DNA of 64,000 nt from the IMG/VR virus record IMGVR_UViG_3300032272_000001, positions 39,273 through 103,272 of that record. The stretch is one strand, 5' to 3'. The notes beneath the pieces were generated by a model, which saw only the letters and a program-made list of their open reading frames with translations, made no database searches and was not told the DNA's origin. Shown one piece after another: positions 1 through 64,000 of this stretch. Each line of letters opens with the position of its first letter. Within the stretch, counting starts at the first letter, position 1. Both the position numbers and the translations under genes were made by a program. Source of the stretch: a virus (Duplodnaviria; Heunggongvirae; Uroviricota; Caudoviricetes).

Positions 1-2
1 AT

Positions 3-287
3 GTTTTTAAATATTGTGAAGATGAAATACTTGTAGAATTAAAACAATATCTTGTTTCTACATATGGTGAGCATTATGTGTCAACAGATTCTAAATTAGA
101 ATGTTTTGATGCATGGATTGCTCTTGGTGAATCTGGACCAACATTTCGAAATACTGCTATGAAATATTTATGGAGATATGGTAAGAAAAACGGAAAGAAT
201 AAAAAAGATCTTATGAAAGCTATGCAATATGTGATGATGTTGTTGTATGTTGAACATTATAAGGATGAACAAAATGAAAATCAGTGA
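3..287 (+). CDS. Conserved T4-like hypothetical protein (DUF3310-like), 5'-truncated by window
   Basis: Frame is open from nt 3 (VFKYCEDEILVELKQYLVSTYGEHY) into the tracked ORF; KYLWRYGKK..DLMKA motif. Confidence 0.6.
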   Translation, partial: VFKYCEDEILVELKQYLVSTYGEHYVSTDSKLECFDAWIALGESGPTFRNTAMKYLWRYGKKNGKNKKDLMKAMQYVMMLLYVEHYKDEQNENQ

Positions 288-621
288 ATTCATCAAAAAG
301 CTTGAAGAAGTAATGGAGCGAGACGGCGACTTGGATGTAGTATTTGAAGATCATTATGATTATGTAACAGATCCAAACGATCTTGAAAAAGCAGAAAACT
401 ACGATACTTATTGGCAGTTAAAAGAAACTGCAAAATTTGTTAATCATGTTCGACCACCAACATCAGATTACGACAGAATAAAAAAAGAATGTCACTTTGC
501 TGAACATGATAATTATGATCTCATGTTACGAGACATGAATAAAAAATATGGAAAAGATAAAACGGTTGGTGATATTTACATTTCGTACATACCCAACGGC
601 ACGTTTTATCTATCACTTTAA
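277..621 (+). CDS. Hypothetical protein
   Basis: ORF track 247..621; downstream MKISEF start likelier. Confidence 0.5.
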   Translation, partial: KISEFIKKLEEVMERDGDLDVVFEDHYDYVTDPNDLEKAENYDTYWQLKETAKFVNHVRPPTSDYDRIKKECHFAEHDNYDLMLRDMNKKYGKDKTVGDIYISYIPNGTFYLSL

Positions 622-629
622 GGAACAAA

Positions 630-1184
630 ATGAAAATTTATTTTATAGATAGAAATCAAGATATTATTAATGCATTAATGGATGAATATCAAAGTTCGCC
701 AACAACTGGTATGCCGTGGGCTTTTGATGCACAAATGCATGTTGGTGATATACTTGAAAACAATGTTGATTCATTCGTTTCTCCTGCTAATTCTATTGGT
801 AATATGGATGGTGGAATTGATCGTTATTATAGCGAAACCTTTGGTTGGGATCTTAGTGAAAGATTGAAAGAAAAAATTAATAATAGAAATTTTTATGGCG
901 AGCTGTTGGTCGGTGAAGCACTTGTGGTAGAGACAAACAATGAAAACTTTCCATTCATGATTTCTGCACCAACAATGAGAACACCAAGAATTCTTGGTGA
1001 TGCTGGATCTGAAAATGTTTTTCTTGCTACAAGAGCTGCTATGACAGCTGCATATGAATATGGTTTTAATAGTATAGCAATTCCTGGTATGGGTACTGGT
1101 GTTGGTGGTGTTCCTGTTAAAGGCGCAGCTTTTTCTATGCTGTGTGGATGTCAAGCAGCAACATTAAAATTTAATAATACATAA
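630..1184 (+). CDS. Macrodomain (ADP-ribose binding/hydrolase, T4 Tk.4-like)
   Basis: GDI..VSPANSIGNMDGGID, SAPTM, SIAIPGMGTGVGG motifs. Confidence 0.9.
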   Translation: MKIYFIDRNQDIINALMDEYQSSPTTGMPWAFDAQMHVGDILENNVDSFVSPANSIGNMDGGIDRYYSETFGWDLSERLKEKINNRNFYGELLVGEALVVETNNENFPFMISAPTMRTPRILGDAGSENVFLATRAAMTAAYEYGFNSIAIPGMGTGVGGVPVKGAAFSMLCGCQAATLKFNNT

Positions 1185-1221
1185 AAATTGTTTGAATATA
1201 AAATAATGGAGACTAAAATAT

Positions 1222-3318
1222 ATGGGCTTTGAACTTAATGTTAATATTGAAGAATTAGCGAAATCAAGAAAATTATTTATTGCTACTCCTATGTACGGTG
1301 GAATGAATGCAGGAATGTATACTAGATCGATGATTGAATTGGTCAATATGCTTACAAGAATGGGTATTCCTCATGTTCCGTATTTTTTGTTTAATGAAAG
1401 TTTGATCACAAGAGCTAGAAATTACTGCTGTGACGTTTTCATGAGATCAGATTGTACACATATGATTTTTATTGATAGTGATATTGGTTTCAATCCAAAT
1501 GATGTGATTGCATTGCTTGCTATGCAAGATGATGATAGTGAATATGATATTATTGGTGGTCCTTATCCTAAGAAATGTATCTCTTGGGAAAAAATTAAGA
1601 CTGCCGTTGATAAAGGGTTTGCTGATGAAGATCCAAATCAATTAGAAAATTTTGTTGGTGATTTTGTTTTTAATCCAAAATCTGGCTCGGAAAGAATTGC
1701 TATTGGTGAACCAGCTGAAGTTTTAGAAATTGGTACTGGTTTCATGATGGTGCGAAGAAAAACACTTGAAATCATGAACGAAAAAATGCCACATTTGCTG
1801 TATAGACCAGATCATATTCGTACAGCCGATTTTGATGGGTCTCGGGAAATCATGATGTATTTCCAAGCAGAAATAGATTCTCCTACTGCTGATCAGCAAC
1901 TAATGCCTTTGATGAAACAAATTGCAGAAGGATCTGTTGATGATCCAGAACAAGAAATGCAAGAGGCTTTAGTAGCATATGAAGATATGAGAAATAAATC
2001 TTCTAAACGATATTTGTCCGAAGATTATTGGTTTTGCGCTCATAGCCAAACACAAATAGAAACGCCAGAAGGAACACGAACAATAAAAAATATTGTTGAT
2101 ACAAAATATTCTGGACCAGTATTATCAGTTGATGCTGATGGAAATTGTGTTTGGAGAAATGTTATTAATTGGTGGTCGAAACCAAACGGAAAAAGAGGTA
2201 GGCCAGAAACCAAAAAAACATGGGTAACTTTTGATACTGATTGTGATAATAACACAAAAAGTAAACCAAAAGTAACATCAGATCATAGAGTATCATATTT
2301 TGATGATTTGTTTAATCCGCAAATCAAATATATTGAAGCGAAAAATATGACTAATAAATTTTCTATTCGTAAACCACAACGAACCGAAAATCCTTTGTAT
2401 TCTACAGATCAAATTTCTATGTTGGTTGGTACTCTTCTTGGGGATTCTTCTATAGGAAAACAAGGGCAACTTACATGCCAACATTCTGATACACAAAAAG
2501 ATTATATTGAATTAAAAGCCAAGATTTTTGGTGGTAAATTTAGTGGTCCTGTAAAACAGAATGGATTTGGTGAAGGTAAATTCAAATATGTTATGCACGC
2601 TCCCATTAACGCACATACACGAAAATTCCGTGAATTGATGTATCGTGATGGTATTAAGCGCATTGACAAAATTATTGATATGATTGATGAGAAATCTTTA
2701 GCTTTTTGGTATATGGATGATGGTTGTTTACATCCTGACGGCGCTGTATATCTTGCAACTAATGGATTTACATTTGAAGAAAATGATCTTATCAAACAAA
2801 AAATGAAAGAACGTTTTGATCTTGATGTGTCTGTTGATACTAAACGGGTTAAATATGATGGGGTTGTTCGTGAGTATCCATCACTTCGTATGAAGAACAA
2901 ATCATCTAAAAAGTTTTTTGATTTGATTGCTCGTTATATTCCATCATTTATGAAATATAAATTACCAACAACACACCACAATCTCAATGATGTGTTTGAT
3001 TATAGTTCGGTAAAATTTCTTGATTTTGCTGCTTCTTATGTGAATAAGGTTCGTGAATTACCAAAACTTTCTAGTAGATTATATGATATTGAAGTGGAAG
3101 ATACACACAATTTCTTTGCATCTGGAACTTTAGTTCATAACTGTCAGAAGGTCCAGGAAATTGGTCTTAAGACGTGGCTATGCCCATGGATGAAAATGAA
3201 CCATGTAGGAACTTATGTGTTTGGTGGGTCTCTTGCTGATTTGGCAAATTTGGGTGTTTCCGCTACGGCCTGTGCTGAAACTATTAAGGCAAATAGAGAA
3301 AAGGCAAAGAAAGTATAA
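1222..3318 (+). CDS. GT-A fold glycosyltransferase-like protein interrupted by an intein
   Basis: IATPMYGG, NESLITRARN, FIDSDI (DxD), GGPYPKK, GTGFMMVRR, SEDYWF|CQK..G..TWLCPWMKMNHVG. Confidence 0.8.
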   Translation: MGFELNVNIEELAKSRKLFIATPMYGGMNAGMYTRSMIELVNMLTRMGIPHVPYFLFNESLITRARNYCCDVFMRSDCTHMIFIDSDIGFNPNDVIALLAMQDDDSEYDIIGGPYPKKCISWEKIKTAVDKGFADEDPNQLENFVGDFVFNPKSGSERIAIGEPAEVLEIGTGFMMVRRKTLEIMNEKMPHLLYRPDHIRTADFDGSREIMMYFQAEIDSPTADQQLMPLMKQIAEGSVDDPEQEMQEALVAYEDMRNKSSKRYLSEDYWFCAHSQTQIETPEGTRTIKNIVDTKYSGPVLSVDADGNCVWRNVINWWSKPNGKRGRPETKKTWVTFDTDCDNNTKSKPKVTSDHRVSYFDDLFNPQIKYIEAKNMTNKFSIRKPQRTENPLYSTDQISMLVGTLLGDSSIGKQGQLTCQHSDTQKDYIELKAKIFGGKFSGPVKQNGFGEGKFKYVMHAPINAHTRKFRELMYRDGIKRIDKIIDMIDEKSLAFWYMDDGCLHPDGAVYLATNGFTFEENDLIKQKMKERFDLDVSVDTKRVKYDGVVREYPSLRMKNKSSKKFFDLIARYIPSFMKYKLPTTHHNLNDVFDYSSVKFLDFAASYVNKVRELPKLSSRLYDIEVEDTHNFFASGTLVHNCQKVQEIGLKTWLCPWMKMNHVGTYVFGGSLADLANLGVSATACAETIKANREKAKKV
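2035..3141 (+). mobile_element. Intein (369 aa) with LAGLIDADG homing endonuclease
   Basis: Starts C (CAHSQTQIET), block B TSDHR, LAGLIDADG blocks VGTLLGDSSI and LAFWYMDDG, block F LYDIEVEDTHNFFA, ends VHN followed by Cys+1. Confidence 0.93.
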
Positions 3319-3419
3319 TCTATGAGCAGACTAAGTGAATTAGTTGAGCTGTAAGTGTAGTGTCGCTATAGAAGAAGCACATCTTATTTTGAACAAAATA
3401 TCAATATGAAAGTTATTAA

Positions 3420-4088
3420 ATGATTATATCAAAAGAAACAATAGCAGTATTACAAAATTTTCAGACTATTAATCCGTCTATTATTTTACGCGAAGGTAAC
3501 GTAATTGCAACACAAACCCCTAGCGATACAATTCATGCTAGGGCAACAATTGAGGATGAATTTCCAAGAACAATTCCAATTTATGATCTGAATAAATTTC
3601 TTGGTATTCTTGCACTAACAAAAGAAGATAGTGATATCGAATTTAGTGAACGGTATATGACTATCACTCAAGGAAAATCGACTGTTAGATACGCATATAC
3701 TTCTGAAAGCCAAATCGTATCACCACCAATCGATAAAACTATAAATATTAGTAATCCTGATGTTACATTCGAACTAACACAAGAAGTGTGGTCAAGACTT
3801 TCTAACGCAATGCGTGTTATGGGATTTTCTGAATTTGCCTTTGTTGGTGAGGATGGAATACTTAGTATCCAAGCTCTTAGCACTAAAAACGATTCATCTG
3901 ATACGTATTCAACAGATATTGGCGAAACAGATAAAACATTTTCTTGTGTAATAGAAGCAACAAATATGAGAATTATCCCTGGTAATTATTCTGTATCTGT
4001 GCTAAGTAAAGGATTATCACATTTTAAAGGAGATATCGCAGAATATTGGATTGGTATTTCCACAAGATCAACATTTGGAGAAGAATAA
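3420..4088 (+). CDS. 45: Sliding clamp (T4 gp45-like)
   Basis: MIISKETIAVLQNFQTINPSI, IYDLNKFLG, NMRIIPGNYSV. Confidence 0.93.
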   Translation: MIISKETIAVLQNFQTINPSIILREGNVIATQTPSDTIHARATIEDEFPRTIPIYDLNKFLGILALTKEDSDIEFSERYMTITQGKSTVRYAYTSESQIVSPPIDKTINISNPDVTFELTQEVWSRLSNAMRVMGFSEFAFVGEDGILSIQALSTKNDSSDTYSTDIGETDKTFSCVIEATNMRIIPGNYSVSVLSKGLSHFKGDIAEYWIGISTRSTFGEE

Positions 4089-4511
4089 ATGAATAGTTTT
4101 TATGTAACAAATGAAATTAATGCTGTTGACTATAAAATTGCTGCTGAATCGAATAATTATTATCATTATAAGGAATATGCAAAATCATACAATAAAATGA
4201 AGGATTCGATTAATTATTGGTATAATGCATATCTTACAGCGCAAAATAAATTGATAGAAGCTGAAAGAAAAATCGAAGAATTAGAAAAACAAATAGATTC
4301 AAAAGAAGAAACTTTTATTGTGGATGGTGCTGAATATACAGTAACAAGAATTGTTTGTAATGGTAATTCTTACAATTTGATTAAAGGACCAAATTTAGAA
4401 ATGATGACAACATCATTGGTTGACGAACATATTATAAGAAAGTATACTGCTTATACTGCTAAGTCTACAGATGAAATAGGTGTTGCTCTAGAGAAAATGA
4501 AAGAATTTTAA
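4089..4511 (+). CDS. Hypothetical protein (coiled coil)
   Basis: ORF track, abuts neighbours. Confidence 0.55.
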   Translation: MNSFYVTNEINAVDYKIAAESNNYYHYKEYAKSYNKMKDSINYWYNAYLTAQNKLIEAERKIEELEKQIDSKEETFIVDGAEYTVTRIVCNGNSYNLIKGPNLEMMTTSLVDEHIIRKYTAYTAKSTDEIGVALEKMKEF

Positions 4512-4513
4512 TT

Positions 4514-4966
4514 ATGGATACTATTATTTTTGATTTTGATGGTACGCTTTGTGATATTTCTCATCGCCTGCATCATATTAAAGGACCACAAAAGAATTGG
4601 GATGCGTTTTATGCTGATTGTGATAAAGATGTTCCGAAACCACATATTATTGCGATGTTGAATGCTTCCTTAGAACAAGGTTATAATGTTGAGATTTGGA
4701 CAGGAAGAACTGAAGCTGTTTTAGAAAAATCACATAAATGGTTATATAAAAATGGTGTTCCTGGATTTCGAAAAGAAAGCTTATGTATGCGCCCTCCTGG
4801 AAATTATACGCCAGACCATATTCTTAAAAAAGAATGGTTGGATGAATTTATGAGTTATAATGCATATGCTCCATTATGTGTGTTTGAAGATAGACAACGT
4901 GTTATCGATATGTGGAAAGACAATAATGTTTTGTGTTTTCCAGTAGATCCATGGAAAGAGGAATAA
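4514..4966 (+). CDS. HAD phosphatase resembling the 3'-phosphatase domain of PseT/Pnkp
   Basis: DFDGTL, IWTGR, LCMRP, VFEDR motifs. Confidence 0.85.
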   Translation: MDTIIFDFDGTLCDISHRLHHIKGPQKNWDAFYADCDKDVPKPHIIAMLNASLEQGYNVEIWTGRTEAVLEKSHKWLYKNGVPGFRKESLCMRPPGNYTPDHILKKEWLDEFMSYNAYAPLCVFEDRQRVIDMWKDNNVLCFPVDPWKEE

Positions 4967-4970
4967 AGTT

Positions 4971-5783
4971 ATGAAAGAAGAATATAATAAAATTGTCCTA
5001 GATTATCTATCAGAGAAAATTATTTTTAATAATATATATGGGTTCTTGGGCGGAAAAGGTTTTAAAGTAGTTTTCGAATCTATGTCAATAGAAGAAAAAA
5101 TGTTTCTTTTATGTTCTATTAGCTCAGGTGATAATGATAATTTTTGGAAAAAACTTGGATACGATACTTCTAGTAAAGAATATCACGATATTATTCAACA
5201 TGAATGCGATATCATCAATATCTCTGGGCGATCAAATTTATGGGACCATATTAATGCATTGATAGAATATTATGATTCTATGAATTTGATCGGGCGATCC
5301 AATCAGAGCACAATCAAGGAATATCAGTTAAAATATGATCTATTATTTGATAGAAGAGAAATTTTCTTTCTTAATAGACATTTAAGTATTCATAAATCCA
5401 AAACAGAAGAAAATCACAACATACAACCTACACCTATGTGTATTATTGATTTTTATGGGTTTATTTCGGATCATATTCATCATAATATATTGCGCTACAC
5501 TATTAAAAATCACTGTAGTGAAAATGCAATCGCAGCCACCAACCAGGAAATTCCTACTATTATCGATGATATCGAAGAAGGAAATATTGAAGAAGCACTG
5601 AATGGTATTGTTCAAGAATTTGAACTCGCCCTGAAAGAAGTTGAAGATTGGTGTGCAGAAAACGATGGAATGAAATCAGCTCAAGATGAGTTTACTGCTT
5701 ATACTGGACAAGGTTTTTATGATGTTGGTGATTTAGATCAAGACCTTTTTACTGCGATTAATGCTGTTAAAACAATTAACTGA
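4971..5783 (+). CDS. Hypothetical protein, tandem paralog 1
   Basis: Starts MKEEYNKIVLDYL, ends FTAINAVKTIN. Confidence 0.7.
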   Translation: MKEEYNKIVLDYLSEKIIFNNIYGFLGGKGFKVVFESMSIEEKMFLLCSISSGDNDNFWKKLGYDTSSKEYHDIIQHECDIINISGRSNLWDHINALIEYYDSMNLIGRSNQSTIKEYQLKYDLLFDRREIFFLNRHLSIHKSKTEENHNIQPTPMCIIDFYGFISDHIHHNILRYTIKNHCSENAIAATNQEIPTIIDDIEEGNIEEALNGIVQEFELALKEVEDWCAENDGMKSAQDEFTAYTGQGFYDVGDLDQDLFTAINAVKTIN

Positions 5784-5794
5784 TAGGAAATGTT

Positions 5795-6646
5795 ATGAAA
5801 GAAGAATATAAAGAAATTGTATTGAAATATCTAGAACGACAAATGTTGTGGACATCAAGACATGTGTGCGTAAATACGTCTAATTTTGATCAAGTATTTT
5901 CGTTACTTGATCTAGAAGAACAAATGTTTCTTCTATGTTCTATTTCTTGGCAAGAACATGAGAATTTTTGGAAAATTCTTAGTATAGATATTAGACATAA
6001 AAATTTTGATGAAGTAATTAGAAATCATTGTCAAGAAATTAGAAGCAGTATTGACATCTGTGATCATAAAGACTCATTACTAGAATTCTCTTATAATCGG
6101 CATGGAAAATATAGCAATAAAAACGTCATTGAATTTTATGTTTGTGATAATGATATGAATATTGGTAGACAAGAAAAATTTCGTTTAAATGCTATATTGA
6201 GTGATCATAGATACGATGAATCAGCAGTATTCTCTAAACCTACATGTTCTGATATTATAGATTTTTATGGTTTTATTTATGATAAAATTGATTATGATAT
6301 GTTGAATTCCGTAATAGATGAATATTATATGAATCAAAAAAATGATAATTCTGTTGCTACGCAAAATCTTAGTGCTGATCTATTACGAATAGATCAACTC
6401 GAAAAAGAACTGGATAACGTTATTCAAGAAAAAGAATCTATTGAAAAACAATTAGATTCCTTTGCGTTAATGTATAAAGAATTAGTTGCAGGGATGTCGG
6501 TAAATCGCCGACTAGTTGCAGAAAGCAGTAAAGAAACTTTGAATAGCGATGTTGTTTATTATGATGAAGCACCAACTGGTGGTCCATGTGGTGCGGGTTC
6601 TTTAGACGTTTTTACTGCAATTAATGCTATTAAACCAACCAATTGA
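5795..6646 (+). CDS. Hypothetical protein, tandem paralog 2
   Basis: Starts MKEEYKEIVLKYL, shares EEQMFLLCSIS and IIDFYGFI, ends FTAINAIKPTN. Confidence 0.7.
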   Translation: MKEEYKEIVLKYLERQMLWTSRHVCVNTSNFDQVFSLLDLEEQMFLLCSISWQEHENFWKILSIDIRHKNFDEVIRNHCQEIRSSIDICDHKDSLLEFSYNRHGKYSNKNVIEFYVCDNDMNIGRQEKFRLNAILSDHRYDESAVFSKPTCSDIIDFYGFIYDKIDYDMLNSVIDEYYMNQKNDNSVATQNLSADLLRIDQLEKELDNVIQEKESIEKQLDSFALMYKELVAGMSVNRRLVAESSKETLNSDVVYYDEAPTGGPCGAGSLDVFTAINAIKPTN

Positions 6647-6657
6647 TAGGAAATACT

Positions 6658-7386
6658 ATGAAAGAAGAATATAAAGAAATTATTTTGGATTGCCTTAAGA
6701 AAAAACTTAATGATTCTTTTGGTGATTGCGATAAATATGAAACATCGATTTATTATATGCATGATACTCTTTCGATCGGAGAACAAATGTTTCTTATGAC
6801 GGAAGTTGATTATTATGATAATGTAAAATTTTGGTCTGATGTCCGTGGGAATGAGTATTGTGATTATGATGATTATTCAGTTAGATTAGAATTGACTAAA
6901 CATTTAGATAATTATACAGATGCGTGTGATTATGCTAATGATCTTTCATATCATATTAAACATAATGACCTAATAAAATGTTCATCTAATTATATTATTA
7001 GTAGTTTTTTGGCAACAAAAACAGATGAATATATACCATTACATGTGCAATTGCGTCTTCTTCAGTATGTGAATTGTGAATTGGATGGTTATAATGAAAT
7101 GAGATATGAAAATTCTCCATTGTGGTTTATTTTATCTGATATGACAGGAATTTATTTCAACAATGAAATGATTAATTATATAAATGAAAAATATGATGTT
7201 AATTCAAATATTACATCCTCTGAAGAAGACGTTACTGATTTAACTTTTATTAGTGGTATTAGCTTTGATTTTTCCAAATTAAGACCATCTGGTCCTTCGT
7301 TAAGAGATAATTCGAATTCAGATGATCTAGAACTAGTTTCTGATGATCTTGAATCGTCTATGAATTCATTTAAAGGGATTTGTTAG
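6658..7386 (+). CDS. Hypothetical protein, tandem paralog 3
   Basis: Starts MKEEYKEIILDCL after SD; GEQMFLM motif. Confidence 0.65.
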   Translation: MKEEYKEIILDCLKKKLNDSFGDCDKYETSIYYMHDTLSIGEQMFLMTEVDYYDNVKFWSDVRGNEYCDYDDYSVRLELTKHLDNYTDACDYANDLSYHIKHNDLIKCSSNYIISSFLATKTDEYIPLHVQLRLLQYVNCELDGYNEMRYENSPLWFILSDMTGIYFNNEMINYINEKYDVNSNITSSEEDVTDLTFISGISFDFSKLRPSGPSLRDNSNSDDLELVSDDLESSMNSFKGIC

Positions 7387-7712
7387 TGAAATATATCAAA
7401 AAACCTATTGTGGTTGAAGCTCATCCATGGTATGTTAATGGTGATCATCCAAATGATGGTAATCCATTCACAGAAGGTGATGTTGTTCGTTATTTCAGAC
7501 ATCCAGACATAGCCGGAAGTAGGCTATGTCAAAAATGTGAATTTAGTATGCATCACCATGGATGGATTGACAATAACACAGAAGATGGATATACTGTATG
7601 TCCTGGTGATTATATTGTGATGAAACAAGATGATTCATATGAAGTATATTCACAAAAGAATTTTCACAATCAATTCGAAAAATATGAGAAAGAAAATGAA
7701 ACAATATCATAA
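7380..7712 (+). CDS. Hypothetical phage protein (PGDY motif)
   Basis: YIKKPIVVEA...VCPGDYIV. Confidence 0.6.
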   Translation: MLVKYIKKPIVVEAHPWYVNGDHPNDGNPFTEGDVVRYFRHPDIAGSRLCQKCEFSMHHHGWIDNNTEDGYTVCPGDYIVMKQDDSYEVYSQKNFHNQFEKYEKENETIS

Positions 7713-8331
7713 AATTATTAACGTTTGGAATCGTGATCCAAACGATAAACACAGAACTCTTATTGAAAATTCGTGGGCAACTGAAGATTTTGCATATCTT
7801 GCTAATAATGAATGGACATGCACAGAAAAGGTAGATGGAACCAATATTAGAGTAATTATTGATAATGACGGTTCTGTTGAATTTCGTGGTAAAACCGATA
7901 ATGCACAAATTCCTCCGATGTTAGTGAAAGCATTAGAAGAAAAATTTCCAAAAGAAATTACCGAAAAAATTCGAGATACTTTTGGATTTGGTGTTACTCT
8001 TTATGGTGAAGGATATGGGGCAAAAATTCAGAAAGGTGGTGGAAACTATCGTTCTGATCAAGGATTTGTTTTGTTTGATATTAATGTTGATGGTATTTGG
8101 TTGCGCCGCCACGCCATTCTTGATATTGCTCATTCATTTAATATTGGTTTTGTTCCAATTATAAAAAGTTGTACTCTTCATGAAGCAATTGAAATTGCTC
8201 GTAAAGGATTTGATTCGCGGTGGGGTGATTTTCCAGCAGAAGGTTTGATTTGTAAACCTTCTGTTGAGATGAATAATCGTCTTGGACAGCGAATTATCAC
8301 AAAAATCAAAACAAAGGATTTTAAATGTTAA
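7696..8331 (+). CDS. RNA ligase (Rnl2-like nucleotidyltransferase)
   Basis: Motif I TEKVDGTN, LYGEGYG, FVLFDI, AEGLICKP, IITKIK. Confidence 0.85.
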   Translation: MKQYHKIINVWNRDPNDKHRTLIENSWATEDFAYLANNEWTCTEKVDGTNIRVIIDNDGSVEFRGKTDNAQIPPMLVKALEEKFPKEITEKIRDTFGFGVTLYGEGYGAKIQKGGGNYRSDQGFVLFDINVDGIWLRRHAILDIAHSFNIGFVPIIKSCTLHEAIEIARKGFDSRWGDFPAEGLICKPSVEMNNRLGQRIITKIKTKDFKC

Positions 8332-8603
8332 TTGCCATAGATTATGACGACACATTTACAAGAGATCCTGATGGTTGGTTAGAATTTATGATCATGATGA
8401 AACTGCGTGGACATAAATTTGTTGGATGTACCATGCGTTATGAAAAAGAAATGTTTGATGTACATCAAACATACAAAGATACATGTGATTTTGTGGTTCC
8501 AACAGGACGGAAAGCTAAACGTCGATTTTTAGCAAATATGGATATTCATCCACATGTGTGGATAGATGATATACCAGATTTTATTGTGATGGATGCGAAA
8601 TAA
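8325..8603 (+). CDS. Small HAD-like protein
   Basis: IAIDYDDTF ... VWIDD. Confidence 0.65.
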   Translation: MLIAIDYDDTFTRDPDGWLEFMIMMKLRGHKFVGCTMRYEKEMFDVHQTYKDTCDFVVPTGRKAKRRFLANMDIHPHVWIDDIPDFIVMDAK

Positions 8604-8950
8604 TGACCAAAAAAATCATACGAGAAACGATGAATCTAGAAAGCTTTTTTGAAAGTCCTGAAGCTAAAGAAAACGGTGTTCTTTTTGATGATATCATCAA
8701 TGATATCATTGATGATTTTGAGCATAATTTGTCTTTACGAATAATTGAAGATGATTCTTATGGTGTTTGTTCATACTATATCATGTATAATCGCCTAGAA
8801 ACAGATCATGAATATGCATTTCGCCTAAAGCGCGAAAAGAAGAATGATGAAAAGGCTAAAGAACTTACTGCATTTTTTGAATCCGAACAAAAAAAGAATG
8901 AGTATAATGAATATTTAAGATTGAAAAAAATATATGGAAACGATAGCTAA
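8603..8950 (+). CDS. Hypothetical protein
   Basis: ORF track, overlapping stop/start. Confidence 0.55.
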   Translation: MTKKIIRETMNLESFFESPEAKENGVLFDDIINDIIDDFEHNLSLRIIEDDSYGVCSYYIMYNRLETDHEYAFRLKREKKNDEKAKELTAFFESEQKKNEYNEYLRLKKIYGNDS

Positions 8951-9482
8951 ATTCATCAAAGAAAATTGTGTTTATGTTCCAGAAGAACCTATGTTTGGTA
9001 AAGCTCCTGGTACTAGATATAAATCACAATTTTATCTTTCTCCATTGACAACAAATGGTGCTATGATGAATTATGTATTATTGGCTTTCAATAACCTTTT
9101 GGAAGAGCATGACATAGACTTGAATACTATTCAATTTGCCGGTCAAGTGTGGTCTGCTCTTCCAATTCTTGGATGTTTATCAATGAGATATCCAGAAATA
9201 AATACATTCATTGTTCGTCAAGAACGAAAGAATTATGGCAAGAATAACATATTTGAAGGTGTTCCTGATAGAACAAAAAAAACCATTCTTGTTGATGATT
9301 TGTGTAATTCAACAAATTCTTTTGTTAGATGTAAAAGTATATTAGAAAATCATGGCATTCCTGTACATGATAACCTTCTTTGTATTTTGAATAAAAAAAA
9401 TTATAATGATGTTGATTTTATGTGGGATAAGTATTCTATGCAAAAATCTATGCATATTGTATCAAGAGATGCTGTTATATGA
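8934..9482 (+). CDS. Type I phosphoribosyltransferase (PyrE-like fold)
   Basis: IVRQERKNYG, PRPP-binding ILVDDLCNSTNS. Confidence 0.75.
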   Translation: METIAKFIKENCVYVPEEPMFGKAPGTRYKSQFYLSPLTTNGAMMNYVLLAFNNLLEEHDIDLNTIQFAGQVWSALPILGCLSMRYPEINTFIVRQERKNYGKNNIFEGVPDRTKKTILVDDLCNSTNSFVRCKSILENHGIPVHDNLLCILNKKNYNDVDFMWDKYSMQKSMHIVSRDAVI

Positions 9483-10096
9483 TTTCTGATAAGAAAGAAA
9501 TTATACGTGAATATATTAATGATCATTGTATTTTTCGTGCACACCCAAACATAAAATATTCAGAATCGTTTCCCAGAGGAACGTTTGTTTCTGCAAATCC
9601 AACAAATATTTCTGGTAATACATATCTTTTTATGTTGAAAAGATTGATGTATAATCATTTAATGATGGAATATGTATTGGATATTATTCAAAAAATGTTA
9701 CCAACAGATGATTACCAATTTGCTGGATTAGAAAATGGGTCTGTTCCATTATTAATGGCTTTACAGTCTCGGTTGCCAGAAAAGAATATTTTTAGTATTC
9801 GATCAACACGAAAAAGTTATGGTGTTATGCATTATATTAATGGGGTTCCTAATGATACTCCGGTTTTGTTTGTTGATGATTTGGTATCGTCTGGTGCATC
9901 AATGTTGAAAGCTATGCGTATATCAGCAGAAGAATTGAACTTAGATATACTTCCAACATCATTATGTATTGTGAATATGCATAATAAAGATATGATACAT
10001 TCAACAAAATTAAAATCTATTTTTTGTAAAGATGATTTTGATCTTAAATATGATAAAGAAAAGTATTGGTCCCAAAAAGACTTTGAAAGGAATTAA
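9479..10096 (+). CDS. Type I phosphoribosyltransferase (PyrE-like fold), second copy
   Basis: FAGLENGSVP, IRSTRKSYG, LFVDDLVSSGASM. Confidence 0.8.
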   Translation: MISDKKEIIREYINDHCIFRAHPNIKYSESFPRGTFVSANPTNISGNTYLFMLKRLMYNHLMMEYVLDIIQKMLPTDDYQFAGLENGSVPLLMALQSRLPEKNIFSIRSTRKSYGVMHYINGVPNDTPVLFVDDLVSSGASMLKAMRISAEELNLDILPTSLCIVNMHNKDMIHSTKLKSIFCKDDFDLKYDKEKYWSQKDFERN

Positions 10097-10097
10097 T

Positions 10098-11024
10098 ATG
10101 AAAGAGATCTTATGGTCGGAGCTACATAGACCAAAAACCGTCAATGATACTATTTTGCCAGAACGTTTTAAAGAAGCCTTCAACAAAATGGTTGCTGATG
10201 ATGAAATCCCAAATTTGATTTTGTCTGGCTCTCCTGGTGTTGGTAAAACAAGTGTTGCTAAGGCCATGCTTGATGAACTAGGCTGTTCTTCAATGATTAT
10301 CAATGGATCTTTAGATGGCACTAAAGATGCTCTCCGTAACGAAATAAAGGACTTTGCATCGACCGTATCTATGCAAGGTGGTCGCAAGTACGTTATTCTG
10401 GATGAGGCTGATGGTTTGACACATCAAATGCAACCAGCTCTTAAGGCATTTATGGAAGAGTTTTCTGAAAATGCTGGTTTCATTCTTACTTGTAATTTGC
10501 CGCATAAAATTATTCCTGCAATCCATTCAAGATGTTCAATGGTTGAGTTTAAATTTTCTCGTGAAGAAAAGCAAGATTTGTTTAAGAAAGCATTGAAACG
10601 AATCTTTGATATTTTGAAAATTCAAAATGTTGAATACGATCCAAAAGCTGTTGCTGTGTTATTACAAAAATATAGTCCTGATATTAGAAAAACTATTAAT
10701 GAGTTGCAAAAATATTCAGCTAATGGTAAAATAGATACAGGAATATTGACGAATGTTGATGACATATCTTTCAAAAAACTAATAGAACAAATGCAAAATA
10801 AAAGTTTTGATGGTATGAGAAATTGGATTTCTGAAAATGATATGGATCATTATGATATATACAGCAAACTGTATGATAATGTTCGTACTTATTATACACC
10901 AGATAGTTCTGCAATGGCTGTAGTTTTATTAGCAGATTATCAATATAAAGCGTCTTTTGCTATTAATCCTGACATCAATCTTCAAGCAGCTTTACTTGAA
11001 TTATCATCATTGGAGTGGAAATGA
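10098..11024 (+). CDS. 44: Clamp loader large subunit (gp44)
   Basis: LWSELHRPKTV, GSPGVGKTS, ILDEAD, SRC motif. Confidence 0.93.
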   Translation: MKEILWSELHRPKTVNDTILPERFKEAFNKMVADDEIPNLILSGSPGVGKTSVAKAMLDELGCSSMIINGSLDGTKDALRNEIKDFASTVSMQGGRKYVILDEADGLTHQMQPALKAFMEEFSENAGFILTCNLPHKIIPAIHSRCSMVEFKFSREEKQDLFKKALKRIFDILKIQNVEYDPKAVAVLLQKYSPDIRKTINELQKYSANGKIDTGILTNVDDISFKKLIEQMQNKSFDGMRNWISENDMDHYDIYSKLYDNVRTYYTPDSSAMAVVLLADYQYKASFAINPDINLQAALLELSSLEWK

Positions 11025-11377
11025 CAGGCCCTTTCGATTACATAAAATCCATCAATGAAGGAAAAAAAATACCTCTTGATCCTGATTATTCGCAATATCT
11101 TACTAATATGAATTTTGCTATGTTTCCTGATACCATATTTCTTGCAAATGAAATGAATCGAAGAGTTGTTACTGATCAACAACATTATGATTATATGTTG
11201 GCTAATACAACTCCAAGAAAAAGATTCGCGAAATGGCCTAAAAAAACTAAAAAGAATAATGATATATCGATAGTTATGCAAAAATATAAATACAACGTTC
11301 AACGAGCAAAAGAGATAATTTCTATATTGACAGAAAACCAAATAGAAATGATAAGAAAAGAAATGACTGAGGCATGA
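11021..11377 (+). CDS. 62: Clamp loader small subunit (gp62)
   Basis: PFDYIKSIN, FLANEMN, RKRFAKW; position between gp44 and regA. Confidence 0.85.
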   Translation: MTGPFDYIKSINEGKKIPLDPDYSQYLTNMNFAMFPDTIFLANEMNRRVVTDQQHYDYMLANTTPRKRFAKWPKKTKKNNDISIVMQKYKYNVQRAKEIISILTENQIEMIRKEMTEA

Positions 11378-11403
11378 TGTTATGCCTCAAGGAAGGGGTA
11401 TAA

Positions 11404-11790
11404 ATGATTGATTCTTTTATTGAAATTGAGTTGAAAGATGATGGTGATTTTTTAAAAATTGCAGAAACTTTAACAAGAATTGGTATTGCTGATAAAGATG
11501 ACTGTACATTAACACAAATTTGTCATATCTTGCATAAGCGTAAAAAATATTATATAGTACACTATAAAGAAATGTTTTTATTGGATGGTGTATTTACTAA
11601 TATAGATGAAATTGATTTAGCAAGAAGAAATACAATAGCAAATTTATTAGACGACTGGAATCTTCTTACTATTATAAATCCTGAAGTGATATGCGATCCA
11701 TATTTTGATAGAAATCAAGTTCATGTAATCCCATTCAGAGATAAAGAAAAATGGAATCTAGAAGCCAATTATATTATAGGGAATAAATGA
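11404..11790 (+). CDS. regA: Translational repressor RegA
   Basis: DFLKIAETLTRIGIA, CHILHKRKKYYIVHYKEMF, RRNTIA. Confidence 0.95.
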   Translation: MIDSFIEIELKDDGDFLKIAETLTRIGIADKDDCTLTQICHILHKRKKYYIVHYKEMFLLDGVFTNIDEIDLARRNTIANLLDDWNLLTIINPEVICDPYFDRNQVHVIPFRDKEKWNLEANYIIGNK

Positions 11791-11794
11791 TAAT

Positions 11795-11995
11795 ATGAAA
11801 AATAATGAAGTTGATATTGAGATCAGTTTTGGTGAAGATAATACCATGACTATAATGAATTATGGTGATGTTGATTTTACTTTACAAATTTCTGATGGGG
11901 ATAAATTTATCATCAGAACACCACCAAACGATCATACAACTATTTCGCATGATGATCTTGACAAATATAAAATAGAAAATGGAGAAAAAACTTAA
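11795..11995 (+). CDS. Hypothetical protein
   Basis: ORF track. Confidence 0.5.
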   Translation: MKNNEVDIEISFGEDNTMTIMNYGDVDFTLQISDGDKFIIRTPPNDHTTISHDDLDKYKIENGEKT

Positions 11996-11997
11996 TT

Positions 11998-12357
11998 ATG
12001 TCTGATGTAGTAACTGTGTTGGAAGCACCTTATATAAACGGAAAATTTGTCACACCACCTTTTGATAATAATCCGCCATGGCTTAATATTTTTATGAAGC
12101 ATGGTCTTTTGTCGGTATGTCCTCTTGAAACAGAAGGCGCTGCTGTATGGGCAGCAAAAACTAACAATGGTATTATGGTTGCAGAACCAGGTGATGTTTT
12201 ATCCAATGATTTGATGTTTGGTTTGGTTGTTTCAAAACAAAAAAGAAATCGATTGACTTGGGATGAAATAGATCCTAATAAACCAAAACCAAAAAGAAAA
12301 TACGTTCGTAATAAACCAGCTAGCGAACGCGCCCCAAATAAAAAAACAAAAAAATAA
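11998..12357 (+). CDS. Hypothetical protein
   Basis: ORF track. Confidence 0.55.
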   Translation: MSDVVTVLEAPYINGKFVTPPFDNNPPWLNIFMKHGLLSVCPLETEGAAVWAAKTNNGIMVAEPGDVLSNDLMFGLVVSKQKRNRLTWDEIDPNKPKPKRKYVRNKPASERAPNKKTKK

Positions 12358-12472
12358 TGCCTATCAACAAGTTAAAATCATTGATTGCGTTTATACTGAT
12401 ATGTATGAACACATCAATGATTTTATTATTGGTTTGGATATATATGTTACGTGATATTATGATTGGTGGTGT

Positions 12473-14977
12473 ATGGCTAAATTCTATACTAGTGTTCTGA
12501 AAAAAAGTAATAAAATTTATGTACGTGGTTATGAAGACGGTAAAAGATTTTATTTTAAAGACACATTTTCTCCGAAACTATATTTGCCTACAAAAGCAGA
12601 AAGCAAATACAAAACGATACATGGCGATCCTGTTCGTGAGAAAATATTCAAATCTCCAAACGAAATGTGGAGCTTTCAAAACCAATATAAAGATGTGGCT
12701 GGGTTTGAATATTATGGAATGGAAGATTCTGTAACTCAATACATATATGAAAAATATCCTAAGATTATGGAAGAATACAATCCTTCCATAATAAGAACAT
12801 GTATTATTGATATTGAAGTCGATACTACAGGTGGATATCCAGATATAGACCTAGCAGATAAAATGCTTACAGCAATAACAATGATATTTCCTGATATTAC
12901 TATTGCGCTTGGTTATGGTGATTACACACCAACAGATGAAAAAATAAAATACTTCAAATGTAAAAATGAAAAGGATTTAATTAAAAAATTCCTTAAAATA
13001 TGGGATAGTTCTAGATTTGGTCCAGATGTTGTATCCGGTTGGAATATAGAAACATTTGATATTCCTTATCTCGTTAATAGAATAACAAGAATTTTTGATT
13101 ATGATGAAGCATGTAGACTATCACCTTGGGGTTATTTGCAAGAAAGAACTCTACATGTTTATGGAAAAGATCAAAAGGTATATTATCCTTCTGGTATAGC
13201 TATACTTGATTACATTAACATGTACAAAAAGTTTATTGCTGTAACAAAACCACAAGAAAATTATAAATTAGATCATATTGCTTTCGTTGAACTTGGTGAG
13301 AAAAAATTAGATTATTCGACTTATGGTTCTTTGCATAAACTTGCCAAAGAAAATCATCAACTTTTTATGGAGTATAATATAAAAGATTGTGCTCTTGTAG
13401 AAAGGCTTGATAAAAAATATAATCTTTTCCGTCTTGCATATAATGTCGCTTATTCTACTGGTGTTAATTTTGCTGATTCTATGGGTACAGTGAAATCGTG
13501 GGACGCTGCCATATACAGATATTTAGAAGATAGATGTGTGGTAGTGCCGAAAAAAACAAAAAACAATCCCGATAAAAAACTTGTTGGTGGGTATGTAAAA
13601 GATCCAATTAAAGGTTCTTATAAATGGGTTGTTTCTTTTGATTTGACTAGTCTATATCCAAGTTTAATCAGACAATATAATATTGGTCCAGACACCTTTA
13701 TTGAACAATTACCAGACCATTATACAGCTAATGATATGATTGAAAATAAGCATTCAATACACCATAATTATTTGGATGAAAACAATTACGCTATGACTGC
13801 AAATTCTTGCGTATACAGTAAAGATAAAAAATCATTCTTATCTCAGCTAATGGAAGATTTGTTCAATAATAGAGCTTCTACCAAGAAAAATATGAAAGAA
13901 CTTGAAAGAAATCAAGAATCTGGTGAAAAAAATCTTGGTGATAAAATTTCCGAATTAGACACTTTACAGTATGCTATTAAAGTGCGTTTAAACGCTCTAT
14001 ATGGATCGCTAGGTAATAAACACTTCCGATGGTATGATATCAAACACGCAGAAGCAATTACGATTACTGGACAGCTTACCGTCAAATGGGCAGAGCATTA
14101 TGTCAACAAATATATGAATAAAATCGCTGGAACTGAAAATATTGATTATATTATTATGATTGATACTGATAGTATATATGTTAATATGGAACCTGTAATT
14201 AAATCGTCTGGATTAACTGATACGAACGATCTTGTTAATTATATGGATAATCAATGTGAAAATAAATTCGATCCATTCATCAACACAATATTTGAGAAAT
14301 TAAAACAAGTTATGCGTGCACCACAAATGGTTATGCATATGAAAAGAGAAGCCATTGCTGATCGTGGAGTATTTGTTGCGAAGAAACGTTATATTATAAA
14401 TGTTTTAGATAATGAAGGTGTTAGATATACTAAACCAGATTGCAAAATTATTGGTCTGGCAAGCAGAAGATCAGAAACACCTTCTGCTTGTAAAGTAGCT
14501 ATTGCTGAAGTAGCTAGAATAGCTGTTCAGGGAGATGAAAAAGAAATGCACGAATATATAAAGGAATTTGGCAATAAATTTTCTACTCTTTCATATGATG
14601 AAATTTCAAAAAATACTTCTGTTAATGGATTGTATGACTATTCATGTCCAATAGATTTTTATAAAAAAGGAACACCAATTCATGTTCGAGCTGCATTAGT
14701 ATATAATAGATTGGTTGATGAGCTTGGTATTAAAGATAAATTGGAACCTATTTTTGAAGGTGAAAAAATTAAATGGTGTTATACAAAATTACCAAATCCA
14801 GGAAGAGAAGATGTCATTGCTAGTCCTAGCAGTCTTCCAAAAGAGTTTGGAATGGATGAATATATAGATAGACATAGGCAATATGAAAAAACATTTATGA
14901 AACCAGTTGTTGATGTATTGAATGTTATGAATTGGACACCAGAACCAGTCAATAAAATGAGTAGTTTTTATGAGTAA
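12473..14977 (+). CDS. 43: Family B DNA polymerase (gp43)
   Basis: Exo DIEVD and GWNIETFD; SFDLTSLYPS, KVRLNALYG, DTDS. Confidence 0.97.
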   Translation: MAKFYTSVLKKSNKIYVRGYEDGKRFYFKDTFSPKLYLPTKAESKYKTIHGDPVREKIFKSPNEMWSFQNQYKDVAGFEYYGMEDSVTQYIYEKYPKIMEEYNPSIIRTCIIDIEVDTTGGYPDIDLADKMLTAITMIFPDITIALGYGDYTPTDEKIKYFKCKNEKDLIKKFLKIWDSSRFGPDVVSGWNIETFDIPYLVNRITRIFDYDEACRLSPWGYLQERTLHVYGKDQKVYYPSGIAILDYINMYKKFIAVTKPQENYKLDHIAFVELGEKKLDYSTYGSLHKLAKENHQLFMEYNIKDCALVERLDKKYNLFRLAYNVAYSTGVNFADSMGTVKSWDAAIYRYLEDRCVVVPKKTKNNPDKKLVGGYVKDPIKGSYKWVVSFDLTSLYPSLIRQYNIGPDTFIEQLPDHYTANDMIENKHSIHHNYLDENNYAMTANSCVYSKDKKSFLSQLMEDLFNNRASTKKNMKELERNQESGEKNLGDKISELDTLQYAIKVRLNALYGSLGNKHFRWYDIKHAEAITITGQLTVKWAEHYVNKYMNKIAGTENIDYIIMIDTDSIYVNMEPVIKSSGLTDTNDLVNYMDNQCENKFDPFINTIFEKLKQVMRAPQMVMHMKREAIADRGVFVAKKRYIINVLDNEGVRYTKPDCKIIGLASRRSETPSACKVAIAEVARIAVQGDEKEMHEYIKEFGNKFSTLSYDEISKNTSVNGLYDYSCPIDFYKKGTPIHVRAALVYNRLVDELGIKDKLEPIFEGEKIKWCYTKLPNPGREDVIASPSSLPKEFGMDEYIDRHRQYEKTFMKPVVDVLNVMNWTPEPVNKMSSFYE

Positions 14978-15119
14978 GAAAGAAGAAATTAAATACGACA
15001 CACCAGTTACATGCGCAGTTTGCGTGAAATGCTGGAAAAATAAATATGGTGTTTGTCTATATGGCGGACCATTTTCTGGGTATTATGAAATGCCTGATTA
15101 TAAAAAGGAAAATAAATGA
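14970..15119 (+). CDS. Small Cys-rich hypothetical protein (49 aa)
   Basis: Read manually: MSKKEEIKYDTPVTCAVCVKCW..., fills the gp43-uvsX gap with overlaps at both ends. Confidence 0.45.
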   Translation: MSKKEEIKYDTPVTCAVCVKCWKNKYGVCLYGGPFSGYYEMPDYKKENK

Positions 15120-16153
15120 GTTTATCTGAACGTTTAATTAAGAATTCAACTATCAAACAAACAGCAACTTTAAATGATTCTAAAGTTTATGGTACAAAGG
15201 AAATGATACCTACAATCGTTCCAATGATTAATGCTGCATTTTCAGGAAATATTTATGGTGGGTTTGTGCCTGGCATTACCATGATCGCCGGACCATCAAA
15301 ACATTTTAAATCTGGATTTACTTTATTGTGTATAAAGACTTTCTTAGATGCGCATGAAGATGGTGTGGTTCTATTTTATGATTCTGAATTTGGTACACCA
15401 CAAAGTTATTTTGATACATTTGGTATTTCTCTTGATCGTGTTGTTCATACGCCTATTATGGATGTTGAAGAACTTAAACACGACATTATGAAACAGCTTA
15501 ATGAATTAGAAGAAAAAGATAACGTTATGATTGCTATAGATTCTATTGGCAATTTAGCTTCTAAAAAAGAAGTTGATGATGCTCTTGATGGTAAGTCTGT
15601 TGCTGATATGACTAGAGCAAAACAATTAAAATCTCTTGGTAGAATCATTACACCACACCTATCAATGAAAAAAATACCATTGATTGCTGTAAATCATACA
15701 TACAAAACATTAGAAATGTATGCTAAAGATGTTGTTAGTGGTGGTACTGGAATGTATCTGTCAGCTGATACCATATGGATTCTTGGTCGCCAGCAAGATA
15801 AAGACGGTAAAGAAATTCAAGGATATCACTTTATTATTAATGTTGAAAAATCAAGATTTGTTAAAGAAAAATCAAAAATTCCTATCAGTATTTCTTGGGA
15901 AGGTGGTATTAATCGTTGGTCTGGTATGCTAGAAAATGCTCTTGAGCATGGAAGTGTCATCAAACCAAAAATGGGTTGGTATACAACTATGATTAATGGC
16001 GTCCAGGGAGAAAAAAGCTTTCGGGAAAAGGATATTATATCTAATACTAAATTTTGGACAAAAATTTTAGAGGAAACACACCTTGCAGAATTTATTAAAC
16101 TCAAGTATACTGCTGAAAATGTTGGTGGTATTTTAGGAGATGATGATGAATGA
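15116..16153 (+). CDS. uvsX: RecA-like recombinase UvsX
   Basis: AGPSKHFKS, LFYDSEFG, IDSIGNLAS, GGTG, NVEKSR. Confidence 0.95.
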   Translation: MSLSERLIKNSTIKQTATLNDSKVYGTKEMIPTIVPMINAAFSGNIYGGFVPGITMIAGPSKHFKSGFTLLCIKTFLDAHEDGVVLFYDSEFGTPQSYFDTFGISLDRVVHTPIMDVEELKHDIMKQLNELEEKDNVMIAIDSIGNLASKKEVDDALDGKSVADMTRAKQLKSLGRIITPHLSMKKIPLIAVNHTYKTLEMYAKDVVSGGTGMYLSADTIWILGRQQDKDGKEIQGYHFIINVEKSRFVKEKSKIPISISWEGGINRWSGMLENALEHGSVIKPKMGWYTTMINGVQGEKSFREKDIISNTKFWTKILEETHLAEFIKLKYTAENVGGILGDDDE

Positions 16154-16367
16154 TCGTATTAAATCATTACTAACTATTGTTGTGACTATTGGTGCATTAT
16201 TGTTAGGAATTTTCGTTACATTGTATACTGTCAATGTCTTGGTTGTTGTTCCAAGCGAGAAAGAATTCGAACGAAAATGTAAGATAGCTAATGGTGTAGT
16301 TTGGCGGGGTGGTAAATATCAACCAAATAGGTGTGTACCAAAAGAAATGATAATTAAAATACAATGA
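16140..16367 (+). CDS. Small membrane-anchored protein with Cys pair
   Basis: N-terminal TM; CKIANG...C. Confidence 0.55.
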   Translation: MMMNDRIKSLLTIVVTIGALLLGIFVTLYTVNVLVVVPSEKEFERKCKIANGVVWRGGKYQPNRCVPKEMIIKIQ

Positions 16368-17140
16368 AAATAAAGGCATATAGAATCGATGAATCATCAA
16401 GTAACATGGAAATCCGTAAAGGAAACCGTCAGCGAAATTGGATGGACGATACGATATCTAAGTATGCATATAGATGTTTGCCTCTTACTATTGCTAATTG
16501 TACTGGATGGGATCTTTACGCTCCTTGCGATTTTATAGTATCTTGGAATGGTGGAAACCATCAATCTGATATGACTATTAATTACGAAAAAGATGACATG
16601 CATTTTTGTGGTTCTGGTTTTGGATGCGGCATTTTAACATTCCATTCTGGTTATATATTTAAAACATCTCCAGAATGGAATATTATGTGCACCGCACCAA
16701 TTAATGAAGTTATTGACTGGGCAACACCACTTACTGGTATAGTTGAAACTTGGTGGTTAAATTTTACATTCACAATCAATTGGAAACTAAACAAACCAGG
16801 AACATACAAACATGATTGTAAAATTCCTGTAGCAAGAATTATTCCAATTCCACATAATCCAATTATTGAAACATCTATGTGTGTTTTATCTGACAATCAA
16901 ATAATTGATGATGAATATAATGATTGGGTTGATGATAGACAACAATTATTAGATGATATTGATCAATCATTTTCAACACAACAAGATACTGGTAAGGTAA
17001 AATTAGATGAGCCAAAAACTCATTGGGAAAAAACTTATTATACTGGAAAGGACAAATCTGGACAAAGAATAAACAACCATATTATAAAAAAAGAATATCC
17101 AGATTTTGTGGATCTAGATGAAGAATTATATGAAAAATAG
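16364..17140 (+). CDS. DUF6065-like protein
   Basis: AYRCLPLTIANCTGW, LTGIVETWW, FTINWKL recalled as this family. Confidence 0.65.
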   Translation: MKIKAYRIDESSSNMEIRKGNRQRNWMDDTISKYAYRCLPLTIANCTGWDLYAPCDFIVSWNGGNHQSDMTINYEKDDMHFCGSGFGCGILTFHSGYIFKTSPEWNIMCTAPINEVIDWATPLTGIVETWWLNFTFTINWKLNKPGTYKHDCKIPVARIIPIPHNPIIETSMCVLSDNQIIDDEYNDWVDDRQQLLDDIDQSFSTQQDTGKVKLDEPKTHWEKTYYTGKDKSGQRINNHIIKKEYPDFVDLDEELYEK

Positions 17141-17148
17141 GAGTTTGA

Positions 17149-18537
17149 ATGGAAACAACAATAATTTCTAATTTGGCGAAAAATGAAAAGTATGCCAGAA
17201 AAGTTTTGCCGTATTTAGAAGATGAATTGTTTTATGAAAAATCCGAAAAAATACTTTTTAGTATAATTAATGAATATGTAAATAAATACAATTCTCTGCC
17301 AACAAATGAAAGTATGTTTATTGATTTAGATAATATGCCTGGGTTGTCTGAAGATGATTTTTCGGACACTAAACAATTAATACGAGATCTTAAAATAGAT
17401 GAAACTACAGACGATCAATGGCTACTTGATAGATCCGAAGAGTTTGTTCAAGACAGGAGACTTACGAATGCTCTTAGAAAATCTATTAAGGTTTTAGATA
17501 AGGACGCGCAGATTACCAGATCAGCGATACCAGGACTCCTACAGGAAGCACTATCAGTATCCTTCGACAGCCAAATCGGTCACGACTATCTCAAAGACTA
17601 TGCAGAGAGATGGGAATCGTATCACAATCACGCAGCACGTATACCCTTCAATATTGATTATCTCAACATAATTACTGGAGGCGGTTTACCGCTTAAAACA
17701 TTAAGCTGTATTCTAGCACCTACTGGTGTTGGTAAATCCTTGGTTATGAGTTCGCTTGCTGCTGGAAACCTACTTGATCAACGCAACGTTCTATATATAA
17801 CTTTAGAGATGGCCGCAATGGAAGGTATAAGCCAACGCATTGATGCTAATATGCTGGATATTCCAATTAAAGAATTGGTTCAAATGCCAGAATCTGAATA
17901 TAACTCTCGCATGAAAAATCTAAACACAAAAACTAAAGGAAGATTGATAGTCAAAGAATATCCAACAGCAAGTGCTGGTGCTGGACATTTCAGACATTTA
18001 TTAGAAGAATTGCGTATTAAAAAGAATTTTGTTCCTGAAGTAGTGTATATTGATTATATTAATCTTTGCACATCAACAAGAATAAAAGCAGGAACAAACA
18101 CAAATTCATATGCATATATAAAATCGATAGCCGAAGAACTGCGTGGTTTAGCTGTGGAAGAAAACATTGCCATGATAACAGCAACTCAAACAAATAGATC
18201 TGCTATGAATGCTTCTGATATTGATTTAGACCAAACAGCAGATTCTGTTGGCTTGCCAGCAACAGTTGATTTTATGATTGCTCTTATATCTACAGAAGAA
18301 CTTGAAGAAATGAATCAAATGATGATCAAACAATTGAAAAATAGACATGGTGATATGAATATAAATAAAAGGTTCGTTGTTGGGGTGAATAAATCTAAAA
18401 TGAAAATATATGATGCAGATCCAGAAGAACAAGAAAATATTTTAGATGGTCCTGTTATGGATACTACTGAATTCGGTGTACAAGATAATGAAAGAAACAA
18501 GCAATTCAAGAGCAATAAATTTAAAGGTTTTAATTAA
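17149..18537 (+). CDS. 41: Replicative helicase (gp41)
   Basis: APTGVGKS, LYITLEMA, KEYPT, IDYINL, TATQTNR, KQLKNR. Confidence 0.95.
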   Translation: METTIISNLAKNEKYARKVLPYLEDELFYEKSEKILFSIINEYVNKYNSLPTNESMFIDLDNMPGLSEDDFSDTKQLIRDLKIDETTDDQWLLDRSEEFVQDRRLTNALRKSIKVLDKDAQITRSAIPGLLQEALSVSFDSQIGHDYLKDYAERWESYHNHAARIPFNIDYLNIITGGGLPLKTLSCILAPTGVGKSLVMSSLAAGNLLDQRNVLYITLEMAAMEGISQRIDANMLDIPIKELVQMPESEYNSRMKNLNTKTKGRLIVKEYPTASAGAGHFRHLLEELRIKKNFVPEVVYIDYINLCTSTRIKAGTNTNSYAYIKSIAEELRGLAVEENIAMITATQTNRSAMNASDIDLDQTADSVGLPATVDFMIALISTEELEEMNQMMIKQLKNRHGDMNINKRFVVGVNKSKMKIYDADPEEQENILDGPVMDTTEFGVQDNERNKQFKSNKFKGFN

Positions 18538-18554
18538 TTTAGGAGTATGAAGAA

Positions 18555-18803
18555 ATGATGGATGAAACAGAACTTGGCGTTGAGATTATTGATTACGATC
18601 CTGTATTGAATGATATGTTAATTAGATTATCTATGTTGGATAGAGCTGTATTATTTGTTGAAAAAATGGAAGAAGCGATACTTTTCAATGAAAATGAAGC
18701 TTTTTTGTTGATGAATAATATACATAATGAAATTAATGATATCCGTAAGCAAATCAATTCTGTTTTTGTTGAATATTCAAATCAAGTTGGTGTAGATGAG
18801 TAA
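18555..18803 (+). CDS. Hypothetical protein
   Basis: ORF track with SD. Confidence 0.5.
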   Translation: MMDETELGVEIIDYDPVLNDMLIRLSMLDRAVLFVEKMEEAILFNENEAFLLMNNIHNEINDIRKQINSVFVEYSNQVGVDE

Positions 18804-18981
18804 ATTCAGTATTCGTAAAAACCCAAAAACGAAAATGTTTGTGTTGACGGTTAAATATCATGATGGTAAACCAAAAAAAATTAATCATTCAACTAATAGA
18901 AAATTACTAGAACGCCAAAAGTTGTTATATATAAACTCAAAGGCGTTTGAGGGTGAAATACCTATGTTTATGTTCAACTGA
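18796..18981 (+). CDS. Hypothetical protein
   Basis: ORF track. Confidence 0.45.
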   Translation: MSKFSIRKNPKTKMFVLTVKYHDGKPKKINHSTNRKLLERQKLLYINSKAFEGEIPMFMFN

Positions 18982-19001
18982 TAGGTCTATTATCAAAAAA
19001 G

Positions 19002-19009
19002 TATAAATA
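19002..19009 (+). promoter_or_regulatory. T4-type late promoter TATAAATA
   Basis: Exact consensus 30 nt upstream of ORF 19039. Confidence 0.75.
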
Positions 19010-19038
19010 CCATATACAGCAATAATGTAGGTGGTTTT

Positions 19039-20043
19039 ATGGTAGAAAGAACAGTCAGAAGTAAAGAATGGAGGCGAAAGCACTCCATTGCTATGCATAA
19101 AATAGCAACAAAACTTCTGCGACTAAAAAAACTTAAAGCAAAACATTCTGCTAAGAAATCTGTCCTCAAGAAAAGGGCAGAAAAATTAGCATTAGCTTTG
19201 ATTAGGAAAAAATTCTCTAAAAAAAGCTATAATTCGCTTTCAACTTCCCAGAAGATGGCTCTGGATAGAACGATGAAACGCGTCACAATGACACAAGTCA
19301 AAAATATCGCCAAAAAACTATTGCCTATTGTTACAAAACATGAACATGAGCGCGTCAAAAAAATTCGAGAAGAAGTTTCAATTTTTGAAGCTGTTGGTAC
19401 AGATTTTAAACGTTCTATTAAACAACAAAAAACAGCATCAATATCGAAGCACAGACGTACTAAAAGAGGTTCAGAATCATCAAGTTCAAAGCTTAAAGGT
19501 GAATCTCCAGGGTCTCACAGTAGGCTTAAATCCAGAACATTAAGAAAAGCTCTAGAAAAAAGATATGGTGCTAAAGGCGGTGGTAAAACGCGTTTTGCTA
19601 AAATAGCACGAATTATGATGATGCGCCTAGCTGATAATAAAACAGCAAAAAAACGTATTGGTGATAAAGTAGATAAAGAGAAAAAAACAGCATCAAATTT
19701 CAATAGATCAGATATGTCTAAAACAAGTTTTATTGGTAGACATAAAAACGCTACTGGTGGTGGTTTATATACAAGTTACGAATACGATGCATTAGCAGAT
19801 ATGATCTTAGAAGGAAATATGGCGCGCTTTCACGCGCTATTTTTGCGTGGCCTTGTAGATAAAAGCAAAATTGAGGTGACAAAACGCATTTTTGGTGATT
19901 TGGATAGAAATATTAAATTTAGACGTTTCCAAGATGATATTGTCGATATGCTGGAAAAATTGGTCAAATTAATAACCCAAGATGACACAATTTATAATAA
20001 AATAACACAAAAAGTTCAAAGAAAACATCATAGAGGTCAATAA
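19039..20043 (+). CDS. Highly basic late protein, probably virion/prohead-core associated
   Basis: K/R-rich helices (KRAEKLALALIRKK, IAKKLLPIV..HEHERV) behind late promoter. Confidence 0.55.
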   Translation: MVERTVRSKEWRRKHSIAMHKIATKLLRLKKLKAKHSAKKSVLKKRAEKLALALIRKKFSKKSYNSLSTSQKMALDRTMKRVTMTQVKNIAKKLLPIVTKHEHERVKKIREEVSIFEAVGTDFKRSIKQQKTASISKHRRTKRGSESSSSKLKGESPGSHSRLKSRTLRKALEKRYGAKGGGKTRFAKIARIMMMRLADNKTAKKRIGDKVDKEKKTASNFNRSDMSKTSFIGRHKNATGGGLYTSYEYDALADMILEGNMARFHALFLRGLVDKSKIEVTKRIFGDLDRNIKFRRFQDDIVDMLEKLVKLITQDDTIYNKITQKVQRKHHRGQ

Positions 20044-20369
20044 TGTTTAAGAAATATTTAGAAGAAAAAAAACAATTAAACGATTCTGAAAAAAGAAAAT
20101 ATTTTACTTCAAAAGTAAAATCAATGTGTGAAGAAACAGTTTCTATGGCTGAAATTGTTCGTGTTGTTGAAAATGCATCGACTCGCGGCAAGCGTCCACA
20201 TATCAAAAAAGCTACAGGGACTAAACCTTCTGGTAGCTCTACATCTGACAGAAATTATCGTGTCTCTGGTGATATGCTTCGTAAAAAATCAAAAGAAAAA
20301 GAAGACAAGGCAAAAGAAAAGATTTCTAAAGAAAAAGAAAAAGATGGTGATACAAAAAATGAAAAATAA
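20043..20369 (+). CDS. Charged hypothetical late protein
   Basis: MFKKYLEE start; ORF track. Confidence 0.55.
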   Translation: MFKKYLEEKKQLNDSEKRKYFTSKVKSMCEETVSMAEIVRVVENASTRGKRPHIKKATGTKPSGSSTSDRNYRVSGDMLRKKSKEKEDKAKEKISKEKEKDGDTKNEK

Positions 20370-20805
20370 TAAACAATTATCACGCATAGCTAAATTAGTA
20401 GCAAAACACAAAAAAGAAATTGCTCCATTACAGGACAAAGACGAACCAGCTATAGCAAGACCAAATACCGAAAATCCTAGCATTATTTCCAATAAAGCAA
20501 AAAGAAAATTTAAAGTAATTGATGAAGAAATACCAAAAATAATTAAGGGTAAGGTGAATTCTCCTGATCAAGCAGAATTTGATGCTGATGGAAGACCAAT
20601 ACTTACCAAAAAAAGCAAGAAAAAAGATGGAGATATTTTGATTGATCCAGATGAAAGAGAAATTGGTGATGTCAATGTTGTTGCAACTCAAGAAGATATG
20701 CTGGATAAATATAAAGATTTCGTTAAACGTAGCATCAAAAAACCAAAAACAAATAAAAAAGATGTTAATATAAATACTAATAATAACAACAATATAAAGG
20801 ATTAA
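20359..20805 (+). CDS. Hypothetical late protein
   Basis: Internal start MKNNKQ overlapping previous stop. Confidence 0.5.
   Translation: MKNNKQLSRIAKLVAKHKKEIAPLQDKDEPAIARPNTENPSIISNKAKRKFKVIDEEIPKIIKGKVNSPDQAEFDADGRPILTKKSKKKDGDILIDPDEREIGDVNVVATQEDMLDKYKDFVKRSIKKPKTNKKDVNINTNNNNNIKD
20769..20776 (+). promoter_or_regulatory. T4-type late promoter TATAAATA
   Basis: Exact consensus upstream of ORF 20810. Confidence 0.7.
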
Positions 20806-20809
20806 AGAT

Positions 20810-21280
20810 ATGTCTGGATCGTGGGGAGTTGCTGATGAAAAAACTTCTACTGGTACTTTAGGTGTTGCTGCGAATGGTCTTGTGACTGGTGTAGGTACAT
20901 CATTTACAACAGAAGCCGCTGTTGGTGATTTTATTGTCACTGATGCTGAATCGCTCCGTATTGTGAGCATTACGAACACGACTTCGTGTCATGTTCAGGC
21001 ACAAACACTTGATGGTGCTATTGCTACTGCTGCTGCAAATCAATATGGTCTTCAGGAAGCACCACAATACGTTGTGACTTCTGAAGTTGGTGCAAATGCA
21101 ACACAAACGTTTGGTGTTGATGGTACTGAAGTTGGAATTACTGACGGTATTGCGCATACAGGATGGATTCGAAGAACCACTGGTTCTGGTAATAAATCAG
21201 GTCAAGTATACCATGAAGTTCTAGTTGCTTCTAGAATTACTGGAGATGCTGCTGATGACACAGAACTGCCAGATTCTTGA
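20810..21280 (+). CDS. Probable virion structural protein
   Basis: T/G/A-rich beta composition; HTGWIRRTTG..G.V.HEVLVA; late promoter. Confidence 0.6.
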   Translation: MSGSWGVADEKTSTGTLGVAANGLVTGVGTSFTTEAAVGDFIVTDAESLRIVSITNTTSCHVQAQTLDGAIATAAANQYGLQEAPQYVVTSEVGANATQTFGVDGTEVGITDGIAHTGWIRRTTGSGNKSGQVYHEVLVASRITGDAADDTELPDS

Positions 21281-21375
21281 TACGAACTTTTTTATAATAT
21301 TTCTGGGAAAAATCCCAGAAATATTTACAAATATAATGTGAATATTCAGAACAATTTAATCTGAAAGGAAATATT

Positions 21376-21597
21376 GTGTTGTGGAATAAAGATAAAGAAG
21401 CCGTTAAGCATGATAATAATGCTGCTATTAAAAATAAACGCATTAAAAATGCTGAACTCGCTAAACAAAAATTGAAAGTCATCAAAAAAGTTGGTGCTCA
21501 GATGGATAAAGATGTTCTTAGAAAAGTTAAGCGTACAGCAACGATGGCTGTTAAACGTAGTCCGAATTTTAGATTAAGAAGAAAAGAGATTAATTAA
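21376..21597 (+). CDS. Small basic hypothetical protein
   Basis: ORF track. Confidence 0.45.
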   Translation: MLWNKDKEAVKHDNNAAIKNKRIKNAELAKQKLKVIKKVGAQMDKDVLRKVKRTATMAVKRSPNFRLRRKEIN

Positions 21598-21905
21598 TGC
21601 CTAATAATGCGATTAGTATTTCTGATTTAAATGCTTGTACGGCACCAGCATCAACAGATCTGTTGGTGTTAGCATCAAATGTTGCTGGAAATGCAGAAAC
21701 ATTAAATGTTGTTGTTGACGATTTGTTTAATAATTCTTCTGTCAATTCTGCATCTTTTGCGTCTATAGCAATAACATCAAATACTACGCCAGCAAATAAC
21801 ACGGATAATGCCGGAAGACCAGCACATTCTATTTGGTCTGATGGTACATATGTGTATTCTTATGATGGCACAGAAATTAAACGTCTCACATTAACTACAT
21901 TTTAG
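21597..21905 (+). CDS. Small structural/fiber-like protein
   Basis: ISISDL...DLLVL N-terminus and WSDGTYVY..IKRLTL C-terminus. Confidence 0.5.
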   Translation: MPNNAISISDLNACTAPASTDLLVLASNVAGNAETLNVVVDDLFNNSSVNSASFASIAITSNTTPANNTDNAGRPAHSIWSDGTYVYSYDGTEIKRLTLTTF

Positions 21906-21911
21906 GATAAC

Positions 21912-22301
21912 ATGATAGAACCAATAAATGAAGATAATTTTCTTCTATATTGTTCAAAGCATTATGATGGTGGTTTCCTAGCAACTTTAGAAGACCTAAA
22001 AGATGATTTGAGTAAAATTAAATATATAAAAAAATTAATTACTCGTTACAGAAAAAATGATGTATTGAAAGAAAGACTTATACTTAATCATATTATTGTT
22101 CTTAATAATATGTTTGGTGCTACACACACAGCAAGAATATTATATTTTAGATTACAAGAAGATTTTGATGTAATAAAACCATTTTTGATAATGATTGGTA
22201 TAATGCCAGAAACATTTGAATTTATTGGAAATACAGATTATATAGATACAGACTGTATACAAATGGATCAAAAAGTCGTAACAGCATTGAGGAAGTTATG
22301 A
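21912..22301 (+). CDS. Conserved T4-like hypothetical protein
   Basis: NFLLYCSKHY, KYIKKL, ERLILNHIIVL.NMFG. Confidence 0.65.
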   Translation: MIEPINEDNFLLYCSKHYDGGFLATLEDLKDDLSKIKYIKKLITRYRKNDVLKERLILNHIIVLNNMFGATHTARILYFRLQEDFDVIKPFLIMIGIMPETFEFIGNTDYIDTDCIQMDQKVVTALRKL

Positions 22302-22453
22302 AAGAAGAAATTAATGCAATCGCTATGAATGGTCCTGGGATAGATTTGTTCGATCCACTTCTTGGTAAATTTGCTAAAGCAAAAAAAAGAACTAAAAAAG
22401 CAAAGGATCTTTTGCTTAGACGAAAGAAGTATCGGAAAAAGGATGCCAAGTGA
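22298..22453 (+). CDS. Small basic hypothetical protein (51 aa)
   Basis: Read manually: MKEEINAIAMNGPGIDLFDPLL... Confidence 0.45.
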   Translation: MKEEINAIAMNGPGIDLFDPLLGKFAKAKKRTKKAKDLLLRRKKYRKKDAK

Positions 22454-22664
22454 ATTATCTGGCCTAATAGGTAATATTTTGGCACAAATGCCATTAGTAG
22501 CGATAATTGCTTACTTGTGGTTTCAGGATAGAAAAGATAAAATAAAACAAATCAAACATTTGATTTCTGAAAATAAAGAGAAGACGGAGATGATGAATCA
22601 ATTTACACAATCAATGGAAAAACTGTCTTTATCATTAGAATTGATTAAGGATCGTCTAAGATGA
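22443..22664 (+). CDS. Single-TM coiled-coil protein
   Basis: MPSELSG.., TM MPLVAIIAYLWF, then coiled coil. Confidence 0.55.
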   Translation: MPSELSGLIGNILAQMPLVAIIAYLWFQDRKDKIKQIKHLISENKEKTEMMNQFTQSMEKLSLSLELIKDRLR

Positions 22665-22861
22665 TGGAATTTTGGAAAAAAAATTTTATTCCTATTGAAA
22701 TAAATGAAGAAGAACAAACTAATCTTCGCAAACAAAAAGAAGCCTGTGATGCCTCTAGCAAGGCCGCTACAATCGCCTCAAATAGATTCGAGGCGGCCTT
22801 GCTAGAATTAGACGAAATTTTAAAGAAAAAGGCTTGCAAAAATGGAAAGATGGTGGCTTGA
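22661..22861 (+). CDS. Hypothetical protein
   Basis: ORF track, overlapping. Confidence 0.5.
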   Translation: MMEFWKKNFIPIEINEEEQTNLRKQKEACDASSKAATIASNRFEAALLELDEILKKKACKNGKMVA

Positions 22862-23327
22862 TAATGTTGATTTGATAATAACGTCGAGTGATTTTCTACT
22901 TTCATTTTTATTAGTGACAATAGGCAGTACAATTTTATACTACCTATATAAAAAACCTTTTAAAACAGATCTGAAATATATTATGATTGGTATGTTTTTT
23001 GAGAGTTTTGGTTGGGCGCTTGATAGAATTTATTCTGGTTTTAATAAAATATACAAAGTATATGGAAACGATACAATGGATGTTTGGTATGTTACAAATA
23101 CATGGATTTCTTTAGGACCACTTCTTATTGTTGTTGTCGGCTTGGTGTTTATTCTTGGACCAATAGCATCCATGTTTTTCAGTATACGTGATAGAGTTAA
23201 AGCATATGTTATTGTGATAGCATTTTCTGCTGCTTTATATTGGTTCGTATATTGGTCATTGAATGATGCTCTTCAAGAACATCTACAAGAAAAAGATTCA
23301 AAAACAATCACAAAAATTAAAAAATAA
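22842..23327 (+). CDS. Four-TM membrane protein
   Basis: Four hydrophobic segments. Confidence 0.6.
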   Translation: MERWWLDNVDLIITSSDFLLSFLLVTIGSTILYYLYKKPFKTDLKYIMIGMFFESFGWALDRIYSGFNKIYKVYGNDTMDVWYVTNTWISLGPLLIVVVGLVFILGPIASMFFSIRDRVKAYVIVIAFSAALYWFVYWSLNDALQEHLQEKDSKTITKIKK

Positions 23328-23330
23328 TTC

Positions 23331-23359
23331 TTGACATCATATGATATTATGTGTATGGT
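23331..23359 (+). promoter_or_regulatory. Sigma70-type early promoter
   Basis: TTGACA-17-TATGGT. Confidence 0.5.
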
Positions 23360-23390
23360 GTATTTTATTATTAATTGATTTGGAGCTATG

Positions 23391-23638
23391 AGATGCCATT
23401 GATATGGTCTGAAGAACGTGAACCTAATTATGAGTGTTCTTATACGCATGTGGTGTCAGAAACACCTCTTGGAAAAATTTACATTGAATGTAAGGGTTGG
23501 AAAGAAGACGATACTTCATGCTGCAATACTCCGTGGGGTGATTTTATATTGGGTTATAATCTTGAAGATGCTAAAGATAAAGTACAGGAATCTTTAGATA
23601 GATTTATAGATGAATTGCTAGTGAATTATTCCAGATGA
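23391..23638 (+). CDS. Hypothetical protein (start approximate)
   Basis: ORF track 23375..23638. Confidence 0.4.
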
Positions 23639-23862
23639 ATGAAACTCAAAAAATGCTATATGATACAGTGATCAATGCTCCAGAATTTCATATAGACAAA
23701 TACATCAAAAATAAATTGGTGGCATCATCACACAAAATCAACTATACTGGTTTAAAATCAATACTTGATGATTGTGCCAAATATTCATTGGCTAGTGATT
23801 TTATGATGTATACATTAAATATTGTATTGTTAAAAATGAAAAATGAACAGGAAATATTATGA
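23635..23862 (+). CDS. Hypothetical protein
   Basis: ORF track. Confidence 0.5.
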   Translation: MNETQKMLYDTVINAPEFHIDKYIKNKLVASSHKINYTGLKSILDDCAKYSLASDFMMYTLNIVLLKMKNEQEIL

Positions 23863-24053
23863 TTAAAGTTGAACATGACGGTCCAGAATTTGATAACATG
23901 CCAGCAGAAAATTGCTGTTTTTGTTGGAAACCTACCAGATATTGGGTTACATCAAAAGATGTTGCTTGTTGTCAAAAATGCGCAAAAAATAATTTTATGA
24001 TTAATGTGCCAAGCAAAACAGAATGGTGCTCAAACCCAAAAGCTGCACTATAA
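23859..24053 (+). CDS. Small Zn-finger-like protein
   Basis: CCFC...CCQKC. Confidence 0.5.
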   Translation: MIKVEHDGPEFDNMPAENCCFCWKPTRYWVTSKDVACCQKCAKNNFMINVPSKTEWCSNPKAAL

Positions 24054-24584
24054 ATGGGTAAGTATAGTAATTTTGAGCGTAAACCAAGAGATTTATATCC
24101 AACACCACTAAAAGCGGTAGAGCCTCTTTTCCCGCATTTACCTGATAAATTTACATTTTCAGAGCCTTGTGCAGGAAATGGTGTGTTAATAGATCATATA
24201 ACATCTATTGGTGGTGAGTGTGTGTATGCAGGTGATATAGTACCACTACGAAATGACATAAGACAATTGTCTTATGAAGACTATATTAAAACACAAATGC
24301 TGCACAAAACACCAGATTTGGTGATAACAAATCCTCCATGGACAAGATCGATTTTACACGACATGATAACCAAGTTACCAGCTATTGCTGATACGTGGCT
24401 ATTGTTTGATTCTGATTGGGTGCATACCAAACAAAGCACTCTATACATGGAAAATTGTGTGAAGATAGTTAGTATTGGTAGAGTTAAATGGTTTGGTGGA
24501 ACAACTGGTAAAGAAAATGCTTCTTGGCATTTGTTTAGAGAAGGTTATTCGGGACCAACAGAATTTTGTGGGAGAGAACAATGA
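24054..24584 (+). CDS. DNA amino-methyltransferase (N6A-type)
   Basis: DLYPTP, EPCAGNG motif I, ITNPPW motif IV. Confidence 0.85.
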   Translation: MGKYSNFERKPRDLYPTPLKAVEPLFPHLPDKFTFSEPCAGNGVLIDHITSIGGECVYAGDIVPLRNDIRQLSYEDYIKTQMLHKTPDLVITNPPWTRSILHDMITKLPAIADTWLLFDSDWVHTKQSTLYMENCVKIVSIGRVKWFGGTTGKENASWHLFREGYSGPTEFCGREQ

Positions 24585-24624
24585 AAATATTGAAACCAGT
24601 ATCTGCTAAAATTGAATAAATCAC

Positions 24625-25653
24625 ATGTGGCTTGAGAATAAGTATATTTCTTTATTATCCAATCAATTACCAGGATTAGTTAATAAAGGACATGATACCT
24701 GGAATTTTAGATGTGTTTTTTGTGGTGATTCTAAAAAATCAGCAGCAAAAGCACGTGGATATATATTAAGGGATGGTCAAGATTTCTATTCTTATTGTCA
24801 TAATTGTCACACTAATCTTACATTTAGAAAATTTCTTGAACGTTTATCTCCACATCTATATGATCAATATATAGCAGAAAAACTAACCGAAAAACAAGTA
24901 GAATATATAAAGGAACCATTAAAATCTGTTGAGTTAGAGACAGATAAGCTACTTAAATGTGCTAGAATATCGTTACTTCCTGATGAACACCCAGCCAAAA
25001 AATATTTAATAGAACGATTAATACCAAGAAAATTTTATAGCAAACTGTATTATACAGAAGATTATAATAAGTATGCGAATACATTTATACCAGACAAATA
25101 TCCATTAGATATCAAAGAACCACGAATAATCATACCAATGATTAATTCATCAAATAAACTTATTGGTTTTCAAGGAAGATCTTTGAAATCTGTTAAAGAT
25201 AATCTTAGATATATAACATTAATGTTGTCGCCAAATAATCCTAGATTATTTGGACTTGCAAATATAGATTTCAACAAAACAAATTATATTTTTGAAGGAC
25301 CATTTGATTCGTTATTCATACCCAATTCATTATCTACTTGCGGTGGAGCTATTCATAAAGAAATAAAAAAACACAAATTTCCAAAAGGAAAATCTGTTGT
25401 TGTTTATGATAATGAGCCAAGAAATCCAGATATAGTTTCTTTAATGAAAAAAGCAATTGATGCAGGATTTCCTATTGTTGTCTGGCCAAAAAAAATCGAT
25501 AAATATGGTGATGATATTAATTCAATGGTTGAAACTCTTGTGAAAGACGGAAAAACTGTCAATGAATCTGTAGAATATATAATTGATGTGATGGGAAAAA
25601 ATACGTATAGTAACGAAGAAGCAATTTTAAAAATTAATATGTGGAGAAAATAG
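24625..25653 (+). CDS. 61: DNA primase (gp61)
   Basis: Zn ribbon CVFCGDS...CHNC, GFQGR, TOPRIM EGPFDS, YDNEPRN. Confidence 0.95.
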   Translation: MWLENKYISLLSNQLPGLVNKGHDTWNFRCVFCGDSKKSAAKARGYILRDGQDFYSYCHNCHTNLTFRKFLERLSPHLYDQYIAEKLTEKQVEYIKEPLKSVELETDKLLKCARISLLPDEHPAKKYLIERLIPRKFYSKLYYTEDYNKYANTFIPDKYPLDIKEPRIIIPMINSSNKLIGFQGRSLKSVKDNLRYITLMLSPNNPRLFGLANIDFNKTNYIFEGPFDSLFIPNSLSTCGGAIHKEIKKHKFPKGKSVVVYDNEPRNPDIVSLMKKAIDAGFPIVVWPKKIDKYGDDINSMVETLVKDGKTVNESVEYIIDVMGKNTYSNEEAILKINMWRK

Positions 25654-25901
25654 TTATGTCTATCGATTCAATTGCTAAAGATGAATATTATAGATACAAT
25701 GTTATGCTTGAATATTCTATAGACAAAATATTATCGACGGTTAAAAAATTTCGTGATCTTGATGATGCTGTGAAATATACAAATAAAGAAAATGATGAAT
25801 TAAAAAAAGAATGGACAGGAGATTTTAAATATTTTTTCATTAGAGATATGACAAACAATGTAGAATCTATGGATGGTGAAAATTGGCAAACTATAAAATA
25901 A
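25646..25901 (+). CDS. Hypothetical protein (start approximate)
   Basis: ORF track 25641..25901. Confidence 0.4.
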
Positions 25902-25911
25902 GGATATCGCT

Positions 25912-26607
25912 TTGAATAATGTAAAAAGAGTAGGTTATACACAATGGGACGAAGACTATGAGCATAAAAGCGATAATCCAGAAGATATTATTTCTTATTG
26001 CGCAAGAGTAAGCAATCCTTCTAATCAAGACAATTACGACACATCAGAAAAATTATTAAAATATTGTGTTCGAAAAAAACACTGGTCTGTTTTCACTATG
26101 GTCAACTTTGTGTTTGAAATAAATACACCAAGAGATATTTCAAGACAAATACTAAGACATTCATCCTTAAAACCACAAGAATTTAGTCAACGATATGCAA
26201 ATATCAGTGAAATGGGTAGATGTATTAGGGAACCAGGCTTTCAAGACGAAAAAAATAGACAAAATTCTATACCATTTGATCTAAAAAATCCACATCATGT
26301 TAATATACGAAAAGAGTTTTTATGTGCCCAACAAGAAGTTTGGGATAAAGCCATACACGAATATAATAAAATGATCGAATTTGGCATTGCAAAAGAAGAT
26401 GCCAGAGTGCTAATGCCAGAAGGTCTTACTATGTCTCGTTTGTTTTTGAATGGCACTGTTCGTGACTGGTTCCATTACTGCCAAGTAAGAATGGATAATG
26501 ACACACAAAAAGAGCATATAGTCATAGCAAATGAAGTTTGGGAACTTCTTACCGAAAAAATGACATTCCTAAAAACCATAGATGTTGAGATTGTTGATGA
26601 AAAATAA
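25912..26607 (+). CDS. thyX: FAD-dependent thymidylate synthase
   Basis: ARVS, HWSVF, RQILRHSS...QEFSQRY, HYCQVR, TQKEH. Confidence 0.93.
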   Translation: MNNVKRVGYTQWDEDYEHKSDNPEDIISYCARVSNPSNQDNYDTSEKLLKYCVRKKHWSVFTMVNFVFEINTPRDISRQILRHSSLKPQEFSQRYANISEMGRCIREPGFQDEKNRQNSIPFDLKNPHHVNIRKEFLCAQQEVWDKAIHEYNKMIEFGIAKEDARVLMPEGLTMSRLFLNGTVRDWFHYCQVRMDNDTQKEHIVIANEVWELLTEKMTFLKTIDVEIVDEK

Positions 26608-26851
26608 TACAGAAGATCCTGATATACATACCGCCAAGGCGAAATTACTAATGAAAAATTATTATTCCCATATGTTAGAAAACATAATTGGTGATTATAC
26701 AGATGTGATGGATTCTAATGATATCACAACAAATAATGCAAAACGAGATGTATTGGAATTTTGCAAAAATTGCATTGACAATGAAATAATTTTCAATCGC
26801 ATGATTCTTACTAAATGGGAAGACCATGTTAATAATAAAAATACGGAGTAA
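26597..26851 (+). CDS. Hypothetical protein
   Basis: ORF track. Confidence 0.45.
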   Translation: MKNNTEDPDIHTAKAKLLMKNYYSHMLENIIGDYTDVMDSNDITTNNAKRDVLEFCKNCIDNEIIFNRMILTKWEDHVNNKNTE

Positions 26852-26859
26852 CAATATAC

Positions 26860-29079
26860 ATGTACACTGACACTAGACATCTTTTATCTGAAGCCAAATT
26901 TTATGAATCATATTCTAGATGGAATGATAATTTAAATAGATACGAAACCTGGAATGATTCTGTTGATCGTGTTATGAATATGCATAAGAAAAAATATGCT
27001 TCTGTGATGTCGTCTGAATTGGCTAATTATTTTGAAGATGCTAGTGTTGCGTATAAAAATAAAGCTTTTCTTGGAGCGCAGCGCGCATTACAATTTGGTG
27101 GTGATCAACTACTTAAACACGAAATGAAAATGTATAATTGCACAGCAAGTTATGCTGATCGTGCAGAATTTTTTGGTGAAATTTTTTATGTTCTTCTTTG
27201 TGGTGCTGGTGCTGGATTTTCTGTACAGAAACAACACATAAAAAAATTACCAAAAATAAAAACTCGTAATAAACAACCAAAAACACATATTGTTGAAGAT
27301 TCTATTGAGGGGTGGGCAACTGCTGCTGATGTATTAATGTCTTCATATTTTGTTGATGGCGGGAAACATCCAGAATATCAAGGAAGAAGAGTATATTTTG
27401 ATCTTTCGCAAATTAGACCAAAAAATTCCATAATTTCTGGAGGCTTTAAAGCACCAGGTCCAGATCCACTTCGCAAAGCATTGGATAGAATTGAATATCT
27501 TCTACAGGGAATAGCATTAAATCCCAACGATTCTTCTATTAGAGCAATACATGTATATGATATTGTAATGCATATAGCTGATGCTGTGTTGAGTGGTGGT
27601 GTTAGACGAAGTGCTTGTATTTGTTTGTTTTCTGCTGATGATAAAGAAATGGCTTATGCAAAAACTGGGAATTGGTTTCCTGATAACCCGCAACGAGCGA
27701 GATCAAATAATTCTGCTGTAATTAAACGAGATTCGATAACAAAAGAAGAATTTCATGAATTGATGAAGCCAATTAAAGAATTTGGTGAACCAGGATTTGT
27801 TTTTGTTGATGATGAAGATGTGTTAGTGAATCCTTGTGTTGAAATTGGATTATATGCAAAATTTAATGGTAAATCTGGTTGGCAAGGATGTAATTTATGC
27901 GAAATTAATGGTGGTTTGTGTGATACCGAACAAAAATTCTATGATGCCTGCTATACAGCAACCATTCTCGCCACAATACAAGCAGGATATACTAATTTTA
28001 ACTTTATAGATCCTGTTTCTAAAAAGATTTTTGAAAGAGAAGCACTATTAGGGATTTCTATTACTGGTTGGATGAATAATCCAAAAATATTGTTTGATAA
28101 AAAAATTCTCAGAAATGGCGCTAAAATTGTAAAAGAAACAAATGAAAAAGTGGCTAAATTGTTAGGTATTAATCCTGCCGCAAGAACCACTTGCGTAAAA
28201 CCTGCTGGTAATGCTAGTGTATTGTTAGGAACATCATCTGGTATACATGCTGAACATGCGAATATGTATTTTCGAAATATTCAAATTAATAAAAATACTG
28301 AAGTTGGTAAATTAATTCGTTCTAAAAATCCACATATGGTGGAAGAATCTGTTTGGTCAGCAGGTAATACTGATTATGTTATATCATTTCCTATTATACC
28401 AAAAAAAGGTTCTATGAATAAGGAAGATATTATCGGGGTTAAGCATTTAGAATTAGTTAAAATTGCTCAACAAAATTGGGTAGAACCAGGAACCAACATC
28501 GATCTATGTGTCAATAAAACAGTAAGGCATAATGTATCTAATACTATTATTGTTGATGATTGGGACGAAATTGAAGAATTTGTATTTAAAAATAGAAATA
28601 TATTTGCAGGAATTTCATTTATGTCAATGTCCGGCGATAAAGATTTTAATCAAGCTCCAAACACTAAAGTTATTACAGCAAAAGAAATTTTATCAAAATA
28701 TGGAACAGGATCTATTTTTGCTTCTGGATTGATCGTCGATTCTCTTAATATTTTTGATAATTTGTGGGCTGCATGTTCTATAGCTATCAAAAACAATGAT
28801 TTTGTTACTGGAGAAGATCATAATGTTGCTATGAAAAAAGATTGGATGCGTAGGTTTAATAATTTTGCAGATAATTATTTTTCTGGTGATGTTAAAAAAG
28901 CTGAATATTGTTTAAAAGATGTTCATTTATTACATAAATGGGAAAAAATTCAACAACATATTGAAAATGTTAATTGGGTAGATGAATTATCAGAAAAAAA
29001 ATATATTGATATTGATACGACGGGCGCAATCGCCTGTGTAGGAGTTGGTGAAAATGGAGAAGATGCGTGTTTTATTTAA
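26860..29079 (+). CDS. Ribonucleotide reductase catalytic subunit (RTPR/class II-like sequence type)
   Basis: MYNC, GAGAGFSV, GGVRRSA, NPCVEI, CNLCEIN, TCVKPAGN. Confidence 0.88.
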   Translation: MYTDTRHLLSEAKFYESYSRWNDNLNRYETWNDSVDRVMNMHKKKYASVMSSELANYFEDASVAYKNKAFLGAQRALQFGGDQLLKHEMKMYNCTASYADRAEFFGEIFYVLLCGAGAGFSVQKQHIKKLPKIKTRNKQPKTHIVEDSIEGWATAADVLMSSYFVDGGKHPEYQGRRVYFDLSQIRPKNSIISGGFKAPGPDPLRKALDRIEYLLQGIALNPNDSSIRAIHVYDIVMHIADAVLSGGVRRSACICLFSADDKEMAYAKTGNWFPDNPQRARSNNSAVIKRDSITKEEFHELMKPIKEFGEPGFVFVDDEDVLVNPCVEIGLYAKFNGKSGWQGCNLCEINGGLCDTEQKFYDACYTATILATIQAGYTNFNFIDPVSKKIFEREALLGISITGWMNNPKILFDKKILRNGAKIVKETNEKVAKLLGINPAARTTCVKPAGNASVLLGTSSGIHAEHANMYFRNIQINKNTEVGKLIRSKNPHMVEESVWSAGNTDYVISFPIIPKKGSMNKEDIIGVKHLELVKIAQQNWVEPGTNIDLCVNKTVRHNVSNTIIVDDWDEIEEFVFKNRNIFAGISFMSMSGDKDFNQAPNTKVITAKEILSKYGTGSIFASGLIVDSLNIFDNLWAACSIAIKNNDFVTGEDHNVAMKKDWMRRFNNFADNYFSGDVKKAEYCLKDVHLLHKWEKIQQHIENVNWVDELSEKKYIDIDTTGAIACVGVGENGEDACFI

Positions 29080-29106
29080 ATGGATATGGGAAATAGGAGA
29101 TGAGAT

Positions 29107-29328
29107 ATGACAATAGATGTATATCATAATGAAAATTCTGATGCTGTAATTGTAAAAACAAGCCAACGGGCTCATATTTTACCGTATACTTTATTAGAAC
29201 AAGTTTTTAATCCAAAAACAAATTCAACAATAAATGAAATATGCGAAGCATTACATATAGAAAAAGATGATATTTCAGACACTATATATAAGATAGGTCT
29301 GTTGTATCGACAAAGACCCAAAGAATAA
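29107..29328 (+). CDS. Hypothetical protein
   Basis: ORF track with SD. Confidence 0.5.
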   Translation: MTIDVYHNENSDAVIVKTSQRAHILPYTLLEQVFNPKTNSTINEICEALHIEKDDISDTIYKIGLLYRQRPKE

Positions 29329-29349
29329 TAACAAAAAAGGGTTTAATAT

Positions 29350-29556
29350 ATGGAAGAAATACTTATAAATTTATTTGCTGTTTTGAATGAAAGAGTTAAT
29401 AGCGAAGATATTCGAAAAGGTATATATCTAGATCTGATACCTATCATCAGATGGCATGATGCAGATCTATTGACAACGCTCTCTGTTGAAGATATACTCT
29501 TCGCAGAAGCTGTTGAAGAATCTTCTGACGAATCAAGTGAATTTTTTGATGAGTGA
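29350..29556 (+). CDS. Hypothetical protein
   Basis: ORF track. Confidence 0.5.
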   Translation: MEEILINLFAVLNERVNSEDIRKGIYLDLIPIIRWHDADLLTTLSVEDILFAEAVEESSDESSEFFDE

Positions 29557-29971
29557 TTGGTTATATCAAGGAAAACAATTCGATTCTGATCAGATAGGTG
29601 ATTATGTTGGTTTTGTGTATCTTATTAGCAACACAGATACAAATATGTCATATATTGGTAAAAAACATTTTCAACGAAAAAAAGCATATCAAAAAAACAA
29701 AAAAAGACGTACTATGCTTGTTGAATCTGATTGGAAAAATTACTGTGGTTCTAATGACGTTCTTAAAGAACATGCTTCTCGTGGAGACAATATAACAAAA
29801 GAAATTCTTTATCTATGTCTTTCAAAGGGGTGGATGAGCGTAATAGAGACTAAAGAAATATTGAATAGAGATGCTTTGATTAAAGACGATTATTATAATA
29901 ATTGGTGCTCTTTAAAGGTTCATGCAAAACATTTAAAGGGAAAGAATAAGGTAACAATTTCTAATGACTAA
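29549..29971 (+). CDS. GIY-YIG-like nuclease (conserved T4-like)
   Basis: GFVYLISN...SYIGKK, WKNYCGS, DYYN. Confidence 0.75.
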   Translation: MSDWLYQGKQFDSDQIGDYVGFVYLISNTDTNMSYIGKKHFQRKKAYQKNKKRRTMLVESDWKNYCGSNDVLKEHASRGDNITKEILYLCLSKGWMSVIETKEILNRDALIKDDYYNNWCSLKVHAKHLKGKNKVTISND

Positions 29972-30503
29972 ACACAGCATGACTACACAAGATTTATGGG
30001 ATTGGATGTGTGAACTTCGTAATGTAGAAACACCGTGTAAAAGATGCGGTGGAGCTGGTGTTTCTACATACGCCAGTTCATCTACATGGGGTGGTGGTGC
30101 TGGTGGCATGACACCAACCAGTGGTGTATGTGATCGTTGTTGGGGTACTGGTGATGAAATCAGAAAAGGCGCGTCTTATCGACTAATCCAACATTGGAAA
30201 AACGCATATGAACGTGAACAAAAAAGAAAGACGTGTAATATGAATATAGATAATATAGAACAATATTTAGTTGATAAACACAAAAAAACAGTTTTGGCAA
30301 GAATGTCTGGTCCTGTAAGTCTATTTGCAGTCGATAATGAAACAATTGCTGTTGCTGCTTTACAACTAAAATATAAAAGTAATAATGAAATTGATTTGGC
30401 GAAAGAAATAGCCGATGAAATGGATCGTACTGAAATGCGATTTATAACCATTTATGAAATAAATACAGAAAAGAATGTATTGAGATATGGGATTATAAAA
30501 TAA
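29964..30503 (+). CDS. Hypothetical protein with DnaJ-type Zn finger
   Basis: CKRCGGAG and CDRCWGTG. Confidence 0.6.
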   Translation: MTKHSMTTQDLWDWMCELRNVETPCKRCGGAGVSTYASSSTWGGGAGGMTPTSGVCDRCWGTGDEIRKGASYRLIQHWKNAYEREQKRKTCNMNIDNIEQYLVDKHKKTVLARMSGPVSLFAVDNETIAVAALQLKYKSNNEIDLAKEIADEMDRTEMRFITIYEINTEKNVLRYGIIK

Positions 30504-31139
30504 ATGTTTAAAGGTGATGAATTATATGAGGTAAGAACACAACCTCTAGAGGGATCTTCCAATAGTCTTTGGTCTTGGGCAAAGAAAGATACTGGTGCAT
30601 GGCAAGGACCTGTTAACGATTGGAACACTTCTCATTTTGCAAAGTATGTGGAACCAATAGAAACTAAAGGCGTTGTTGTCACTGCTGGTGGTAATATGGG
30701 GTTACATACAAGAGTTTATTCTGAACTCTTTGAAAGAGTTTATGTATTTGAACCAGATTATATTAATTTTCATGCTTTGGTAAGAAACAATTTTGCTAAA
30801 AATGTGTATTTCTTTAAAGCTGCGGTAGGTAAAGAATCTGGATTTGGTGTGTTGCAAAGCGCTGGTACAGACAATATGGGTATGCATACTGTTGGTGTAG
30901 AATTAAACGGACATTTACCTATTATGACTATTGATCAATTAAATCTTCAGAGATGTGATTTGATTCAATTGGATATCGAAGGTGGTGAATCTGCTGCCCT
31001 TTTGGGTGCCGAAGAAACGATTAAAAGACATGGTCCGGTTGTAGTTACTGAAGGTAATAGTGCTAGAAAAATATTAAATGATTTTGGTTATCAGCCAGAA
31101 GGTAATAGCGTGGCTGATTATATATGGAGAAAAAAATGA
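30504..31139 (+). CDS. FkbM-family SAM methyltransferase
   Basis: VVTAGGNMG, VFEP, AAVG, LIQLDIEGGE..AL.GA. Confidence 0.85.
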   Translation: MFKGDELYEVRTQPLEGSSNSLWSWAKKDTGAWQGPVNDWNTSHFAKYVEPIETKGVVVTAGGNMGLHTRVYSELFERVYVFEPDYINFHALVRNNFAKNVYFFKAAVGKESGFGVLQSAGTDNMGMHTVGVELNGHLPIMTIDQLNLQRCDLIQLDIEGGESAALLGAEETIKRHGPVVVTEGNSARKILNDFGYQPEGNSVADYIWRKK

Positions 31140-31282
31140 AAAAAGAAGAACTAAATAAGGGATGGATTTGCCCATCTTGTAATAAAGTGTTTGCACCAAC
31201 TATCAAAATGTGCAAAAAGTGTACTGATAATTTGAAAGAACAAAAAAATGATACAAAACAGTTGCTATCTGAAAGCAACTAA
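31136..31282 (+). CDS. Small Zn-ribbon protein (48 aa)
   Basis: Read manually: GWICPSCNKVFAP...CKKC. Confidence 0.55.
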   Translation: MKKEELNKGWICPSCNKVFAPTIKMCKKCTDNLKEQKNDTKQLLSESN

Positions 31283-31288
31283 TATAGG

Positions 31289-31861
31289 ATGAAAATTATG
31301 GAAGATTATAGTAAAATTTGGTTAGCAACAGACCATCATTTTGGTCATAATAATATTATCAAATTCGCTGATGAAAATGGCGTTCCATATAGGAATTTCG
31401 TTTCTATTGAAGAACATGATAAACATTTAATCGAACAACATAATGATTTTGTTGGTCATGATGACACTGTAATTTTTGGCGGTGATCTTGGTATGGATAA
31501 AAAATATCTTGAAAGTATTTTTCTTAAATTAAAAGGAAAGAAAAAATTGATTCTTGGTAATCATGATAATTTTTCAATGACTTTTTATGACAAACATTTT
31601 TCTAGAATTCGTGCTTGGTATATGTTTGGAGAAAAAGATGTTCCGCATGTTATTTTTTCTCATTTTCCATTGATGCCTGAATCATTCCATCCAAATAAAC
31701 CATGGTTAAATGTTCATGGTCATGTTCATTCTAATAGTGTTACGGGACAAAGATCTAAAAATTATCTTAATCTTTGTCCAGAAGAATGGAGTTATGCGCC
31801 AACACAAGTTAGTGAATTGTTATTAATTGCAAAAAACAGAAAACAGGCCGGTCTGATTTAG
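31289..31861 (+). CDS. Metallophosphoesterase (calcineurin-like)
   Basis: TDHHFGH, GGDLG, GNHD, HGHVH. Confidence 0.9.
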   Translation: MKIMEDYSKIWLATDHHFGHNNIIKFADENGVPYRNFVSIEEHDKHLIEQHNDFVGHDDTVIFGGDLGMDKKYLESIFLKLKGKKKLILGNHDNFSMTFYDKHFSRIRAWYMFGEKDVPHVIFSHFPLMPESFHPNKPWLNVHGHVHSNSVTGQRSKNYLNLCPEEWSYAPTQVSELLLIAKNRKQAGLI

Positions 31862-31869
31862 GGGATAAT

Positions 31870-32352
31870 ATGGAAAAAAAATTTAAACTTATCACAAGAG
31901 AATCTTGTTCGTATTGTGATAATGCAAAAAATATTTTACAACAACAAAATTATGATTATGAAGAACTTTTGATCGGAAAAGATATTGAAAGAGATGCTGT
32001 GTTGGAAACATGGCCAACACAAAAAATGCTTCCTATTGTATTGGTGGATGATAGATTAATAGGAGGTTATATTGAATTGGTTGATTATTTACATCCACCT
32101 ATGATTGATAATTTTGAAGAAGAGATGGAGACTATGGCAAATCAAGAATTTAAAAATTGGTTTTTAAATAAACTAGAAAAATCAAATTGTAGAATTACAT
32201 ATGAAAAATCGAATGGTGATCATTCAGCTATTGATGTGAGTAAAGCACCACAAATCAATGAAAAACTTACTGTTATTGATAATTTTAATGGTAAAAGTGT
32301 TAGTATTGGTTGGGAAGATATGGTTTCATATGATTTTGGAGATATGCATTGA
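31870..32352 (+). CDS. Glutaredoxin with C-terminal extra domain
   Basis: CSYC, KMLPIV...IGGY. Confidence 0.8.
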   Translation: MEKKFKLITRESCSYCDNAKNILQQQNYDYEELLIGKDIERDAVLETWPTQKMLPIVLVDDRLIGGYIELVDYLHPPMIDNFEEEMETMANQEFKNWFLNKLEKSNCRITYEKSNGDHSAIDVSKAPQINEKLTVIDNFNGKSVSIGWEDMVSYDFGDMH

Positions 32353-33356
32353 CAGAAAAGTGGCGTAACGAACAAAATATGAATGCTAATTCTGGATCTG
32401 AATTGATGATGAAGGGATTAGAACGTGAACTTGGTGAGGAATTTTTAGAAGATTTTCAAATAATTCTTTCTCGCCCAAGAGAACTAGACGAAACGAAAAT
32501 TCGTATTTTTTGGGCGCATGATCTGCCAAATGATCCAGAATCTGTAGATTCGCTTAAGAATGGCGGATGGAAAAAATTTCATCGCTTTGTATTTGTTAGT
32601 AATTGGCAGGCACAAAGATATATTGAAATGTTTGGTATTCCATGGTCAAAAACAGTTGTGATGAGAAATGCTATTCAGCCAATTGATGTTGATATGGATA
32701 AAAAATGGGATGTTGGTAAAGAAAACCAGATTCGACTTATATATCACACAACTCCGCATCGTGGATTAGCCTTATTGGTTCCTATATTTCAAGAATTGTG
32801 CAAACACCATGACAACATTCATCTAGATGTGTATTCGTCTTTTAAATTGTATGGTTGGGATGAATCAGATGAGGAATTTTCTGAACTATACAAAATAATT
32901 GAAGAACATGAGCATATGACATATCATGGATCTGTTGATAATTCGGTTGTTCGTGACGCATTGACAGAAGCTCATATTTTTGCTTATCCTTGTGTTCATA
33001 CAGAAACATCGTGCATTGCATTGATTGAAGCAATGAATGCTGGTGTTATGTGCATTCATCCGAATAATGGCGCTCTTTACGAAACATCGTCTAACTGGAC
33101 ATTTATGTATCCATGGCATGAATCTCATCAAGAACACGCAAAAAGTCATTTTGAAATGGTTAATCATGCGATTAATTTGATTCGTGAGAACGATGAAGGT
33201 CTTAAAATGAAATTGTCTGGACAGAAAAGCTTTTCTGAAGTCAACTATTCTTGGGATATCAGATCACATGAATGGAGAGCATTTTTAGATTCATGTAGGA
33301 ATCTTGATAGAAAAATAGAAGATCCAAATAACACTTGGACTTATAAAGTTGGATAA
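32349..33356 (+). CDS. GT-B glycosyltransferase (GT4-like)
   Basis: GSELM, WAHD, FVFVSNWQ, TPHRGL, ETSCIALIEAMNAG. Confidence 0.88.
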   Translation: MTEKWRNEQNMNANSGSELMMKGLERELGEEFLEDFQIILSRPRELDETKIRIFWAHDLPNDPESVDSLKNGGWKKFHRFVFVSNWQAQRYIEMFGIPWSKTVVMRNAIQPIDVDMDKKWDVGKENQIRLIYHTTPHRGLALLVPIFQELCKHHDNIHLDVYSSFKLYGWDESDEEFSELYKIIEEHEHMTYHGSVDNSVVRDALTEAHIFAYPCVHTETSCIALIEAMNAGVMCIHPNNGALYETSSNWTFMYPWHESHQEHAKSHFEMVNHAINLIRENDEGLKMKLSGQKSFSEVNYSWDIRSHEWRAFLDSCRNLDRKIEDPNNTWTYKVG

Positions 33357-33358
33357 TA

Positions 33359-34402
33359 ATGGCGAAAAAAATAAAATCTTTTTCACGTAGTTTAGATAAG
33401 CAAATACAAGGGGCAGAACCAGAATTTAATGGTTCTGCTTCAAGAATAGAAATTGCTAAAGCATTCAATTGGTATAATTACTCATACACAATCACAGAAA
33501 CTAAAAAATGGATACTATTATGGATGCAAAATGATGGCTATTCTGTTGATGATGTGAGTATAGTCAAATCTAGTAATAATAGTAAAATTACTCAGACACA
33601 AGCATCTATAGCAAGAATGCTTACAAATGGATTAATTGAGAAAAAGCTTGAATTGAATTTGCGGAATGCTATTAATGAAGCAATAGAAAATCCATACAAA
33701 GAAACAATTAAGACAAAACCAACAACAAAAACTATTGAGAATAAATTAATTGCTGATTTGGATGATTTTCTTGATTGTTTTTATAATAACGACTATAAAG
33801 AAACGAATGACAATCTAGACGAAATCATTAGTAATCACACCGTCGCTGTAATGAAAGAAGCATCAATTTATTATGAAAAAATAAAACAAGATGTATCAAG
33901 TAACGATGATGGATACACGCATATTAATAAAACTAAGAAAAAAAGATATTTATCATTACTTGATAATATGCTTAATAAACTAAATATTGTTACTGTTGTT
34001 AAAAAAACGAGGGCACCAACAAAGAAAAAACCAAAAACAGTTATTCAAGGAAAAATAGCTGATAAATTAAAATATTTAGATCATCATGAATTAGGATCTT
34101 CTATACAACCAACATCAATATTCGGTGTTAAAGTATTGTGGACTTATAATCCAACAATTCGAAAATTATCAAAATATGTAGCATGTAAAGATGCGTTAAG
34201 TATTAAAGGACAAACTATTTTAAATTATGATCCTGAACAATCATTCACTATCACGATTCGAAAACCAGAAGAAACTGTTCCTAAGATTATCGGTGATGGT
34301 ATAAGAACACTTAATAAATATGTTTCATCATTGAATGTTAAAAGAACTACAGTAATTCAAAGAATTAATGACAAAACTCTTTTATTAAGGACACAAAAAT
34401 GA
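33359..34402 (+). CDS. Conserved T4-like hypothetical protein
   Basis: AFNWYNY, LWTYN, KG.TI.NYDPE.S..ITIRKP, RIN..TLLL. Confidence 0.65.
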   Translation: MAKKIKSFSRSLDKQIQGAEPEFNGSASRIEIAKAFNWYNYSYTITETKKWILLWMQNDGYSVDDVSIVKSSNNSKITQTQASIARMLTNGLIEKKLELNLRNAINEAIENPYKETIKTKPTTKTIENKLIADLDDFLDCFYNNDYKETNDNLDEIISNHTVAVMKEASIYYEKIKQDVSSNDDGYTHINKTKKKRYLSLLDNMLNKLNIVTVVKKTRAPTKKKPKTVIQGKIADKLKYLDHHELGSSIQPTSIFGVKVLWTYNPTIRKLSKYVACKDALSIKGQTILNYDPEQSFTITIRKPEETVPKIIGDGIRTLNKYVSSLNVKRTTVIQRINDKTLLLRTQK

Positions 34403-34797
34403 ATTCGAACAATGTAGTAAAGTTGTTTCCTGAACAACCATCAGCAATAGAATTATTTGAAGGTGATAGCAATCAAGAACCAAATGATGAAGGGTTAGAA
34501 GTTAATCTTGAAGAAATTGTTGAAGATATGCAAATAACAACGTATACTAATGTTTGTGCGAATAGAATTGGTGATGAATTGTCAAATCTTGGTATGGACC
34601 CACAAGAAGCACCAAAAGATTTTTGTTTTTTAGTTGAAGCTATATTATCATACATATATAAACATCATGATAGAGAACATGCTTTACAAGATATAGCTGA
34701 AGATTCTATAGTGATAGAAGATGATGAAACATTAATTTATAATTTCATCGAACCAAGAATTAATCCTATAGAGGAAAATAATGGCGATTCTGATTGA
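34399..34797 (+). CDS. Hypothetical acidic protein
   Basis: ORF track; NNVVKLFP start. Confidence 0.6.
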   Translation: MNSNNVVKLFPEQPSAIELFEGDSNQEPNDEGLEVNLEEIVEDMQITTYTNVCANRIGDELSNLGMDPQEAPKDFCFLVEAILSYIYKHHDREHALQDIAEDSIVIEDDETLIYNFIEPRINPIEENNGDSD

Positions 34798-35617
34798 TTT
34801 AAACCATTTGGCCTTTTCTAGTTATTTTGCTAGTGTTGGTAATCATGGTAATAAAAGTGTTGATGTTGATGCATTTCGTAAAATGTTGTTGAGTAATATC
34901 AATATCATTATGCATAAATTCAAACATTATGGTGAGGTTGTTCTTGCGTTCGATTCAAAAACAAATTGGCGTAAAGATGTTTTTGAATATTATAAAGCCC
35001 GTAGAAAAATCAACAGAGACAAATCTGATGTTGATTGGTCAAGCATTTATTCTGCTATTGATGTTGTTACAAATGAATTGGTTGATAATTTTCCATATCA
35101 TTTGATTAGAATTGATGGTGCAGAAGCAGATGATGTTATTGCGGTATTGGCAAAAAATATACAACCATCTGTTATTATTTCAAGTGATAAAGATTTCAAA
35201 CAATTACAAAAATATGAAGGTATTTGCCAATATGATCATATTAAAGAAACAATGTTGGTAGAAAAAGATCCAGAACAATTTTTGCATGACCATATTTTAT
35301 GTGGGGATTCTGGTGATGACATACCAAACATCAGAACAAGAGATGATATATTTGTTTCTGAAGGTCGCCAAGAAGTTATGACTAAAAAAAGGAAATTGGA
35401 ATTGGTTGATATTAGAAATTCACCAAACCATAAATATTATGATAGATGGTTAAGAAATCAATCTTTAATAGATTTTGATTTTATTCCAGAGAATATCGCA
35501 TCATCAATAATTGATGAACATGCGAAAGGTCCAAAAACAAAAAATCGTAGCAAAGTCCTAAACTATATTATCAAAAATCGTTTAGGAAATTTAATCAACA
35601 AAGTAAGTTATTTTTGA
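34781..35617 (+). CDS. rnh: RNase H / 5' flap nuclease (T4 Rnh)
   Basis: ILIDLN, LAFDS..NWRK, AEADD, ISSDKDF.QL, GDSGDDIPN. Confidence 0.93.
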   Translation: MAILIDLNHLAFSSYFASVGNHGNKSVDVDAFRKMLLSNINIIMHKFKHYGEVVLAFDSKTNWRKDVFEYYKARRKINRDKSDVDWSSIYSAIDVVTNELVDNFPYHLIRIDGAEADDVIAVLAKNIQPSVIISSDKDFKQLQKYEGICQYDHIKETMLVEKDPEQFLHDHILCGDSGDDIPNIRTRDDIFVSEGRQEVMTKKRKLELVDIRNSPNHKYYDRWLRNQSLIDFDFIPENIASSIIDEHAKGPKTKNRSKVLNYIIKNRLGNLINKVSYF

Positions 35618-35623
35618 GGTATT

Positions 35624-36055
35624 ATGAAACAATTAGCAATGTATGAAATCTTAGCGCAATGCGCTATGTTAGACAGCGAAGAACAACAGATCAATTTTCT
35701 TAAAACGCATTGGTCAAAACATTTAGCAGAAACATTGGCTCTTGTGTATGATGAGCGTGTGCATTGGCTTATGCCAAAAGAAACACCACCATATACTCCA
35801 TATGAACCATCACAGGGAGAAAATGATGCAAAAATGACTTTACATCAGGAAGCATCTCGTGGTAAGTTGTATTACTTTGTTCATGCTGGCAAAGGTCAAA
35901 ACGTCAACTCACTACAGAGAGAGAACATGTTTATCAATTTGTTAGAAATGGTGCACCCAAAGGATGCAGAATTACTTATTATGTTTAACCGAAAAGAATT
36001 GCCGCAAGGTATTACAAGAGAACTTATTGAAAAGGCGTATGGAGTTTACGAGTGA
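35624..36055 (+). CDS. Conserved T4-like hypothetical protein
   Basis: PPYTP, RENMFINLLEMVHPKDAELL. Confidence 0.65.
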   Translation: MKQLAMYEILAQCAMLDSEEQQINFLKTHWSKHLAETLALVYDERVHWLMPKETPPYTPYEPSQGENDAKMTLHQEASRGKLYYFVHAGKGQNVNSLQRENMFINLLEMVHPKDAELLIMFNRKELPQGITRELIEKAYGVYE

Positions 36056-36213
36056 TGGGAAAAACTATTCGGGCTAAAAAGTCATGGAGCGATGAAGATT
36101 TCAATGACTATAGTGAAAATAGAAAAAATGTTCGTGATAGGAGAAATCAGCGTAAAAATAAAATAGCTGAAAGAGAATCTTATATCACAGAATCAAATCA
36201 TACGAAAGACTAA
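36055..36213 (+). CDS. Small charged hypothetical protein (52 aa)
   Basis: Read manually: MGKTIRAKKSW... Confidence 0.45.
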   Translation: MGKTIRAKKSWSDEDFNDYSENRKNVRDRRNQRKNKIAERESYITESNHTKD

Positions 36214-36238
36214 ATGGCCAATTCGAGAGGATATAAAA

Positions 36239-36469
36239 ATTCCAACATATAAATTTAAAAAAGGCAAGAAAACATGGACAGAATATATGTCCATTTCCGA
36301 AAGAACAAAATTTCTTGAGGAAAATCCAGATGTAGAGCAGTTAATTAATGGTTTTCCTGGATTTACGGATTCTGTGCATCTCGGAAGAACAAAAACTGCC
36401 GATGGATTTAATGATTTGATGAAACAGATCAAAAAAAATAATATTCATTCGGATATTAAAACACGATAA
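36239..36469 (+). CDS. Small conserved T4-like protein (MPTY-type N-terminus), probable AUU start
   Basis: SD GAGAGG 8 nt before ATT-CCA-ACA-TAT, in frame with tracked ORF 36287..36469. Confidence 0.55.
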   Translation: MPTYKFKKGKKTWTEYMSISERTKFLEENPDVEQLINGFPGFTDSVHLGRTKTADGFNDLMKQIKKNNIHSDIKTR

Positions 36470-36474
36470 TATGT

Positions 36475-36516
36475 CCGGCCCCTCTTCACTTCGGTGTACG
36501 GGCCGGTCTTTTTTTT
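36475..36516 (+). terminator. Rho-independent terminator with cUUCGg loop
   Basis: CCGGCCC..CAC TTCG GTG..GGGCCGG then T-tract. Confidence 0.85.
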
Positions 36517-36591
36517 AAGATCAACACAACATAGGAGGTAAAACAAACCATATATTATGGTGTTAATTTTCCAATAAAATAAGGAGCCTCT

Positions 36592-37317
36592 ATGTTACAA
36601 ACAGCCCATCGACAGCTCAGCAAGAAAGCTAAAAGAGCATTACGAAAAGAAGGCGTAACAGTTAATTCTGGTTTAAGACTTAAAAAAATAGAACCATTGA
36701 CAACAAACCAAGAAATAGCATTTGAATCTTGGTATAATGATAAAGACTTATTTCTTCATGGTTCTGCTGGTACAGGAAAAACATTATTAGCATTTTATTT
36801 CGGTTTAAGAGAATTGAAACTTGACAATACAGATAAAGTATTAATTATAAGAAGTGCTGTACCAAGCCGAGATTTGGGATTCCTTCCTGGATCTGAAAAA
36901 GAAAAATTAAAACAATACGAGCTTCCTTATTACGGTATTTGTAATGAACTATACGATCGCGGCGATTCTTATGAAATTCTGAAACAAAAAGGTTCGATAG
37001 AATTTACATCAACATCTTTTCTTAGGGGGTTGACATTTGATAATTGTGTTGTTATTGTTGATGAAATGCAAAACCTAGCGTGGCATGAACTTAATACTCT
37101 AATGTCGCGTATGGGTGAAAACTGTAGAATGATTTTTTGTGGAGACACAAAACAAAGCGATCTAGAAGAATATAAAGGGAAATATGACTTGCTAAAAATG
37201 ATGAAAGTGATAAACATTATGCCATCATTTAAATCTGTGCAGTTCGTGCCTGATGATGTGGTTCGTTCTGGTAAAGCAAGAGAATATTTAATGGCCTGTG
37301 ATTCTCTAGGTTATTAA
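36592..37317 (+). CDS. phoH: PhoH-family ATPase
   Basis: GSAGTGKT, GFLPG, FLRGLTFD, VDEMQN, GDTKQSDL, VVRSG. Confidence 0.95.
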   Translation: MLQTAHRQLSKKAKRALRKEGVTVNSGLRLKKIEPLTTNQEIAFESWYNDKDLFLHGSAGTGKTLLAFYFGLRELKLDNTDKVLIIRSAVPSRDLGFLPGSEKEKLKQYELPYYGICNELYDRGDSYEILKQKGSIEFTSTSFLRGLTFDNCVVIVDEMQNLAWHELNTLMSRMGENCRMIFCGDTKQSDLEEYKGKYDLLKMMKVINIMPSFKSVQFVPDDVVRSGKAREYLMACDSLGY

Positions 37318-37450
37318 CAACAACAGCTGATCTTTATTCTGTTCGAGATTAGAGTAGGTGGGTGTCATTGGCGGTAGAGACTTCGTGACCTACATAACAA
37401 TCAAAAGGAATAATTATGACAATCAATAACAAAGATAATAACATAAAAAT

Positions 37451-37726
37451 ATGAAAAGACCAATAATACCAGAAGATTTAAATGATAAAATTTTTAGACA
37501 CGTTGTTTATCCAGGACAGTCATCTCTAGATGGTTCACCATGCATGACATATACTGTTTCAGATATTTTAGATGAATATTGGGATCATTGGTCGTTATTG
37601 ATGCTGGAGCGTTTCAAAACACAAGAAGCAATTGATAAAATCATATATCCACATAGTTTATTAGAAACTTGTATTATGGATTGGTGTGCAGTTAATTGGG
37701 CAATAGAAAAGAGTACAGATGTTTAA
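37451..37726 (+). CDS. Hypothetical protein
   Basis: ORF track. Confidence 0.5.
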   Translation: MKRPIIPEDLNDKIFRHVVYPGQSSLDGSPCMTYTVSDILDEYWDHWSLLMLERFKTQEAIDKIIYPHSLLETCIMDWCAVNWAIEKSTDV

Positions 37727-38381
37727 ACATGAACTAGTTCCAGATTTAAAATTAAAACAAATAACATTACCAGAGCGAAGATACTATGAAACAGATGATG
37801 GTAGACAATATCAATCTGTAACAACTCTTCTTGGTAAACTCCCAGAAAAGAAAAAAATATTGGAATCTTGGAGAGCTAGAGTTGGTGATAAAGAAGCTGA
37901 TAGAATAAAAAATATTGCTGGCAAAAGAGGAACAATTATACACGACGCGTTAGAATCATATTTGCATAATGAAGCAGATTATATGAAAGATCTTATGCCT
38001 GTTCATAAAGTCATTGTTATGCGTATGGCTAATAAATTAAAAGAACAAATAACAGGAAAAGTATATGGTATTGAATCTGGTTTGTATTCAAACACATTAA
38101 AAACTGCTGGTACTGTTGATTTGATAGCTGATTGGAAAGATGAAATCACTGTTTGTGATTTTAAGACATCAAAAAGATTAAAATCAAAAAAACAAATCGT
38201 TGATTATTTTTTACAAGCAACAGCATATGCTATAATGTTGCGTGAACGTCATGGAATTATTGCTAAGAATATTTGTATTTTGATGCATGTCGATAATGAT
38301 GGCGTATACGAATATATCGAAAAAGTATCTCGTTTCGAAAAATCTGCTATGAAAATATTCCCAATATTAGCTGAAAAATAA
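37719..38381 (+). CDS. PD-(D/E)xK exonuclease
   Basis: YQSVTT, RGT..H, AGTVDLI..DFKTS, YFLQ..AYA. Confidence 0.88.
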   Translation: MFKHELVPDLKLKQITLPERRYYETDDGRQYQSVTTLLGKLPEKKKILESWRARVGDKEADRIKNIAGKRGTIIHDALESYLHNEADYMKDLMPVHKVIVMRMANKLKEQITGKVYGIESGLYSNTLKTAGTVDLIADWKDEITVCDFKTSKRLKSKKQIVDYFLQATAYAIMLRERHGIIAKNICILMHVDNDGVYEYIEKVSRFEKSAMKIFPILAEK

Positions 38382-38384
38382 TTA

Positions 38385-38413
38385 TTGACATGTAATGTAC
38401 TTTTTGATATTGT
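38385..38413 (+). promoter_or_regulatory. Sigma70-type early promoter
   Basis: TTGACA-17-TATTGT. Confidence 0.6.
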
Positions 38414-38442
38414 TGTTTTCATAATAACAGAGGAAACACAAC

Positions 38443-40713
38443 ATGTCCACCAATTCATTATTCGCAAAACTTCTGGCAACAGAAAATATCAATATCGTGC
38501 ATGGCGCTATCAATACAGCCTATTTTGATATGAAAAATAGAACATTAGGACTACCTAATTGGAATGAACCAACAGTATATGATCTTTTGGTTGGTCATGA
38601 GGTTGGTCATGCTCTATATACTCCAGCCTATGATGGATGGTTAGATCTAAAAACACATAAAAATACCAGAAACGACGTTCCTATAGGATTCTACAACATT
38701 GTAGAAGATATTCGTATTGAGCGCATGATTCAAGAAACATATCCAGGATTGACTTCATCATTTCTTCGTGGATACCGTTTCATGAAAAATAAAGATATGT
38801 TTGGTATTGGCAAAAAAGAACATATTACGATAACTGATTATAATTTTATTGATAGATTGAATCTTAAAGCTAAGTTGCGTTCGCTGATTGAAGTTGATTT
38901 CAAGAAAGAAGAAATCCCATATATCAATATGGCGCACGCTGCTTCAACTTTTGCTGAAATGAAAAAAGCAGCAGAAGCTATCTTTGATTTTGTTAAAGAT
39001 CAAATCAAAGAACAAGCATCAACAACCATTGCTATTCCAGCAGAATGTAACGAATCATCGACATCTTTAAAAGATGCTGATGAATATAGCGATTCAGATG
39101 ATTCTGGTGATTCATCTGGTGACAATGACGATGATGCTTCTGGAGATGCTTCTGGAGATGCTTCTGGAGATGCTAGTGATGCTAGTGATGCTGGAGATGC
39201 TAGTGATTCTTCTGGCGATGATTCCGATGATTCCGATGATTCCGATGATGCTGGAGATGGAGATGGAGGTGATGGTGATTCATATGAAGAAATTGAAGGT
39301 GGTTTTTTGTCTGATGAATGTTATCCTATTGAACCAGGTACTGAAGGTGGTAGACATGTTGGAGCTGAAGGTGGTGCGAATCCGCTAAAGTATAGTGAAG
39401 AAGCTATGACTGTTGATAGTATTACCGACAATGAATATGAGAAAAATAAATCACAATCTTTAATCGAACGAACAAAAAATGGTAGTTTGTTGAGAATTTC
39501 ATATGGATACAGTAAAAGACAACTTGAAAGTGTTATTGTCCCTTATGAATTGGTAAAAAAAGCCAGAAAAAATACTATTGTTCCCACATTATCTTCTACC
39601 AAAAAATTTAAACAAGAAAATAAAGAATGTGTTGCTACCTTAGCCCGTGAGTTTGAAATGAAAAAGGCTGCTTATATGTATGCTAGAGCGACAATATCAA
39701 AAACCGGATCTTTAGATATGTCCAAATTACATCAATATAAACATACTGATGATATATTTTTAAAAACAACAAAGTTGGCAGAAGCAAAAAATCATGGTAT
39801 GGTTATGTGTATAGATTATTCTGGATCTATGGCACCAATAATTAAAAATGTTCTTTCACAAGTTCTTCAATTGTCTATGTTTTGTGATAAAGTAGGTATT
39901 CCATATAAAATAATGGGTTTTGGTAATGGTTCTGGTGTTGGTAATTATAGCAGTATGCTAAAGGAAGACACTATTAATCATAGGGGAAGTCATGTGTTTG
40001 AACTTCTATCTTCTGATATGAAAAAACCTGTTTTTGATGAAGCATTTTCTTCATTGGTTTTTCAATATAATATTCTTACAGAGAAAACTTCGTATAGTAA
40101 CCCATTTATTGGATATGAAAGTCTGCAAGGTACACCATTGAACGAAGCGTTAATTGCCTTACATGATGTATGTAAAGAATTTAGAATCAAACATAATGTT
40201 CAAAAAATGACTTTAGTTACATTGACTGATGGTGATGGTGCTGGTATACATTATTTTCCCGACCGCCCCGAAAAAATGTTTATTCATGGTAAAAAAATCA
40301 CAATAAATGGTGGTCCTAAAGATATGTCAAGAAGTTTAGTTGCAAATATCAGAAATCTTGGTTATGCTGACAAAATAGTCAATTTTTTTATTACAAGTCC
40401 ATATTATGCTGGTACTGGTCATGGTATTGGCGTACCAAAAGATATAGATTATAGAGAAATAACATCATTAAAAAACAAAAATGCCTCAGAATTGAAAAAA
40501 AATGGTTGTTTTGTTGCCAAAGATTGTGATGGATATGATCTTAGAATTGTTGTTTCTGGAAAATCTTCGGTAATGACCGGAGAATCAGCTAAAGAATTAA
40601 AAATCAAATCAGGAGATTCTAAAAGAAAGATAGAAACAGAATTTAAAAAATTTGCTGGTTCTAATAAAAAAAATAGGATTGTGGCAACAAAATTTTCTGA
40701 AATTATAGCTTGA
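38443..40713 (+). CDS. CobT-like protein: HExxH domain, acidic linker, vWA domain
   Basis: HEVGH, NIVEDIRIER, MIDAS DYSGSM, GTPLNEA, LTDG. Confidence 0.85.
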   Translation: MSTNSLFAKLLATENINIVHGAINTAYFDMKNRTLGLPNWNEPTVYDLLVGHEVGHALYTPAYDGWLDLKTHKNTRNDVPIGFYNIVEDIRIERMIQETYPGLTSSFLRGYRFMKNKDMFGIGKKEHITITDYNFIDRLNLKAKLRSLIEVDFKKEEIPYINMAHAASTFAEMKKAAEAIFDFVKDQIKEQASTTIAIPAECNESSTSLKDADEYSDSDDSGDSSGDNDDDASGDASGDASGDASDASDAGDASDSSGDDSDDSDDSDDAGDGDGGDGDSYEEIEGGFLSDECYPIEPGTEGGRHVGAEGGANPLKYSEEAMTVDSITDNEYEKNKSQSLIERTKNGSLLRISYGYSKRQLESVIVPYELVKKARKNTIVPTLSSTKKFKQENKECVATLAREFEMKKAAYMYARATISKTGSLDMSKLHQYKHTDDIFLKTTKLAEAKNHGMVMCIDYSGSMAPIIKNVLSQVLQLSMFCDKVGIPYKIMGFGNGSGVGNYSSMLKEDTINHRGSHVFELLSSDMKKPVFDEAFSSLVFQYNILTEKTSYSNPFIGYESLQGTPLNEALIALHDVCKEFRIKHNVQKMTLVTLTDGDGAGIHYFPDRPEKMFIHGKKITINGGPKDMSRSLVANIRNLGYADKIVNFFITSPYYAGTGHGIGVPKDIDYREITSLKNKNASELKKNGCFVAKDCDGYDLRIVVSGKSSVMTGESAKELKIKSGDSKRKIETEFKKFAGSNKKNRIVATKFSEIIA
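39085..39280 (+). repeat. In-frame tandem repeats in D/S/G/A linker
   Basis: GATGCTTCTGGA x3 (39133-39168); GATGATTCC x3 (39217-39243). Confidence 0.9.
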
Positions 40714-40766
40714 CGATGAACAAGTTTGTTATATATTACTAATATTGAAATTATGGAGGTTTATAA

Positions 40767-42134
40767 ATGACTATGAACGAAAATCAACAACGTCTTTTGA
40801 AGCTAATCGTTGAAAATGATGAAGGCTCTACATGTGATGTGAGACCAAAAATTATTTTTCAACTTGCTGAAGATAATGATGTTCCTGTTAATGACGCTAG
40901 ACATCTTCTTCAGAAAATGAATAAGATTGATCATGGTGTTTATAATTACAATGAACTTCTTTCTCCGACACAAGATGTTTTTTCTATGGTTGAAGACGAG
41001 ACAGAAGAAAATCCTATTGATAAACCCCCAATTATCGCGAATATAAATTCTGACGATGTTTTTGTTCCTTCAGTAATTAAAAGTTATGTTAAATGGGGAC
41101 ATTTCAAAGATATAGTTAAAATTATTCAAAGTCAGCAATTTTATCCATTATTCGTTACTGGATTATCCGGTAATGGCAAAACAATGATGGTTGAACAGGC
41201 ATGTGCTTCATTGAAACGGCAATATTCGCGAGTCCAAATCACGCCTGAAACGGATGAAGATGATCTCATTGGCGGATTCAGATTGGATAATGGTGATACT
41301 GTTTTTTCTGAAGGGCCTGTTATTCGAGCAATGAAAGCTGGAGCGGTTCTTTGTCTTGATGAGATTGATCGTGGATCTAATAGAATTATGTGTCTTCAAG
41401 GTGTTCTTGAAGGTAATCCTGTATTGATTAAGAAAACCGGCGAAATCGTATATCCAGCTAAAGGGTTTACTGTAATTGCTACAGCAAATACCAAAGGAAG
41501 AGGTTCTGACGATGGTAGGTTCATTGCAGCAAATATTATCGATGAAGCATTTTTGGAAAGATTTAATATCACTATTGAGCAACAATATCCAACAGCATCA
41601 GTAGAAAAACGAATTATATTGAAGCATATGAAAATTTATGGTAAAATAGATGAAGATTTTGCCCAAAAATTAGTATCTTGGTCTCAAACAATTAGGAAAT
41701 CATATGAAGATGACGCTGTTGATGATTTGATTTCTACTCGCCGTTTATGTCATATTGCGCAAACATTTGCTATTTTTGAAGACAGATTGAAATCTATTTC
41801 TTTGTGTATCGCTAGATTTGATGATATTTCAAAAGATGCTTTTATGAATCTATACACAAAAATTGATGCTGAAGTTGATGATTTGCAGGATGTTGCTGAA
41901 GCTAAAGAAGCGGAAAAAGTCGATATGGATGTAATTACTGGATCATTCACGCCTGATCCTTCTCAGACATATACAGTGGGCGCAAACACAGCTTGGGGAA
42001 ACCCTATTCTTAAACCTATTGTTGGTCTTAGCAATGCAGATGTTTTTTCTGAATATAAAGAATTTATCGAAAGTGTTGGTGATGTTACAGTTACAGTTAA
42101 CACATCTTCGTCAGATCCAGATAGTTTGTCATAA
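40767..42134 (+). CDS. CobS/MoxR-like AAA+ ATPase
   Basis: GLSGNGKT, DEDDLIGG, LDEID, TANTKG, AFLERF, ISTRRL. Confidence 0.9.
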   Translation: MTMNENQQRLLKLIVENDEGSTCDVRPKIIFQLAEDNDVPVNDARHLLQKMNKIDHGVYNYNELLSPTQDVFSMVEDETEENPIDKPPIIANINSDDVFVPSVIKSYVKWGHFKDIVKIIQSQQFYPLFVTGLSGNGKTMMVEQACASLKRQYSRVQITPETDEDDLIGGFRLDNGDTVFSEGPVIRAMKAGAVLCLDEIDRGSNRIMCLQGVLEGNPVLIKKTGEIVYPAKGFTVIATANTKGRGSDDGRFIAANIIDEAFLERFNITIEQQYPTASVEKRIILKHMKIYGKIDEDFAQKLVSWSQTIRKSYEDDAVDDLISTRRLCHIAQTFAIFEDRLKSISLCIARFDDISKDAFMNLYTKIDAEVDDLQDVAEAKEAEKVDMDVITGSFTPDPSQTYTVGANTAWGNPILKPIVGLSNADVFSEYKEFIESVGDVTVTVNTSSSDPDSLS

Positions 42135-42156
42135 TAACAATATGGAGCATATAATT

Positions 42157-42474
42157 ATGATTAGAGATATAATAATAGCAATTTTTACTGTACTCTTTTT
42201 TGTTGTTATATTAGCTTTTTGGAATCCAGCTACTGCTCATAGCTGGTATCCAAATGAGTGTTGTAATGATGATGATTGTACGCCAGCAACAATAGTGTCG
42301 AAAAATTCTAAAGGGTTTACATTAAGATCCAAATTTGGTGACCATTTTATTGAATATGGGTCTAAATTGATTAGACCTTCTCAAGACAATTATAATCATA
42401 TTTGTGTTATTTCTGATGTTGGCTCTGAGGTTGAAGGCCAACCGATCTGTGTTTTTATTCCTGTTGGATCATAA
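42157..42474 (+). CDS. Secreted Cys-rich protein
   Basis: Signal peptide ending ATA-HSWYPNECCNDDDC. Confidence 0.65.
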   Translation: MIRDIIIAIFTVLFFVVILAFWNPATAHSWYPNECCNDDDCTPATIVSKNSKGFTLRSKFGDHFIEYGSKLIRPSQDNYNHICVISDVGSEVEGQPICVFIPVGS

Positions 42475-42476
42475 TT

Positions 42477-42845
42477 ATGGGTGGTTTTTTGGGAAAACAC
42501 GCAATTTATGATATTGAATTTGATATCAATTCATCCATTCTTAAAGGTGGTAATAAATTGATGGGTATGATGGAGCAATGTTGTATTGATGCTGGAGCAA
42601 CAATATTAAAAAAATACAAAAAGAAATTTGATGGTGGTGGATTTACATTCACTTTAATTTTGGCAGAAAGTCATGCTTCGTGTCATACATGGCCAGAGCA
42701 TGGAATTGCTACATTGGATATTTTCATGTGTGGCGAATGCGATCCATATGTTACTATGAATTCTTTGGTTTATATGTTACAATGTAGTAAACACAAACCA
42801 AAGAAATTTTATCAAACAAAAATAGGAAGAGGATGGGTGGTATGA
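42477..42845 (+). CDS. speD: S-adenosylmethionine decarboxylase proenzyme
   Basis: LAESHASCHTWPEHG..LDIFMCG. Confidence 0.92.
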   Translation: MGGFLGKHAIYDIEFDINSSILKGGNKLMGMMEQCCIDAGATILKKYKKKFDGGGFTFTLILAESHASCHTWPEHGIATLDIFMCGECDPYVTMNSLVYMLQCSKHKPKKFYQTKIGRGWVV

Positions 42846-43210
42846 TCACAAAAGAAATACCAAATTTGATGAAATATTATCCTTTTGCAACAGCATATAT
42901 ACTTGGTGCTTATGATCTTGATGTTAAAGACATATTCATGCTTTCATCTATCACTAATATTGAAAAAATATTTGATAATATAGAGTCTTCTATCAAATTT
43001 CATCATAAAGATTGGGTGTTGGATGAGGTATATTATAGAGGTTTTGATTTTGCAGAAGCTTTAGAAGATTCTTATGTAGAAGTGAAATTAGAAGAGAATG
43101 ATATTTATGATGTTTCTTCTGCTGTTGAAAAATACATCATAAAACAAACCAAACATAATATGACTATTGTTATGAGTACGTATAACTTAGGTAAAAAATA
43201 TATTATATAA
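42842..43210 (+). CDS. Hypothetical protein
   Basis: ORF track. Confidence 0.5.
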   Translation: MITKEIPNLMKYYPFATAYILGAYDLDVKDIFMLSSITNIEKIFDNIESSIKFHHKDWVLDEVYYRGFDFAEALEDSYVEVKLEENDIYDVSSAVEKYIIKQTKHNMTIVMSTYNLGKKYII

Positions 43211-43221
43211 GGAAAGCAAAG

Positions 43222-44040
43222 TTGAAAATTGACTATATATCCGATTTACATATGGAGATTAATGGAAATCTTCGGCTAGAATGGCCAAAAGAAAAGGCTG
43301 ATATTTTAGTTCTTGTTGGTGATATTATTTGTTATAGGTTTTTTGAACCACACAGAACAGATAGTGAAGCAAGATCTATAAAGAAACGTTTTAATAAATT
43401 TGTTAAAGAAGATTGTGCTGATTACAAGCATATTTATTTTGTTCCTGGTAATCATGAGTATTATGGTTTAGATCATGTTGGTGCTGATACTGATTTTAAA
43501 AAACGGCTATCCGAAATAGATTCTAGATGTAAATTGCTGCAAAATGACATATCAACTCATGATGATGTTATTATCTTTGGAGCTACATTATGGACTGATA
43601 TGAAAAATAACGATCCTTTGGTGAAAATGGTTGTTGGTAATGGTATGAATGATTTTAGGCTTATTAGCAATAGTAATACTAATAAAGAATGGACTACAGA
43701 CGATGCCATTCAAGAACATCATTATAGTATGGATTCGATGAAACACTTTTATCATAATAGAAACGATAAAAAATTTGTTGTTTTTACACACCATGCACCA
43801 TGTATGTTATCGCACGATGTAAACAGATTTGGTATTAACGATGATATGAAATATGGGTACATCACAGAGCTTAGTGATTGGATAATGGATACCGACATTA
43901 AAAATTGGATTCATGGTCATACCCATTTCAATGTTTCTTATATGATCGGAGATTGTCTTGTGAAAGCGTCTATGCACGGTTATCTTGGTTACGATAAACC
44001 AAGAAAGCATACGCAACCAGTAGGACAAATAATTGTCTAA
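43222..44040 (+). CDS. Metallophosphoesterase
   Basis: SDLH, VGDI, GNHEYY, THHAP, HGHTH. Confidence 0.9.
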   Translation: MKIDYISDLHMEINGNLRLEWPKEKADILVLVGDIICYRFFEPHRTDSEARSIKKRFNKFVKEDCADYKHIYFVPGNHEYYGLDHVGADTDFKKRLSEIDSRCKLLQNDISTHDDVIIFGATLWTDMKNNDPLVKMVVGNGMNDFRLISNSNTNKEWTTDDAIQEHHYSMDSMKHFYHNRNDKKFVVFTHHAPCMLSHDVNRFGINDDMKYGYITELSDWIMDTDIKNWIHGHTHFNVSYMIGDCLVKASMHGYLGYDKPRKHTQPVGQIIV

Positions 44041-44059
44041 TTAAAAAAAGAAAGATATA

Positions 44060-44593
44060 ATGAATAAAATTATTGAAAATGCAATATTAACACATTCTGG
44101 TGATTATTTTTCTTTTTCAGATCCAGGAGTTAATTATATTCAAATCGAAGATATTGCGCACGCATTATCGATGATTTGTCGATTTAATGGTCACGTAAAT
44201 AAATTTTATTCTGTGGCAGAACATTGTGTATTAGCTAGTTGGCATGTAGAAAAAGGTTATGAATATGATGCTTTGATGCACGATTCCGCAGAAGCATTTA
44301 TAGGTGATATTGCAAAACCTTTGAAAATGATGTTGCCTGATTTTAAAAAAATAGAAGCTAGTGTAGAAGAACATTTGTTTCAAATATTTAATGTTTCGAT
44401 TCCATTACCAAAAGAAGTTAAAGAAATTGATATGATTCTTCTTGCAACAGAACAAAAATTGTTGATGAATAATCAAGATTCTTGGTTTCATACTCATGGC
44501 AGAAAACCTCTTGATATTAATACAATTCCTTGTTGGAATCCAGGTAAAGCTAAACATATGTTTTTGAAAAGATATGATGAATTAACTTCTTGA
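44060..44593 (+). CDS. HD-domain phosphohydrolase (YfbR-like)
   Basis: DIAHAL..ICRFNGH, YSVAEHC, LMHDSAEA. Confidence 0.88.
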   Translation: MNKIIENAILTHSGDYFSFSDPGVNYIQIEDIAHALSMICRFNGHVNKFYSVAEHCVLASWHVEKGYEYDALMHDSAEAFIGDIAKPLKMMLPDFKKIEASVEEHLFQIFNVSIPLPKEVKEIDMILLATEQKLLMNNQDSWFHTHGRKPLDINTIPCWNPGKAKHMFLKRYDELTS

Positions 44594-44617
44594 CTCTATT
44601 CGAATATATGCTATTCT
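44590..44617 (+). promoter_or_regulatory. Sigma70-type promoter with extended -10
   Basis: TTGACT-16-TATTCT, TG at extended position. Confidence 0.5.
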
Positions 44618-44647
44618 AGGATAGAAGATCAGAAACAGAGGAATATC

Positions 44648-45040
44648 ATGACAGCAAAAACAGCAACTGTATTTTTTAATGAACTAAGAACATCAAATAC
44701 CATGTTCGGCGCAACAACAATTCGTAAAAACGATAAAAAGGTTGATGGTGAAATTGTTTCTAAAAAAGGCGATGAAATAAAATCAACATATCGTCTTGGT
44801 GTTCCTGCAACAATTAAAGAAGCAAACACTAGGATGCCATCAGGACTTCGTAAATATGAAGATGAATTGAATGAAGTCCTTACAGTATATGATATGAATA
44901 AAGAAGATAAGGATGGAAATCGTGGTGCTTTTAGGCGTATAGCGATTGATGGTATTATAGAAATTCGTGTTCATGGTTCTAAATTTGAAACTGTGTGGAA
45001 TGATGAAAATTCTACATGGGATATCGTAGAAAAAAATTAA
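44648..45040 (+). CDS. Hypothetical protein
   Basis: ORF track with SD. Confidence 0.6.
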   Translation: MTAKTATVFFNELRTSNTMFGATTIRKNDKKVDGEIVSKKGDEIKSTYRLGVPATIKEANTRMPSGLRKYEDELNEVLTVYDMNKEDKDGNRGAFRRIAIDGIIEIRVHGSKFETVWNDENSTWDIVEKN

Positions 45041-45058
45041 GAATATAGGATTATTATA

Positions 45059-45763
45059 ATGTTTACAGGCGCTTATTTGGTGTATGGTTCGTCACCACCC
45101 CCGCCGCATACTTATATATTTTCAGTATGTGCAATAAAACCAACAGAAACCACACCTGGTACTTATAAAATCGATGCGCCGCCTCTGTTTAGAACATTGA
45201 GTGAATATGTTGCACATAATGCAAATTATATAATTATGCCAAACCCAAAAGAATGGGAGAATAAATTTATTGATAGTAATGTTGTCCATTTATATCATAA
45301 ATGGTGTGTTATATTTTCTATGGGATATATCCCATGCCCGCTTGGTTTTTCTGATATTCCTGCTATAGAAATGACCAAAACAGAACTTCTTGAAAAACAT
45401 GTATTATTAATGGAAAGAATTGTTGATTTGTCTGATCTAGAATCAGCACCAGTTATGAATGTTTTGGATAAAGCATTTGAGAAATTCCATTCTCACGGTT
45501 TTGTTGCGCATCCATTTCAAAATATAACAACGATGGTTGAAATCACAGATATAAAATGTTTTAATGCAAAAAATACAGGAAAGCCTGGTATATTGATTAG
45601 TATGATTGATAATAAAGGAAATGTGTTAAAAACATTTCAAAATATAGGCCATCTTGTATCAATTGGTGGTCAATATAAAATTGATGCAGTGGTTTCTAAA
45701 CACAACACATGGAACACCAAAAGAGAAACTATTATTAAGAACGTTGTTGTTGATGACAAATAG
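45059..45763 (+). CDS. Hypothetical protein
   Basis: ORF track with SD. Confidence 0.6.
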   Translation: MFTGAYLVYGSSPPPPHTYIFSVCAIKPTETTPGTYKIDAPPLFRTLSEYVAHNANYIIMPNPKEWENKFIDSNVVHLYHKWCVIFSMGYIPCPLGFSDIPAIEMTKTELLEKHVLLMERIVDLSDLESAPVMNVLDKAFEKFHSHGFVAHPFQNITTMVEITDIKCFNAKNTGKPGILISMIDNKGNVLKTFQNIGHLVSIGGQYKIDAVVSKHNTWNTKRETIIKNVVVDDK

Positions 45764-45771
45764 GAGAAAAA

Positions 45772-46146
45772 ATGACAGTAGATGTATTTAAAAGTGTTAG
45801 AGATTTTCATGAAGCATTTGATGTAGGAATATCAGATACACCAGAGTTTCCTGATAAAGATATTAGAAAACTTCGAGTGAATCTAATAGAAGAAGAATTT
45901 GTTGAGTATATTGAAAGCGAAATAAAAGATGATATCAAAAACATTTCAAAAGAAATGGCTGATATGATTTATATTATTTGTGGTACAGCATTGACTTATG
46001 GTATTCCATTGGATAAAGTCTTTGAACGGGTTCATGATTCTAACATGGCAAAAATGGTTAATGGTAAAGTTTTTAGACGTGAAGATGGTAAGGTTATTAA
46101 ACCATCTGGTTGGGAGCCACCAAAACTAGACGATCTTTTTGAATAG
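45772..46146 (+). CDS. MazG-like NTP pyrophosphohydrolase
   Basis: VRDFHEAF, LIEEEFVE, KEMADMIY, VHDSNMAK, RREDGKV.KP. Confidence 0.88.
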   Translation: MTVDVFKSVRDFHEAFDVGISDTPEFPDKDIRKLRVNLIEEEFVEYIESEIKDDIKNISKEMADMIYIICGTALTYGIPLDKVFERVHDSNMAKMVNGKVFRREDGKVIKPSGWEPPKLDDLFE

Positions 46147-46240
46147 CGCTTTGATGTTTATCCTTTGTCTGTCTTAGCGCTTGCGCGGCCAAGGGCGGTG
46201 TTCCTTCCTCCATCGCCCTTGGCTATATAATAGGAAAAAA

Positions 46241-46489
46241 ATGATGACTGCTATCGGACCCAATTTTAGAAGCGCTGCAAGAAAAGTTATGACAGAACTT
46301 CAAGAACACGGAATACCAGAATATTTGGCTGCTGTTTATGTGTCTAATATAAGAAGTTCTGCTATTGCTGATTATAAAATGGATGTGGATAAAACACTTA
46401 ATGTTTTGGCCAGCAAACAATATATACATCCTGATGATATAATTTTAGATGCAGAAAGGGTTTTTGGAGATGAAACAAAAACAATTTGA
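46241..46489 (+). CDS. Hypothetical protein
   Basis: ATG after SD TAGGA; the tracked TTG start lies in a hairpin. Confidence 0.5.
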   Translation: MMTAIGPNFRSAARKVMTELQEHGIPEYLAAVYVSNIRSSAIADYKMDVDKTLNVLASKQYIHPDDIILDAERVFGDETKTI

Positions 46490-46721
46490 TCATTTAGGTG
46501 TTGGTGATATGTTGACGCACGAAACATGTCCATGGTCTAATTTTGTGTGTGTTCATAAAATGTATAATGATGAAGGGTGGTACGTCATCCGTGCGTGCAA
46601 TTCTGGTGTATTGGAAAATTTTACAGTAACATCACCAAAAGGATGGATTTTAACAAGCAAAGTACAGAAAAGGAAATCTATTGGGGATAAAAATAAAAGA
46701 ATACAGGCCCTATCAGAATGA
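46473..46721 (+). CDS. Hypothetical protein
   Basis: ORF track. Confidence 0.45.
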   Translation, partial: KQKQFDHLGVGDMLTHETCPWSNFVCVHKMYNDEGWYVIRACNSGVLENFTVTSPKGWILTSKVQKRKSIGDKNKRIQALSE

Positions 46722-48096
46722 TTGTATATTAAAATATAAAAATTATAAAGACACTTCTGGACGAATAATTGCACCAACAGCATCAGGAAAAACATATTTG
46801 CAGGCAAGAATTTTGTCTCTTAGATTAGATGGATGTTCTGTTCATCTAGTAGTTGCTCCAAGAATTGCTCTATTGAATCAACACATCAAAGAATATAGAT
46901 ATTCTATACCAGAAAAAAAATATATTTCGTATGCGTTTCATTCTGGATCATATGAAGTTGATTATAATCAAGTTCAGTGGTCAGAAAGATCTGGAACAAA
47001 ACCAGAACAAGTGCAAGAAGAAATAGTAAGAGCAAGAAGACTTGGTATGGATCTTGTTATCTTTTCTACGTATGCTTCTTTTGGTAAATTATCATCTGTT
47101 TTTTTCAAAACAGCGATATTTGATGAATCTCAATACTGCATAGCAGAAGATGTTTTTGAAAATTTAAAAAATATAGACAGCGATCAATATCTATATTTTA
47201 CAGCAACAGAAAAACACACAATTTCTGGAAATGGTAGAGGTCTTAATAATAAAGATGTTTTTGGTGGAATTATTTATAAAATTTTGCCTCAAATATTGAT
47301 TGATGAAGGATGGATATTAGCACCAAGATTGCATATAATGAAAGCTGATAAAACCACAGAGGGGAGCACTTTAATTGATGAAGTATCGTCTCTTGCAGAA
47401 GGACAAATTCAGCAAACATTAGGAATGCCTTTTCGTAAAATTTTGTTTGCATGTAAAGGAACTTCATGTATAAAGAAAATAATTAAAAAAATCAAAGTGT
47501 TGAAAAAAAGACATCCTAATTATAGAGTATTCACCATTATGTCTAATGGTGAATTTGGTGCAATGATTGATGGTGTTAAAGTCTCACGTGAAAAATTCTT
47601 TGCTGAATTAGACAAAGATGAAGATTCGTTTGTTTTCCATTATGATATTATTAGTGAAGGTATCGATGTTAGTGGATTTACTGGTGTTTGTATTTTGAGA
47701 TATTTGGATAAAACTAAATTATTACAAACTATCGGTCGCGCTCAAAGAGTATGGGATGGTGATAAAGGAAAGGATATAGATAAAAGAATAAAAAAACACG
47801 CTGTTGTTTCTGTTGCCAGAATAAATGGTAATGCTGAAAGTGAAGATTATGTTAGAAATATTGTGATACAAATGAGGCTTGGTGGCTATGATGTCACAAA
47901 AGAACTTATTGATTGTACAGATGATCCTGGATTTGGTATTGGTGAAGATTTTGCAATAGATCCATTAACACAATTGAATCGAAGGGGCGAAACAAGTGAT
48001 GTGTTAGAACATATTTTCCATGATATAGAAAAGGATGAAGAAATGTATACTATTAGATATTTAACTCCAGTAGAATTGATTGCAGCTTTAATATGA
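46681..48096 (+). CDS. SF2 helicase/ATPase (Res-subunit-like)
   Basis: RPYQ, APTASGKT, FDESQ, FTAT, EGIDV, QTIGRAQR. Confidence 0.88.
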   Translation: MGIKIKEYRPYQNDCILKYKNYKDTSGRIIAPTASGKTYLQARILSLRLDGCSVHLVVAPRIALLNQHIKEYRYSIPEKKYISYAFHSGSYEVDYNQVQWSERSGTKPEQVQEEIVRARRLGMDLVIFSTYASFGKLSSVFFKTAIFDESQYCIAEDVFENLKNIDSDQYLYFTATEKHTISGNGRGLNNKDVFGGIIYKILPQILIDEGWILAPRLHIMKADKTTEGSTLIDEVSSLAEGQIQQTLGMPFRKILFACKGTSCIKKIIKKIKVLKKRHPNYRVFTIMSNGEFGAMIDGVKVSREKFFAELDKDEDSFVFHYDIISEGIDVSGFTGVCILRYLDKTKLLQTIGRAQRVWDGDKGKDIDKRIKKHAVVSVARINGNAESEDYVRNIVIQMRLGGYDVTKELIDCTDDPGFGIGEDFAIDPLTQLNRRGETSDVLEHIFHDIEKDEEMYTIRYLTPVELIAALI

Positions 48097-48662
48097 CGAA
48101 TATACTTCAACACGATTTTTGTAAAATTTGTTATGATATAGATCTTCTTTTTGGTGGTGTGTATTTAATGTCTCAATTCATGAAAAATTTGCATGAACAA
48201 AGTGAAGAATCTCCTGATATGTTCACACCAAATGTTTATCTTGGTATGGGCTTTGAATGTTTTATTGAATCTCTTATTGGTCAGTTTAGAACAGATAAAC
48301 GCATTACGATTGAAAATTATTCGATTGTAAAACATAATGATCAGGGAGTTGATGGTTTTGGATATGGTTTGGGTGGAGAAATACATACTGTACAATGTAA
48401 AGCGCGTATGAACGTGAATGGATGGTTGACAGCAAATGAAGATCATATATCAAATTTTGTTGCTCATTCAAAATGTCATTATAAATCACAACCAAAACAC
48501 ATGACTGTATTTACAACCGCTCAAGGTGTTGTTACTGACACATGTATTAATATGTATGAAGATGAAATTAATGTTATTAACAATGATGGGTTGAGAAGTC
48601 TTGTGGATAATAATCAAGAATTCTGGACAGAATTTAGAAATGAAATGAAAATAAGTAAATAA
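48093..48662 (+). CDS. PD-(D/E)xK restriction-endonuclease-like protein (Mrr-like)
   Basis: GFE...DQGVDGFG...TVQCK. Confidence 0.65.
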   Translation: MTNILQHDFCKICYDIDLLFGGVYLMSQFMKNLHEQSEESPDMFTPNVYLGMGFECFIESLIGQFRTDKRITIENYSIVKHNDQGVDGFGYGLGGEIHTVQCKARMNVNGWLTANEDHISNFVAHSKCHYKSQPKHMTVFTTAQGVVTDTCINMYEDEINVINNDGLRSLVDNNQEFWTEFRNEMKISK

Positions 48663-49756
48663 TGGTTTCTTTTAGTAGAGAAGATTTGATTAAAGAAATG
48701 TATCGTCAGAAGATTTTTAAAAAATCTCTTCCAACACCACCAAAAATAATAGATCAAATAATAACACACATGCAAATAAAACCAAAAGAAAGAATATTGG
48801 TTTTACATAGTCCAGATATTGTTGTTGCTTTATTATCTGCTGATATTCCTTCTCGTTTTATTACATTATATGGTAATAATGATCAATGGATGCCATCAAT
48901 AACCGCAAATCTTGGTGTTCATTATATTCACAATCTAGAAAAAATTGCTTGTCTACAATACGATGTTGTGATAGGAAATACACCATACACTATAGATAAT
49001 TGGAAAGGTAAAATAGATCGAAGTGTTTTGGAATGGGCAGAAGAATTGGTTTCTCTAAAACCATATCTTAAAGAAAATTCTAGATGGGGATTGATTGGAC
49101 CATCAAAAGCTCAATTACCTAATGGAGAAATGTATAAACAAAATATATTTGAGCATTATGGTTGGAATTCTGTATATACAGATATTGCTGATTTTAATCA
49201 TATGATTTGTGACATAGAACCAGCTTTATATTTTGGTGTTTGTGGTCCAGTTGATGATATTGTTGTTTATCATCACGGAGAAAATCATATTTTTAAATAT
49301 GGTTACATCCCAACAAACGGAATGTTAGACAATACAATCATTACAAATAAATTTTTTTCTATGAATAAAACATTAAAATGTGAAAAAACACCTTGTTCTA
49401 ATTGGATCGATCCTATATTCTGTAAAAGACTAGTTTCAAGATATTCTATAAATGATAAAAAACGAAAATGTGTTGATTTTGAATTAGGTAAAGTTTATGA
49501 TAAAAACGGAAAATATAATGATGGTTTATTTTTAGATTCTATGGTATATGATATCGATGAACTGAAAAGGAAGCATAAAATGTGGAGAATATCTAGATTT
49601 TGTTGGGATCATGTGTTGTATTATTCTCAATATATTCCACCACATGTAAAATCAAAAATTCCTGACTTGACATCTTTTGATACTGATGCTAAGTTGATCG
49701 AACATCTAAAATTGTCTGATAATCAAATACAGACAATAAAAGAATGGAATGTGTAG
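48662..49756 (+). CDS. Divergent DNA methyltransferase-like protein
   Basis: YDVVIGNTPY resembles motif IV NPPY; no clear glycine-rich motif I. Confidence 0.5.
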   Translation: MVSFSREDLIKEMYRQKIFKKSLPTPPKIIDQIITHMQIKPKERILVLHSPDIVVALLSADIPSRFITLYGNNDQWMPSITANLGVHYIHNLEKIACLQYDVVIGNTPYTIDNWKGKIDRSVLEWAEELVSLKPYLKENSRWGLIGPSKAQLPNGEMYKQNIFEHYGWNSVYTDIADFNHMICDIEPALYFGVCGPVDDIVVYHHGENHIFKYGYIPTNGMLDNTIITNKFFSMNKTLKCEKTPCSNWIDPIFCKRLVSRYSINDKKRKCVDFELGKVYDKNGKYNDGLFLDSMVYDIDELKRKHKMWRISRFCWDHVLYYSQYIPPHVKSKIPDLTSFDTDAKLIEHLKLSDNQIQTIKEWNV

Positions 49757-49788
49757 AGTTTAAATCATGAAACAATTCGTTTAGGAAC

Positions 49789-50166
49789 GTGAAAATGAAA
49801 AATTTCGGAGATATGAATAAAGTTGAGGTAATTGATTGTGCTATTAAGCATATAACTACTATTTCAACAGATCCAAAATATAGTTTCAATTGGATTAATA
49901 TACACAATAATCATTATATTGAAGATAGAGGAACCGTTAGTATGTGTGGAGCGGGTGCTGTAATGGCATTAGAACTCAATCATCCATATGATAAATTTGG
50001 TTTGTTCAGTGACTATGACGAACAGATCGCTGATCGGCTAAATTTTATCAGTAGTGAAAGCCAAGCACCGTATGGTGTTCCGCCGCAAACTTGGGAAGAA
50101 TCTATCGATAATCTCAATATTGTGCGGAGCGAATTGATAAAAACACATAACTACGATTTTGATTAA
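49789..50166 (+). CDS. Hypothetical protein
   Basis: ORF track. Confidence 0.5.
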   Translation: MKMKNFGDMNKVEVIDCAIKHITTISTDPKYSFNWINIHNNHYIEDRGTVSMCGAGAVMALELNHPYDKFGLFSDYDEQIADRLNFISSESQAPYGVPPQTWEESIDNLNIVRSELIKTHNYDFD

Positions 50167-50173
50167 TATACAT

Positions 50174-50351
50174 GTCCTGATGGTCTCAATGGTAAGACGG
50201 TACGGCCTGGTGTGTTCGTGAGAGCCAGGGCTTGTGGAACTGATATCTGATAGCTAGGGTTATTGGATGGGTGAAGCAAGGTCTAACGTGCAAATGCGAA
50301 AAATGCTCGCTATCCCTATAGAGCAAGGTTCGATTCCCGCGAAGGACTCCA
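50174..50351 (+). ncRNA. tRNA-like RNA with ~120 nt structured insert in place of the anticodon arm
   Basis: GTCCT/AGGAC acceptor, D arm GTCT-CAATGGTA-AGAC, GGTTCGATTCC, 3' TCCA. Confidence 0.5.
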
Positions 50352-50428
50352 AATACGAGTTTATCCGCATAACGCTAGAAATAGCATTATTAAAAATTTA
50401 ATCTAATTTAATATTATGGAGAAATGTG

Positions 50429-50881
50429 ATGGACAGTAAACTTAAAGAAAAATGGTTGGATGCTCTTGATAAGAATAAACGCGCCAGGCACGTGATGAAG
50501 CGAACTGATGAAAATGGTGATTGTAGTTATTGCTGTTTAGGTGTTTTAAGAAACGTATTAATCGAAGAGAATATGATTGATGCACAAAATACTAGATCGT
50601 ATTATGATATGCCAGAAGAATCAGAATATTTATCCGAAAATATCATTGATGTATGGCAGAGAAATATATATCTAACAGATAGAGAAGTGAAATTAATCGA
50701 TTTCGATACTCCTTCTGGAGTCTTCAAGATTGATAAAGAAGATTATAAAACATATCTTAATTCTAAAGGTAATGAGCACGGAGCTGGCGAAAACAAAACA
50801 AATCTTGCTTGGATTAATGATTGTATCCAAGAAGGTGATGGATTTGAAACCGTGAAATACTTTATTGAAAAGTATTTCTAA
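50429..50881 (+). CDS. Hypothetical protein
   Basis: ORF track; KEKWLDAL..YCCLGVL. Confidence 0.6.
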   Translation: MDSKLKEKWLDALDKNKRARHVMKRTDENGDCSYCCLGVLRNVLIEENMIDAQNTRSYYDMPEESEYLSENIIDVWQRNIYLTDREVKLIDFDTPSGVFKIDKEDYKTYLNSKGNEHGAGENKTNLAWINDCIQEGDGFETVKYFIEKYF

Positions 50882-50884
50882 ACA

Positions 50885-51211
50885 ATGATTAATTTTAAAC
50901 CTAGAAAACTAACACTAACAAGGAGAATGGGAATGACACGCGTTAAGAAACCTGGATATATGGGACGTGCGGTAACTGCATGGAGTGTGCTTAATCTAGC
51001 ATTGCTTGTAGTTCTCTATGTAATGACATATATTCTAAAAGATTATATGGATCACTGGATTGTAATGGCTGTAATTCTTATTGCAACAGTAACAACTGAA
51101 TGGGCTATTACAGTTCTTACAGTTCTTCCGATCGTGAAAGAGTGGATTGACCAAGAAGAATATGTTAATGACGGTGAAAAGCCATCTTGGGAGAAACCAA
51201 TTGATAAGTGA
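50885..51211 (+). CDS. Two-TM membrane protein
   Basis: Two hydrophobic segments. Confidence 0.6.
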   Translation: MINFKPRKLTLTRRMGMTRVKKPGYMGRAVTAWSVLNLALLVVLYVMTYILKDYMDHWIVMAVILIATVTTEWAITVLTVLPIVKEWIDQEEYVNDGEKPSWEKPIDK

Positions 51212-51254
51212 TCATCTATTTGGTTGCTAATGAAATGTTTAGGAGGAATATTAG

Positions 51255-51467
51255 ATGCGAAATAATTATGATATTTTTGATATAATGTTTATTGTTTTTA
51301 TACTTTCAGTTGTGCTTATGATTATCTATATTAATTTCTTCGAACCGCCTGGACCAACAGTACAGGAAATCACAGCACAACAGCATTCGCAATGTCAAAA
51401 ACTGGGTGGCGAAACTGTTCTTGACTATAGATTCGAATTTGATAAATGTATAATTAAAAGAAAGTAA
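51255..51467 (+). CDS. Small membrane-anchored protein with Cys pair
   Basis: TM then CQKLGG...C. Confidence 0.6.
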   Translation: MRNNYDIFDIMFIVFILSVVLMIIYINFFEPPGPTVQEITAQQHSQCQKLGGETVLDYRFEFDKCIIKRK

Positions 51468-51471
51468 TATT

Positions 51472-51750
51472 ATGGAAAAAGAATTTAAAGAAATTACACA
51501 AGAAGACAAACAAGAAATTCTTGATGGTTGGAATGATGCGTGGGTTTCTGTTACTGAGAAAGAAATGTATAGCCAAGGTCGTTGGGATTTATATTTTTCT
51601 AAAATATACAAACACAAGCCATCAGAAACATTCTGGGAATTTTCTTGGAAAGAAGCTGCAACAGAATGTCAAGAATGTAGCAATTTTATCAATATGGTAC
51701 GAGTTTATCCGCATAAAGTATTCAGAATCGAATATAAATTAACGCCATAG
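51472..51750 (+). CDS. Hypothetical protein
   Basis: ORF track. Confidence 0.55.
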   Translation: MEKEFKEITQEDKQEILDGWNDAWVSVTEKEMYSQGRWDLYFSKIYKHKPSETFWEFSWKEAATECQECSNFINMVRVYPHKVFRIEYKLTP

Positions 51751-51780
51751 ATACAATTATTAAAAATTTAATCTAATTAT

Positions 51781-51815
51781 GCGCTGGTATTCCAATCGGC
51801 AGAGAAATGGGTTAA
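51781..51815 (+). pseudogene. 5' half of interrupted tRNA-Leu(UAA)
   Basis: GCGCTGG acceptor strand, D arm, ends GGGTTAA; complementary to the 3' half at 52327. Confidence 0.8.
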
Positions 51816-51823
51816 TATAAATT

Positions 51824-51909
51824 GAGGGTGTGGTGGAACTGGTTTACACAAGGAGCTTAAAACTCCTCGCCCATATGGCTTGCAGGTTCGAATCCTGCCA
51901 CCCTCACCA
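51824..51909 (+). tRNA. tRNA-Leu(UAA), intact, long variable arm, encoded CCA
   Basis: GAGGGTG/CACCCTC acceptor; AGGAG-CTTAAAA-CTCCT anticodon arm; GCAGG-TTCGAAT-CCTGC. Confidence 0.95.
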
Positions 51910-51932
51910 ATTTATTAAAGAGAAAGATTATT

Positions 51933-52331
51933 ATGAAAATTTATGGTCCTTACAAACGTAAGGATGGAAGAAAACATATTATCAAGATATATCCTAATGG
52001 AAAGCGAAGAACTCAATCATATCCTCGTTATTTAATGGAACAGCATCTTGGAAGAGAATTACTAGAATCAGAAGAAGTAGATCATATCGACAATGACCAT
52101 ACAAATAATGATATCTCTAACTTACAACTCCTTACCAAAAAAGAAAATCTCCAGAAAGCGGCAGAACTTAGACTACCTGAGATAGACACTTTCTTTTGCC
52201 CAACCTGTGACCAACAGTTCGAAAAAGCAGTATGTATAGTCAGAGGAAATCAAGCAAAACAAAATAAAGCTGGTCCTTTTTGCTCTAGATCTTGCGCAGG
52301 TCAGTATAGTACATCGGTACAGTATGCTTAA
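51933..52331 (+). CDS. HNH homing endonuclease
   Basis: EEVDHIDNDHTNNDISNLQLL; C-terminal CPTC...FCSRSC. Confidence 0.9.
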   Translation: MKIYGPYKRKDGRKHIIKIYPNGKRRTQSYPRYLMEQHLGRELLESEEVDHIDNDHTNNDISNLQLLTKKENLQKAAELRLPEIDTFFCPTCDQQFEKAVCIVRGNQAKQNKAGPFCSRSCAGQYSTSVQYA

Positions 52332-52371
52332 AATCCCTCCAGTATGGGTTCGAATCCCATCCAGCGTACCA
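52327..52371 (+). pseudogene. 3' half of interrupted tRNA-Leu(UAA)
   Basis: CTTAAAATCCCT, ATGGG-TTCGAAT-CCCAT, CCAGCGT-ACCA. Confidence 0.85.
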
Positions 52372-52425
52372 AGGATATATAAAAAAACTGGTAGGTGGTA
52401 TTGTTATTGAGTTCGATTTTTCTGA

Positions 52426-53781
52426 TTAAGATTCGTTTGTACTAACACGACCATCAAATTTTTTCTTAATTCTACCTTTAAACTGTTCTTTTAATGTTCC
52501 GTGATTTTTGGGCCATCTTGCACCAAGAAAACGATTTTTGGATATCTTTGTTACATTAACTGTATCTGATTGATTACCTCCAAGAATATGATAATAATCA
52601 TCATCTTCTGAAACATAGAAACCAACATGGCCAGCCCAACCAGATTTTTTTCCTCTCCAGAAAACCATTGTTGCCCCATATTGAGGATTGGTCGGAACAC
52701 CAGCTTTCAACCAATTTCTTGCGCCAAGTGGATTTTTTATTTCTGATTTTATATCATTTGCGCTCCAACAATAATCAACAAATAAGCCACACCAATGAAT
52801 ACTATCTTTGGTATAATAACTTTTAACAAAACCACCAATAGATTTCGCCCATTTAATTATTTTGGGGTTGTTTCCAGATCCACGTACTTCATCTGTTCCC
52901 ATAAGGGCTTTTGCTGTATGCATCCAAGGCACATCACGAACAACATCAGATTCAACATCAGGCAATTCTTCATCAGAAATAACAGATTTATTTTCTTCGA
53001 TTCTATTTTTTGTGTTTGTGTATATTGCTTTATAAAGTATTTTTGCTCCACAAACAATAAAATTAAAAACAGCTAATAGACACGTCATCCAATTATGATA
53101 ATTTCGTGTTTTTGGTATGTAGTCAATTTCTTCTGAAGGTTCTAATTCTTCTTGAATTTCTTCTTCATAATCTGTACCAATTATTTTGATGCAATCTTCT
53201 AATTCTGGTTTATATCGTTTGTTTATGATGTTGCTTTTGATTCTATCGCTCAATGTTCTGAGATTTTTTACATAGCAACTACGCTCATTATACAAATTGA
53301 ATAGTTGTTTTTCTATATCATTCGGAACACCAGAATATGCCGCAGCAGAAACAATTTTATTTGCACCACCATGTTGTACAGAAATAGAAAATAGAGCTTC
53401 TTGTATCGCTCGATCATTAATATAAAATCCTAATTTTTCAGCATGATTTTTTACTGGCAAATAATGTGTGGTTGCATAAAATACTTTTTGTGCGTATTCA
53501 AATCCTTCTGGATCTGATTTTGCTATCTGTTTGTAGATTTTATTGAAATTTTTTGTTCCTGGCTTGAAATTATTAAATTTCTTAGCATAAGGTTCCCCCC
53601 ATTTGCTTTCAAGAAATTTCCCCATAGAATATGCTGAACTGAGTTGATGGACTCCATATGATTGTCCACCAGGATCGCCCCAATCGTCACCATTAGATAT
53701 AAATTCTACACCTCTACCACCAGATTCATATTTTGCTGATATGAAACCAAAATCTTTATGAAATTTCATCGCATTCTCCAT
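52426..53781 (-). CDS. Two-domain peptidoglycan hydrolase: lysozyme-like N-domain plus NlpC/P60-CHAP (TIGR02594-like) C-domain
   Basis: SAKYESG..GDDWGDPGGQSYGVHQ; PWM..A..L.G..E, HWCGLFV, GHVGFY, ILGGNQSDTV. Confidence 0.85.
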   Translation of the reverse strand: MENAMKFHKDFGFISAKYESGGRGVEFISNGDDWGDPGGQSYGVHQLSSAYSMGKFLESKWGEPYAKKFNNFKPGTKNFNKIYKQIAKSDPEGFEYAQKVFYATTHYLPVKNHAEKLGFYINDRAIQEALFSISVQHGGANKIVSAAAYSGVPNDIEKQLFNLYNERSCYVKNLRTLSDRIKSNIINKRYKPELEDCIKIIGTDYEEEIQEELEPSEEIDYIPKTRNYHNWMTCLLAVFNFIVCGAKILYKAIYTNTKNRIEENKSVISDEELPDVESDVVRDVPWMHTAKALMGTDEVRGSGNNPKIIKWAKSIGGFVKSYYTKDSIHWCGLFVDYCWSANDIKSEIKNPLGARNWLKAGVPTNPQYGATMVFWRGKKSGWAGHVGFYVSEDDDYYHILGGNQSDTVNVTKISKNRFLGARWPKNHGTLKEQFKGRIKKKFDGRVSTNES

Positions 53782-53861
53782 TAATATTCTTGCCTATACA
53801 CCTCATATATTTATCTTGACAGAGATATTAAGCAATGATAATATATGAATGAATTCAAAAA

Positions 53862-54119
53862 ATGAGGAATATTATGTATACAGCACCACAAAAAGATTGC
53901 ACAGAAGCTTTATCTAGATGTGTGGGTAGACGAAAAAAGAAATTAAATTGTTCATGGAATGATGCATTCACATCACTTATTCGTGAACAAAAATACGAAA
54001 CAGTCGATGATGAAATTAAAACTTACCTATCCTGCAATTTTGGTATTGACGAACAATCTGCAAATGATATACTTAAAAAATACCAACCAACATCATCTGT
54101 TGAGGATAACCACGGCTAG
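53862..54119 (+). CDS. Hypothetical protein behind TTGACA promoter
   Basis: ORF track; TTGACA at 53816. Confidence 0.45.
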   Translation: MRNIMYTAPQKDCTEALSRCVGRRKKKLNCSWNDAFTSLIREQKYETVDDEIKTYLSCNFGIDEQSANDILKKYQPTSSVEDNHG

Positions 54120-54264
54120 GGTTGAGACAGATATGATTTAGCCGATCATTGCTTCTAATGGCATCAAATATTCTCATGGGTGCTTGTCACACGTATCGCG
54201 GCGTGACTGACGGATTGAAAGGGATGTTGGTTGGTATTACTTAATTACAGAAAGGAGTGATGTA

Positions 54265-54450
54265 ATGGCAAGAATGTCAAATCGATATAAGCAACGACGC
54301 AAAGAAGATGCTATACGGAAAAAAATTAAAGCTTTGGAAAAAGAATTGAAATTGGTTTCTCGCGTAGCATTTGATCAACCATATACAAATACTATTATGT
54401 ATAAAGAAACACTTGATAGATATAGAAAAGAAATTTATTATGATGGTTGA
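54265..54450 (+). CDS. Hypothetical protein
   Basis: SD AAAGGAG. Confidence 0.55.
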   Translation: MARMSNRYKQRRKEDAIRKKIKALEKELKLVSRVAFDQPYTNTIMYKETLDRYRKEIYYDG

Positions 54451-54481
54451 TTTTTAGTAGACAATATAAGGAAATTAAAAT

Positions 54482-54715
54482 ATGATTGAAGAATCGAAAT
54501 CTCCGACATCACCAGTCGGACGCAAATCTTCTGGGTATATAACACCTTCTAGTAATACTGTGTTGTATGATACAAAAAAAGAGGTGATCAAGAGTCAATT
54601 AAATATTGATATTTTACTTGACGAAATCGATCGTTTGCGTGTAGAAAACAAATTAATGCATGAGTTTTTGTTTAGTATGGATTTGATATCCTCATATACG
54701 AAAAGCAAAGAATAA
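54482..54715 (+). CDS. Hypothetical protein
   Basis: ORF track with SD. Confidence 0.5.
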   Translation: MIEESKSPTSPVGRKSSGYITPSSNTVLYDTKKEVIKSQLNIDILLDEIDRLRVENKLMHEFLFSMDLISSYTKSKE

Positions 54716-54759
54716 ACCACGAAACTGCGAAACTAGTAATTAATAAAAAGGATAATATA

Positions 54760-56703
54760 ATGAACTTCGATAAAATGCTTAGTGTTAAAGACAATAAAGA
54801 TTCTAACCTTCTTGGATGGTCAGAATATTTTGATCTGTGCAAAAAAGATCCGATGACTTATGCGTCGGCATCAGAACGAATGGTTGATGCTATTGGAGAA
54901 CCAGTGTTGGTTGATACTGCAAAAGATCCTCGACTATCGAGAATTTTTACTAATCGCACTATCCGACAATATCCTGCATTCGAGGATTTTTATGGTATGG
55001 AAAACACCATCGAAAATGTTGTTGGTTTTTATCGACATGCTGCGCAAGGCTTGGAAGAGCGAAAGCAAGTTCTTTATCTGCTTGGTCCTGTTGGTGGCGG
55101 CAAATCTTCATTGGCGGAACGTCTCAAAGAATTGATGGAAGTTCATCCAATTTATGTTCTTGTAACAGAAGATGGTCGTGTTTCACCAATTTTTGAAAGT
55201 CCTCTTGGTCTTGTTCAAGATCCAGCTATGCGCAAAAAAATCTCAGAAGAATATAATATTCCTATGCGATATTTTGGTCAAATCCCTTCACCTTGGGCAG
55301 TTAAACGCCTAGAAGAATTTGAAGAATCTGGTGGTGGTACAGCAAACTTTAAAATTATGCGTATGAAACCATCAAAGTTGCAACAGGTGGGTGTGTCTAA
55401 AACCGAACCAGGCGATGAAAATAATCAAGATATTTCATCTTTGGTTGGCAAAGTTGATATTCGTATGCTTGAAGCGTTTAGTCAAAGCGATACAGATGCT
55501 TATTCGTATTCTGGTGGCCTCAACAGAACCACACAGGGAATGTTGGAATTTGTCGAAATGTTCAAAGCACCGATTAAGATGCTGCATCCATTGCTGACAG
55601 CAACACAAGAAGGCAATTATGTTGGTACAGAATCTGGTGCTGCTATGCCTTATGATGGTACTATTCTTGCGCACTCTAATGAAAGTGAATGGAAACAATT
55701 TCGTTCAAACAAAAACAATGAAGCCTTTCTTGACAGAATTTGTGTTGTGAAAGTTCCTTATTGTCTTCGTGTTTCTGATGAAATCAAAGTATATGAAAAA
55801 ATGATTAGTTCTTCTAGTCTTGAAGGATCGCCGTGTGCGCCAATGACTCTAGAAATGCTAGCCCGTTTTTCTGTTCTTTCGCGTCTTATTGAACACGAAA
55901 ATTCAACCATGTATTCTAAAATGCAAGTATATGATGGTGAAGATCTTAGGGAAAGCGATCCGCGTGCAAAATCAATGCAGGAATATCGTGATATTGCTGG
56001 TGTTGATGAAGGCATGAGCGGGCAATCTACTAGATTTGCATATAAGGTTTTGTCAAAAACCTTTAACTTCGATCCAGATGAAGTTGCGGCAGATCCTGTT
56101 CATTTGATGAGTGTTTTGGAAGAATCTGTTCGGAAAGAACAGTTTCAAGAAGAAACGGAAGTTAAATTGGTGTCTTTCATTAAACGAGAACTTGCGGAAA
56201 AATATTCTGAATTCTTGGGCAATGAAATCCAAAAAGCTTATCTTGAAAGTTATGCTGAGTTTGGACAAAACCTATTCATGCGTTATCTAGATTATGCTGA
56301 TGCATGGGTACAAAACAATGACTATAAAGATCCAGATACTGGTCTATTGCTTAATAGAGATGCTATTAATGCAGAACTTGAAAAGATCGAAAAAGCTGGT
56401 AATATTGGTAATCCAAAGGATTTCCGAAACGATGTTGTTGGTTTCTGTATTCGAGCCAAAGCCAAAACTGGTAAAGATGTTCAATGGACAGAATATGCCA
56501 CAATGCGTGATGTGATCGAAAAACGTATGTTTGGTCAACTAGAAGATCTTTTGCCGGTTATTTCATTCGGCGCGAAGAAAGATAGCGAAACTGACAAGAA
56601 ACATAGTGATTATGTCCAACGGATGGTTGATCGTGGTTATACGCCAAAACAAGTTCGTCGATTGAGCGAATGGTTTATGAGGGTCAGAAAATCTAGCAGC
56701 TAA
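54760..56703 (+). CDS. prkA: PrkA/YeaG-family AAA+ protein (annotated Ser kinase)
   Basis: HAAQGLEERKQVLYLLGPVGGGKSSL, KTEPGDENNQDIS.LVGKVDIR, EFVEMFKAPIK.LHPLL. Confidence 0.95.
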   Translation: MNFDKMLSVKDNKDSNLLGWSEYFDLCKKDPMTYASASERMVDAIGEPVLVDTAKDPRLSRIFTNRTIRQYPAFEDFYGMENTIENVVGFYRHAAQGLEERKQVLYLLGPVGGGKSSLAERLKELMEVHPIYVLVTEDGRVSPIFESPLGLVQDPAMRKKISEEYNIPMRYFGQIPSPWAVKRLEEFEESGGGTANFKIMRMKPSKLQQVGVSKTEPGDENNQDISSLVGKVDIRMLEAFSQSDTDAYSYSGGLNRTTQGMLEFVEMFKAPIKMLHPLLTATQEGNYVGTESGAAMPYDGTILAHSNESEWKQFRSNKNNEAFLDRICVVKVPYCLRVSDEIKVYEKMISSSSLEGSPCAPMTLEMLARFSVLSRLIEHENSTMYSKMQVYDGEDLRESDPRAKSMQEYRDIAGVDEGMSGQSTRFAYKVLSKTFNFDPDEVAADPVHLMSVLEESVRKEQFQEETEVKLVSFIKRELAEKYSEFLGNEIQKAYLESYAEFGQNLFMRYLDYADAWVQNNDYKDPDTGLLLNRDAINAELEKIEKAGNIGNPKDFRNDVVGFCIRAKAKTGKDVQWTEYATMRDVIEKRMFGQLEDLLPVISFGAKKDSETDKKHSDYVQRMVDRGYTPKQVRRLSEWFMRVRKSSS

Positions 56704-56759
56704 TACATAATGGGGGCTACGGCCCCCATTTCATCATAAAGTATATTGGAGAATATGAT

Positions 56760-58040
56760 ATGTCTGTTATAATTGATCGGCGAAAAAACGCCCGCGCGAA
56801 AACACTTAGAAATCGATCTCGCTTTATTGATCTGCACAGAAAACAGATCAAAGATGGTGTAAAGGATATTTTGAAAGATGCTAACATCACTGATGTGGGC
56901 ACAAAAAAACAAATTAAAGTAAAACCTTTGTCTAAACCATCTTTTAGACATCAAAGAGGTTCTGGTGATGAGAAATATGTTCTTCCTGGAAATGAAGAAT
57001 ATGTGAAGGGTGATAAGCGACGAAAGAAACCACCAGGCGGTGATGAAAAAGGATATTCTGGAGAAGGTGAAGATGATTTCACTTTTGATTTGACAGAAGA
57101 AGAATTCATGGATTTTGTGTTTGAGTATCTGGAATTGCCAGATATGGTTAAAAAAACCATGCGTGATGTAAAACAATATGATATGCAACGCGCTGGCTTT
57201 AAAATCACTGGAACTCCGAACCAAATGGATTATAAACGATCCATGATTAATTCTATTGGCAGAAGGCTTGCACTAAAACGGCCAAAACAAGAAGATATCG
57301 ATAAGATTGAAGAAGCTATCGAAAATTGTACTGATAAAAATGAAATTATTAGGCTCGAAGAAGTATTGAAAGCTATGCGGAAACGGAAGGGTTCTATTCC
57401 ATTTATAGATCCTTTTGATATTAAGTATCGCAATTTCGAAAAGCATCCTCGACCACGAACAAAAGCAGTTATGATGTGTTTGATGGATGTGTCTTTTTCT
57501 ATGTCAAAACAAGATAAGATGATTGCAAAATCATTTTTTATGTTGTTGAGAATATTTTTGAAAAAGAAATACGATGCTGTTGATATTCGTTTTATTAGTC
57601 ATCACGAAACAGCAAAAGAAGTTGATGAGCATGAATTCTTTTATAGTCAAGAATCTGGCGGAACGTGCGTATCTAGTGCATATGAAGAAGCAAATAAAAT
57701 AATCAAAGATGATTATAATTTGAATGATTGGAATGTTTATGTTGCTCAAGCTTCTGATGGAGACAATGCACCATCAGATTATGCGCACATGACAGATGAA
57801 TTAATTAAATTGCTTGACGTGAGTCAGTATTTCGCTTATATTCAAACTGTTTCGAGCGATAATATGAATAATTTGTATTATGGTTATATGCCATCAGATA
57901 CTGGTGTATGGAAACATCTAGAAGATATGCGAACCACAGAACCGAAAATCAACATGAAACAAGCTAGTAATATACAGGATGTTTGGACTGTATTTACAGA
58001 ATTGTTTAAGAAAGGCAAAAATCGTGACACTCTTGTTTGA
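56760..58040 (+). CDS. yeaH: YeaH/YhbH (UPF0229) vWA-domain protein
   Basis: IIDRR, PGNEEY..GD, EEEFMDFVFE.LELP, CLMDVSFSM, ESGGT.VSSA, YVAQASDGDN. Confidence 0.93.
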   Translation: MSVIIDRRKNARAKTLRNRSRFIDLHRKQIKDGVKDILKDANITDVGTKKQIKVKPLSKPSFRHQRGSGDEKYVLPGNEEYVKGDKRRKKPPGGDEKGYSGEGEDDFTFDLTEEEFMDFVFEYLELPDMVKKTMRDVKQYDMQRAGFKITGTPNQMDYKRSMINSIGRRLALKRPKQEDIDKIEEAIENCTDKNEIIRLEEVLKAMRKRKGSIPFIDPFDIKYRNFEKHPRPRTKAVMMCLMDVSFSMSKQDKMIAKSFFMLLRIFLKKKYDAVDIRFISHHETAKEVDEHEFFYSQESGGTCVSSAYEEANKIIKDDYNLNDWNVYVAQASDGDNAPSDYAHMTDELIKLLDVSQYFAYIQTVSSDNMNNLYYGYMPSDTGVWKHLEDMRTTEPKINMKQASNIQDVWTVFTELFKKGKNRDTLV

Positions 58041-59475
58041 AGATAACAATTGGACACTTGATAAACTTCGTATTGCAGAAGAAGAATGTGCAGAAATTGC
58101 ACTTAAAGAATTGAAATTAGATATCTATCGAAATCAAATCGAAGTTATCAATTCTGATCAAATGTTAGAGGCATATACAAGTGTTGGTATGCCTATTATG
58201 TATGATCATTGGTCTTTTGGTGAACAATATATCAATGAAGAAAAACAATATAGGGAAGGTAAACGTGGTCTTGCCTATGAGATTGTAATGAACACAGATC
58301 CATGCATTTCATTGCTTATGGAAGAAAATTCTATGGCTATGCAGTTACTGGTGATTGCCCACGCGGCCATGGGACACAATCATTTCTTCAAGAACAACTA
58401 TTTGTTCAAAGAATGGACTGATGCAGAAGGTATTGTTGATTATCTTCTGTTTGCTAAAAACTATATCCAAAAACAAGAAGAAATTCATGGTCCTGAAAAT
58501 GTTCGTGAATTGCTAGATGCTCTTCACGCTATTCAAACATATGGTGTGGATCGTTATAAACGACCACCACAACTTAATAAAAAACAAGAAAAGGAAAAAC
58601 AAAAAGAACGATCTGCTTATGTTCAATCACAAGCAAATATTTTGTGGTCAACAATGCCTAATAATACAATTGGTGGCGATTCGATAGATACTTCAAAAAA
58701 AGTACCTAGTGAACCACAAGAAAATCTTTTGTATTTTCTTGAAAAACATTCTCCTATTCTAGAAGAATGGCAACGAGAAATTATTAGAATTGTGAGAAAG
58801 ATTGCGCAATATTTTCATCCTCAACGCCAAACTAAATTGATGAATGAAGGATTTGCGACATCTGTTCATTGGTATATTTTGAATCGTCTTTGGGAACAAG
58901 GAAAAATATCTAATGGATATATGCTAGAAATCATCCATTCTCATGCTGGTGTATTGACACAAAGAAAATTTAATGAACAAGGGTTTTCTGGTTACAATCC
59001 ATATGCTCTAGGATTTTCAATGTTTAAAGATATCAAAGAAAAGGCTGGTGGTGAATGGGTTGATGTGTGGTTGGATGCTGTTGAAAATTATAAGGACGAT
59101 AGCTTCATCAGACAGTTTCTGTCCGAAGAAGTAGTAAAAGAATATAAAATGATGGAAATTTCTAATAAAGAAAAAGATTCTTATATTGAAGTTTCTGGTA
59201 TTCAGAACAAAACAGACTTTGATTCTATCCGTGAAAGTTTGGCTGACAATTATTCTCTTGCGGTGATGCAACCAAATATTGAAATCATTAATGCCAACAT
59301 TACTGGAAATCGATATTTGGAGATGAATCATACATCATATAATGGTTCTAAACTGGATAAAAAAACCATGATCAATACTCTTGCATATATGCATAAACTA
59401 TGGGGATATCCTACAACTATGCAAACTACATATCCAGATGGATCTAAAGTGGTTGATCATATCCATGACATATAA
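58024..59475 (+). CDS. spoVR: SpoVR/YcgB-family protein
   Basis: GMPIMYDHWSFG, GLAYEIVMN.DPC, AHAAMGHNHFFKNN, TKLMNEGFAT. Confidence 0.93.
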   Translation: MTLLFEDNNWTLDKLRIAEEECAEIALKELKLDIYRNQIEVINSDQMLEAYTSVGMPIMYDHWSFGEQYINEEKQYREGKRGLAYEIVMNTDPCISLLMEENSMAMQLLVIAHAAMGHNHFFKNNYLFKEWTDAEGIVDYLLFAKNYIQKQEEIHGPENVRELLDALHAIQTYGVDRYKRPPQLNKKQEKEKQKERSAYVQSQANILWSTMPNNTIGGDSIDTSKKVPSEPQENLLYFLEKHSPILEEWQREIIRIVRKIAQYFHPQRQTKLMNEGFATSVHWYILNRLWEQGKISNGYMLEIIHSHAGVLTQRKFNEQGFSGYNPYALGFSMFKDIKEKAGGEWVDVWLDAVENYKDDSFIRQFLSEEVVKEYKMMEISNKEKDSYIEVSGIQNKTDFDSIRESLADNYSLAVMQPNIEIINANITGNRYLEMNHTSYNGSKLDKKTMINTLAYMHKLWGYPTTMQTTYPDGSKVVDHIHDI

Positions 59476-59494
59476 TAATAATCAAAAAGGACAT

Positions 59495-59656
59495 GAAATG
59501 GTTTTGTTTGATAATTTACCAAGCCATTTCAGAAAAGAAATTAATTATTCTTCATATAGAGAAAATCCTATAGATTATGTTTATAAATATATTAATAGTG
59601 CAAAAGAAAATGATTTGCTTGCACAAAAACTACAGAAATTACTAAACTCTATATAA
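59495..59656 (+). CDS. Small hypothetical protein
   Basis: MVLFDNLP start after SD AAGGA. Confidence 0.4.
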   Translation, partial: EMVLFDNLPSHFRKEINYSSYRENPIDYVYKYINSAKENDLLAQKLQKLLNSI

Positions 59657-59666
59657 GGAAACTAAC

Positions 59667-59780
59667 ATGAAGAAAATTAAAGAAATTTTGGTAGATGTGA
59701 AAACATGGGTTTTTGCTACTGTTACCACATTGATTGCTGCTTTTAGTGGGTGGCTTGATGTCATTAAAGATCTTTTTTAA
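59667..59780 (+). CDS. 37-aa single-TM peptide
   Basis: SD AAGGA; MKKIKEILVDVKTWVFATVTTLIAAFSGWLDVIKDLF. Confidence 0.5.
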   Translation: MKKIKEILVDVKTWVFATVTTLIAAFSGWLDVIKDLF

Positions 59781-59809
59781 TTGACAACGAATCCGATATA
59801 GGCTACATT
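59781..59809 (+). promoter_or_regulatory. Sigma70-type promoter
   Basis: TTGACA-17-TACATT upstream of tRNA-Asn-like RNA. Confidence 0.6.
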
Positions 59810-59863
59810 GCCTATATTGATACCAAATAGCTCAGTTGGTTGTTTGTTTTGTAACTATTGTGC

Positions 59864-59937
59864 TGTGGATAGCCGAACATGGTGGACGGGCTTGTCTGTT
59901 AAACAAGATACGGTAGGTTCGATTCCTACATCCACAG
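59864..59937 (+). tRNA. Atypical tRNA-Asn(GUU), no encoded CCA
   Basis: CTTGT-CTGTTAA-ACAAG anticodon arm; GTAGG-TTCGATT-CCTAC; acceptor extended into a 21-bp helix. Confidence 0.7.
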
Positions 59938-59983
59938 CACAATAGTTACATTTATATTAACATGAACATAGAGGAATTTTATT

Positions 59984-60190
59984 ATGAGAGATAGTGGAGT
60001 AGTCATCGCAGTTAATCTTTTTTTCTTGAGTTGTTTTGCAGCGTGGCTTACGCATGTTGTGTGGATTATTAGTATGCTTCTTTTACCAACAATTCCAACT
60101 GGACATATTGTTATTGGTGTTCTTGGAGCGTTTATGCCTCCGATTGGTGTTATTCATGGATTCATGATTTGGTTTGGCATCGGCTGGTAA
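59984..60190 (+). CDS. Two-TM small membrane protein
   Basis: AWLTHVVW..GVLGAFMPPIGVIHG. Confidence 0.65.
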   Translation: MRDSGVVIAVNLFFLSCFAAWLTHVVWIISMLLLPTIPTGHIVIGVLGAFMPPIGVIHGFMIWFGIGW

Positions 60191-60219
60191 AAAAAATTTA
60201 ACACAAAGGATATTTTATT

Positions 60220-60654
60220 ATGGCGGACAACACAGAGGTTGCCTCAGAAACAGCAATCAAAATATTAGATCGTATGATGTCAACAGCAGACCAAACAATA
60301 AACAAATATGGTCCTGATGTTATGGCAGCAACATTAGATTTAATTCGATATGAAAATATTTTCATATCGTTCTCACAAATTCTTGGATTCGGTATTCTTG
60401 TTTGGATTGGATTATATACAAAAAGAATTTCTGAAAAAGAGTATGAAAAAGAATGCGAGGGTCGTGATGTTCGTTATTATTCAGTAGGCCCAACAATTGG
60501 GATTTGTCTACCAGCAGCAATATCGTTTTTTTCAGCATTAGTTGCTTTTATTGTATCAACAATATTTTTTACTAATTTATATTTGACTATGTTGGCGATT
60601 TATGATCCAAAGCTATATCTTCTTCGTAAAGTCATATATAAGGTGATCGAATAA
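60220..60654 (+). CDS. Two-TM membrane protein
   Basis: ORF track, hydrophobic segments. Confidence 0.6.
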   Translation: MADNTEVASETAIKILDRMMSTADQTINKYGPDVMAATLDLIRYENIFISFSQILGFGILVWIGLYTKRISEKEYEKECEGRDVRYYSVGPTIGICLPAAISFFSALVAFIVSTIFFTNLYLTMLAIYDPKLYLLRKVIYKVIE

Positions 60655-60803
60655 TGAGATGGAATGTTGAATTACGAGGAAAAATAACAAGAGATGTGAT
60701 TTGGCGTGAAATAAAAGCACCAACTATAGATGAAGCTCGTAAAATTGCACTATGGAAATATGGTGCTGTTCATGAAATAAAAAATATTTCACAAAAGGGT
60801 TGA
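60654..60803 (+). CDS. Small hypothetical protein (49 aa)
   Basis: Read manually: MRWNVELRGK... Confidence 0.4.
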   Translation: MRWNVELRGKITRDVIWREIKAPTIDEARKIALWKYGAVHEIKNISQKG

Positions 60804-60822
60804 TATGATGTATAATGATGAT

Positions 60823-60975
60823 ATGTTTTACATGACAATAATCATTGTTGCTTTTTTTGTAATGATGAGTATTAGTGTATTTGGTAATAATTTACAAGAA
60901 AAATGTATTGAAGTTCGTGGCGATTGGAATCAATCAACAAAAAGCTGCACTTTCCCTAATAAGACAAAACAATAG
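60823..60975 (+). CDS. Small membrane-anchored protein with Cys pair (50 aa)
   Basis: Read manually: TM then CIEVRGDWNQSTKSC. Confidence 0.5.
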   Translation: MFYMTIIIVAFFVMMSISVFGNNLQEKCIEVRGDWNQSTKSCTFPNKTKQ

Positions 60976-60982
60976 GTTTGTT

Positions 60983-61183
60983 ATGCTAAAATTTTATTCT
61001 GATTTTTTGCCTCTAATATGGTTTTTTATATTTGGCTTGGTTTTTGTTGTTGCTGGAATGTTTGCACCAACACAGAATTATAAAGAAAAGGGGATATATG
61101 AACAGGAATGTATTGACATGAAAGGTAGAGTACATTATAATCATATAATGCGCTTTGATGGATGTACAATTCAAGGAAAATAA
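60983..61183 (+). CDS. Small membrane-anchored protein with Cys pair
   Basis: TM then CIDMKG...DGC. Confidence 0.55.
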   Translation: MLKFYSDFLPLIWFFIFGLVFVVAGMFAPTQNYKEKGIYEQECIDMKGRVHYNHIMRFDGCTIQGK

Positions 61184-61283
61184 ATTAAATATTCTGTGAA
61201 TCCCCGTTAATACGATATAGGCTAACGCGGACACCTATATTTTATTTTCTCACAGAATATTTATATTTTTATTTAGGAAAATA

Positions 61284-61472
61284 ATGATGATAAAAAAATT
61301 TATTGTTTGTATTATTTCTCTTTCTATGGTATCATGTACCGCTATTGTGAAAATACATAGAATTGATAAAGTCCAACAATGTAAAGATTTTGGTGGAAAA
61401 CTCACTAAAGATAAAAAGTTTTGTGTAATCGATATGTATTTTACAAGAATTCCAGTTGATGGAGGTTATTAA
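61284..61472 (+). CDS. Small secreted/lipoprotein-like protein with Cys pair
   Basis: Signal-like ..SMVSC; CKDFGG...FC. Confidence 0.55.
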   Translation: MMIKKFIVCIISLSMVSCTAIVKIHRIDKVQQCKDFGGKLTKDKKFCVIDMYFTRIPVDGGY

Positions 61473-61547
61473 GAAATTTCATTTTTGGCGCATTCGCGCT
61501 AAATATTAATAGTACATGACTAGCGCAGAGTGCTAGTGATAGAAATA

Positions 61548-61645
61548 CCAATCTGGTAGGATGGACCCCTATTGAATCGTTGTGCGCTCAGGATTACCGA
61601 CATTGTCCCCCGCATCGGTAAGTGAGAGTAGGGCTACCAGATTGG
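61548..61645 (+). ncRNA. Unidentified long irregular hairpin RNA
   Basis: CCAATCTGGTAG/CTACCAGATTGG, CCCTA/TAGGG, CTCA/TGAG, TTACCGA/TCGGTAA nested stems. Confidence 0.5.
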
Positions 61646-61851
61646 AAAGATGTCTTGCATCATGGTAGTTCTTGATGCAAGACATTGAATTGCTTGAATG
61701 ATGTACACCAAAAGAATATGGCAAATGGATAGTGTTTAGCTATCGCCTACCAAACAAGGAATAAACCAGAACGTTGATGTTCAAATGTGTTTGGGTTCTT
61801 TTGATGTAGATTATGTTTTTTTTTATTATTGACATATGAGATTGTATCTTG

Positions 61852-61859
61852 TATAAATA
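61852..61859 (+). promoter_or_regulatory. T4-type late promoter TATAAATA driving tmRNA
   Basis: Exact consensus immediately upstream of the tmRNA acceptor piece. Confidence 0.7.
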
Positions 61860-61864
61860 ACTAA

Positions 61865-62205
61865 TCGTTGATGACGCATCACGAAGCTTGGCTGGACGTG
61901 GGGGCAGTACCCACCAGCTCCACCATAAGAACATTGACTGACGGCGGCGCAACATGGTCCGAATGTCAGTGCCCGACTATATGCCATTCGGAATAGAGCA
62001 TATACAGTCAATGTTCTTTTGATGGGGCTGAAATAGGTTCGACAGTGGGTGTAGGAAATGTAGAGATGATGGGATGGCCGCCTTATAGACTAGTTAGCCA
62101 CTTAATGGCTGTTTAAATGCAAACGATAATAGCATTGAGAACTTCGCCCTAGCTGCGTAGCTTCTCTGAGGCTGCTAGGGAGCCTTATCACCCAATCCCT
62201 AGCAC
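61865..62205 (+). ncRNA. ssrA: Circularly permuted two-piece tmRNA (alphaproteobacterial type); outer ends approximate
   Basis: Acceptor piece first: T arm GTGGG-GGCAGTA-CCCAC, CAGCTCC-ACCA ending 61925. Coding piece starts GGGGCTG at 62024 (G3.U70). Tag ANDNSIENFALAA* at 62119-62160. Confidence 0.93.
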
Positions 62206-62211
62206 TAATTA

Positions 62212-62238
62212 ATAAAACGAGTTAATAACTCGTTTTAT
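62212..62238 (+). terminator. Palindromic hairpin downstream of tmRNA, likely bidirectional terminator
   Basis: ATAAAACGAGTTA-A-TAACTCGTTTTAT. Confidence 0.55.
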
Positions 62239-62310
62239 CCAACTACCGGCTATTATTGGCCAAAATTCCGAGAGGGTTGGGAATAAAATCTCATTGTCTA
62301 AATTAGTTAG

Positions 62311-62339
62311 TTGACAAAACCCTCTTCATGTGTTAGTAT
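62311..62339 (+). promoter_or_regulatory. Sigma70-type promoter with extended -10
   Basis: TTGACA-17-TAGTAT, TG extension. Confidence 0.65.
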
Positions 62340-62369
62340 ATCTACACAATCAATGAGGAGGGTTTTTTA

Positions 62370-62585
62370 ATGTCTATAATTCCAGACCAGAATTTCACTA
62401 ATAGAGAAAAGGTTAAATTTGCTGATGTTAATAATGCTGATGAACTGTATATTGGTGAAATAGTTGGAAAGATTACTAAAAATGTAATCTGTCTTTATCT
62501 CGTGGAATGTGAAGAATACGCAAAGAAACATAAATCTGAATATCATGTTTTTGCAATGCCACATACATGCTTAGAAAGAATTTAA
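62370..62585 (+). CDS. Hypothetical protein
   Basis: SD GAGGAGG. Confidence 0.6.
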   Translation: MSIIPDQNFTNREKVKFADVNNADELYIGEIVGKITKNVICLYLVECEEYAKKHKSEYHVFAMPHTCLERI

Positions 62586-62608
62586 ATAGAGGAAACTTAA
62601 TAGATTAT

Positions 62609-62679
62609 ATCGGCGTAGTTCAACGGTAGAACGACTGTTTCCAAACCAGTAGATCGGGGTTCGATTCCTCGCGCCTTTG
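62609..62679 (+). pseudogene. Degenerate tRNA, anticodon CCA (Trp)
   Basis: D and T arms intact; acceptor has two mismatches and no CCA. Confidence 0.55.
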
Positions 62680-62705
62680 TCCTTGAAATCACCGATGATT
62701 AATAT

Positions 62706-62780
62706 GCCACATTAGTATAACGACTATTACATCGCTTTTGTAATGCGAAAATTGGGGTTTAATTCCTCAATGTGGCTCCA
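62706..62780 (+). tRNA. tRNA-Thr(UGU) with atypical T loop
   Basis: GCCACAT/ATGTGGC-T-CCA; TCGC(T)-TTTGTAA-(T)GCGA; T loop TTTAATT. Confidence 0.7.
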
Positions 62781-62796
62781 GTATAAGGAATATGCC

Positions 62797-62967
62797 ATGA
62801 AAAGAATAAAATTAATTTGTGGTGATGAATTTGATGTATTGACAAAAGCTAGAAAAGTTTACAAATATACGCAAAAATCTGGTGTTTGTAAAAAAGTAAA
62901 AAGACGCTATAATCGTAGATTTAGACAAATAGCAAAACAGGAGTATGAAAATGAATGGTCTGTTTGA
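62797..62967 (+). CDS. Small basic hypothetical protein
   Basis: MKRIKLICGDEFD..KKVKRRYNRRFR after SD AAGGA. Confidence 0.6.
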   Translation: MKRIKLICGDEFDVLTKARKVYKYTQKSGVCKKVKRRYNRRFRQIAKQEYENEWSV

Positions 62968-63115
62968 TTTTCTGAATAGGTTTTTAGCAATTTCTGCATT
63001 TATTATTCTTACTGTTGTTATTGTTTCTGGAATGTATTTTTTTGGATATTTTAGTTGACAAGATAACCTAATAAGTATATAACTTAATAACAATAAAAAA
63101 ATATGGAGAAATATT

Positions 63116-63589
63116 ATGTCAATGCAACAACTATTTGAAGATGCTATTGTTCCTGTTATTGAACAAGGTGGTGGTTCTTATGATTTTGATCACTTATCAT
63201 GTCTTTATCGTGGTCCTAATGGAAGAAAATGCGCGATTGGTCATTTGATTCCAGACGAACTATATAATAAAAGAATGGAAAATAAAAGTATATGTAATTT
63301 GTTACATACTAATTTGGATGGTATTGAAGAAATAATTCTGCCCTTATGGCGCAAAAAATATGATTTGGAAATTGATCATAATGAATTTGCAGATACATTG
63401 GACCATATTCAAAGACTTCATGACAAAGTGTGTCATGAATATTATTCTCATACTGACAAATGTAATGATGAACAATGGATTGAAGCATTCAAAGAAAGGG
63501 TGATTCAATTTTGTAAGGATGAAGGTTTAGATTTTTCATTCTTGAATGAAAAAGAAGATGTTCTATCGACAGTTGTTTCTAAACTATAA
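63116..63589 (+). CDS. Hypothetical phage protein
   Basis: CLYRGPNGRKCAIGHLIPD; SD GGAG. Confidence 0.65.
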   Translation: MSMQQLFEDAIVPVIEQGGGSYDFDHLSCLYRGPNGRKCAIGHLIPDELYNKRMENKSICNLLHTNLDGIEEIILPLWRKKYDLEIDHNEFADTLDHIQRLHDKVCHEYYSHTDKCNDEQWIEAFKERVIQFCKDEGLDFSFLNEKEDVLSTVVSKL

Positions 63590-63612
63590 TTTTAATATGG
63601 AAGGTTGATGTT

Positions 63613-63999
63613 ATGCTTAAAACACCAGTAAAAATTAGAATTAAATCTCTTGCTGCTGAAGCTAAACAAGTAAAAAAAGAAGAACACAAAAAACTTGAAA
63701 GAGCAAGATATTATAGGAATCTTGGTTCTGATAACGCCAAATCTGGTGTTAGTATGTCAATTCATGAGTATGAGCAGCTACGAAGGCACAGAAAAGAAGT
63801 TCTTGCAAAAGAAGCAAGAACTATGTTGATCGCCTATGGTTTTTTGAATGGTAAAGATTATGCAGAAATCGAGCAACCATATGCAGACAAACCAGTTGAT
63901 CTCCAAAATGTAACTGATATTGTATATTATTGTGGAGATTTTGAAGATACTCCAAGACATGTTGTTGAAGACAATGTATATGCTTGGATTGATGATTAA
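63613..63999 (+). CDS. Hypothetical phage protein
   Basis: RIKSLAAEA...EAR..LIAYGFL.GK.Y.EIE. Confidence 0.6.
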   Translation: MLKTPVKIRIKSLAAEAKQVKKEEHKKLERARYYRNLGSDNAKSGVSMSIHEYEQLRRHRKEVLAKEARTMLIAYGFLNGKDYAEIEQPYADKPVDLQNVTDIVYYCGDFEDTPRHVVEDNVYAWIDD

Positions 64000-64000
64000 G

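Follow-up and report, generated by a model that had tools for sequence, protein, structure and literature searches.

A class-1 intein with a LAGLIDADG endonuclease in a glycosyltransferase-like gene of T4-like phages that carries inteins at six sites

Introduction

Chitin synthases are glycosyltransferases of the GT-A fold. One of them, CHS2 of Podospora, carries an intein (PMC1635734). Among replication proteins, inteins have been recorded at several positions of the same host protein: three sites in DnaB, four in RFC-S, five in MCM and up to six in PolIII-alpha/PolB (PMC4760082). Criteria by which class-1 inteins are recognized have also been set out (PMC4031507), and we follow them here. 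On the side of the host enzyme, a motif set of the form R...DDD...EDY/F has been described (10.1101/2023.12.21.572611). The A197 protein of STIV is essential and has been proposed to glycosylate capsid protein, its own substrates being unproven (PMC10551542).

Here, we describe an intein-bearing gene in a 64,000-nucleotide stretch of DNA (the window) from a complete 176-kb genome of a T4-like phage, which has direct terminal repeats and comes from a sediment metagenome. An earlier note on this DNA had placed a single intein inside a glycosyltransferase-like gene, and had suggested that the host gene is under strong selection, for example for DNA or virion glycosylation. Positions given below are those of the window unless stated otherwise; the open reading frame, its parts, and the flanking gp45 and DUF3310 genes are all on the plus strand.

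Results

The gene lies in the phage replication module, which runs gp47, gp46, peptide deformylase, DUF3310, two more genes, the glycosyltransferase (GT) reading frame and gp45, and continues further along with gp44, gp62, regA and gp43. The window opens in the 3' part of the DUF3310 gene (3..287), and the gp45 sliding clamp gene (3420..4088) follows the GT reading frame (1222-3318). One of the two genes between DUF3310 and the GT gene is a macro-domain gene (630-1184), which was not seen there in the corresponding locus (L003) of an 83%-identical relative. Roughly 6 kb of additional genes (4089-10096) separate gp45 from gp44, among them genes for a PNKP-type HAD phosphatase, an RNA ligase, and a phosphoribosyltransferase with a similar-looking neighbor; three proteins with similar N termini are encoded at 4971-7386. 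A promoter scan did no better than chance. The source contig spans the whole stretch unbroken with 0 differences and is probably the window's own source rather than an independent observation; the one DNA sequencing run that we searched, probably also the source, contained no joint across the intein.

The 698-codon reading frame divides into a 271-residue N-extein, a 369-residue intein and a 58-residue C-extein, and splicing at SEDYWF/C...HN/CQK would give a host protein of 329 residues. The N-extein (1222..2034) makes up most of a GT-A domain, as judged from its match to PHROG 1574 (E 7e-45), its invariant columns and the predicted fold of an empty allele. It contains the motifs ATPMYGG, ESLITRARN, DxD, YPKK, GTGF and SEDY. 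The DxD motif, D85-S-D87 (1474..1482), is the presumed metal and nucleotide-sugar site, and both aspartates are invariant among 65 homologues. The SEDYWF motif (2017..2034), in which S266, E267, D268, Y269 and F271 are invariant, directly abuts the intein; its xED residues would form the catalytic-base region, judging from general knowledge of GT-A enzymes and from the published motif set (10.1101/2023.12.21.572611). The C-extein (3142..3318) begins with the +1 Cys and continues with CPW, HVG, a GGSL helix and a basic tail, and the His of HVG (His292 in spliced numbering) is a likely metal ligand. A helical hairpin of about 40 residues (1885-1995, roughly residues 222 to 258) within the extein is absent from 288-residue forms of the protein.

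The insert (2035..3141) has the residues expected of a class-1 intein. It begins with Cys1 and ends in H368-N369 before C+1, it has the Thr and His of block B (TSDH at intein residues 81 to 84; 2275-2286) and the Asp of block F (LYDIEV from intein residue 349; YD at 3082-3087), and the Cys that marks class-3 inteins is missing. In its center lies a double-motif LAGLIDADG homing endonuclease domain of the I-SceI type (2416..2916), in which both motifs are intact and retain their acidic residues (GTLLGD from 2428, FWYMDDG from 2704). The domain matches Pfam LAGLIDADG_2 (PF03161) with E 1.5e-24 and I-SceI structures with E of about 1e-5, and the insert also matches intein structures. At its C terminus, the TIGR01443 match (E 1.1e-8) is above the cut-off. 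The insertion is in frame and is missing from other alleles of the host gene, including those of P0122 (the 83%-identical relative) and the cultured phages phiM12, Cr30 and DLP6; in a global alignment to P0122, the gap is exactly the 369-residue insert. The intein proposed in the earlier note is thus borne out in its boundaries, its length and its terminal residues.

We considered whether the insert might be a non-splicing or ordinary fused domain, in which case the gene would be dead or would work unspliced. The match to Pfam Intein_splicing (E 8.6e-6) does fall below its curated cut-off. However, the class-1 catalytic residues are all present, empty homologues number in the thousands, both exteins and the intein are under purifying selection, and the insert stands between the xED motif and CPW and HxG, whose residues are invariant. 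We regard such a domain as very improbable, and the insert as almost certainly a canonical class-1 intein on the strength of its residues and alleles. When the intein is compared with its two nearest counterparts at the same site (68% and 65% identical), dN comes to about 0.25 to 0.26 and dS is 1.6 to 1.7 or saturated, with the endonuclease and splicing parts behaving alike; with dS so near saturation, these values average selection on the endonuclease over a long time.

Empty alleles, which the earlier note had proposed to search for, are abundant. A search with the N-extein returned at least 8,000 shorter homologues of 149 to 475 residues, overwhelmingly empty, so that the possibility of every homologue carrying the insert as an ordinary domain is excluded. 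The nearest of them, P0122, is syntenic and shares 83% identity with the N-extein. Empty alleles also occur in the cultured phages phiM12, phiM7, phiM19, phiN3, Cr30, DLP6, RHph_I1_18 and OspM_OC, none of the cultured phages has an intein in this gene, and in the three cultured-phage loci that we opened (phiM12, where the gene is SmphiM12_042, Cr30 and DLP6) the empty gene is located just upstream of gp45. Set against these homologues, the form with an intein at this position amounts to some 24 to 30 clusters, which agrees with the suggestion of an uncommon allele. The suggestion of strong selection on the host also stands: between this extein and that of P0122, dN is 0.14 and dS 1.9, a dN/dS of about 0.07.

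Phylogenies of both partners suggest how the intein came to be distributed in this way. Both are quick trees without bootstrap, and the intein tree omits the inteins of P0021 and P0022 at this site as mis-cut or truncated. In the extein tree, our extein pairs with the empty P0122 as its sister (support 97), and occupancy of the site requires 12 gains or losses, 9 of which are forced by strong branches. In the intein tree, the 23 rows from this site fall into a single group (SH-aLRT 94). Inteins that form one group and yet are scattered over the host tree are as homing predicts, and we interpret the pattern as probable homing plus loss.

The site occupied here is one of six. Counting by motif anchors, we found at least 109 inteins in at least 99 metagenomic clusters or proteins of this GT gene, with 11 proteins holding two inteins each. 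Named by the +1 residue, the sites are 29 (11 cases), 69 (5), 70 (7), 119 (61), 272 (24; the site occupied here) and 285 (1), each count being a lower bound. The single site recognized in the earlier note stands, and five further sites, which were not visible from that one sequence, are added to it. Full-length and extein-only searches recovered a near-identical set of long homologues, and a PF03161-type endonuclease was annotated in all of the inteins of this gene. In the intein tree, site 29 forms one group and site 119 at least two lineages. The site-119 inteins of P0047 and P0070 end in Gln (FQ and TQ) rather than His-Asn, and other inteins of the gene end in SN, RN or KN. Among the eight columns of the GT family in which Cys is the majority residue, six are intein sites, all in windows of above-median conservation. 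In the literature that is open without subscription, our search turned up neither an intein in this GT family nor a paper on the family itself, and a recent survey of actinophage inteins lists 19 host proteins without it.

Relatives of the intein occupy a range of other genes. The same lineage is present in peptide deformylase (14 proteins or clusters), where it sits inside the HExxH metal motif (QHE/CDH), and also in terminase, gp46, gp47, gp55, RegA, PhoH, UvsW, RNA ligase, adenylosuccinate synthetase, MptE-like proteins and a DUF2201 peptidase. The deformylase cases include L087, L090, L091 (4001-5074 of that locus), P0277, P0278, P0281 and P0282 as well as others, and our literature search found no paper on them; the translational repressor RegA is the host in P0261 and P0274, and the late sigma factor gp55 in P0262 and P0266. 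A second intein of the lineage occurs in the phage genome itself, outside the window, in the terminase large subunit (G000 C1:9378-12131; residues 486 to 847, DDLVM/C...HN/C, 34% identical). Because the lineage sits in proteins such as deformylase, gp55, RegA and PhoH, the intein is no sign of a DNA substrate, and the DNA-related role that the earlier note had read from it loses this support.

The host protein belongs to PHROG 1574, which has no assigned function. Invariant among the 65 homologues are DxD, RxRN, GTG, SEDY, CPW and the C-terminal His. We modeled the fold on the empty P0122, which stands in for the spliced protein, and obtained a GT-A fold (pLDDT 91) with DxD, a glycine-rich loop, xED and a C-terminal His. 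The proposed GT-A host, with its insertion point just after an invariant S-E-D-Y motif, is confirmed by this fold and by the invariant columns; the xED lies three residues before the insert. The best structural match is STIV A197 (PDB 2c0n; Z 17.4, rmsd 2.6, 171 aligned residues), followed by mimivirus R699, LH3 and Mnn9 (Z 15.1 to 15.5), and the top PDB match among DNA-acting GT-A enzymes, TarP, reaches a Z of just 11.6. Sequence comparison is less informative: in Pfam, GT62/Anp1 and GT2 stayed below curated cut-offs (best E 8e-4 and 0.012, respectively; 16.8 bits for P0122 against an Anp1 cut-off of 28.8), a genome search with PF00535 gave no match, and neither the extein nor its profile had a significant match in a sequence search of the PDB. 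The weak Anp1 matches agree with the fold result. One distant homologue is labeled "dpG-synthase-like," which we take to be the CDD DPM/DPG-synthase GT2 label; we rejected it as a lead to DNA modification, having found no supporting paper.

The gene context is nearly constant downstream and variable upstream. Of the 83 loci compared, 79 contain gp45, which in 65 comes immediately after the GT gene, and DUF3310 is the usual upstream partner (65 loci). The upstream side of the GT holds an exchangeable cassette: a thymidylate-synthase-like one that includes alpha-GT and C5-MTase-like genes in 27 loci, 7-deazaguanine in 19, TET/ADDT/TAGT in 16 and none in 8, a further 12 loci being too short to tell. 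Since the GT stays whatever the cassette, it is not the sugar step of the cassette. A separate TAGT adjoins it in five loci. The complete 176-kb genome has no match to hydroxymethylase, TET, TAGT, Que or ADDT, and so neither a TET/JBP nor a hydroxymethylase source of hydroxymethyl-pyrimidine acceptors was found in it; as a positive control, PF12851 does match the TET in L042, and neighbor cluster 29 is TET/JBP. A clamp-type (gp43-like) C-terminal motif ends 5 of 5 TAGT, 10 of 10 TET and 15 of 19 C5-MTase-like proteins and none of the 82 members of this GT family, whose basic tail has a mean charge of +3.7 over the last 15 residues.

A homologue in a cyanophage has tail-collar genes, a GT2 and a sugar epimerase around it. 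Of 20 cellular-looking loci that we inspected, which were hand-picked and represent few lineages, 11 have a distant homologue (about 27 to 38% identity) next to an adhesin gene that is either FHA-like with an MBG domain or of the YadA type (L163, L165-L167, L169, L177 and L187; L186, L192, L193 and L198), and 8 of the 11 were also picked up by an automatic filter on composition. These homologues, from Bradyrhizobium, Dyella, Rhodanobacter and Xenophilus, share the motif set and are candidate adhesin glycosyltransferases.

Discussion

The intein itself is chemically ordinary, and the interest lies in its host gene. After translation, the intein would excise itself by thioester formation at Cys1, transfer to the +1 Cys and Asn cyclization, thereby joining the xED motif to the segment with the C-terminal His and restoring a 329-residue GT-A enzyme. 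Since the intein parts these two segments, splicing should be required for activity. The endonuclease would cut empty alleles of co-infecting relatives and the intein would be copied in by recombination, and we consider the intein probably still mobile. We attribute the six sites to the high conservation of a core gene combined with its supply of cysteines, in which a conserved Cys provides the +1 nucleophile within an invariant motif. The gene would gather inteins because it belongs to the conserved core of a very large T4-like group and because nearly every conserved Cys in it may serve in this way.

What does the host enzyme modify? The fold neighbors, the adhesin-flanking bacterial relatives, the cyanophage homologue and the missing clamp-type tail together make a protein acceptor the best guess, although the acceptor does not follow from a shared fold. 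We favor, with about even confidence, a soluble metal-dependent NDP-sugar transferase that would use a host-made donor and a protein acceptor, whether this belongs to the virion or its fibers or instead to the host or the replication stage. The phage genome also encodes many hexapeptide-repeat solenoid paralogues outside the window (G000 C1:110283-134524), and to name them as acceptors would be pure speculation. To the combined explanation, intein and host function together, we assign a probability of roughly 0.6. The position between gp46 and gp45 in the replication module and the basic tail fit work on nucleic acid better than work on the virion. A more speculative and less probable version of the idea is that this is an essential core GT of the large T4-like group (phiM12, Cr30, DLP6 and thousands of uncultured relatives), which might glycosylate a replication-, transcription- or host-takeover-stage protein, or might act on a canonical base of DNA in a way that has yet to be described.

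The most serious alternative, which we nevertheless consider unlikely, is that the enzyme works at the replication stage and glycosylates DNA or RNA, either at a canonical base or at the backbone, independently of the variable cassettes. Such a role would account for the fixed gp46-gp45 position, where the GT is often the last gene after DNA-modification cassettes, for an R...DxD...EDY motif set like that of phage DNA GT-A enzymes and JGT, and for the basic tail; the usual neighbor DUF3310 is also found fused to nucleotide kinases. It is harder to reconcile with a GT that accompanies any cassette type or none, with a complete genome that has none of the modification genes named above, and with the lack of a clamp-type tail. 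Nor did we detect profile similarity to neighboring TAGTs (hhalign probability 0.3%; the test is weak, the TAGT alignment being shallow with only 5 close sequences) or a phrog_842 match that would place the extein in the TAGT/JGT family. In addition, phiN3 has the gene, and the migration of its DNA matches that of unmodified lambda DNA (PMC5646251), although a neutral or rare sugar could escape this observation. The DNA glycosylation suggested in the earlier note is disfavored on these grounds, and virion glycosylation, its other example, stays a candidate.

Modification of the cell envelope, at a glycan or a lipid-linked sugar (LPS, EPS or S-layer glycan), serving to block superinfection or change a receptor, is less probable still. 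A role of this kind has been proposed for other phage GTs (PMC7029224), weak matches to Anp1, GT21 and GT2 point the same way, and distant homologues are fused to GT2 or DUF5672 domains. Surface-modifying phage GTs, however, are sporadic and lie in hypervariable regions, whereas this GT is near constant in place and sequence, lacks partner sugar genes in phiM12, Cr30 and DLP6, and occurs in phages whose hosts differ in their envelopes. Glycosylation of a small molecule or nucleotide, for instance together with DUF3310 and for nucleotide-pool control or counter-defense, seems to us a poor prospect. DUF3310 is a neighbor at 65 of the 83 loci and MazG-like and dCTP-deaminase-like genes are frequent nearby, but the phiM12 locus has no DUF3310-cluster gene, gp46 and gp45 flanking the GT directly, and no small-molecule structural neighbor comes near the top of the fold ranking. 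A protein-directed enzyme remains the reading that we prefer.

These results bear on both phage inteins and phage glycosyltransferases. A "hypothetical" gene of about 300 residues equals the top DNA-polymerase site count of a major survey (PMC4760082), which shows that intein hotspots in phages depend on conservation, on the supply of cysteines and on the size of the population, and not on DNA chemistry. The family provides more than 100 natural inteins with their endonucleases, including alleles one codon apart, for studies of site switching. It also singles out for study a conserved, uncharacterized GT of phiM12- and Cr30-type phages. Should the core-gene version hold, the T4 superfamily would contain an unrecognized core modification step that is open to test in cultured phages.

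As an intein host, the gene resembles the intein-rich replication proteins (PMC4760082) in that independent sites are clustered at catalytic motifs and inteins group by site, and differs from them in concentrating six sites in a protein of about 290 to 330 residues that is neither an ATPase nor a polymerase, all filled from one intein lineage. The cultured class-1 endonuclease inteins of SelmaRatti and Gostya9 (T5-like DNA polymerase), KLEP7 (RNA ligase) and fHe-Yen9-02 (UvsX) share the Cys1...His-Asn/Cys+1 chemistry, the LAGLIDADG endonuclease and full-length similarity, but are only 25 to 27% identical and occupy other host genes. Podospora CHS2 likewise has its intein in a glycosyltransferase, as a single fungal case in an unrelated host family. 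As an enzyme, the phage GT shares the GT-A fold, the R...D-x-D...EDY pattern and a location near gp45 with TAGT/JGT (10.1101/2023.12.21.572611), whereas it lacks their clamp-type tail and does not need TET or hydroxymethylase genes. With the GT-A domains of STIV A197, LH3/ColGalT1, R699 and Mnn9 it has the fold, DxD and xED in common, at 11 to 21% identity, and it differs from them in its extra insertions and its basic tail.

Follow-up and report, generated by a model that had tools for sequence, protein, structure and literature searches.

The window analysed here is 64,000 nucleotides long and comes from the complete genome (G000; 176,134 bp, with terminal repeats) of a T4-like phage from a sediment metagenome. 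A single contig from the run that is its probable source matches it letter for letter, which does not amount to an independent confirmation. The genome encodes a two-piece tmRNA, which, together with the host range of the relatives of its solo methylase, hints at an alphaproteobacterial host. Three ORFs of the window overlap successively, motor and nuclease by ATGA, nuclease and large subunit by TAATG. A first-pass annotation of the sequence had described them as three translationally coupled genes, and the ORFs, the overlaps and all quoted motifs were confirmed. The features referred to below are:

46681..48096, + strand: motor, a Type ISP-like SF2 helicase-like ATPase of 471 aa; TTG start, AGGA Shine-Dalgarno element
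48093..48662, + strand: stand-alone Mrr-family nuclease of 189 aa; E55, D83, D87, Q101, K103
48662..49756, + strand: large methylase-fold subunit of 364 aa, the putative specificity subunit
48977..48988, + strand: altered motif IV, NTPY, which differs from NPPY in the first Pro only
49757..50400, + strand: slot of the usual small gene in relatives; unrelated sequence in the window phage
24054..24584, + strand: solo adenine methylase of 176 aa, unlinked to the cassette; motif I and NPPW intact, phrog_799 (E 3e-32)

A promoter scan performed no better than chance. None of the three proteins matched the PADLOC system models at E 0.1, and a literature search found no published description of such a cassette. 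Two further elements of the window were recorded. At 50174-50351 (+) lies a tRNA-like element of ~178 nt. Its acceptor stem is 5 bp long with a terminal CCA, and a long insert separates a D-arm-like hairpin from a T-loop-like motif; ARAGORN missed the element, Rfam gave no match, and it folded no better than shuffled sequences (z -0.7). At 4971-7386 there are three tandem orphan paralog-like genes with a common MKEEY start and no family match.

The three proteins and their relation to known systems

The motor carries Walker A (PTASGKT, residues 32-38), motif II (DESQ, 148-151), motif III (TAT) and motif VI (QTIGRAQR, 349-356), followed by a C-terminal helix (437-459), and matches Pfam ResIII (E 5e-10) and phrog_16. 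The DESQ variant, to which attention had been drawn, is present but not unusual, as 116 of 120 motor homologues carry it; reading it as a sign of a broken motor was therefore rejected. LlaBIII and LlaGI are the best PDB matches of the motor family profile, and the motor model aligns with LlaBIII (residues 1-459 to 171-718) at Z 28.0 and rmsd 3.4 over 414 residues, the Z scores for LlaGI and XPB being 27.7 and 25.4. This alignment ends at LlaBIII residue 718 and includes the motor's last long helix and nothing past it; for the larger part of the all-helical ISP coupler domain, no equivalent is visible. Motor homologues are present in 419 cyanophage records, at least some of them without nuclease or methylase neighbours. 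Shorter homologues (~410 aa) occur without such neighbours in the T4-like cyanophages L001, L002 and L005 (1715-2938), and in Bellamy the short partnerless kind and the cassette kind are found side by side.

The nuclease had been described as stand-alone and Mrr-like with a D..VD...QCK signature, and this assignment holds. It matches phrog_7683; Mrr_cat is matched by 17 of 30 homologues and Mrr_cat_2 by 15 of 30, and the Atlas also points to Mrr. It possesses every catalytic residue of LlaGI: D83-x-G-V-D87 and Q101-C-K103 have the spacing (D-4-D-14-Q-x-K) of D74/D78/Q92/K94 in LlaGI, in which D74, D78 and K94 are essential (PMC2790908).

The large subunit begins with a shortened Rossmann front half (residues ~20-100) that lacks the SAM-binding loop, continues with a catalytic half and ends with a target-recognition domain (~205-364). 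Its motif order is that of the gamma class, its Atlas neighbours are Eco57I/N6 MTases, and its family profile matches CamA, M.TaqI and M.BseCI from motif IV on. The model (pLDDT 71.5) has a full class I methylase fold (Z 13-16) with a poorly modelled recognition domain; in the whole-chain alignment with M.TaqI, residues 23-339 correspond to 21-409 at an rmsd of 6.9, model confidence being low at 244-287. Two peculiarities had been noted for this protein, the lack of a clear motif I and NTPY in the place of NPPY. A Gly-rich motif I is indeed absent, but this is the norm for cassettes of a motor and an Mrr nuclease, which have ILVLFNxEF in its place. The motif IV variant was confirmed at nt 48977-48988. 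As NTPY retains the catalytic Asn and the stacking Tyr, the motif alone is no proof of lost catalysis. What is genuinely unusual at this locus is the absence of a fourth gene, described below, together with the altered motif IV.

Compared with the modules of Type ISP enzymes as set out in PMC4872093, the locus offers an Mrr nuclease (D-x3-D, QxK), a motor of the same SF2 subfamily, a gamma-class adenine methylase fold and a putative recognition domain. Type ISP enzymes, whose recognition domain is TaqI-like, unite these in one chain, whereas there are three chains here, without a SAM-binding motif or a small partner gene, with NTPY as motif IV and with most of the coupler apparently missing, and the carrier is a lytic T4-like phage. 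Members of Type ISP methylate a single strand and cut DNA when translocating complexes collide. We therefore regard the cassette as Type ISP-like in its predicted parts but not as a member of Type ISP, since it is not one chain and its methylase does not appear intact. The earlier idea of a split restriction-modification-like complex thus stands as far as a Type ISP-like split set is concerned. The comparison with Type III that went with it does not, because Type III has a beta-class Mod and a Res with fused nuclease, unlike the gamma motif order and separate nuclease of the window, and only generic ResIII profiles match. Type IV systems (Mrr, SauUSI, McrBC), which cleave only modified DNA, have no cognate methylase, as may be the case here, and SauUSI, too, pairs an SF2 motor with a nuclease; the reader here, however, would be a predicted dead methylase with its recognition domain instead of a dedicated methyl-reader domain. 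Our search for a cognate methylase yielded no small, C5, Dam or N6/N4 family gene; the solo methylase listed above is present in the same genome.

A four-gene cassette family and the loss of its small gene

Motor, nuclease and large subunit co-occur widely across phages, and they are separate ORFs at all loci examined. Profile and structure searches recovered the motor, the nuclease and the methylase fold that the first-pass annotation had named; what it had missed is a four-gene ancestry. Four-gene loci were found in many uncultured phages and in the cyanophages Bellamy, ACG-2014f and S-CAM7, whose annotations call the genes no more than helicase, methyltransferase or hypothetical; gene order varies within the family. 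The product of the fourth gene (130-190 aa) contains motifs X, I, II and III and ends before motif IV. On M.BseCI the two proteins split the methylase without overlap, the small protein corresponding to residues 9-104 and the large subunit to 128-280. Among 31 distinct loci in which the large subunit is complete, 28 have the small gene, while the window, L008 and one truncated contig do not; every locus that carries it has NPPY or NPPF as motif IV. When residues 1-215 of the L019 large subunit were co-folded with SAM and the small protein of that cassette, the score was 0.30, the mark being 0.32. In P0097, the small protein is found alongside a methylase whose motif I is nearly intact. A further variant is seen in L055 (1994-3537), where a different, longer helicase stands with a methylase whose motifs I and II are nearly intact and with a small half-methylase gene; the front half of the large subunit may here be at a less advanced point of its decay.

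In four-gene cassettes, motor and large-subunit front are inherited together, while the catalytic half is exchanged in one piece with the recognition domain. Between L038 and L040, for example, identity is 88% in the motor and 79% in the large-subunit front, but 22% in the catalytic half. Such swapping is the pattern that a specificity-switching restriction system would leave. The exchange involving L040/L044 and L038 takes place at a KFD junction, and L040 and L044 share 96% and 91% across the exchanged catalytic half and recognition domain. Tandem pairs of large-subunit-like genes (L030, 600-2019; L040, 2642-4703) perhaps represent two specificities on one motor.

The window locus shares with the four-gene cassettes the adjacent orthologous motor and nuclease and a large subunit without motif I; it differs in lacking the small SAM-binding half and NPP[YF], and in having a recognition domain that has been conserved and not exchanged. 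The small half-methylase gene had no match at 49757..50400, nor anywhere in the complete 176-kb genome; it is also absent locally from the orthologous locus in L008, L052 and L053, which are partial views, and genome-wide absence is established for the window phage only. The window, L008 and L052 share an upstream dNTP pyrophosphatase-like gene, and these three and L053 a downstream lysozyme-like gene on the opposite strand; two further clade members come from short contigs. In the motor tree, the window, L008 and L052 form one clade (100/99) with long branches, nested among four-gene loci, and in the large-subunit tree the five members form one clade (100/98). Because the three-gene motors are nested in this way, the state without the small gene is derived, and one loss is enough to account for it. 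The ancestral cassette comprised four genes, one of which encoded a small protein that bore the SAM-binding motifs, and the window locus is a derived form of it that has lost this gene.

Motif IV changed within this clade: it reads NTPY in the window and L053, HVPY in L008 and L059, and NPPY in L052, the second Pro and the Tyr being invariant. The first Pro is thus lost in four of the five three-gene members compared with none of the 28 four-gene loci, and NPPY or NPPF occupies 62 of 63 readable motifs among the profile matches outside the clade. On a tree built with those positions masked, the loss of this Pro needs at least two changes. That the catalytic motif is no longer conserved where the small gene was lost supports a role of the small protein in methylation. 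The recognition-domain family of the clade also occurs in cassettes with NPPY and the small gene (P0036, P0097), so that it presumably began as a methylating specificity.

The nuclease retains its catalytic residues in all members of the clade and has a dN/dS of 0.11. Although silent sites have reached saturation in the comparison of the window with L008 (pS 0.73-0.87), the two loci retain their frames, overlaps and active sites; the large subunits have open frames and share 41% identity, evenly along their length. Their recognition domains are 42% identical, compared with only ~20-35% for most four-gene pairs at similar motor identity. All three genes are thus under purifying selection, with an unusually frozen recognition domain. 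Decay into pseudogenes after loss of the small gene would fit the missing gene, the altered motif IV and the long branches, but is very improbable, as six phage loci have preserved the open frames, the overlaps and the catalytic residues despite the saturation of silent sites; the comparison of the window with L008 largely refutes it. What seems new here is that an undescribed phage cassette has given rise to a rare form without a methylase, which selection maintains.

Proposed restriction without a cognate methylase

On balance, these comparisons make it somewhat more likely than not that the cassette restricts DNA without cognate methylation, its dead methylase serving as a DNA reader. The three proteins would form an ATP-driven, sequence-specific DNA-cutting complex that derives from a split Type ISP enzyme and no longer methylates. 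In such a complex the large subunit would clamp a fixed target and flip an adenine into the former active site without SAM; the motor, docked on the front half of the large subunit, would translocate along double-stranded DNA, and the nuclease would cut upon collision of two complexes. The substrate may be the host chromosome or the DNA of a rival phage or plasmid. LlaGI cleaves in the absence of AdoMet (PMC2790903), and its target adenine is flipped without AdoMet as well (PMC4872093), so that by analogy a recognition subunit devoid of SAM could still start translocation and cutting. The suggestion of the first-pass annotation that the methylase fold serves only for recognition is most likely right, given the loss of the SAM-binding gene, the altered motif IV and the purifying selection. 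Some points speak against the explanation as a whole. The role of the small protein is itself only putative, as it also accompanies the P0097 methylase; related motors are partnerless in some cyanophages; and most of the ISP coupler is apparently missing.

The partnerless motors, together with the long branches of the clade, its fixed genomic position, the frozen recognition domain and an anti-restriction ardA in the same genome, would also suit a module that is no longer restriction-like. This could be a machine for DNA processing or host takeover, which strips proteins or nicks host or replicating DNA, or a decoy sitting on host restriction sites. We consider this rather unlikely, because the catalytic residues of the nuclease are invariant in the clade, where a decoy would need none, and because the recognition domain is conserved and translational coupling is kept.

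Less likely again is a restriction-modification system that still works. The large subunit would then methylate either with SAM that another partner supplies, such as a host protein or the solo 176-aa methylase, or by way of a non-canonical pocket. Such activity could be accommodated by the retained Asn and Tyr of motif IV, the NPPY of L052, the complete methylase fold in the model, the availability of the solo methylase and the unsettled mode of action of the small protein. It conflicts with the deletion of the SAM loop of the large subunit, the absence of a small gene that is nearly universal elsewhere, the His that replaces the Asn of motif IV in two members, and the invariance of motif IV wherever the small gene occurs.

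Sparing of self DNA

For restriction without a methylase, the weakest step is how self DNA is spared. No target site was pinned down, and none of the asymmetric 4-6-base motifs is absent from both strands of the genome. ACCTG is only partly depleted in G000 (83 vs 219, ~40%) and also in L008, but not in L052, and CACCTG is strand-biased in G000 (2 vs 18). CNCGNG-type avoidance signals were rejected as codon artefacts of solenoid-repeat genes. CTGCAG, GGTACC, GGATCC, GCATGC, CTCGAG and GTCGAC are absent from G000; for the first four of these palindromes, this is indistinguishable from avoidance of host enzymes. Hypermodified DNA was discarded as an explanation, since no modification pathway was recognised in the genome: our search for base-modification genes found no ThyA-type, C5, Dam, N6/N4 family or PurZ gene, and a QueC-like match at genome positions 172650-172835 was sub-threshold. 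Glycosyltransferase genes are present. The ardA gene (genome positions 115814-116185) scored above the cut-off. The family of the solo methylase is common in phages of Alphaproteobacteria, and this protein is a candidate source of outsourced protection. A GANTC specificity was not adopted for it, since in direct comparison it resembles the characterised PhiLM21_p027 too weakly.

Of the ways in which self DNA might be spared, we tentatively favour one in which the complex cuts host-methylated DNA, the dead methylase acting as an m6A reader, although this is itself doubtful. The changed pocket would accept N6-methyladenine, so that the complex would cut DNA bearing the host's methylation and leave alone newly made phage DNA, which has no such mark. 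The idea is suggested by the repeated change of the first Pro of motif IV, the same position as in RNA dimethylases, where its replacement permits re-binding of methylated adenine (PMC3814359). The rRNA dimethylases KsgA and Erm, with the motif (A/S/N)(L/I/V)P(Y/F) (PMC3814359), likewise have a branched residue in place of this Pro; they act on RNA and bind SAM, however, and only the logic of the pocket is borrowed. A reader of a host mark would have no need of a methylase or of avoided sites, and its specificity would stay fixed; all three observations agree with this. Several points weaken the analogy: L052 retains the Pro, the Pro rule comes from RNA methylases, and Thr lies outside their L/I/V set. 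Moreover, short phage methylases of the broad kind of the solo methylase can mimic host CcrM marks (PMC5537653), and the solo methylase could thus endanger the phage if the m6A reader read the same site. Two other solutions seem fainter prospects, equally so. In one, the reader would be blind to methylation and the phage would avoid its site; in the other, the target would be unmethylated and its protection would come from the solo methylase, a host methylase or ArdA.

A restriction enzyme that lacks its protective methylase ought to be lethal to its carrier; if the cassette is such an enzyme, this lineage, which has kept it through deep divergence, must spare itself in another way. The locus would be a natural intermediate between restriction-modification and methyl-dependent restriction, and it offers a natural deletion experiment on the small half-methylase protein. 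If m6A is read, the complex would represent a novel type of sequence-specific methyl reader, and a restriction-modification machine would have been turned modification-dependent, its rule for self and non-self reversed at the cost of one lost gene and one changed active-site proline.

Follow-up and report, generated by a model that had tools for sequence, protein, structure and literature searches.

The window, i.e., the whole 64,000-nt stretch of DNA that was analyzed, comes from a complete phage genome of 176 kb with 33% GC and terminal repeats. On its plus strand, the two pieces of a tRNA(UAA) gene with a short variable arm (51781-51812 and 52327-52371) enclose an intact tRNA-Leu(UAA) gene with a long variable arm (51824-51909) and a gene for an HNH homing endonuclease (51933-52331). 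Besides a permuted tmRNA, ARAGORN called six tRNAs in the genome, of which the enclosed (inner) gene was the sole tRNA-Leu; TTA was the commonest leucine codon of the phage, and TTA and TTG together made up 52% of its leucine codons. The surrounding (outer) gene was not called by ARAGORN unaided when the intron search was used. The same search reported, outside the window (G000:C1:112584-112745, minus strand), a tRNA with a 65-nt insert in its anticodon loop and a Leu-like D arm, TGCTGAAATTGGTAAATAGCA.

The outer 5′ piece (nt 1-31), identified by homolog identity and a split-tRNA scan, reads GCGCTGG-TA-TTCC-AATCGGCAG-AGAA-A-TGGGT, with the acceptor strand GCGCTGG, the D arm TTCC-AATCGGCAG-AGAA, and TGGGT as the 5′ strand of the anticodon stem. 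The 3′ piece (nt 32-76), supported by homologs, by ARAGORN on the joined sequence, and by an Rfam local tRNA match at 52311-52368, consists of CTTAAAA (loop), TCCCT (stem), CCAGT (variable loop), ATGGG-TTCGAAT-CCCAT (T arm), CCAGCGT (acceptor strand), A (A73), and CCA. Removal of the 514 bp in between (51813-52326) joined the pieces into a 77-nt cloverleaf that was accepted by ARAGORN. The program was permissive on joined halves, accepting many other joins too; in the split-tRNA scan of the 176-kb genome, the window locus was the single convincing long-range case, and shuffled genomes gave a mean of 0.2 hits. As suggested in a preliminary description made from the DNA alone, the acceptor strands GCGCTGG and CCAGCGT, the latter followed by ACCA, are complementary: all 7/7 positions pair, with one G-U. 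The only two flaws of the joined tRNA are a U-U at 31:39 and a U-U at 27:43, the latter shared with the intact tRNA of comparison locus L081. Halves this little damaged are compatible with either recent insertion or continued use.

The outer gene matched a type of phage tRNA(UAA) that has 74-78 nt, a 5-nt variable loop, a D arm of the YCCAAYNGG type, and A73. Eighteen distinct intact members of this short-variable-arm type were found, the nearest to the outer gene being those of L081 and L046 (L-numbers denote sampled comparison loci; WIN denotes the window locus). The intact L081 gene was identical at 25/26 positions to 51787-51812 (nt 7-31), with the identity stopping at 51812, and the intact inner gene of L046 at 21/21 positions to 51787-51807. 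On the other side, the 3′ exon of L062 was identical at 21/22 positions to 52340-52361, and an intact short-arm tRNA(UAA) on a 292-nt contig from the source sample at 32/34 positions to the outer 3′ piece. Judged from these alignments, the insert separates nt 31 from nt 32 of a resident gene, just where the anticodon loop starts on its 5′ side. The two halves do rebuild a short-arm tRNA, as had been proposed, with the 5′ half ending at 51812 according to the L081 identity and not at 51815.

Short-arm tRNA(UAA) genes of 74-78 nt with A73 are widespread in phages (L017, L024, L033, L035, L039, L046, L049, L059, L081, and others) and mostly adjoin an HNH gene of the family described here. The amino acid with which they are charged has not been established. 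Bacterial tRNA-Leu has a long variable arm as a norm, and the amino acid carried by the short-arm tRNA(UAA) is therefore an open question. A tRNA at L010 (1803-1874 of a 353-kb IMG/VR contig) has the amber-reading anticodon CTA and resembles the outer tRNA of the window in its T arm and acceptor.

The insert opens with 11 nt, TAATATAAATT (51813-51823). They include TATAAAT, which by eye resembles a T4-type late promoter and is common by chance in an AT-rich genome; no sigma-70-like site was called at this left end, and no sigma-70 or terminator signal was called for the inserted genes as a whole. The inner tRNA-Leu(UAA) follows, with 86 nt, the anticodon taa (ARAGORN), and an Rfam tRNA score of 57.6 bits (E 1.9e-11). 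It has the long variable arm, UAA anticodon, A73, and CCA of a bacterial type II tRNA-Leu, ending in CACCCTC-A-CCA with the CCA encoded, and it is thus the intact long-arm gene that the preliminary description had placed inside the insert. Its anticodon loop, CUUAAAA, is identical to that of the outer tRNA; the earlier proposal that the inner gene is a nuclease-resistant substitute stays speculative. Between this tRNA and the HNH gene lie 23 nt (51910-51932) with a ribosome-binding site, ATTTATTAAAGAGAAAGATTATT, which are collinear with and similar to the tRNA-HNH spacers of L107 and L021 (alignment A2).

The HNH ORF matched Pfam HNH_3 (PF13392) with 42 bits against a cut-off of 24.8, and it is the one HNH_3 gene of the 176-kb genome. 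Its 248 homologs at E up to 1e-8 had mostly 124-135 aa, from which the 132-aa protein was judged to be full length (alignment A1). Residues D50-H51, N63, and N72, the catalytic set, as well as the zinc-binding C89, C92, C117, and C121, were retained and were invariant among 36 homologs; conservation in the homolog alignment extended to the final residues. The end of the ORF overlaps the first 5 nt of the outer 3′ piece, and its stop codon TAA (52329-52331) coincides with nt 34-36 of the outer tRNA, so that the earlier observation of a stop codon made from the old anticodon was borne out. A structure predicted with a pLDDT of 93.8 gave I-HmuI (1u3e) as the top Foldseek match in the PDB (probability 1.00, E 0.012, 117 columns); a sequence search of the PDB found no matching chain, just zinc-finger noise. 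By its motifs and predicted fold, the protein meets the criterion for an HNH_3, I-HmuI-like enzyme, and cleavage activity is inferred. At the extreme end of the ORF, just before the outer 3′ piece, 52305-52326 form an imperfect inverted repeat, AGTATAGTAC-ATCG-GTACAGTAT, which is not conserved in L104.

No group I intron core was detected in 51300-52800 by the Rfam Intron_gpI model at E up to 10; the same model detected cores in L062, L061, L084, L086, and L050. The insert is wholly filled by the 11 nt, the tRNA, the 23-nt spacer, and a conserved ORF that runs up to the 3′ piece, leaving no space for a ribozyme core. The U34/A35 site rule of group I introns is also unmet, with the junction at nt 31/32. 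T51812 and G52326 satisfy the exon-U/intron-G rule by happenstance, which is weak evidence alone, and no pairing between the insert ends into a terminal helix was seen in folds. TTAA is present at both junctions, as had been pointed out, but it is no meaningful signature: the left copy consists of T31 and the first three bases of the insert, and the repeat is therefore uninformative. A target duplication was ruled out as the origin of the two TTAA copies, given this makeup of the left one and the 33% GC of the DNA.

Immediately upstream of the outer tRNA, a self-match of the source contig defined a repeat module on the plus strand (51698-51780) that ends in TTATTAAAAATTTAATCTAATT, and a second copy lies at about 50354-50410. 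The module may be a promoter or leader module. The second copy is preceded by a 180-nt intergenic stretch (50172-50352) with a start resembling a tRNA 5′ half, GTCCTGATGGTCTCAATGGTAAGAC, a T-loop-like GGTTCGATTCC, and then GAAGGAC-T-CCA; it has imperfect stems and went uncalled by both ARAGORN and Rfam.

Association of the HNH family with tRNA(UAA) genes

To place the HNH gene among its relatives, 80 HNH loci were sampled from IMG/VR and supplemented with further contigs, and 90 were tallied. A tRNA(UAA) gene lay on the same strand within 150 nt of the HNH gene in 78/90 loci (approximately 87%), usually with a gap of -38 to +32 nt. The tRNA was downstream of the HNH gene in 33 of these 78 loci, upstream in 17, and split by an intron in 11; a further 8 were nested as in the window, 6 had a 5′ remnant or orphan 5′ piece, and in 3 the HNH gene adjoined an intron-bearing tRNA. 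The partner tRNA(UAA) genes were of both types, long-arm (83-89 nt) and short-arm (74-78 nt). Cultured phages showed the association as well, with an HNH homolog immediately upstream of tRNA-Leu(UAA) in Salmonella (Seunavirus) and Klebsiella phages.

In the intron-split class, approximately 180-225 nt separate the HNH ORF from the T arm, and the exons meet at CTT/AAAA, i.e., at U34/A35, the classical intron site. L062 (64.8 bits), L084, L086, and L050 each have a group I core located after the HNH ORF and before the 3′ exon. At L061, the core (58.9 bits) lies in a tRNA-Leu intron just downstream of a free-standing HNH gene. The closest homolog of the window HNH on a long contig is that of L016. 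There, a tRNA-Leu(UAA) at 3634-3943 holds an ORF-less intron of approximately 250 nt at CTT/AAAA, which the Rfam group I model misses at E 0.01; a terminator-like hairpin follows the tRNA, and then a free-standing HNH gene, in the layout of collaborative homing.

In Salmonella phage vB_Sen_SG_WM_RUS_R7 (L002, 2451-2479), the ATG of the HNH gene directly adjoins an orphan 5′ piece of the short-arm type, GCGTCCTTGGTCCAATCTGGTAGAGGCAT, and downstream of the HNH gene lies an intact long-arm tRNA-Leu(UAA); the same was seen in PVP-SE1 and L070. This orphan piece is unannotated in the records, and in PVP-SE1 the HNH gene itself is unannotated.

Recurrence of the nested design and the search for an empty allele

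Besides the window, seven loci were nested: L046, L047, L051, L052, L058, L073, and L083. In L046, L047, L051, and L052 the tRNA types are reversed, with an outer tRNA of the long-arm type and a short-arm inner one, and in L058 a short-arm outer tRNA encloses an HNH gene that precedes the long-arm tRNA. In the HNH tree, the nested forms are spread over no fewer than five separate clades, and the inner anticodon is always UAA. The outer gene is perfect in the window and in L058, and has lost stems in L046 and L073; this graded damage looks like a decay series.

The closest relatives of the window HNH (L104-106; 67% identity) lie between the halves of another tRNA(UAA), with the same right junction as in the window (TAT GCT TAA AAT) and without an inner tRNA. 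No spare tRNA was present in the short contigs at hand for these loci, which indicates that compensation is not obligatory. In WIN, L104/105, L073, and L083, which represent three distant HNH clades, the outer anticodon TAA doubles as the stop codon of the HNH gene. Orphan 5′ tRNA pieces were found in at least 24 loci; they end at approximately nt 27-31, most often close to nt 31, just before an HNH gene or a tRNA-HNH unit, whereas the 5′ exons of true introns extend to nt 34. The unit of tRNA, spacer, and HNH gene is collinear in WIN, L021, and L107 (alignment A2), where it stands behind three different orphan 5′ pieces, and it therefore appears to move as a cassette. At L075 (1952-2417), a lone HNH gene of the family lies between tRNA halves with an apparently different anticodon loop, with no space for a ribozyme and no inner tRNA; TATAAATA immediately precedes its ATG.

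Relatives with the uninterrupted gene, which the preliminary description had named as a check, were found only in part. Intact homologs exist at other positions, namely, L081, the inner gene of L046, and the exons of L062, but no empty allele was found in synteny. A blastn search with 51000-53000 against 50,697 phage records returned no match, exact scans of IMG/VR for either outer tRNA half returned none, and a gapped search for the acceptor pattern returned unrelated tRNAs only. The neighboring 451-aa gene had no relatives in viral or metagenome contigs. A junction-spanning pattern of the intact allele was absent from metagenome contigs, and a joint skipping the insert was absent from the contigs of the only sequencing run listed as containing this DNA, a run labelled as a sediment metagenome and probably the source sample. 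No RNA run with this DNA was listed. The collections hold no close relative of this phage in which the gene could be seen uninterrupted at this position; a syntenic empty allele could therefore not be shown, and the insertion is inferred from the non-syntenic homologs.

Origin and fate of the split gene

Taken together, the data demonstrate how the locus is built, that the HNH family is associated with tRNA(UAA), that a ribozyme is absent, and that the design recurs. Our favored explanation, to which we assign a probability of roughly 65%, is that a ribozyme-less homing-endonuclease cassette was inserted into a resident tRNA(UAA) gene; the cleavage specificity, the homing, and the silence of the outer tRNA are inferred. 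An unspliced HNH-tRNA cassette in the anticodon region of a tRNA(UAA), compensated by an isoacceptor, had been put forward already. The idea now has comparative support, with no experiment, from the 78/90 link to tRNA(UAA), the intron-encoded relatives, the lack of a ribozyme, the nested forms in at least five clades, and the shared tRNA-spacer-HNH unit.

The cassette would consist of the short leader, the long-arm tRNA-Leu(UAA), the 23-nt spacer, and the HNH gene. The HNH protein is presumed to recognize and cut the anticodon-arm DNA of tRNA(UAA) genes free of the element, for which the link to tRNA(UAA) in 78/90 loci and the clustering of breakpoints at one tRNA position are indirect evidence only. 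The break probably falls at about nt 31/32, at a distance of three bases from the intron position. If a donor with an HNH gene next to its own tRNA then served as the repair template, the HNH gene would be copied into the break, alone or together with that tRNA. Where homology in the repair was one-sided, an orphan half might be left, and where there was none, both halves would be kept around the cassette, as in the window. With no ribozyme in the insert, the outer tRNA could not be restored at the RNA level, and the outer gene is inferred to be dead and to yield no product; decoding of UUA and UUG would rest on the inner tRNA. With a tRNA half on each side, the cassette could behave like a homing intron and invade related tRNA(UAA) genes that are intact. 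Points against the favored explanation are the homology arms of 31 and 45 nt, a short length for homing, the near-undamaged outer halves, the want of a syntenic empty allele among the records searched, and the lack of a spare tRNA at L104-106 in the short contigs available.

The same end state, a dead outer gene and a spare inner tRNA, would have been reached without any cassette insertion if a true HNH-encoding group I intron had lost its ribozyme core in place and captured a tRNA-Leu. An HNH gene of the same family does occupy a group I intron in the same tRNA type at L062, the upstream remnants at L046 and L107 hold intron-like sequence past the 5′ exon, and the tRNA that adjoins the closest long-contig homolog (L016) carries its ORF-less intron. 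However, the left junction of the window is at nt 31/32 and not at 34/35, and Rfam detected no intron remnant in the window. In addition, the right junction recurs unchanged at L104-106, where the outer tRNA is a different one, and the tRNA-spacer-HNH unit is common to loci with other outer tRNAs. These observations fit better with movement of a ready-made unit than with decay in place, and we consider such decay unlikely, if still worth keeping in mind.

Two further possibilities differ from insertion of a cassette in what becomes of the outer tRNA or in the part played by the HNH protein. The insert could be removed from the RNA without a ribozyme, by tRNA-processing or other nuclease cuts and an RNA ligase, which would leave the outer tRNA functional and represent a new kind of phage tRNA intron. 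The near-perfect halves in the window, L058, and L104/105 and the precise, recurrent junction positions can be read in this way, but the insert ends form no helix in folds, the outer halves are clearly decayed in the nested loci L046 and L073, and were the outer tRNA produced, the inner one, identical in anticodon, would be superfluous. We know of no pathway in bacteria or phages for protein-based cutting and ligation of such inserts. A search of the genome with PF09511 (T4 Rnl1-type RNA ligase) gave no match, but the controls were silent as well, which makes this search uninformative. RNA removal appears very improbable to us, and we hold out just as little hope for its extension to the family, in which the ribozyme-less tRNA(UAA) inserts would be protein-spliced true introns, releasing the inner tRNA and the HNH mRNA from one precursor. 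Alternatively, the locus could be a passive scar, left by recombination in a tRNA cluster, with the HNH gene a mere bystander. Phage tRNA regions are prone to recombination, a repeat module flanks the region, and free-standing endonucleases are common near tRNAs (SegB; PMC13096335). Chance rearrangement is nevertheless hard to reconcile with an association that is specific to the UAA anticodon, to the same strand, and to gaps of -38 to +32 nt, with breaks that recur at a single tRNA position across many independent loci, or with stop codons that equal the anticodon in three HNH clades, and we regard it as improbable.

Relation to known mobile elements

Mobile introns are thought to persist because splicing renders their insertion harmless. 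The window locus and its relatives suggest a second route to harmlessness, in which an endonuclease gene brings a spare copy of the gene that it breaks. Since a single HNH family occurs at all stages, i.e., free-standing, beside an ORF-less intron, within an intron, within a broken tRNA gene without a ribozyme, and there with a spare tRNA, it is well suited to studies of how target genes, introns, and homing endonucleases swap places. The cassette may also account for the spread of tRNA genes among unrelated phages. Annotation is affected too: in phage genomes, those of cultured Salmonella phages among them, the halves of split tRNAs and short-arm tRNA(UAA) genes are overlooked or given wrong labels. 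Our literature searches found no published account of phage tRNA-Leu introns with HNH genes, of split phage tRNAs, or of spare-tRNA cassettes. Homing-endonuclease elements as such are known; we found no description of gene invasion by an intron-less HNH gene that carries a spare tRNA.

The group I intron of tRNA-Leu(UAA) occurs in cyanobacteria and plastids, and its classical form lacks an ORF. The tRNA-fMet group I intron encodes I-Ssp6803I, a statement for which we rely on the citation of Bonocora and Shub (2001) in a review (PMC3984707). Like these introns, the insert in the window interrupts the anticodon-loop region of the same kind of gene, and relatives of its HNH lie in group I introns of tRNA(UAA) genes at U34/A35 (L062, L050, L084, and L086). 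Unlike the tRNA-Leu(UAA) introns, it has no ribozyme, its junction is at nt 31/32 instead of 34/35, and an intact tRNA lies inside it. All phage introns known by 2014 were in protein-coding genes, according to the same review of bacterial group I introns (PMC3984707). Collaborative homing has been described there for the free-standing F-CphI with a psbA intron and for an intron in the DNA polymerase gene of phage PhiI (PMC3984707). The loci L016, L061, and L102, with HNH genes beside intron-bearing tRNA-Leu genes, are similar to this; the window differs in having no intron, with neutrality achieved through a spare gene and not through splicing.

I-HmuI of Bacillus phage SPO1, an HNH nicking endonuclease encoded in an intron, is likewise a phage homing enzyme of the HNH_3 type, and it was the best structural match of the model predicted for the window HNH. 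The two proteins share 21% identity, and only the window HNH has the C-terminal four-cysteine module. The target of I-HmuI is a DNA polymerase gene, whereas that of the window HNH is inferred to be a tRNA gene. Among phage endonucleases with a link to tRNA genes, the one that comes closest in the studied cases is SegB of T4/T6, a free-standing GIY-YIG homing endonuclease in a tRNA gene cluster, which cuts within tRNA genes, drives the inheritance or amplification of neighboring tRNA genes, is often located beside tRNAs (PMC2330249; PMC13096335), and shows no preference for a tRNA isotype (PMC13096335). The window family has a different nuclease fold and is tied to the anticodon UAA. SegB has also not been reported to split a tRNA gene while bringing a replacement.

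Intron-less insertion of an endonuclease gene is exemplified by mobE, which splits nrdA in Aeromonas phage Aeh1, and in the mitochondrial atp6 of Allomyces a mobile endonuclease element brings a replacement 3′ end. As in these elements, an endonuclease gene in the window has entered an important gene without an intron, and a working version is left or brought along. Those cases concern protein genes or pieces of genes, whereas in the window the broken RNA gene encloses a complete second one of identical anticodon.

Follow-up and report, generated by a model that had tools for sequence, protein, structure and literature searches.

A PrkA-YeaH-SpoVR module maintained in T4-like phages and its possible role in host protein turnover

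The window analysed here, a stretch of 64,000 nucleotides, is part of a 176,134-bp IMG/VR record with 127-bp direct terminal repeats, a GC content of 33% and a CheckV completeness of 100. Genes for a T4-type portal, sheath, baseplate wedge and large terminase were all found in this genome, which is that of a complete T4-like phage from a sediment metagenome. Within the window, prkA, yeaH and spoVR are adjacent on the + strand in that order (Table 1), and the order is kept in every related locus whose contig is long enough. T4-like hallmark genes flank the trio on both sides, placing it inside a bona fide complete phage and not in a host flank or a mis-binned contig. A preliminary description had noted three intact, closely spaced genes with their catalytic motifs, carried by a phage. 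The reading frames, full-length family matches and Walker A and MIDAS motifs bear out the first part, and the complete genome with its terminal repeats and T4-type hallmark genes the second.

Table 1 Features around the prkA-yeaH-spoVR trio (window coordinates).
Feature	Position	Strand	Basis or remark
tRNA-Leu	51824-51909		ARAGORN, Rfam
VgrG3-C-like lysozyme gene	52426..53781	-	PF21277 at 7e-33; divergent from trio
Putative sigma-70-like promoter, TTGACA-17-TAATAT, TG-extended -10	53816..53844	+	consensus scan 10/12
Three small ORFs (85, 61, 77 aa) between promoter and prkA	53862..54715	+	ORF list
prkA/yeaG, AAA+ ATPase with PrkA C-terminal domain, 647 aa	54760..56703	+	PF08298, PF06798, NF011999, phrog_22605
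GC-rich 9-bp hairpin, UACG loop, without U-run	56709..56730	+	directly after prkA stop
yeaH/yhbH (DUF444), 426 aa, conserved N-terminal segment and C-terminal vWA	56760..58040	+	PF04285, NF003707, phrog_19072
spoVR/ycgB, 483 aa from GTG 58024 (498 aa from upstream ATG 57979)	58024..59475	+	PF04293, PF24755
tRNA-Asn(GUU), first gene of downstream tRNA/tmRNA region	59864..59938	+	ARAGORN, Rfam
Permuted two-piece alphaproteobacterial-type tmRNA, tag ANDNSIENFALAA	61833..62251	+	ARAGORN, Rfam
tRNA-Trp(CCA) and tRNA-Thr(UGU)	62608..62780	+	ARAGORN, Rfam

Four uncultured T4-like contigs carry a trio of the same viral clade, with PrkA 68-80% and SpoVR 56-76% identical to the copies in the window: L052 (JBFPEK010001830.1, 169.7 kb), L053 (JGI Ga0535658_0000340), L134 (JANQRR010000003.1) and L051 (IMGVR_UViG_3300000116_000183). 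L052 and L134 resemble the window in their flanking lysozyme, SNase, Trans_coact and gp32 genes, the VgrG3-C-like lysozyme gene being the conserved left neighbour of the trio. A permuted tmRNA follows the trio in L052, L053 and L051. In the window, the trio lies 0.4-3.3 kb upstream of the tRNA-Asn, tmRNA, tRNA-Trp and tRNA-Thr genes, and the tRNA-Asn after spoVR is also conserved in L052. Differences are found as well: L052 has a GC content of 43% against 33%, in L134 prkA and yeaH are separated by additional genes, a metallophosphatase among them, and in L053 the trio stands beside the baseplate module.

The putative promoter would head a rightward unit holding the trio, and a similar TTGACA promoter stands at the matching place in L052. 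No TATAAATA late motif was found by motif scan between 53782 and 54760. The three small ORFs between promoter and prkA had no PHROG match.

PrkA matches PF08298 (1e-163, 545 bits, positions 4-357 of 358) and PF06798 (1e-64, 219 bits, positions 1-255 of 255), so that its C-terminal domain is fully retained, and scores 1089.6 bits against the NCBIfam PrkA equivalog NF011999, above the cut-off of 576. The closest PDB relative noted is 9xip (E 1.6e-56). The Walker A motif GPVGGGKS occupies residues 109-116; its lysine (K108 in B. subtilis PrkA) is required for ATP binding and hydrolysis (PMC9512850). A gap of 56 nt separates prkA from yeaH and contains the hairpin of Table 1, with a centroid energy of -17.9 kcal/mol (z -3.3 versus shuffles). 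Hairpins stand at the matching position in phage loci (L052, L053, L051, L027) and in bacterial ones (L059, L003). This element common to phages and bacteria, new here, may serve as an attenuator or stabilise the mRNA, and so set the ratio of PrkA to YeaH and SpoVR.

YeaH is a full-length member of its family as well (PF04285, 5e-133, 444.6 bits, positions 2-417 of 418; NF003707, 460.1 bits with a cut-off of 396). Its MIDAS is complete (D243-x-S245-x-S247, T302, D333) and invariant in a 35-sequence alignment. The yeaH stop overlaps the spoVR GTG start by 17 nt, suggesting that the two genes are translationally coupled, a point in favour of a complex between their products. The predicted YeaH-SpoVR complex reached an ipSAE of 0.78, with 0.00 for the best of three controls; among solved complexes, 58 of 80 attain the mark applied to this score, against 2 of 110 mismatched pairs. 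Three runs had at least 97% of their contacts in common, with partner pLDDT of at least 71. Since no structure of YeaH or SpoVR was found in the PDB, this result does not reproduce a known structure. The N-terminal 110 residues of YeaH are confidently predicted to clasp SpoVR, an arrangement that is new here.

The GTG start of spoVR is backed by a database-called product of 483 aa. SpoVR matches PF04293 (1e-138, 462.6 bits) and PF24755 (SpoVR_C, 51.1 bits) at full length and above gathering scores. It scores 637.6 bits against NF008737, just below the cut-off of 679, and thus appears to be a divergent member of the family, not an "equivalog" by the NCBI threshold. The fold of the AF2 model (pLDDT 84.8) is similar to that of zincin metallopeptidases, a likeness also new here. 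Its top 50 VIA-align matches are nearly all zincin peptidases of more than ten families (Z 14.0-6.6), among them DUF885 3o0y (Z 14.0, rmsd 3.6, 196 residues aligned), LTA4H (Z 11.4), M32 (Z 10.3) and thermolysin (Z 8.9), scores to be read knowing that a chance Z of about 14 is attainable for helical models.

These zincins (gluzincins: DUF885 3o0y and 3iuk, M1 aminopeptidases including LTA4H, M32, M3 and thermolysin) are structural analogues of SpoVR only. In the model, residues ~5-380 align with them (Z 14.0-8.9), and the beta-sheet, a His-bearing helix and a Glu-bearing helix are predicted to follow in the same order. The invariant residues H113, H118 and E152 lie on helices after the beta-sheet, in zincin order. 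Unlike zincins, SpoVR has no HExxH motif, and no sequence-level similarity to zincin peptidases was found, nor any Foldseek match of the model in the PDB. The corresponding element is an invariant H-A-x-x-G-H (H113-A-A-x-G-H118; H-x4-H) with an alanine in place of the catalytic glutamate. SpoVR may therefore be a pseudo-peptidase or have another chemistry.

The nearest relatives of the trio are other phage contigs (PrkA 80%, SpoVR 76% identity), and PrkA finds its best matches, of 80% and 72% identity, in T4-like contigs that have neighbouring genes in common with the window. SpoVR is present in 97 of 401 sampled Pseudomonadota genomes, in none of them above 51% identity to the phage copy. A phylogeny against host copies had been suggested in the preliminary description; the PrkA and SpoVR trees agree in placing the window within an all-viral clade (SpoVR: 88 rows, clade of 8, support 100; PrkA: 56 rows, congruent clade of 9, support 99). 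Compared with L052, the trio genes of the window have dN values of 0.15-0.24, and the phage lysozyme and helicase genes beside them values of 0.35-0.39; dS is saturated. The GC3 of the trio (0.23-0.27) is phage-like. Columns at least 97% invariant among bacterial homologues are largely kept: 295 of 329 in PrkA, 80 of 91 in YeaH and 112 of 135 in SpoVR. Overall, the trio was not recently captured and evolves more slowly than neighbouring phage genes; judged from these comparisons, purifying selection acts on it and it is passed on as a whole. An acquisition from bacteria long ago, the closest cellular type being proteobacterial, followed by inheritance as a unit, would account for this history.

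The bacterial modules, yeaG-yeaH-ycgB in E. coli and prkA-yhbH-spoVR in Bacillus, match the phage trio in families, order, full-length domains, Walker A, MIDAS and hairpin. Closest is the proteobacterial single operon (e.g. Azospirillum, Hyphomicrobiaceae, Ectothiorhodospira). Phage PrkA is 65-69% identical to alphaproteobacterial copies, whereas for YeaH and SpoVR the identity with bacterial copies is only 37-51%. Unlike the bacterial module, the trio resides in the genome of a lytic-type T4-like phage and falls in a separate viral clade. It is probably driven by an early or sigma-70-like phage promoter, whereas the bacterial module is regulated by RpoS, NtrC or sporulation sigma factors (PMC13684143, 10.1101/254623).

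Phage-borne trios are already in public records, including those of isolate phages. In the Thermus phage phiYS40, YS40_056-059 are annotated as "conserved bacterial protein", SpoVR, hypothetical and "serine kinase", in a gene order that differs from that of the window. The Ralstonia jumbo phage RsoM2USA (ORF30-28) and the huge-phage records LR745206, LR756502 and LR756504 have PrkA with adjacent YeaH and SpoVR, and PHROGs families exist for the deposited phage trios (22605, 19072, 35217). These belong to other phage groups, and their copies are distant (PrkA 52% identical in RsoM2USA, 25% in Thermus phages). In contrast, the trio of the window has a T4-like backbone and a permuted tmRNA nearby.

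What such a module does can be approached from bacterial genetics. In six bacteria, each of the three genes has the other two as its strongest cofitness partners (10.1101/072470). In E. coli, YeaG is required for non-specific, starvation-induced bulk proteolysis of cytoplasmic proteins, according to a 2026 PNAS study that concerned yeaG alone in E. coli alone, direct proteolysis by the complex not being part of its result (PMC13684143). The earlier suggestion of a role in the proteostasis of starved hosts fits both observations. Our favoured reading, to which we give somewhat less than even chances, is that the trio is a functional, long-resident auxiliary module for ATP-driven turnover or remodelling of host proteins in starved hosts. 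PrkA would be the ATP-driven AAA+ motor. YeaH would act as an adaptor, with its N-terminal ~110 residues on SpoVR and its MIDAS/vWA domain free for PrkA or clients, and SpoVR would be the zincin-like, probably metal-dependent effector subunit. The unit would be transcribed from the host-type promoter, likely early in infection, the hairpin probably tuning subunit ratios. The complex could then turn over or remodel the cytoplasmic proteins of the host in bulk, providing amino acids and energy for the phage in nutrient-starved sediment hosts. Proteolytic chemistry, expression timing and benefit to the phage are the parts of this scheme that we infer.

A bolder version, which we hold possible but rather unlikely, takes PrkA, YeaH and SpoVR for an unrecognised three-part ATP-dependent protease (AAA+ unfoldase, vWA adaptor and zincin-like H-x4-H...E peptidase). 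Diverse phages, this T4-like lineage among them, would carry it to degrade the proteome of starved hosts in bulk, in the manner of autophagy; in some alphaproteobacterial phages it would sit beside a tmRNA as one element of a larger recycling toolkit. In line with the favoured turnover reading, purified PrkA by itself has weak (PMC9512850) or no (PMC13001217) protease activity, which is what a peptidase on another subunit would lead one to expect. The YeaH N-terminal clasp and the zincin-like SpoVR suggest a concrete, testable architecture on the models obtained, which could explain this low activity.

Among bacterial stress modules without a mechanism, the trio is one of the most widespread. 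The long retention of phage copies under strong constraint indicates that it functions by itself in a cell that expresses it, which makes the phage versions convenient and compact material for reconstitution. If the turnover reading is true, large phages in nutrient-poor habitats mine host protein for building blocks by their own means.

Other roles were weighed against turnover. A specific remodelling or maturation chaperone of the MoxR-vWA kind would act on one particular complex of the host or the phage, such as a protein of defence or stress response, by metal insertion, activation, dismantling or inactivation. The combination of AAA+ with MIDAS/vWA is typical of the chaperone pairs RavA-ViaA, CbbQ-CbbO and NorQ-NorD and counts for such a role, as do the missing catalytic Glu of SpoVR and the species-dependent phenotypes of bacterial mutants. 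However, the proteins that E. coli loses through YeaG are many and lost without specificity, which speaks against a single client, and no conserved client gene stands beside the trio in the phage or bacterial loci compared. We regard this role as unlikely. Less likely still is control of signalling or dormancy, with PrkA as a Ser/Thr kinase that, with YeaH and SpoVR as partners, phosphorylates host proteins and thereby steers or blocks the host starvation and dormancy programme, allowing the infection to go on. E. coli YeaG autophosphorylates and phosphorylates casein according to a report cited in 10.1101/072470, bacterial mutants have starvation and nitrogen-source phenotypes, and the phage protein keeps the whole PF06798 domain. 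Against this, neither kinase nor autophosphorylation activity was found in two independent studies, in which the C-terminal P-loop proved degenerate (PMC9512850, PMC13001217), and a zincin-like SpoVR would be left unexplained. Because the kinase activity is thus disputed, the preliminary proposal that the phage reprograms dormancy is not favoured in the form of such signalling.

It is extremely improbable that the genes are passenger DNA or artefactual, whether captured recently by accident, joined on in a chimeric assembly or brought in by bacterial contamination, and have no role for the phage. Such cases do occur: the IMG/VR "viral" trio contigs L015 (GC 0.67) and L029 (GC 0.55) nest in bacterial clades and are probably bacterial, and the "phage" LAU1 record simply includes a host yeaG-yeaH at its end. 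For the window, however, terminal repeats that close the genome, phage-matching GC3, synteny common to at least four other T4-like contigs, viral nearest homologues and a dN below that of neighbouring phage genes effectively refute it. A last reading joins the trio and the phage tmRNA in one unit, the tmRNA tagging stalled host or phage chains and the trio processing or degrading the tagged products; we consider it improbable. The tmRNA itself is well matched (RF04321, 94.6 bits over 61863-62160; RF01849, 63.3 bits). The members of the sub-clade of the window (window, L052, L053, L051) have trio, tRNA and tmRNA in this order on one strand, with an intervening 0.8-15 kb, and the order is also found in a second T4-like trio lineage (L027, L028, L032, G470, G486). 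On the other hand, the tmRNA has its own TATAAATA motif at 61852 and is therefore a separate transcription unit, and neither SmpB nor ClpP, both looked for, is encoded by the phage. ALAA-type tags are read by ClpXP in known systems, which also counts against such a unit. Among 33 viral records with a permuted tmRNA, 31 lack PrkA and only 2 have it. No tmRNA accompanies the trio of G029-G031, complete phages of 46 kb, or that of the 215-kb G027 (91% complete), and the complete 172-kb T4-like G494, whose portal is 46% identical to that of this phage, has a tmRNA without PrkA. The preliminary idea of a trio acting in concert with tmRNA tagging, and the co-occurrence with phage ssrA proposed as a check on it, thus hold in part: the block is conserved and jointly carried in two T4-like lineages, but complete phages exist with either element alone. 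Given these single-element phages, the linkage looks like common synteny and host range, not a functional requirement.

The three ORFs that the preliminary description had called as prkA, yeaH and spoVR are present at the coordinates given there, on the + strand, and each is matched by its Pfam families over the full length. PrkA and YeaH exceed the NCBIfam equivalog cut-offs, and SpoVR lies slightly below its own (637.6 bits for a cut-off of 679). For spoVR, the GTG at 58024 is a likelier start than 57979, because it is preceded by an AAAGG box, overlaps the yeaH stop by 17 nt, corresponds to the database-called product of 483 aa and coincides with the position where homologue N-termini align. 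When set against 41-51 bacterial homologues, the phage proteins keep 295 of 329 (PrkA), 80 of 91 (YeaH) and 112 of 135 (SpoVR) near-invariant columns, defined as at least 97% invariant. The residues kept include the PrkA Walker A motif (GPVGGGKS) and the full YeaH MIDAS.

Features of the rightward unit carrying the trio and of the adjoining tRNA/tmRNA region (window coordinates)
Feature	Position	Strand	Description
Sigma-70-like promoter	53816-53844	+	TTGACA-17-TAATAT, extended -10; heads the rightward unit, just past the divergent lysozyme gene
prkA	54760-56703	+	647 aa; Pfam AAA_PrkA and PrkA C-terminal domain, full-length
Hairpin	56709-56730		9-bp G/C stem, UACG loop; in the 56-nt prkA-yeaH gap, directly after the prkA stop codon
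yeaH	56760-58040	+	426 aa; Pfam DUF444, full-length
spoVR	57979-59475	+	498 aa if started at 57979, 483 aa from the GTG at 58024; Pfam SpoVR and SpoVR_C, full-length
tRNA-Asn			389 nt downstream of spoVR
Permuted alpha-type tmRNA			2.4 kb downstream of spoVR; RF04321, 94.6 bits; tag ANDNSIENFALAA
tRNA-Trp, tRNA-Thr			downstream of the tmRNA

The 176,134-bp IMG/VR record, of which the window spans bases 39273-103272, has direct terminal repeats (127 bp, exact) and a CheckV completeness of 100. Its GC content is 33.3%, and 201 of its 265 ORFs are on one strand. PHROGs identify T4-type genes for the portal (phrog_213, 1e-184), the tail sheath, gp6-, gp7- and gp8-like baseplate wedge proteins and the large terminase. 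The large terminase gene (G000:C1:9378-12131, the same as L004:9378-12131, outside the window) holds a LAGLIDADG homing-endonuclease insertion (phrog_11023, residues 607-791). The sole public sequencing run containing the stretch is of sediment metagenome DNA and is probably where it came from; no RNA run is listed as containing it.

By megablast, the trio has no match among deposited phages, and similarity is found at the protein level only. In a collection of 5.8 billion proteins, the top PrkA match (80% identity) lies on L052 (JBFPEK010001830.1), a 169.7-kb NCBI metagenome contig that also has in common with the window a VgrG3-C lysozyme on the opposite strand, a ResIII helicase, SNase, Trans_coact and gp32. 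The second PrkA match (72%) is on a contig of 74 kb, where it adjoins a baseplate module. The top SpoVR matches are 53-76% identical; the two contigs that were inspected, L134 (JANQRR010000003.1, 86 kb) and L136 (137 kb), both look like phage, and in L134 the gene order around the trio is once more that of the window. PrkA is also found at 49-69% identity in 42 IMG/VR loci, followed by YeaH then SpoVR, in the same order, wherever the contig is long enough. Among titled bacterial genomes (Azospirillaceae, Hyphomicrobiaceae, Acetobacteraceae and Ectothiorhodospira), PrkA identity reaches 65-69%, and YeaH and SpoVR of the same genomes are only 37-47% identical. SpoVR occurs in 97 of 401 evenly sampled Pseudomonadota genomes, with an identity never above 51%.

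Set against bacterial copies, as the preliminary description had proposed, the window trio groups with viral copies in the trees of both SpoVR (88 rows) and PrkA (56 rows). The two trees are congruent: L052 is the sister of the window (support 98-99), and the two are joined next by L053 (Ga0535658_0000340; 99-100), then by L051 (IMGVR_UViG_3300000116_000183) and L134, then by L010, L012 and L136. Together these rows form an all-viral clade, with support of 100 (SpoVR) and 99 (PrkA). In the PrkA tree, this clade stands beside an alphaproteobacterial-type clade, the nearest cellular clade being named from titled bacterial loci alone, and the branch joining the two is unresolved. The congruent viral clades, the shared synteny and the viral nearest matches argue that the trio is an ancient acquisition, passed on as a unit within phages. 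Between the window and L052, the closest relative, dN is 0.15-0.24 for the trio and 0.35-0.39 for the adjoining phage lysozyme-like and helicase genes, a comparison of dN and not of dN/dS, synonymous sites being saturated. Third-position GC of the trio (0.23-0.27) equals phage values. The trio is thus old in the phage lineage and under tighter constraint than the genes beside it.

Several other records carry the genes in different settings. In the SpoVR tree as in the PrkA tree, the trios of two 'viral' IMG/VR contigs, L015 (GC 0.67) and L029 (GC 0.55), nest among bacterial copies, so that the contigs are probably cellular or the capture very recent. Three small IMG/VR phages, neither jumbo nor T4-like (G029, G030 and G031; ~46-48 kb, CheckV 100, two of the three with direct terminal repeats), carry the full trio (L038-L040), and their copies have very long branches in the PrkA and SpoVR trees alike. 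In Enterobacter phage LAU1 (MN688132.1, L003; 30.8 kb, 'complete phage genome'), bases 1-3308 are yeaG-yeaH of enterobacterial identity adjoining lambdoid tail genes; this is almost certainly host DNA flanking a prophage rather than a module carried by the phage. The trio-bearing, T4-like L134 and a contig with a permuted tmRNA and tRNAs (G448:C45) are both binned in the 2.6-Mb bacterial MAG GCA_028284465.1, which also contains a standard one-piece tmRNA; here phage DNA was probably binned together with a non-alphaproteobacterial genome. Unlike several viral copies, PrkA and SpoVR of the window have no inteins. LAGLIDADG inteins split PrkA in L044:8420-11608 (1062 aa) and SpoVR in L027:10720-13062 (780 aa), L032:13274-16045 (923 aa), L044:12917-15328 and L048:4534-6945 (803 aa each). 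The PrkA intein interrupts the AAA domain, whose downstream piece restarts at position 94 of the 358-position Pfam model, and the SpoVR inteins occupy three separate conserved sites, at model positions ~42, ~84-91 and ~268.

Carriage of the trio by phages is already known as a presence, though unstudied. Thermus phage phiYS40 has had 'SpoVR' and a 'serine kinase' adjoining a 'conserved bacterial protein' in its annotation since 2006, and in Ralstonia jumbo phage RsoM2USA the trio corresponds to ORF30-28, itemised singly in the phage's paper. PrkA is 55-59% identical in three huge-phage records, all three families are in PHROGs under the label 'unknown function', and spoVR was the most abundant 'sporulation' auxiliary gene of an oxygen-minimum-zone virome (PMC8940887). 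In the literature, of which our coverage was incomplete, we found no paper in which the trio of phages is treated or tested as one unit, nor any that connects SpoVR with zincins. The most useful new leads are a predicted YeaH-SpoVR interface and a zincin-like SpoVR.

Co-folding of SpoVR with YeaH gave an ipSAE of 0.78 (0.78-0.80 in three runs), and three controls all gave 0.00. The runs have at least 97% of contacts in common, with a partner pLDDT of at least 71. Of 80 solved complexes, 58 attain this ipSAE mark, as do 2 of 110 mismatched pairs; the counts are only rough here, because our own alignments were supplied. Since the PDB holds no structure for either family, the prediction does not reproduce a complex that was already solved. 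On YeaH, the predicted interface involves residues 1-110, where many of its invariant residues are located. On SpoVR, both the zincin-like domain (around H62, E100, H113 and H168) and the C-terminal domain are wrapped. The MIDAS/vWA domain of YeaH is left free in the predicted complex.

The AlphaFold2 model of phage SpoVR (pLDDT 84.8, pTM 0.82) matches almost exclusively zincin metallopeptidases among structural representatives, with Z scores of 14.0 for DUF885, ~11 for M1 aminopeptidases/LTA4H and 8.9 for thermolysin, although helical models can score similar Z by chance; M32, M3, M2, M49, M61 and BepA are also matched. In the model, a small β-sheet is followed by a long helix with invariant H113 and H118, then by a helix with invariant E152, the same order of sheet, His helix and Glu helix as in gluzincins. 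However, the SpoVR motif is H-A-x-x-G-H where zincins have HExxH, and searches of the PDB with the model (Foldseek) and of PDB sequences with the alignment profile gave nothing meaningful. Because HExxH is missing, Foldseek is empty and Z may be at chance level for a helical model, we describe the predicted fold as zincin-like and do not call SpoVR a zincin.

The predicted interface, together with the fact that yeaH and spoVR are translationally coupled, suggests a stoichiometric YeaH-SpoVR pair, which would be engaged by a PrkA ring through the vWA domain of YeaH. In published genetics, the three genes are mutual best cofitness partners in six bacteria. [quoted passage not shown] When E. coli starves, it breaks down cytoplasmic proteins with little specificity and so gains amino acids and ATP, a process for which YeaG is needed (PMC13684143). 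The first interpretation of the phage trio is thus partly supported: a role in the proteostasis of starved hosts is plausible, and action in concert with tmRNA, also proposed, is not demonstrated by the conserved synteny described below.

Rfam searches, covering 35 trio-bearing records and related loci, show two groups in which the trio is followed by a permuted tmRNA in the same orientation. In the window's sub-clade, spoVR is followed by the tmRNA at 2.4 kb in the window itself, 0.8 kb in L052, 4.6 kb in L053 and 1.7 kb in L051. In a separate trio lineage, the distance from the trio is 7 kb in L027, 15 kb in L028, 9 kb in L032 and 12-13 kb in genome records G470 and G486. The permuted tmRNAs at L052:15548-15780, L053:19334-19570, L169:10923-11136 and L171:8913-9195 were detected by RF04321 (79-121 bits) and missed by ARAGORN. 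Absence calls from ARAGORN only are unsafe for two-piece tmRNAs, and Rfam is essential. L052 also has, about 3 kb past the trio, an amber-suppressor-like tRNA with anticodon CUA (L052:17881-17955, 'tRNA-Pyl' in ARAGORN).

Recurrence of this arrangement in two trio lineages would fit a functional coupling of the trio and the phage tmRNA. Yet each is also carried alone by complete phages: the trio occurs without tmRNA in the complete 46-kb phages G029-G031, as well as in a 215-kb record (91% complete), and G494, a complete 172-kb T4-like phage whose portal is 46% identical to that of the window phage, has a tmRNA and no PrkA. In a pattern scan of viral contigs, only 2 of 33 records with a confirmed permuted tmRNA have PrkA. 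In addition, SmpB and ClpP were not found in the phage, and at 61852 there is a separate late-type motif for the tmRNA. Co-occurrence with the tmRNA, a check suggested in the preliminary description, is seen as joint carriage in two lineages and is not general. The trio-tmRNA neighbourhood is best regarded as a conserved syntenic block, not as evidence of joint working.

Phages with this block probably infect alphaproteobacteria. BLAST of the window tmRNA against 401 alphaproteobacterial genomes returned only ~30-nt matches in the T-arm region, too weak to name a host, the best of them in small genomes (0.5-2.8 Mb). In the five of these genomes that were checked, PF08298 matches are only P-loop-level, in ~800-aa proteins, too weak to conclude that the host is without the trio.

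The promoter of the rightward unit is followed by three small ORFs, then by the trio, and a comparable TTGACA promoter is found at the same place in L052. The T4 late motif TATAAATA does not occur between 53782 and prkA, and the window as a whole shows no enrichment of it, with 9 copies for 13 expected. BLAST for a repeated early-promoter consensus of the phage upstream of the trio returned the self-match only. Since a sigma-70-like promoter is present and the late motif absent upstream of prkA, we infer that the trio would be expressed early or in the middle of infection.

The hairpin after prkA has a centroid energy of -17.9 kcal/mol (z = -3.3 relative to shuffles). L052, L053, L051 and L027 likewise have a hairpin directly after prkA, as do bacterial L059 and L003 (Azospirillum and Enterobacter), so that across phage and bacterial operons its position is conserved and its sequence is not. 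The hairpin of L027 carries a U-run, as intrinsic terminators do. The shared position of the hairpin hints at a conserved means of producing PrkA in excess of YeaH and SpoVR.

Follow-up and report, generated by a model that had tools for sequence, protein, structure and literature searches.

The prototype of the bacterial two-piece tmRNA is that of Caulobacter (Keiler et al. 2000, as cited in PMC9004378). Among phages, a two-piece tmRNA has been described for Melnitz, and 53 two-piece forms were counted among 133 unique phage tmRNAs, mostly from aquatic phages (Buchholz et al. 2022, PMC9004378); a 2025 tmRNA database holds 79 unique bacteriophage sequences (PMC11915505). As these two sources cover it, a phage-encoded alpha-type two-piece tmRNA is an already published kind of gene, and the one we report here is a new, somewhat divergent member. 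The Melnitz SsrA (MZ577097.1, 45984-46436) is likewise a permuted tmRNA of the alpha type, and Melnitz itself a lytic, aquatic T4-like myophage. The host of Melnitz, OM43, is a Methylophilales bacterium and not an alphaproteobacterium, and a host transition was inferred by the authors, who also reported a glutamine riboswitch in the 3' part of the Melnitz tmRNA (PMC9004378).

The gene that we analysed lies in a 64-kb stretch of phage DNA, hereafter the window. It has in common with Melnitz an identical promoter design (TTGACA, 17 nt, TATAAATA), the GGCAGUA T loop, a long intervening segment and an ANDN...ALAA tag (ANDNYVPVDYALAA in Melnitz); as here, no phage smpB is reported. The two loci are loosely syntenic, with the tmRNA upstream of gp33, then gp32, but gp33 lies within ~270 nt of the tmRNA in Melnitz and ~3 kb away here, the spacer measures 142 nt in Melnitz and 98 nt here, and Melnitz retains the AACAGAA pseudoknot loop that is absent from our gene. 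The glutamine riboswitch has no Rfam match here at E<=5. The Pelagibacter phages Mosig and HTVC008M also carry a permuted tmRNA in the same phage neighbourhood, theirs being located between an exonuclease and gp33-gp32. These tmRNAs differ from the present one in the T loop (UGCAACU in Mosig and UGCAAUA in HTVC008M, instead of GGCAGUA), in their shorter tags (GEDNFALAA and ANFNEYALAA, respectively) and in that a composite promoter is not evident. The alphaproteobacterial two-piece tmRNA (RF01849) and our gene share their gene order, acceptor stem and T arm; both have a GGCRGUA T loop, GAAAUAGGNUCGAC and an ANDN... tag, and in both a pseudoknot follows the tag frame. In the bacterial RNA, however, an additional 5' hairpin opens the acceptor piece, and the AACAGAA loop, invariant in sampled alphaproteobacterial tmRNAs, is replaced here.

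The carrier phage

The window corresponds to bases 39273-103272 of a 176,134-bp IMG/VR virus record with 127-bp terminal repeats, 33% GC and a completeness estimate of 100%. With a 176-kb genome, terminal repeats and no integrase anywhere in the 176 kb, the carrier is a large lytic T4-like myophage. Its replication genes include those for DNA polymerase, sliding clamp, clamp loader, regA, UvsX, helicase and primase. For the DNA polymerase, the best matches in isolated phages all come from cyanomyophages, at ~40% identity, and the carrier is only distantly related to isolates. The sole public run holding the tmRNA sequence is a sediment metagenome DNA run, which may be the source sample.

The phage encodes gp55 (genome positions 34372-34878; phrog_234, E 1e-41), gp33 (genome positions 104575-104844, followed by gp32; phrog_25387, E 1e-10) and gp45 (window positions 3420-4088). 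It also possesses a polynucleotide kinase (Pnk; window 4514-4966; phrog_415, E 4e-36) and an RNA ligase (window 7630-8331; phrog_548, E 2e-22), which are T4's pair for repairing cleaved tRNAs, and six tRNAs besides the tmRNA. Taken together, Pnk, RNA ligase, the tRNAs and the tmRNA fit a heavy investment in maintaining translation. The first-pass annotation had noted that no smpB is found in the window; this is correct, and the absence extends to the whole 176,134-bp genome, from which SspB and ClpP are missing as well. The tmRNA gene is ~3 kb upstream of gp33, with two tRNAs and several small ORFs between them. The ORF just downstream of the tmRNA (62370-62585) was considered as gp33 and rejected (BLASTP E 0.37, no PHROG match). 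Just beyond the window end, at C1:103301 and C1:103842 of the genome, two TATAAATA boxes with an identical 15-nt upstream sequence, gataatggtagcggg, sit between the tmRNA/tRNA region and gp33 and resemble a duplicated late-promoter unit.

An intact permuted tmRNA gene

ARAGORN calls a permuted tmRNA ('tmRNA*') at 61833-62251, with the tag ANDNSIENFALAA and its frame at 62119-62160. The Rfam model RF04321 (tmRNA_permuted) is matched over its full length (1-213) at 61863-62160, with 94.6 bits against a gathering cut-off of 47 bits and an E value of 4.7e-17 for the 64-kb window. These results bear out the earlier proposal of a phage-encoded tmRNA of the permuted two-piece type, and also its gene order: the acceptor piece (61863-61925 in the RF04321 alignment) is upstream of the coding piece (62024-62205), with 98 nt between them. 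All the features described below are on the + strand. The clade-specific model suggested at first pass as a check, RF01849 (alpha_tmRNA), gives a mixed outcome next to the ARAGORN call: it scores 63.3 bits on the core only (model positions 86-169 of 355), and the rest, including the 5' and 3' clade-specific parts, is unmatched. Related phage tmRNAs align to RF01849 over positions 1-355 with 95-121 bits. For RF04321, 94.6 bits is the lowest score of the phage set, whose other members reach 97-124 bits, while sampled Alphaproteobacteria mostly range from 120 to 170 bits. The gene at this locus is intact and stands alone; it specifies a circularly permuted tmRNA of the two-piece type and the alphaproteobacterial lineage, and by sequence comparison it appears to be the most divergent member found in its phage family.

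The acceptor piece contains the 5' strands of helix P2 (61864-61894) and the T arm (61898-61914), which consists of the stem GUGGG/CCCAC (61898-61902 / 61910-61914) and the loop GGCAGUA (61903-61909). By direct reading of the sequence, the acceptor 3' strand CAGCUCC (61915-61921), the discriminator A (61922) and an encoded CCA (61923-61925) follow. CAGCUCC pairs over 7 bp with the acceptor 5' strand GGGGCUG (62024-62030), and this stem includes G3:U70 (G62026:U61919). The T loop, G3:U70, the encoded ACCA and the tag frame were thus all correctly located in the first-pass annotation, whose start coordinate, 61852, is the first base of TATAAATA. In an 18-sequence alignment, G3:U70 is invariant (18/18) and positions 5-6 of the acceptor stem covary; acceptor stem, T stem and proximal P2 (P2a) form canonical pairs of several types in essentially all sequences, compensatory changes preserve the T stem and P2a pairs (18/18), and the proximal 3-4 bp of P2 are conserved and covarying. 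For P2 as a whole, whose 3' strands lie at 62043-62070, duplexfold yields a segmented pairing with the four-segment topology of relatives, of which a distal helix AUCGUU/GAUGAU is part. Its energy of -13.1 kcal/mol is no better than that of shuffled sequence, and most relatives, too, have a P2 duplex no more stable than expected by chance.

The coding piece comprises the acceptor 5' strand, a D-loop-like element, the P2 3' strands, the tag frame and a 3' pseudoknot. The D-loop-like element GAAAUAGGUUCGA (62030-62042; GAAAUAGGUUCGAC at 62030-62043) matches the family sequence GAAAUAGGNUCGAC. The tag reading frame found by ARAGORN opens with the GCA resume codon at 62119, encodes ANDNSIENFALAA and closes with UAG at 62158-62160; the resume context UAAAUGCAAACGAUAA, with UAAAU upstream, fits the family consensus. 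The alphaproteobacterial and phage tags that we compared all start with ANDN, and most end in (A/V/L)AA; ANDN...ALAA is the family pattern. In related phage tags the middle varies while ANDN...ALAA is preserved, a pattern suggestive of a translated tag. The region of pseudoknot 1 (62071-62118) contains ~15 extra nt with an AGCCA/UGGCU hairpin before the resume codon, and no confident pseudoknot 1 emerged by hand or from an MFE fold.

A brute-force pseudoknot search identified a 3' H-type pseudoknot at 62167-62203, in which S1 (UGAGGCU/AGCCUUA) has 7 bp, S2 (GCUAGGGA/UCCCUAGC) has 8 bp and loop 3 has 8 nt. Its topology and loop length are those of relatives, and both stems are fully complementary though their sequence differs from that of relatives. 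It is the sequence of loop 3 that sets this gene apart. The family consensus for the loop is GG(C/A)AACAGAA, and AACAGAA is present in loop 3 of all complete comparison tmRNAs, phage and alphaproteobacterial (41/41). Here the motif is missing and the loop reads UCACCCAA, the conserved-loop counterpart of which is AAACAGAA. We found no function described for the AACAGAA loop in the literature searched.

The 98-nt intervening segment (61926-62023) is predicted to be excised. It forms a hairpin with a 14-bp basal stem, and a single-stranded UUUGAU leader precedes G1. The MFE is -33.7 kcal/mol (z = -3.9), and none of 200 shuffled sequences is as stable; Rfam has no match to the spacer at E<=5. The spacers of relatives are structured as well and 44-142 nt long, whereas in sampled alphaproteobacterial genomes most have 6-47 nt and one has 73. 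A 22-codon ORF in the spacer (61954-62022) was not counted as a gene, since it falls within the hairpin and a convincing Shine-Dalgarno sequence is missing. Small ORFs are also contained in the spacers of some related phage tmRNAs: in contig L122 a Shine-Dalgarno sequence accompanies a hydrophobic ORF of 24 codons, and the 142-nt Melnitz spacer (L129) begins GGAG...ATG. In a further contig, L137, the acceptor 3' end (CTCCACCA) is absent from the 330 nt upstream of the coding piece, and the spacer must therefore be longer than 330 nt.

A composite promoter

The gene had been described at first pass as being under a late promoter, a description that captures one half of the element. The octamer TATAAATA at 61852-61859 can be read both as a sigma-70 -10 element (TATAAA) and as a T4-type late-promoter box. 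In the carrier genome it occurs 26 times on the + strand and 7 times on the - strand, with several copies 27-44 nt upstream of start codons, and in a phage that encodes gp55, gp33 and gp45 we interpret it as a genuine T4-type late box. T4-type late promoters are -35-independent. Here, however, a perfect -35 hexamer TTGACA (61829-61834), preceded by an A/T-rich run, is positioned exactly 17 nt upstream of TATAAATA, and TTGACA, 17 nt and TATAAA make up a near-consensus sigma-70 promoter. The promoter is thus better regarded as composite than as a pure late promoter. Its spacing predicts a transcription start near 61864, where the Rfam match begins.

The TTGACA-N17-TATAAATA composite is found twice in the 176-kb genome, against 0.012 occurrences expected by chance. 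Of the 15 related tmRNA genes from phages or metagenomes for which upstream sequence is available, 13 are preceded by it at the same spacing, with a fully diverged spacer between the boxes. The Melnitz tmRNA also has it, as the sole composite in the 47.9 kb of Melnitz examined, and the authors of that work read the site as an early promoter (PMC9004378). As the composite is conserved while its spacer has diverged, both boxes look selected; its recurrence before most related phage tmRNA genes makes late-only expression unlikely, and the tmRNA is probably expressed both early and late. The second composite of the genome is outside the window, at C1:143430-143460 (L136:131-161), and precedes a lone + strand ORF of 99 aa (L136:174-473) among - strand genes; this ORF has no PHROG match. 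Downstream of the tmRNA, a terminator-like hairpin, AAAACGAGUU-AAU-AACUCGUUUU (62212-62238; MFE -11.6 kcal/mol, z = -4.8), closes the transcription unit; the gene has both a promoter and a terminator to itself. Farther downstream, the first promoter-like sequence is TTGACA-17-TAGTAT (62311-62339).

Phage relatives and the question of the host

A blastn search with positions 61800-62300 against 50,697 phage records gave no match, and the tmRNA family was reached only via pattern scans and relatives. The scans retrieved 12 IMG/VR and 12 metagenome contigs with the same core, several of them from Tara Oceans, and the tags of the retrieved contigs include ANDNFAPQDYALAA and ANDNIAYEDVRLAA. The contigs resemble the Methylophilales phage Melnitz and the Pelagibacter phages Mosig and HTVC008M (family Kyanoviridae). 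Melnitz and Mosig have an annotated SsrA; in HTVC008M an unannotated tmRNA was revealed by ARAGORN. The gene belongs to a family found in aquatic T4-like phages of the Melnitz, Mosig and HTVC008M group, of which the composite promoter and long structured spacers are shared traits. In exact-pattern scans of IMG/VR, neither this core combined with a 70-100 nt spacer nor the tag-coding sequence itself was matched (0 each); GGGGCTG...CAG was matched twice, both times with AACAGAA. These IMG/VR pattern scans thus disclosed no close relative of the AACAGAA-less variant. A search with a SpoVR-like neighbour recovered three distant phage contigs (43-44% identity), none of which has a tmRNA. The conserved blocks of the gene have a mean identity of 86% to phage and metagenome tmRNAs versus 76% to those of the sampled alphaproteobacterial genomes, a GC-biased sample; this fits inheritance within phages, and the tmRNA looks inherited within the phage lineage. 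In several related marine phage contigs a manA RNA (RF01745, 57-71 bits) is located directly 3' of the tmRNA (L070:5941-6150, L079:1917-2126, L068:8176-8382 and L077:1038-1214); Rfam detects none in the window at E<=5.

What does the tmRNA tell us about the host? An alphaproteobacterial host had been proposed at first pass, and the GGCRGUA T loop taken as a hallmark of that class. The assignment is not secure, given that Melnitz has the same tmRNA type and promoter design yet infects OM43. The T loop is not exclusive either. The 32-nt strand at 61894-61925 (GGAC, the T arm and CAGCUCCACCA) is letter-identical in 66 genome contigs (L002-L067), nearly all labelled Saccharibacteria, and five of these contigs that were checked with Rfam contain standard one-piece tmRNAs; since the strand, with its GGCAGUA, is shared with such tmRNAs, the loop is not confined to Alphaproteobacteria. 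We judge the identity with Saccharibacteria to be convergence, because a phage relative (L069) has the same T arm and no acceptor stem is more common than this one. In the host search the permuted-core pattern matched only two high-GC genomes, and the phage tRNAs looked too diverged for exact-match host scans. Because Melnitz infects OM43, the conserved blocks are closer to phage tmRNAs and the 32-nt strand recurs in Saccharibacteria, the alpha-type tmRNA, its GGCAGUA T loop included, is an unreliable marker of host class.

Discussion

Based on these observations, we propose that the RNA serves ribosome rescue with tagging, relying wholly on host factors and supplied throughout infection, and we consider this role reasonably probable. 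A precursor would be transcribed from ~61864, early by the host sigma-70 polymerase from TTGACA-17-TATAAA and late by the polymerase modified by gp55, gp33 and gp45 from TATAAATA, which would maintain supply through infection. Host RNase P would then cleave 5' of G62024, and host nucleases would trim the 98-nt hairpin spacer back to the CCA at 61925. Pairing in the 7-bp acceptor stem and the segmented P2 would hold the two pieces together, and host AlaRS would charge the RNA via G3:U70. Host SmpB and EF-Tu may then bring the RNA to ribosomes stalled on broken mRNAs; given that the phage has no SmpB of its own, function would depend on the host SmpB accepting the tmRNA. Nascent chains would gain ANDNSIENFALAA, and host proteases of the ClpXP type would degrade them. 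The phage would probably benefit by retaining access to ribosomes and amino acids at a time when host mRNA is being broken down and host tmRNA synthesis has ceased.

How does this compare with other explanations? Much as speculated at first pass, the tmRNA could be a spare part for counter-defence, made only late from TATAAATA, that replaces host tmRNA destroyed by toxins or nucleases or alters what becomes of tagged proteins. In its favour, TATAAATA is a real, conserved box, the phage owns an RNA-repair kit of Pnk and RNA ligase, and the tag is unlike those of the relatives examined. Nevertheless, a perfect TTGACA conserved together with the late box at 17 nt, across a diverged spacer, argues for sigma-70 selection and so for early expression as well, in line with the authors' reading of the Melnitz site as an early promoter (PMC9004378), and we see no sign in the data that host tmRNA is cleaved; a late-only role is rather unlikely. 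The RNA might instead be a decoy that binds host SmpB or ribosomes without completing trans-translation and thereby damps host tmRNA. A precedent exists in mycobacteriophage DS6A, whose CDS-less tmRNA-like RNA inhibits the endogenous tmRNA in E. coli (as cited in PMC11915505), and the replacement of the otherwise invariant AACAGAA loop, the strong promoter and the absence of a phage SmpB would all suit an inhibitor. Unlike the DS6A RNA, however, our gene keeps a full tag frame, a consensus resume context and the ALAA end; G3:U70 and the encoded CCA are retained, and the related tags preserve ANDN...ALAA around a variable middle. We deem an inhibitory function improbable.

The gene could also be a decaying passenger, namely an inherited or captured tmRNA gene that is unused and drifting. 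This is the most divergent member found, its RF04321 score of 94.6 bits is the lowest among phages (97-124 bits in the others, and mostly 120-170 in Alphaproteobacteria), and it has moved from the gp33-adjacent position of Melnitz and Mosig. Yet the 7-bp acceptor stem, the 5-bp T stem, the open tag frame with its stop, both promoter boxes and the terminator are intact, and the two stems of the 3' pseudoknot remain fully complementary despite their different sequence, which makes idle drift very improbable. Finally, tmRNA genes are common integration targets (PMC4383910; PMC9004378), and the locus could in principle be a fragment of host ssrA left by imprecise excision, or an attP. But this is a whole gene and not just the 3' end of one, it is preceded by a promoter of phage type, and the genome has no integrase and bears the terminal repeats typical of a lytic T4-like phage; an integration-site remnant is effectively refuted.

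What are the implications of a rescue system of this type? The general picture is unchanged, and ours is mainly an annotation-level result, which adds a divergent example to the published phage two-piece tmRNAs. The shared TTGACA-N17-TATAAATA predicts, for this phage group, transcription both before and after the late switch, and a natural variant without AACAGAA offers a ready-made test case for the function of the loop. In a wider speculation, which we think distinctly unlikely to hold as a whole, the phage tmRNA family would be a portable module expressed throughout infection from a dual sigma-70/gp55 promoter and able to use the SmpB of several bacterial classes, with the AACAGAA-less variant having changed its partner or fate. 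If that were true, the dual promoter and cross-class use of SmpB would be adaptations for phage life, and the variant might escape a host nuclease or regulator that reads the loop, or act with altered rescue kinetics.

One further feature of the coding piece concerns the heptamer CCCUAGC, of which one copy ends the tag frame (62147-62153) and a second serves as the 3' strand of pseudoknot stem 2 (62197-62203). Both copies are complementary to GCUAGGG at 62174-62180, which lies between them, so that the tag's end could be drawn into a helix-5-like pairing in competition with the pseudoknot.
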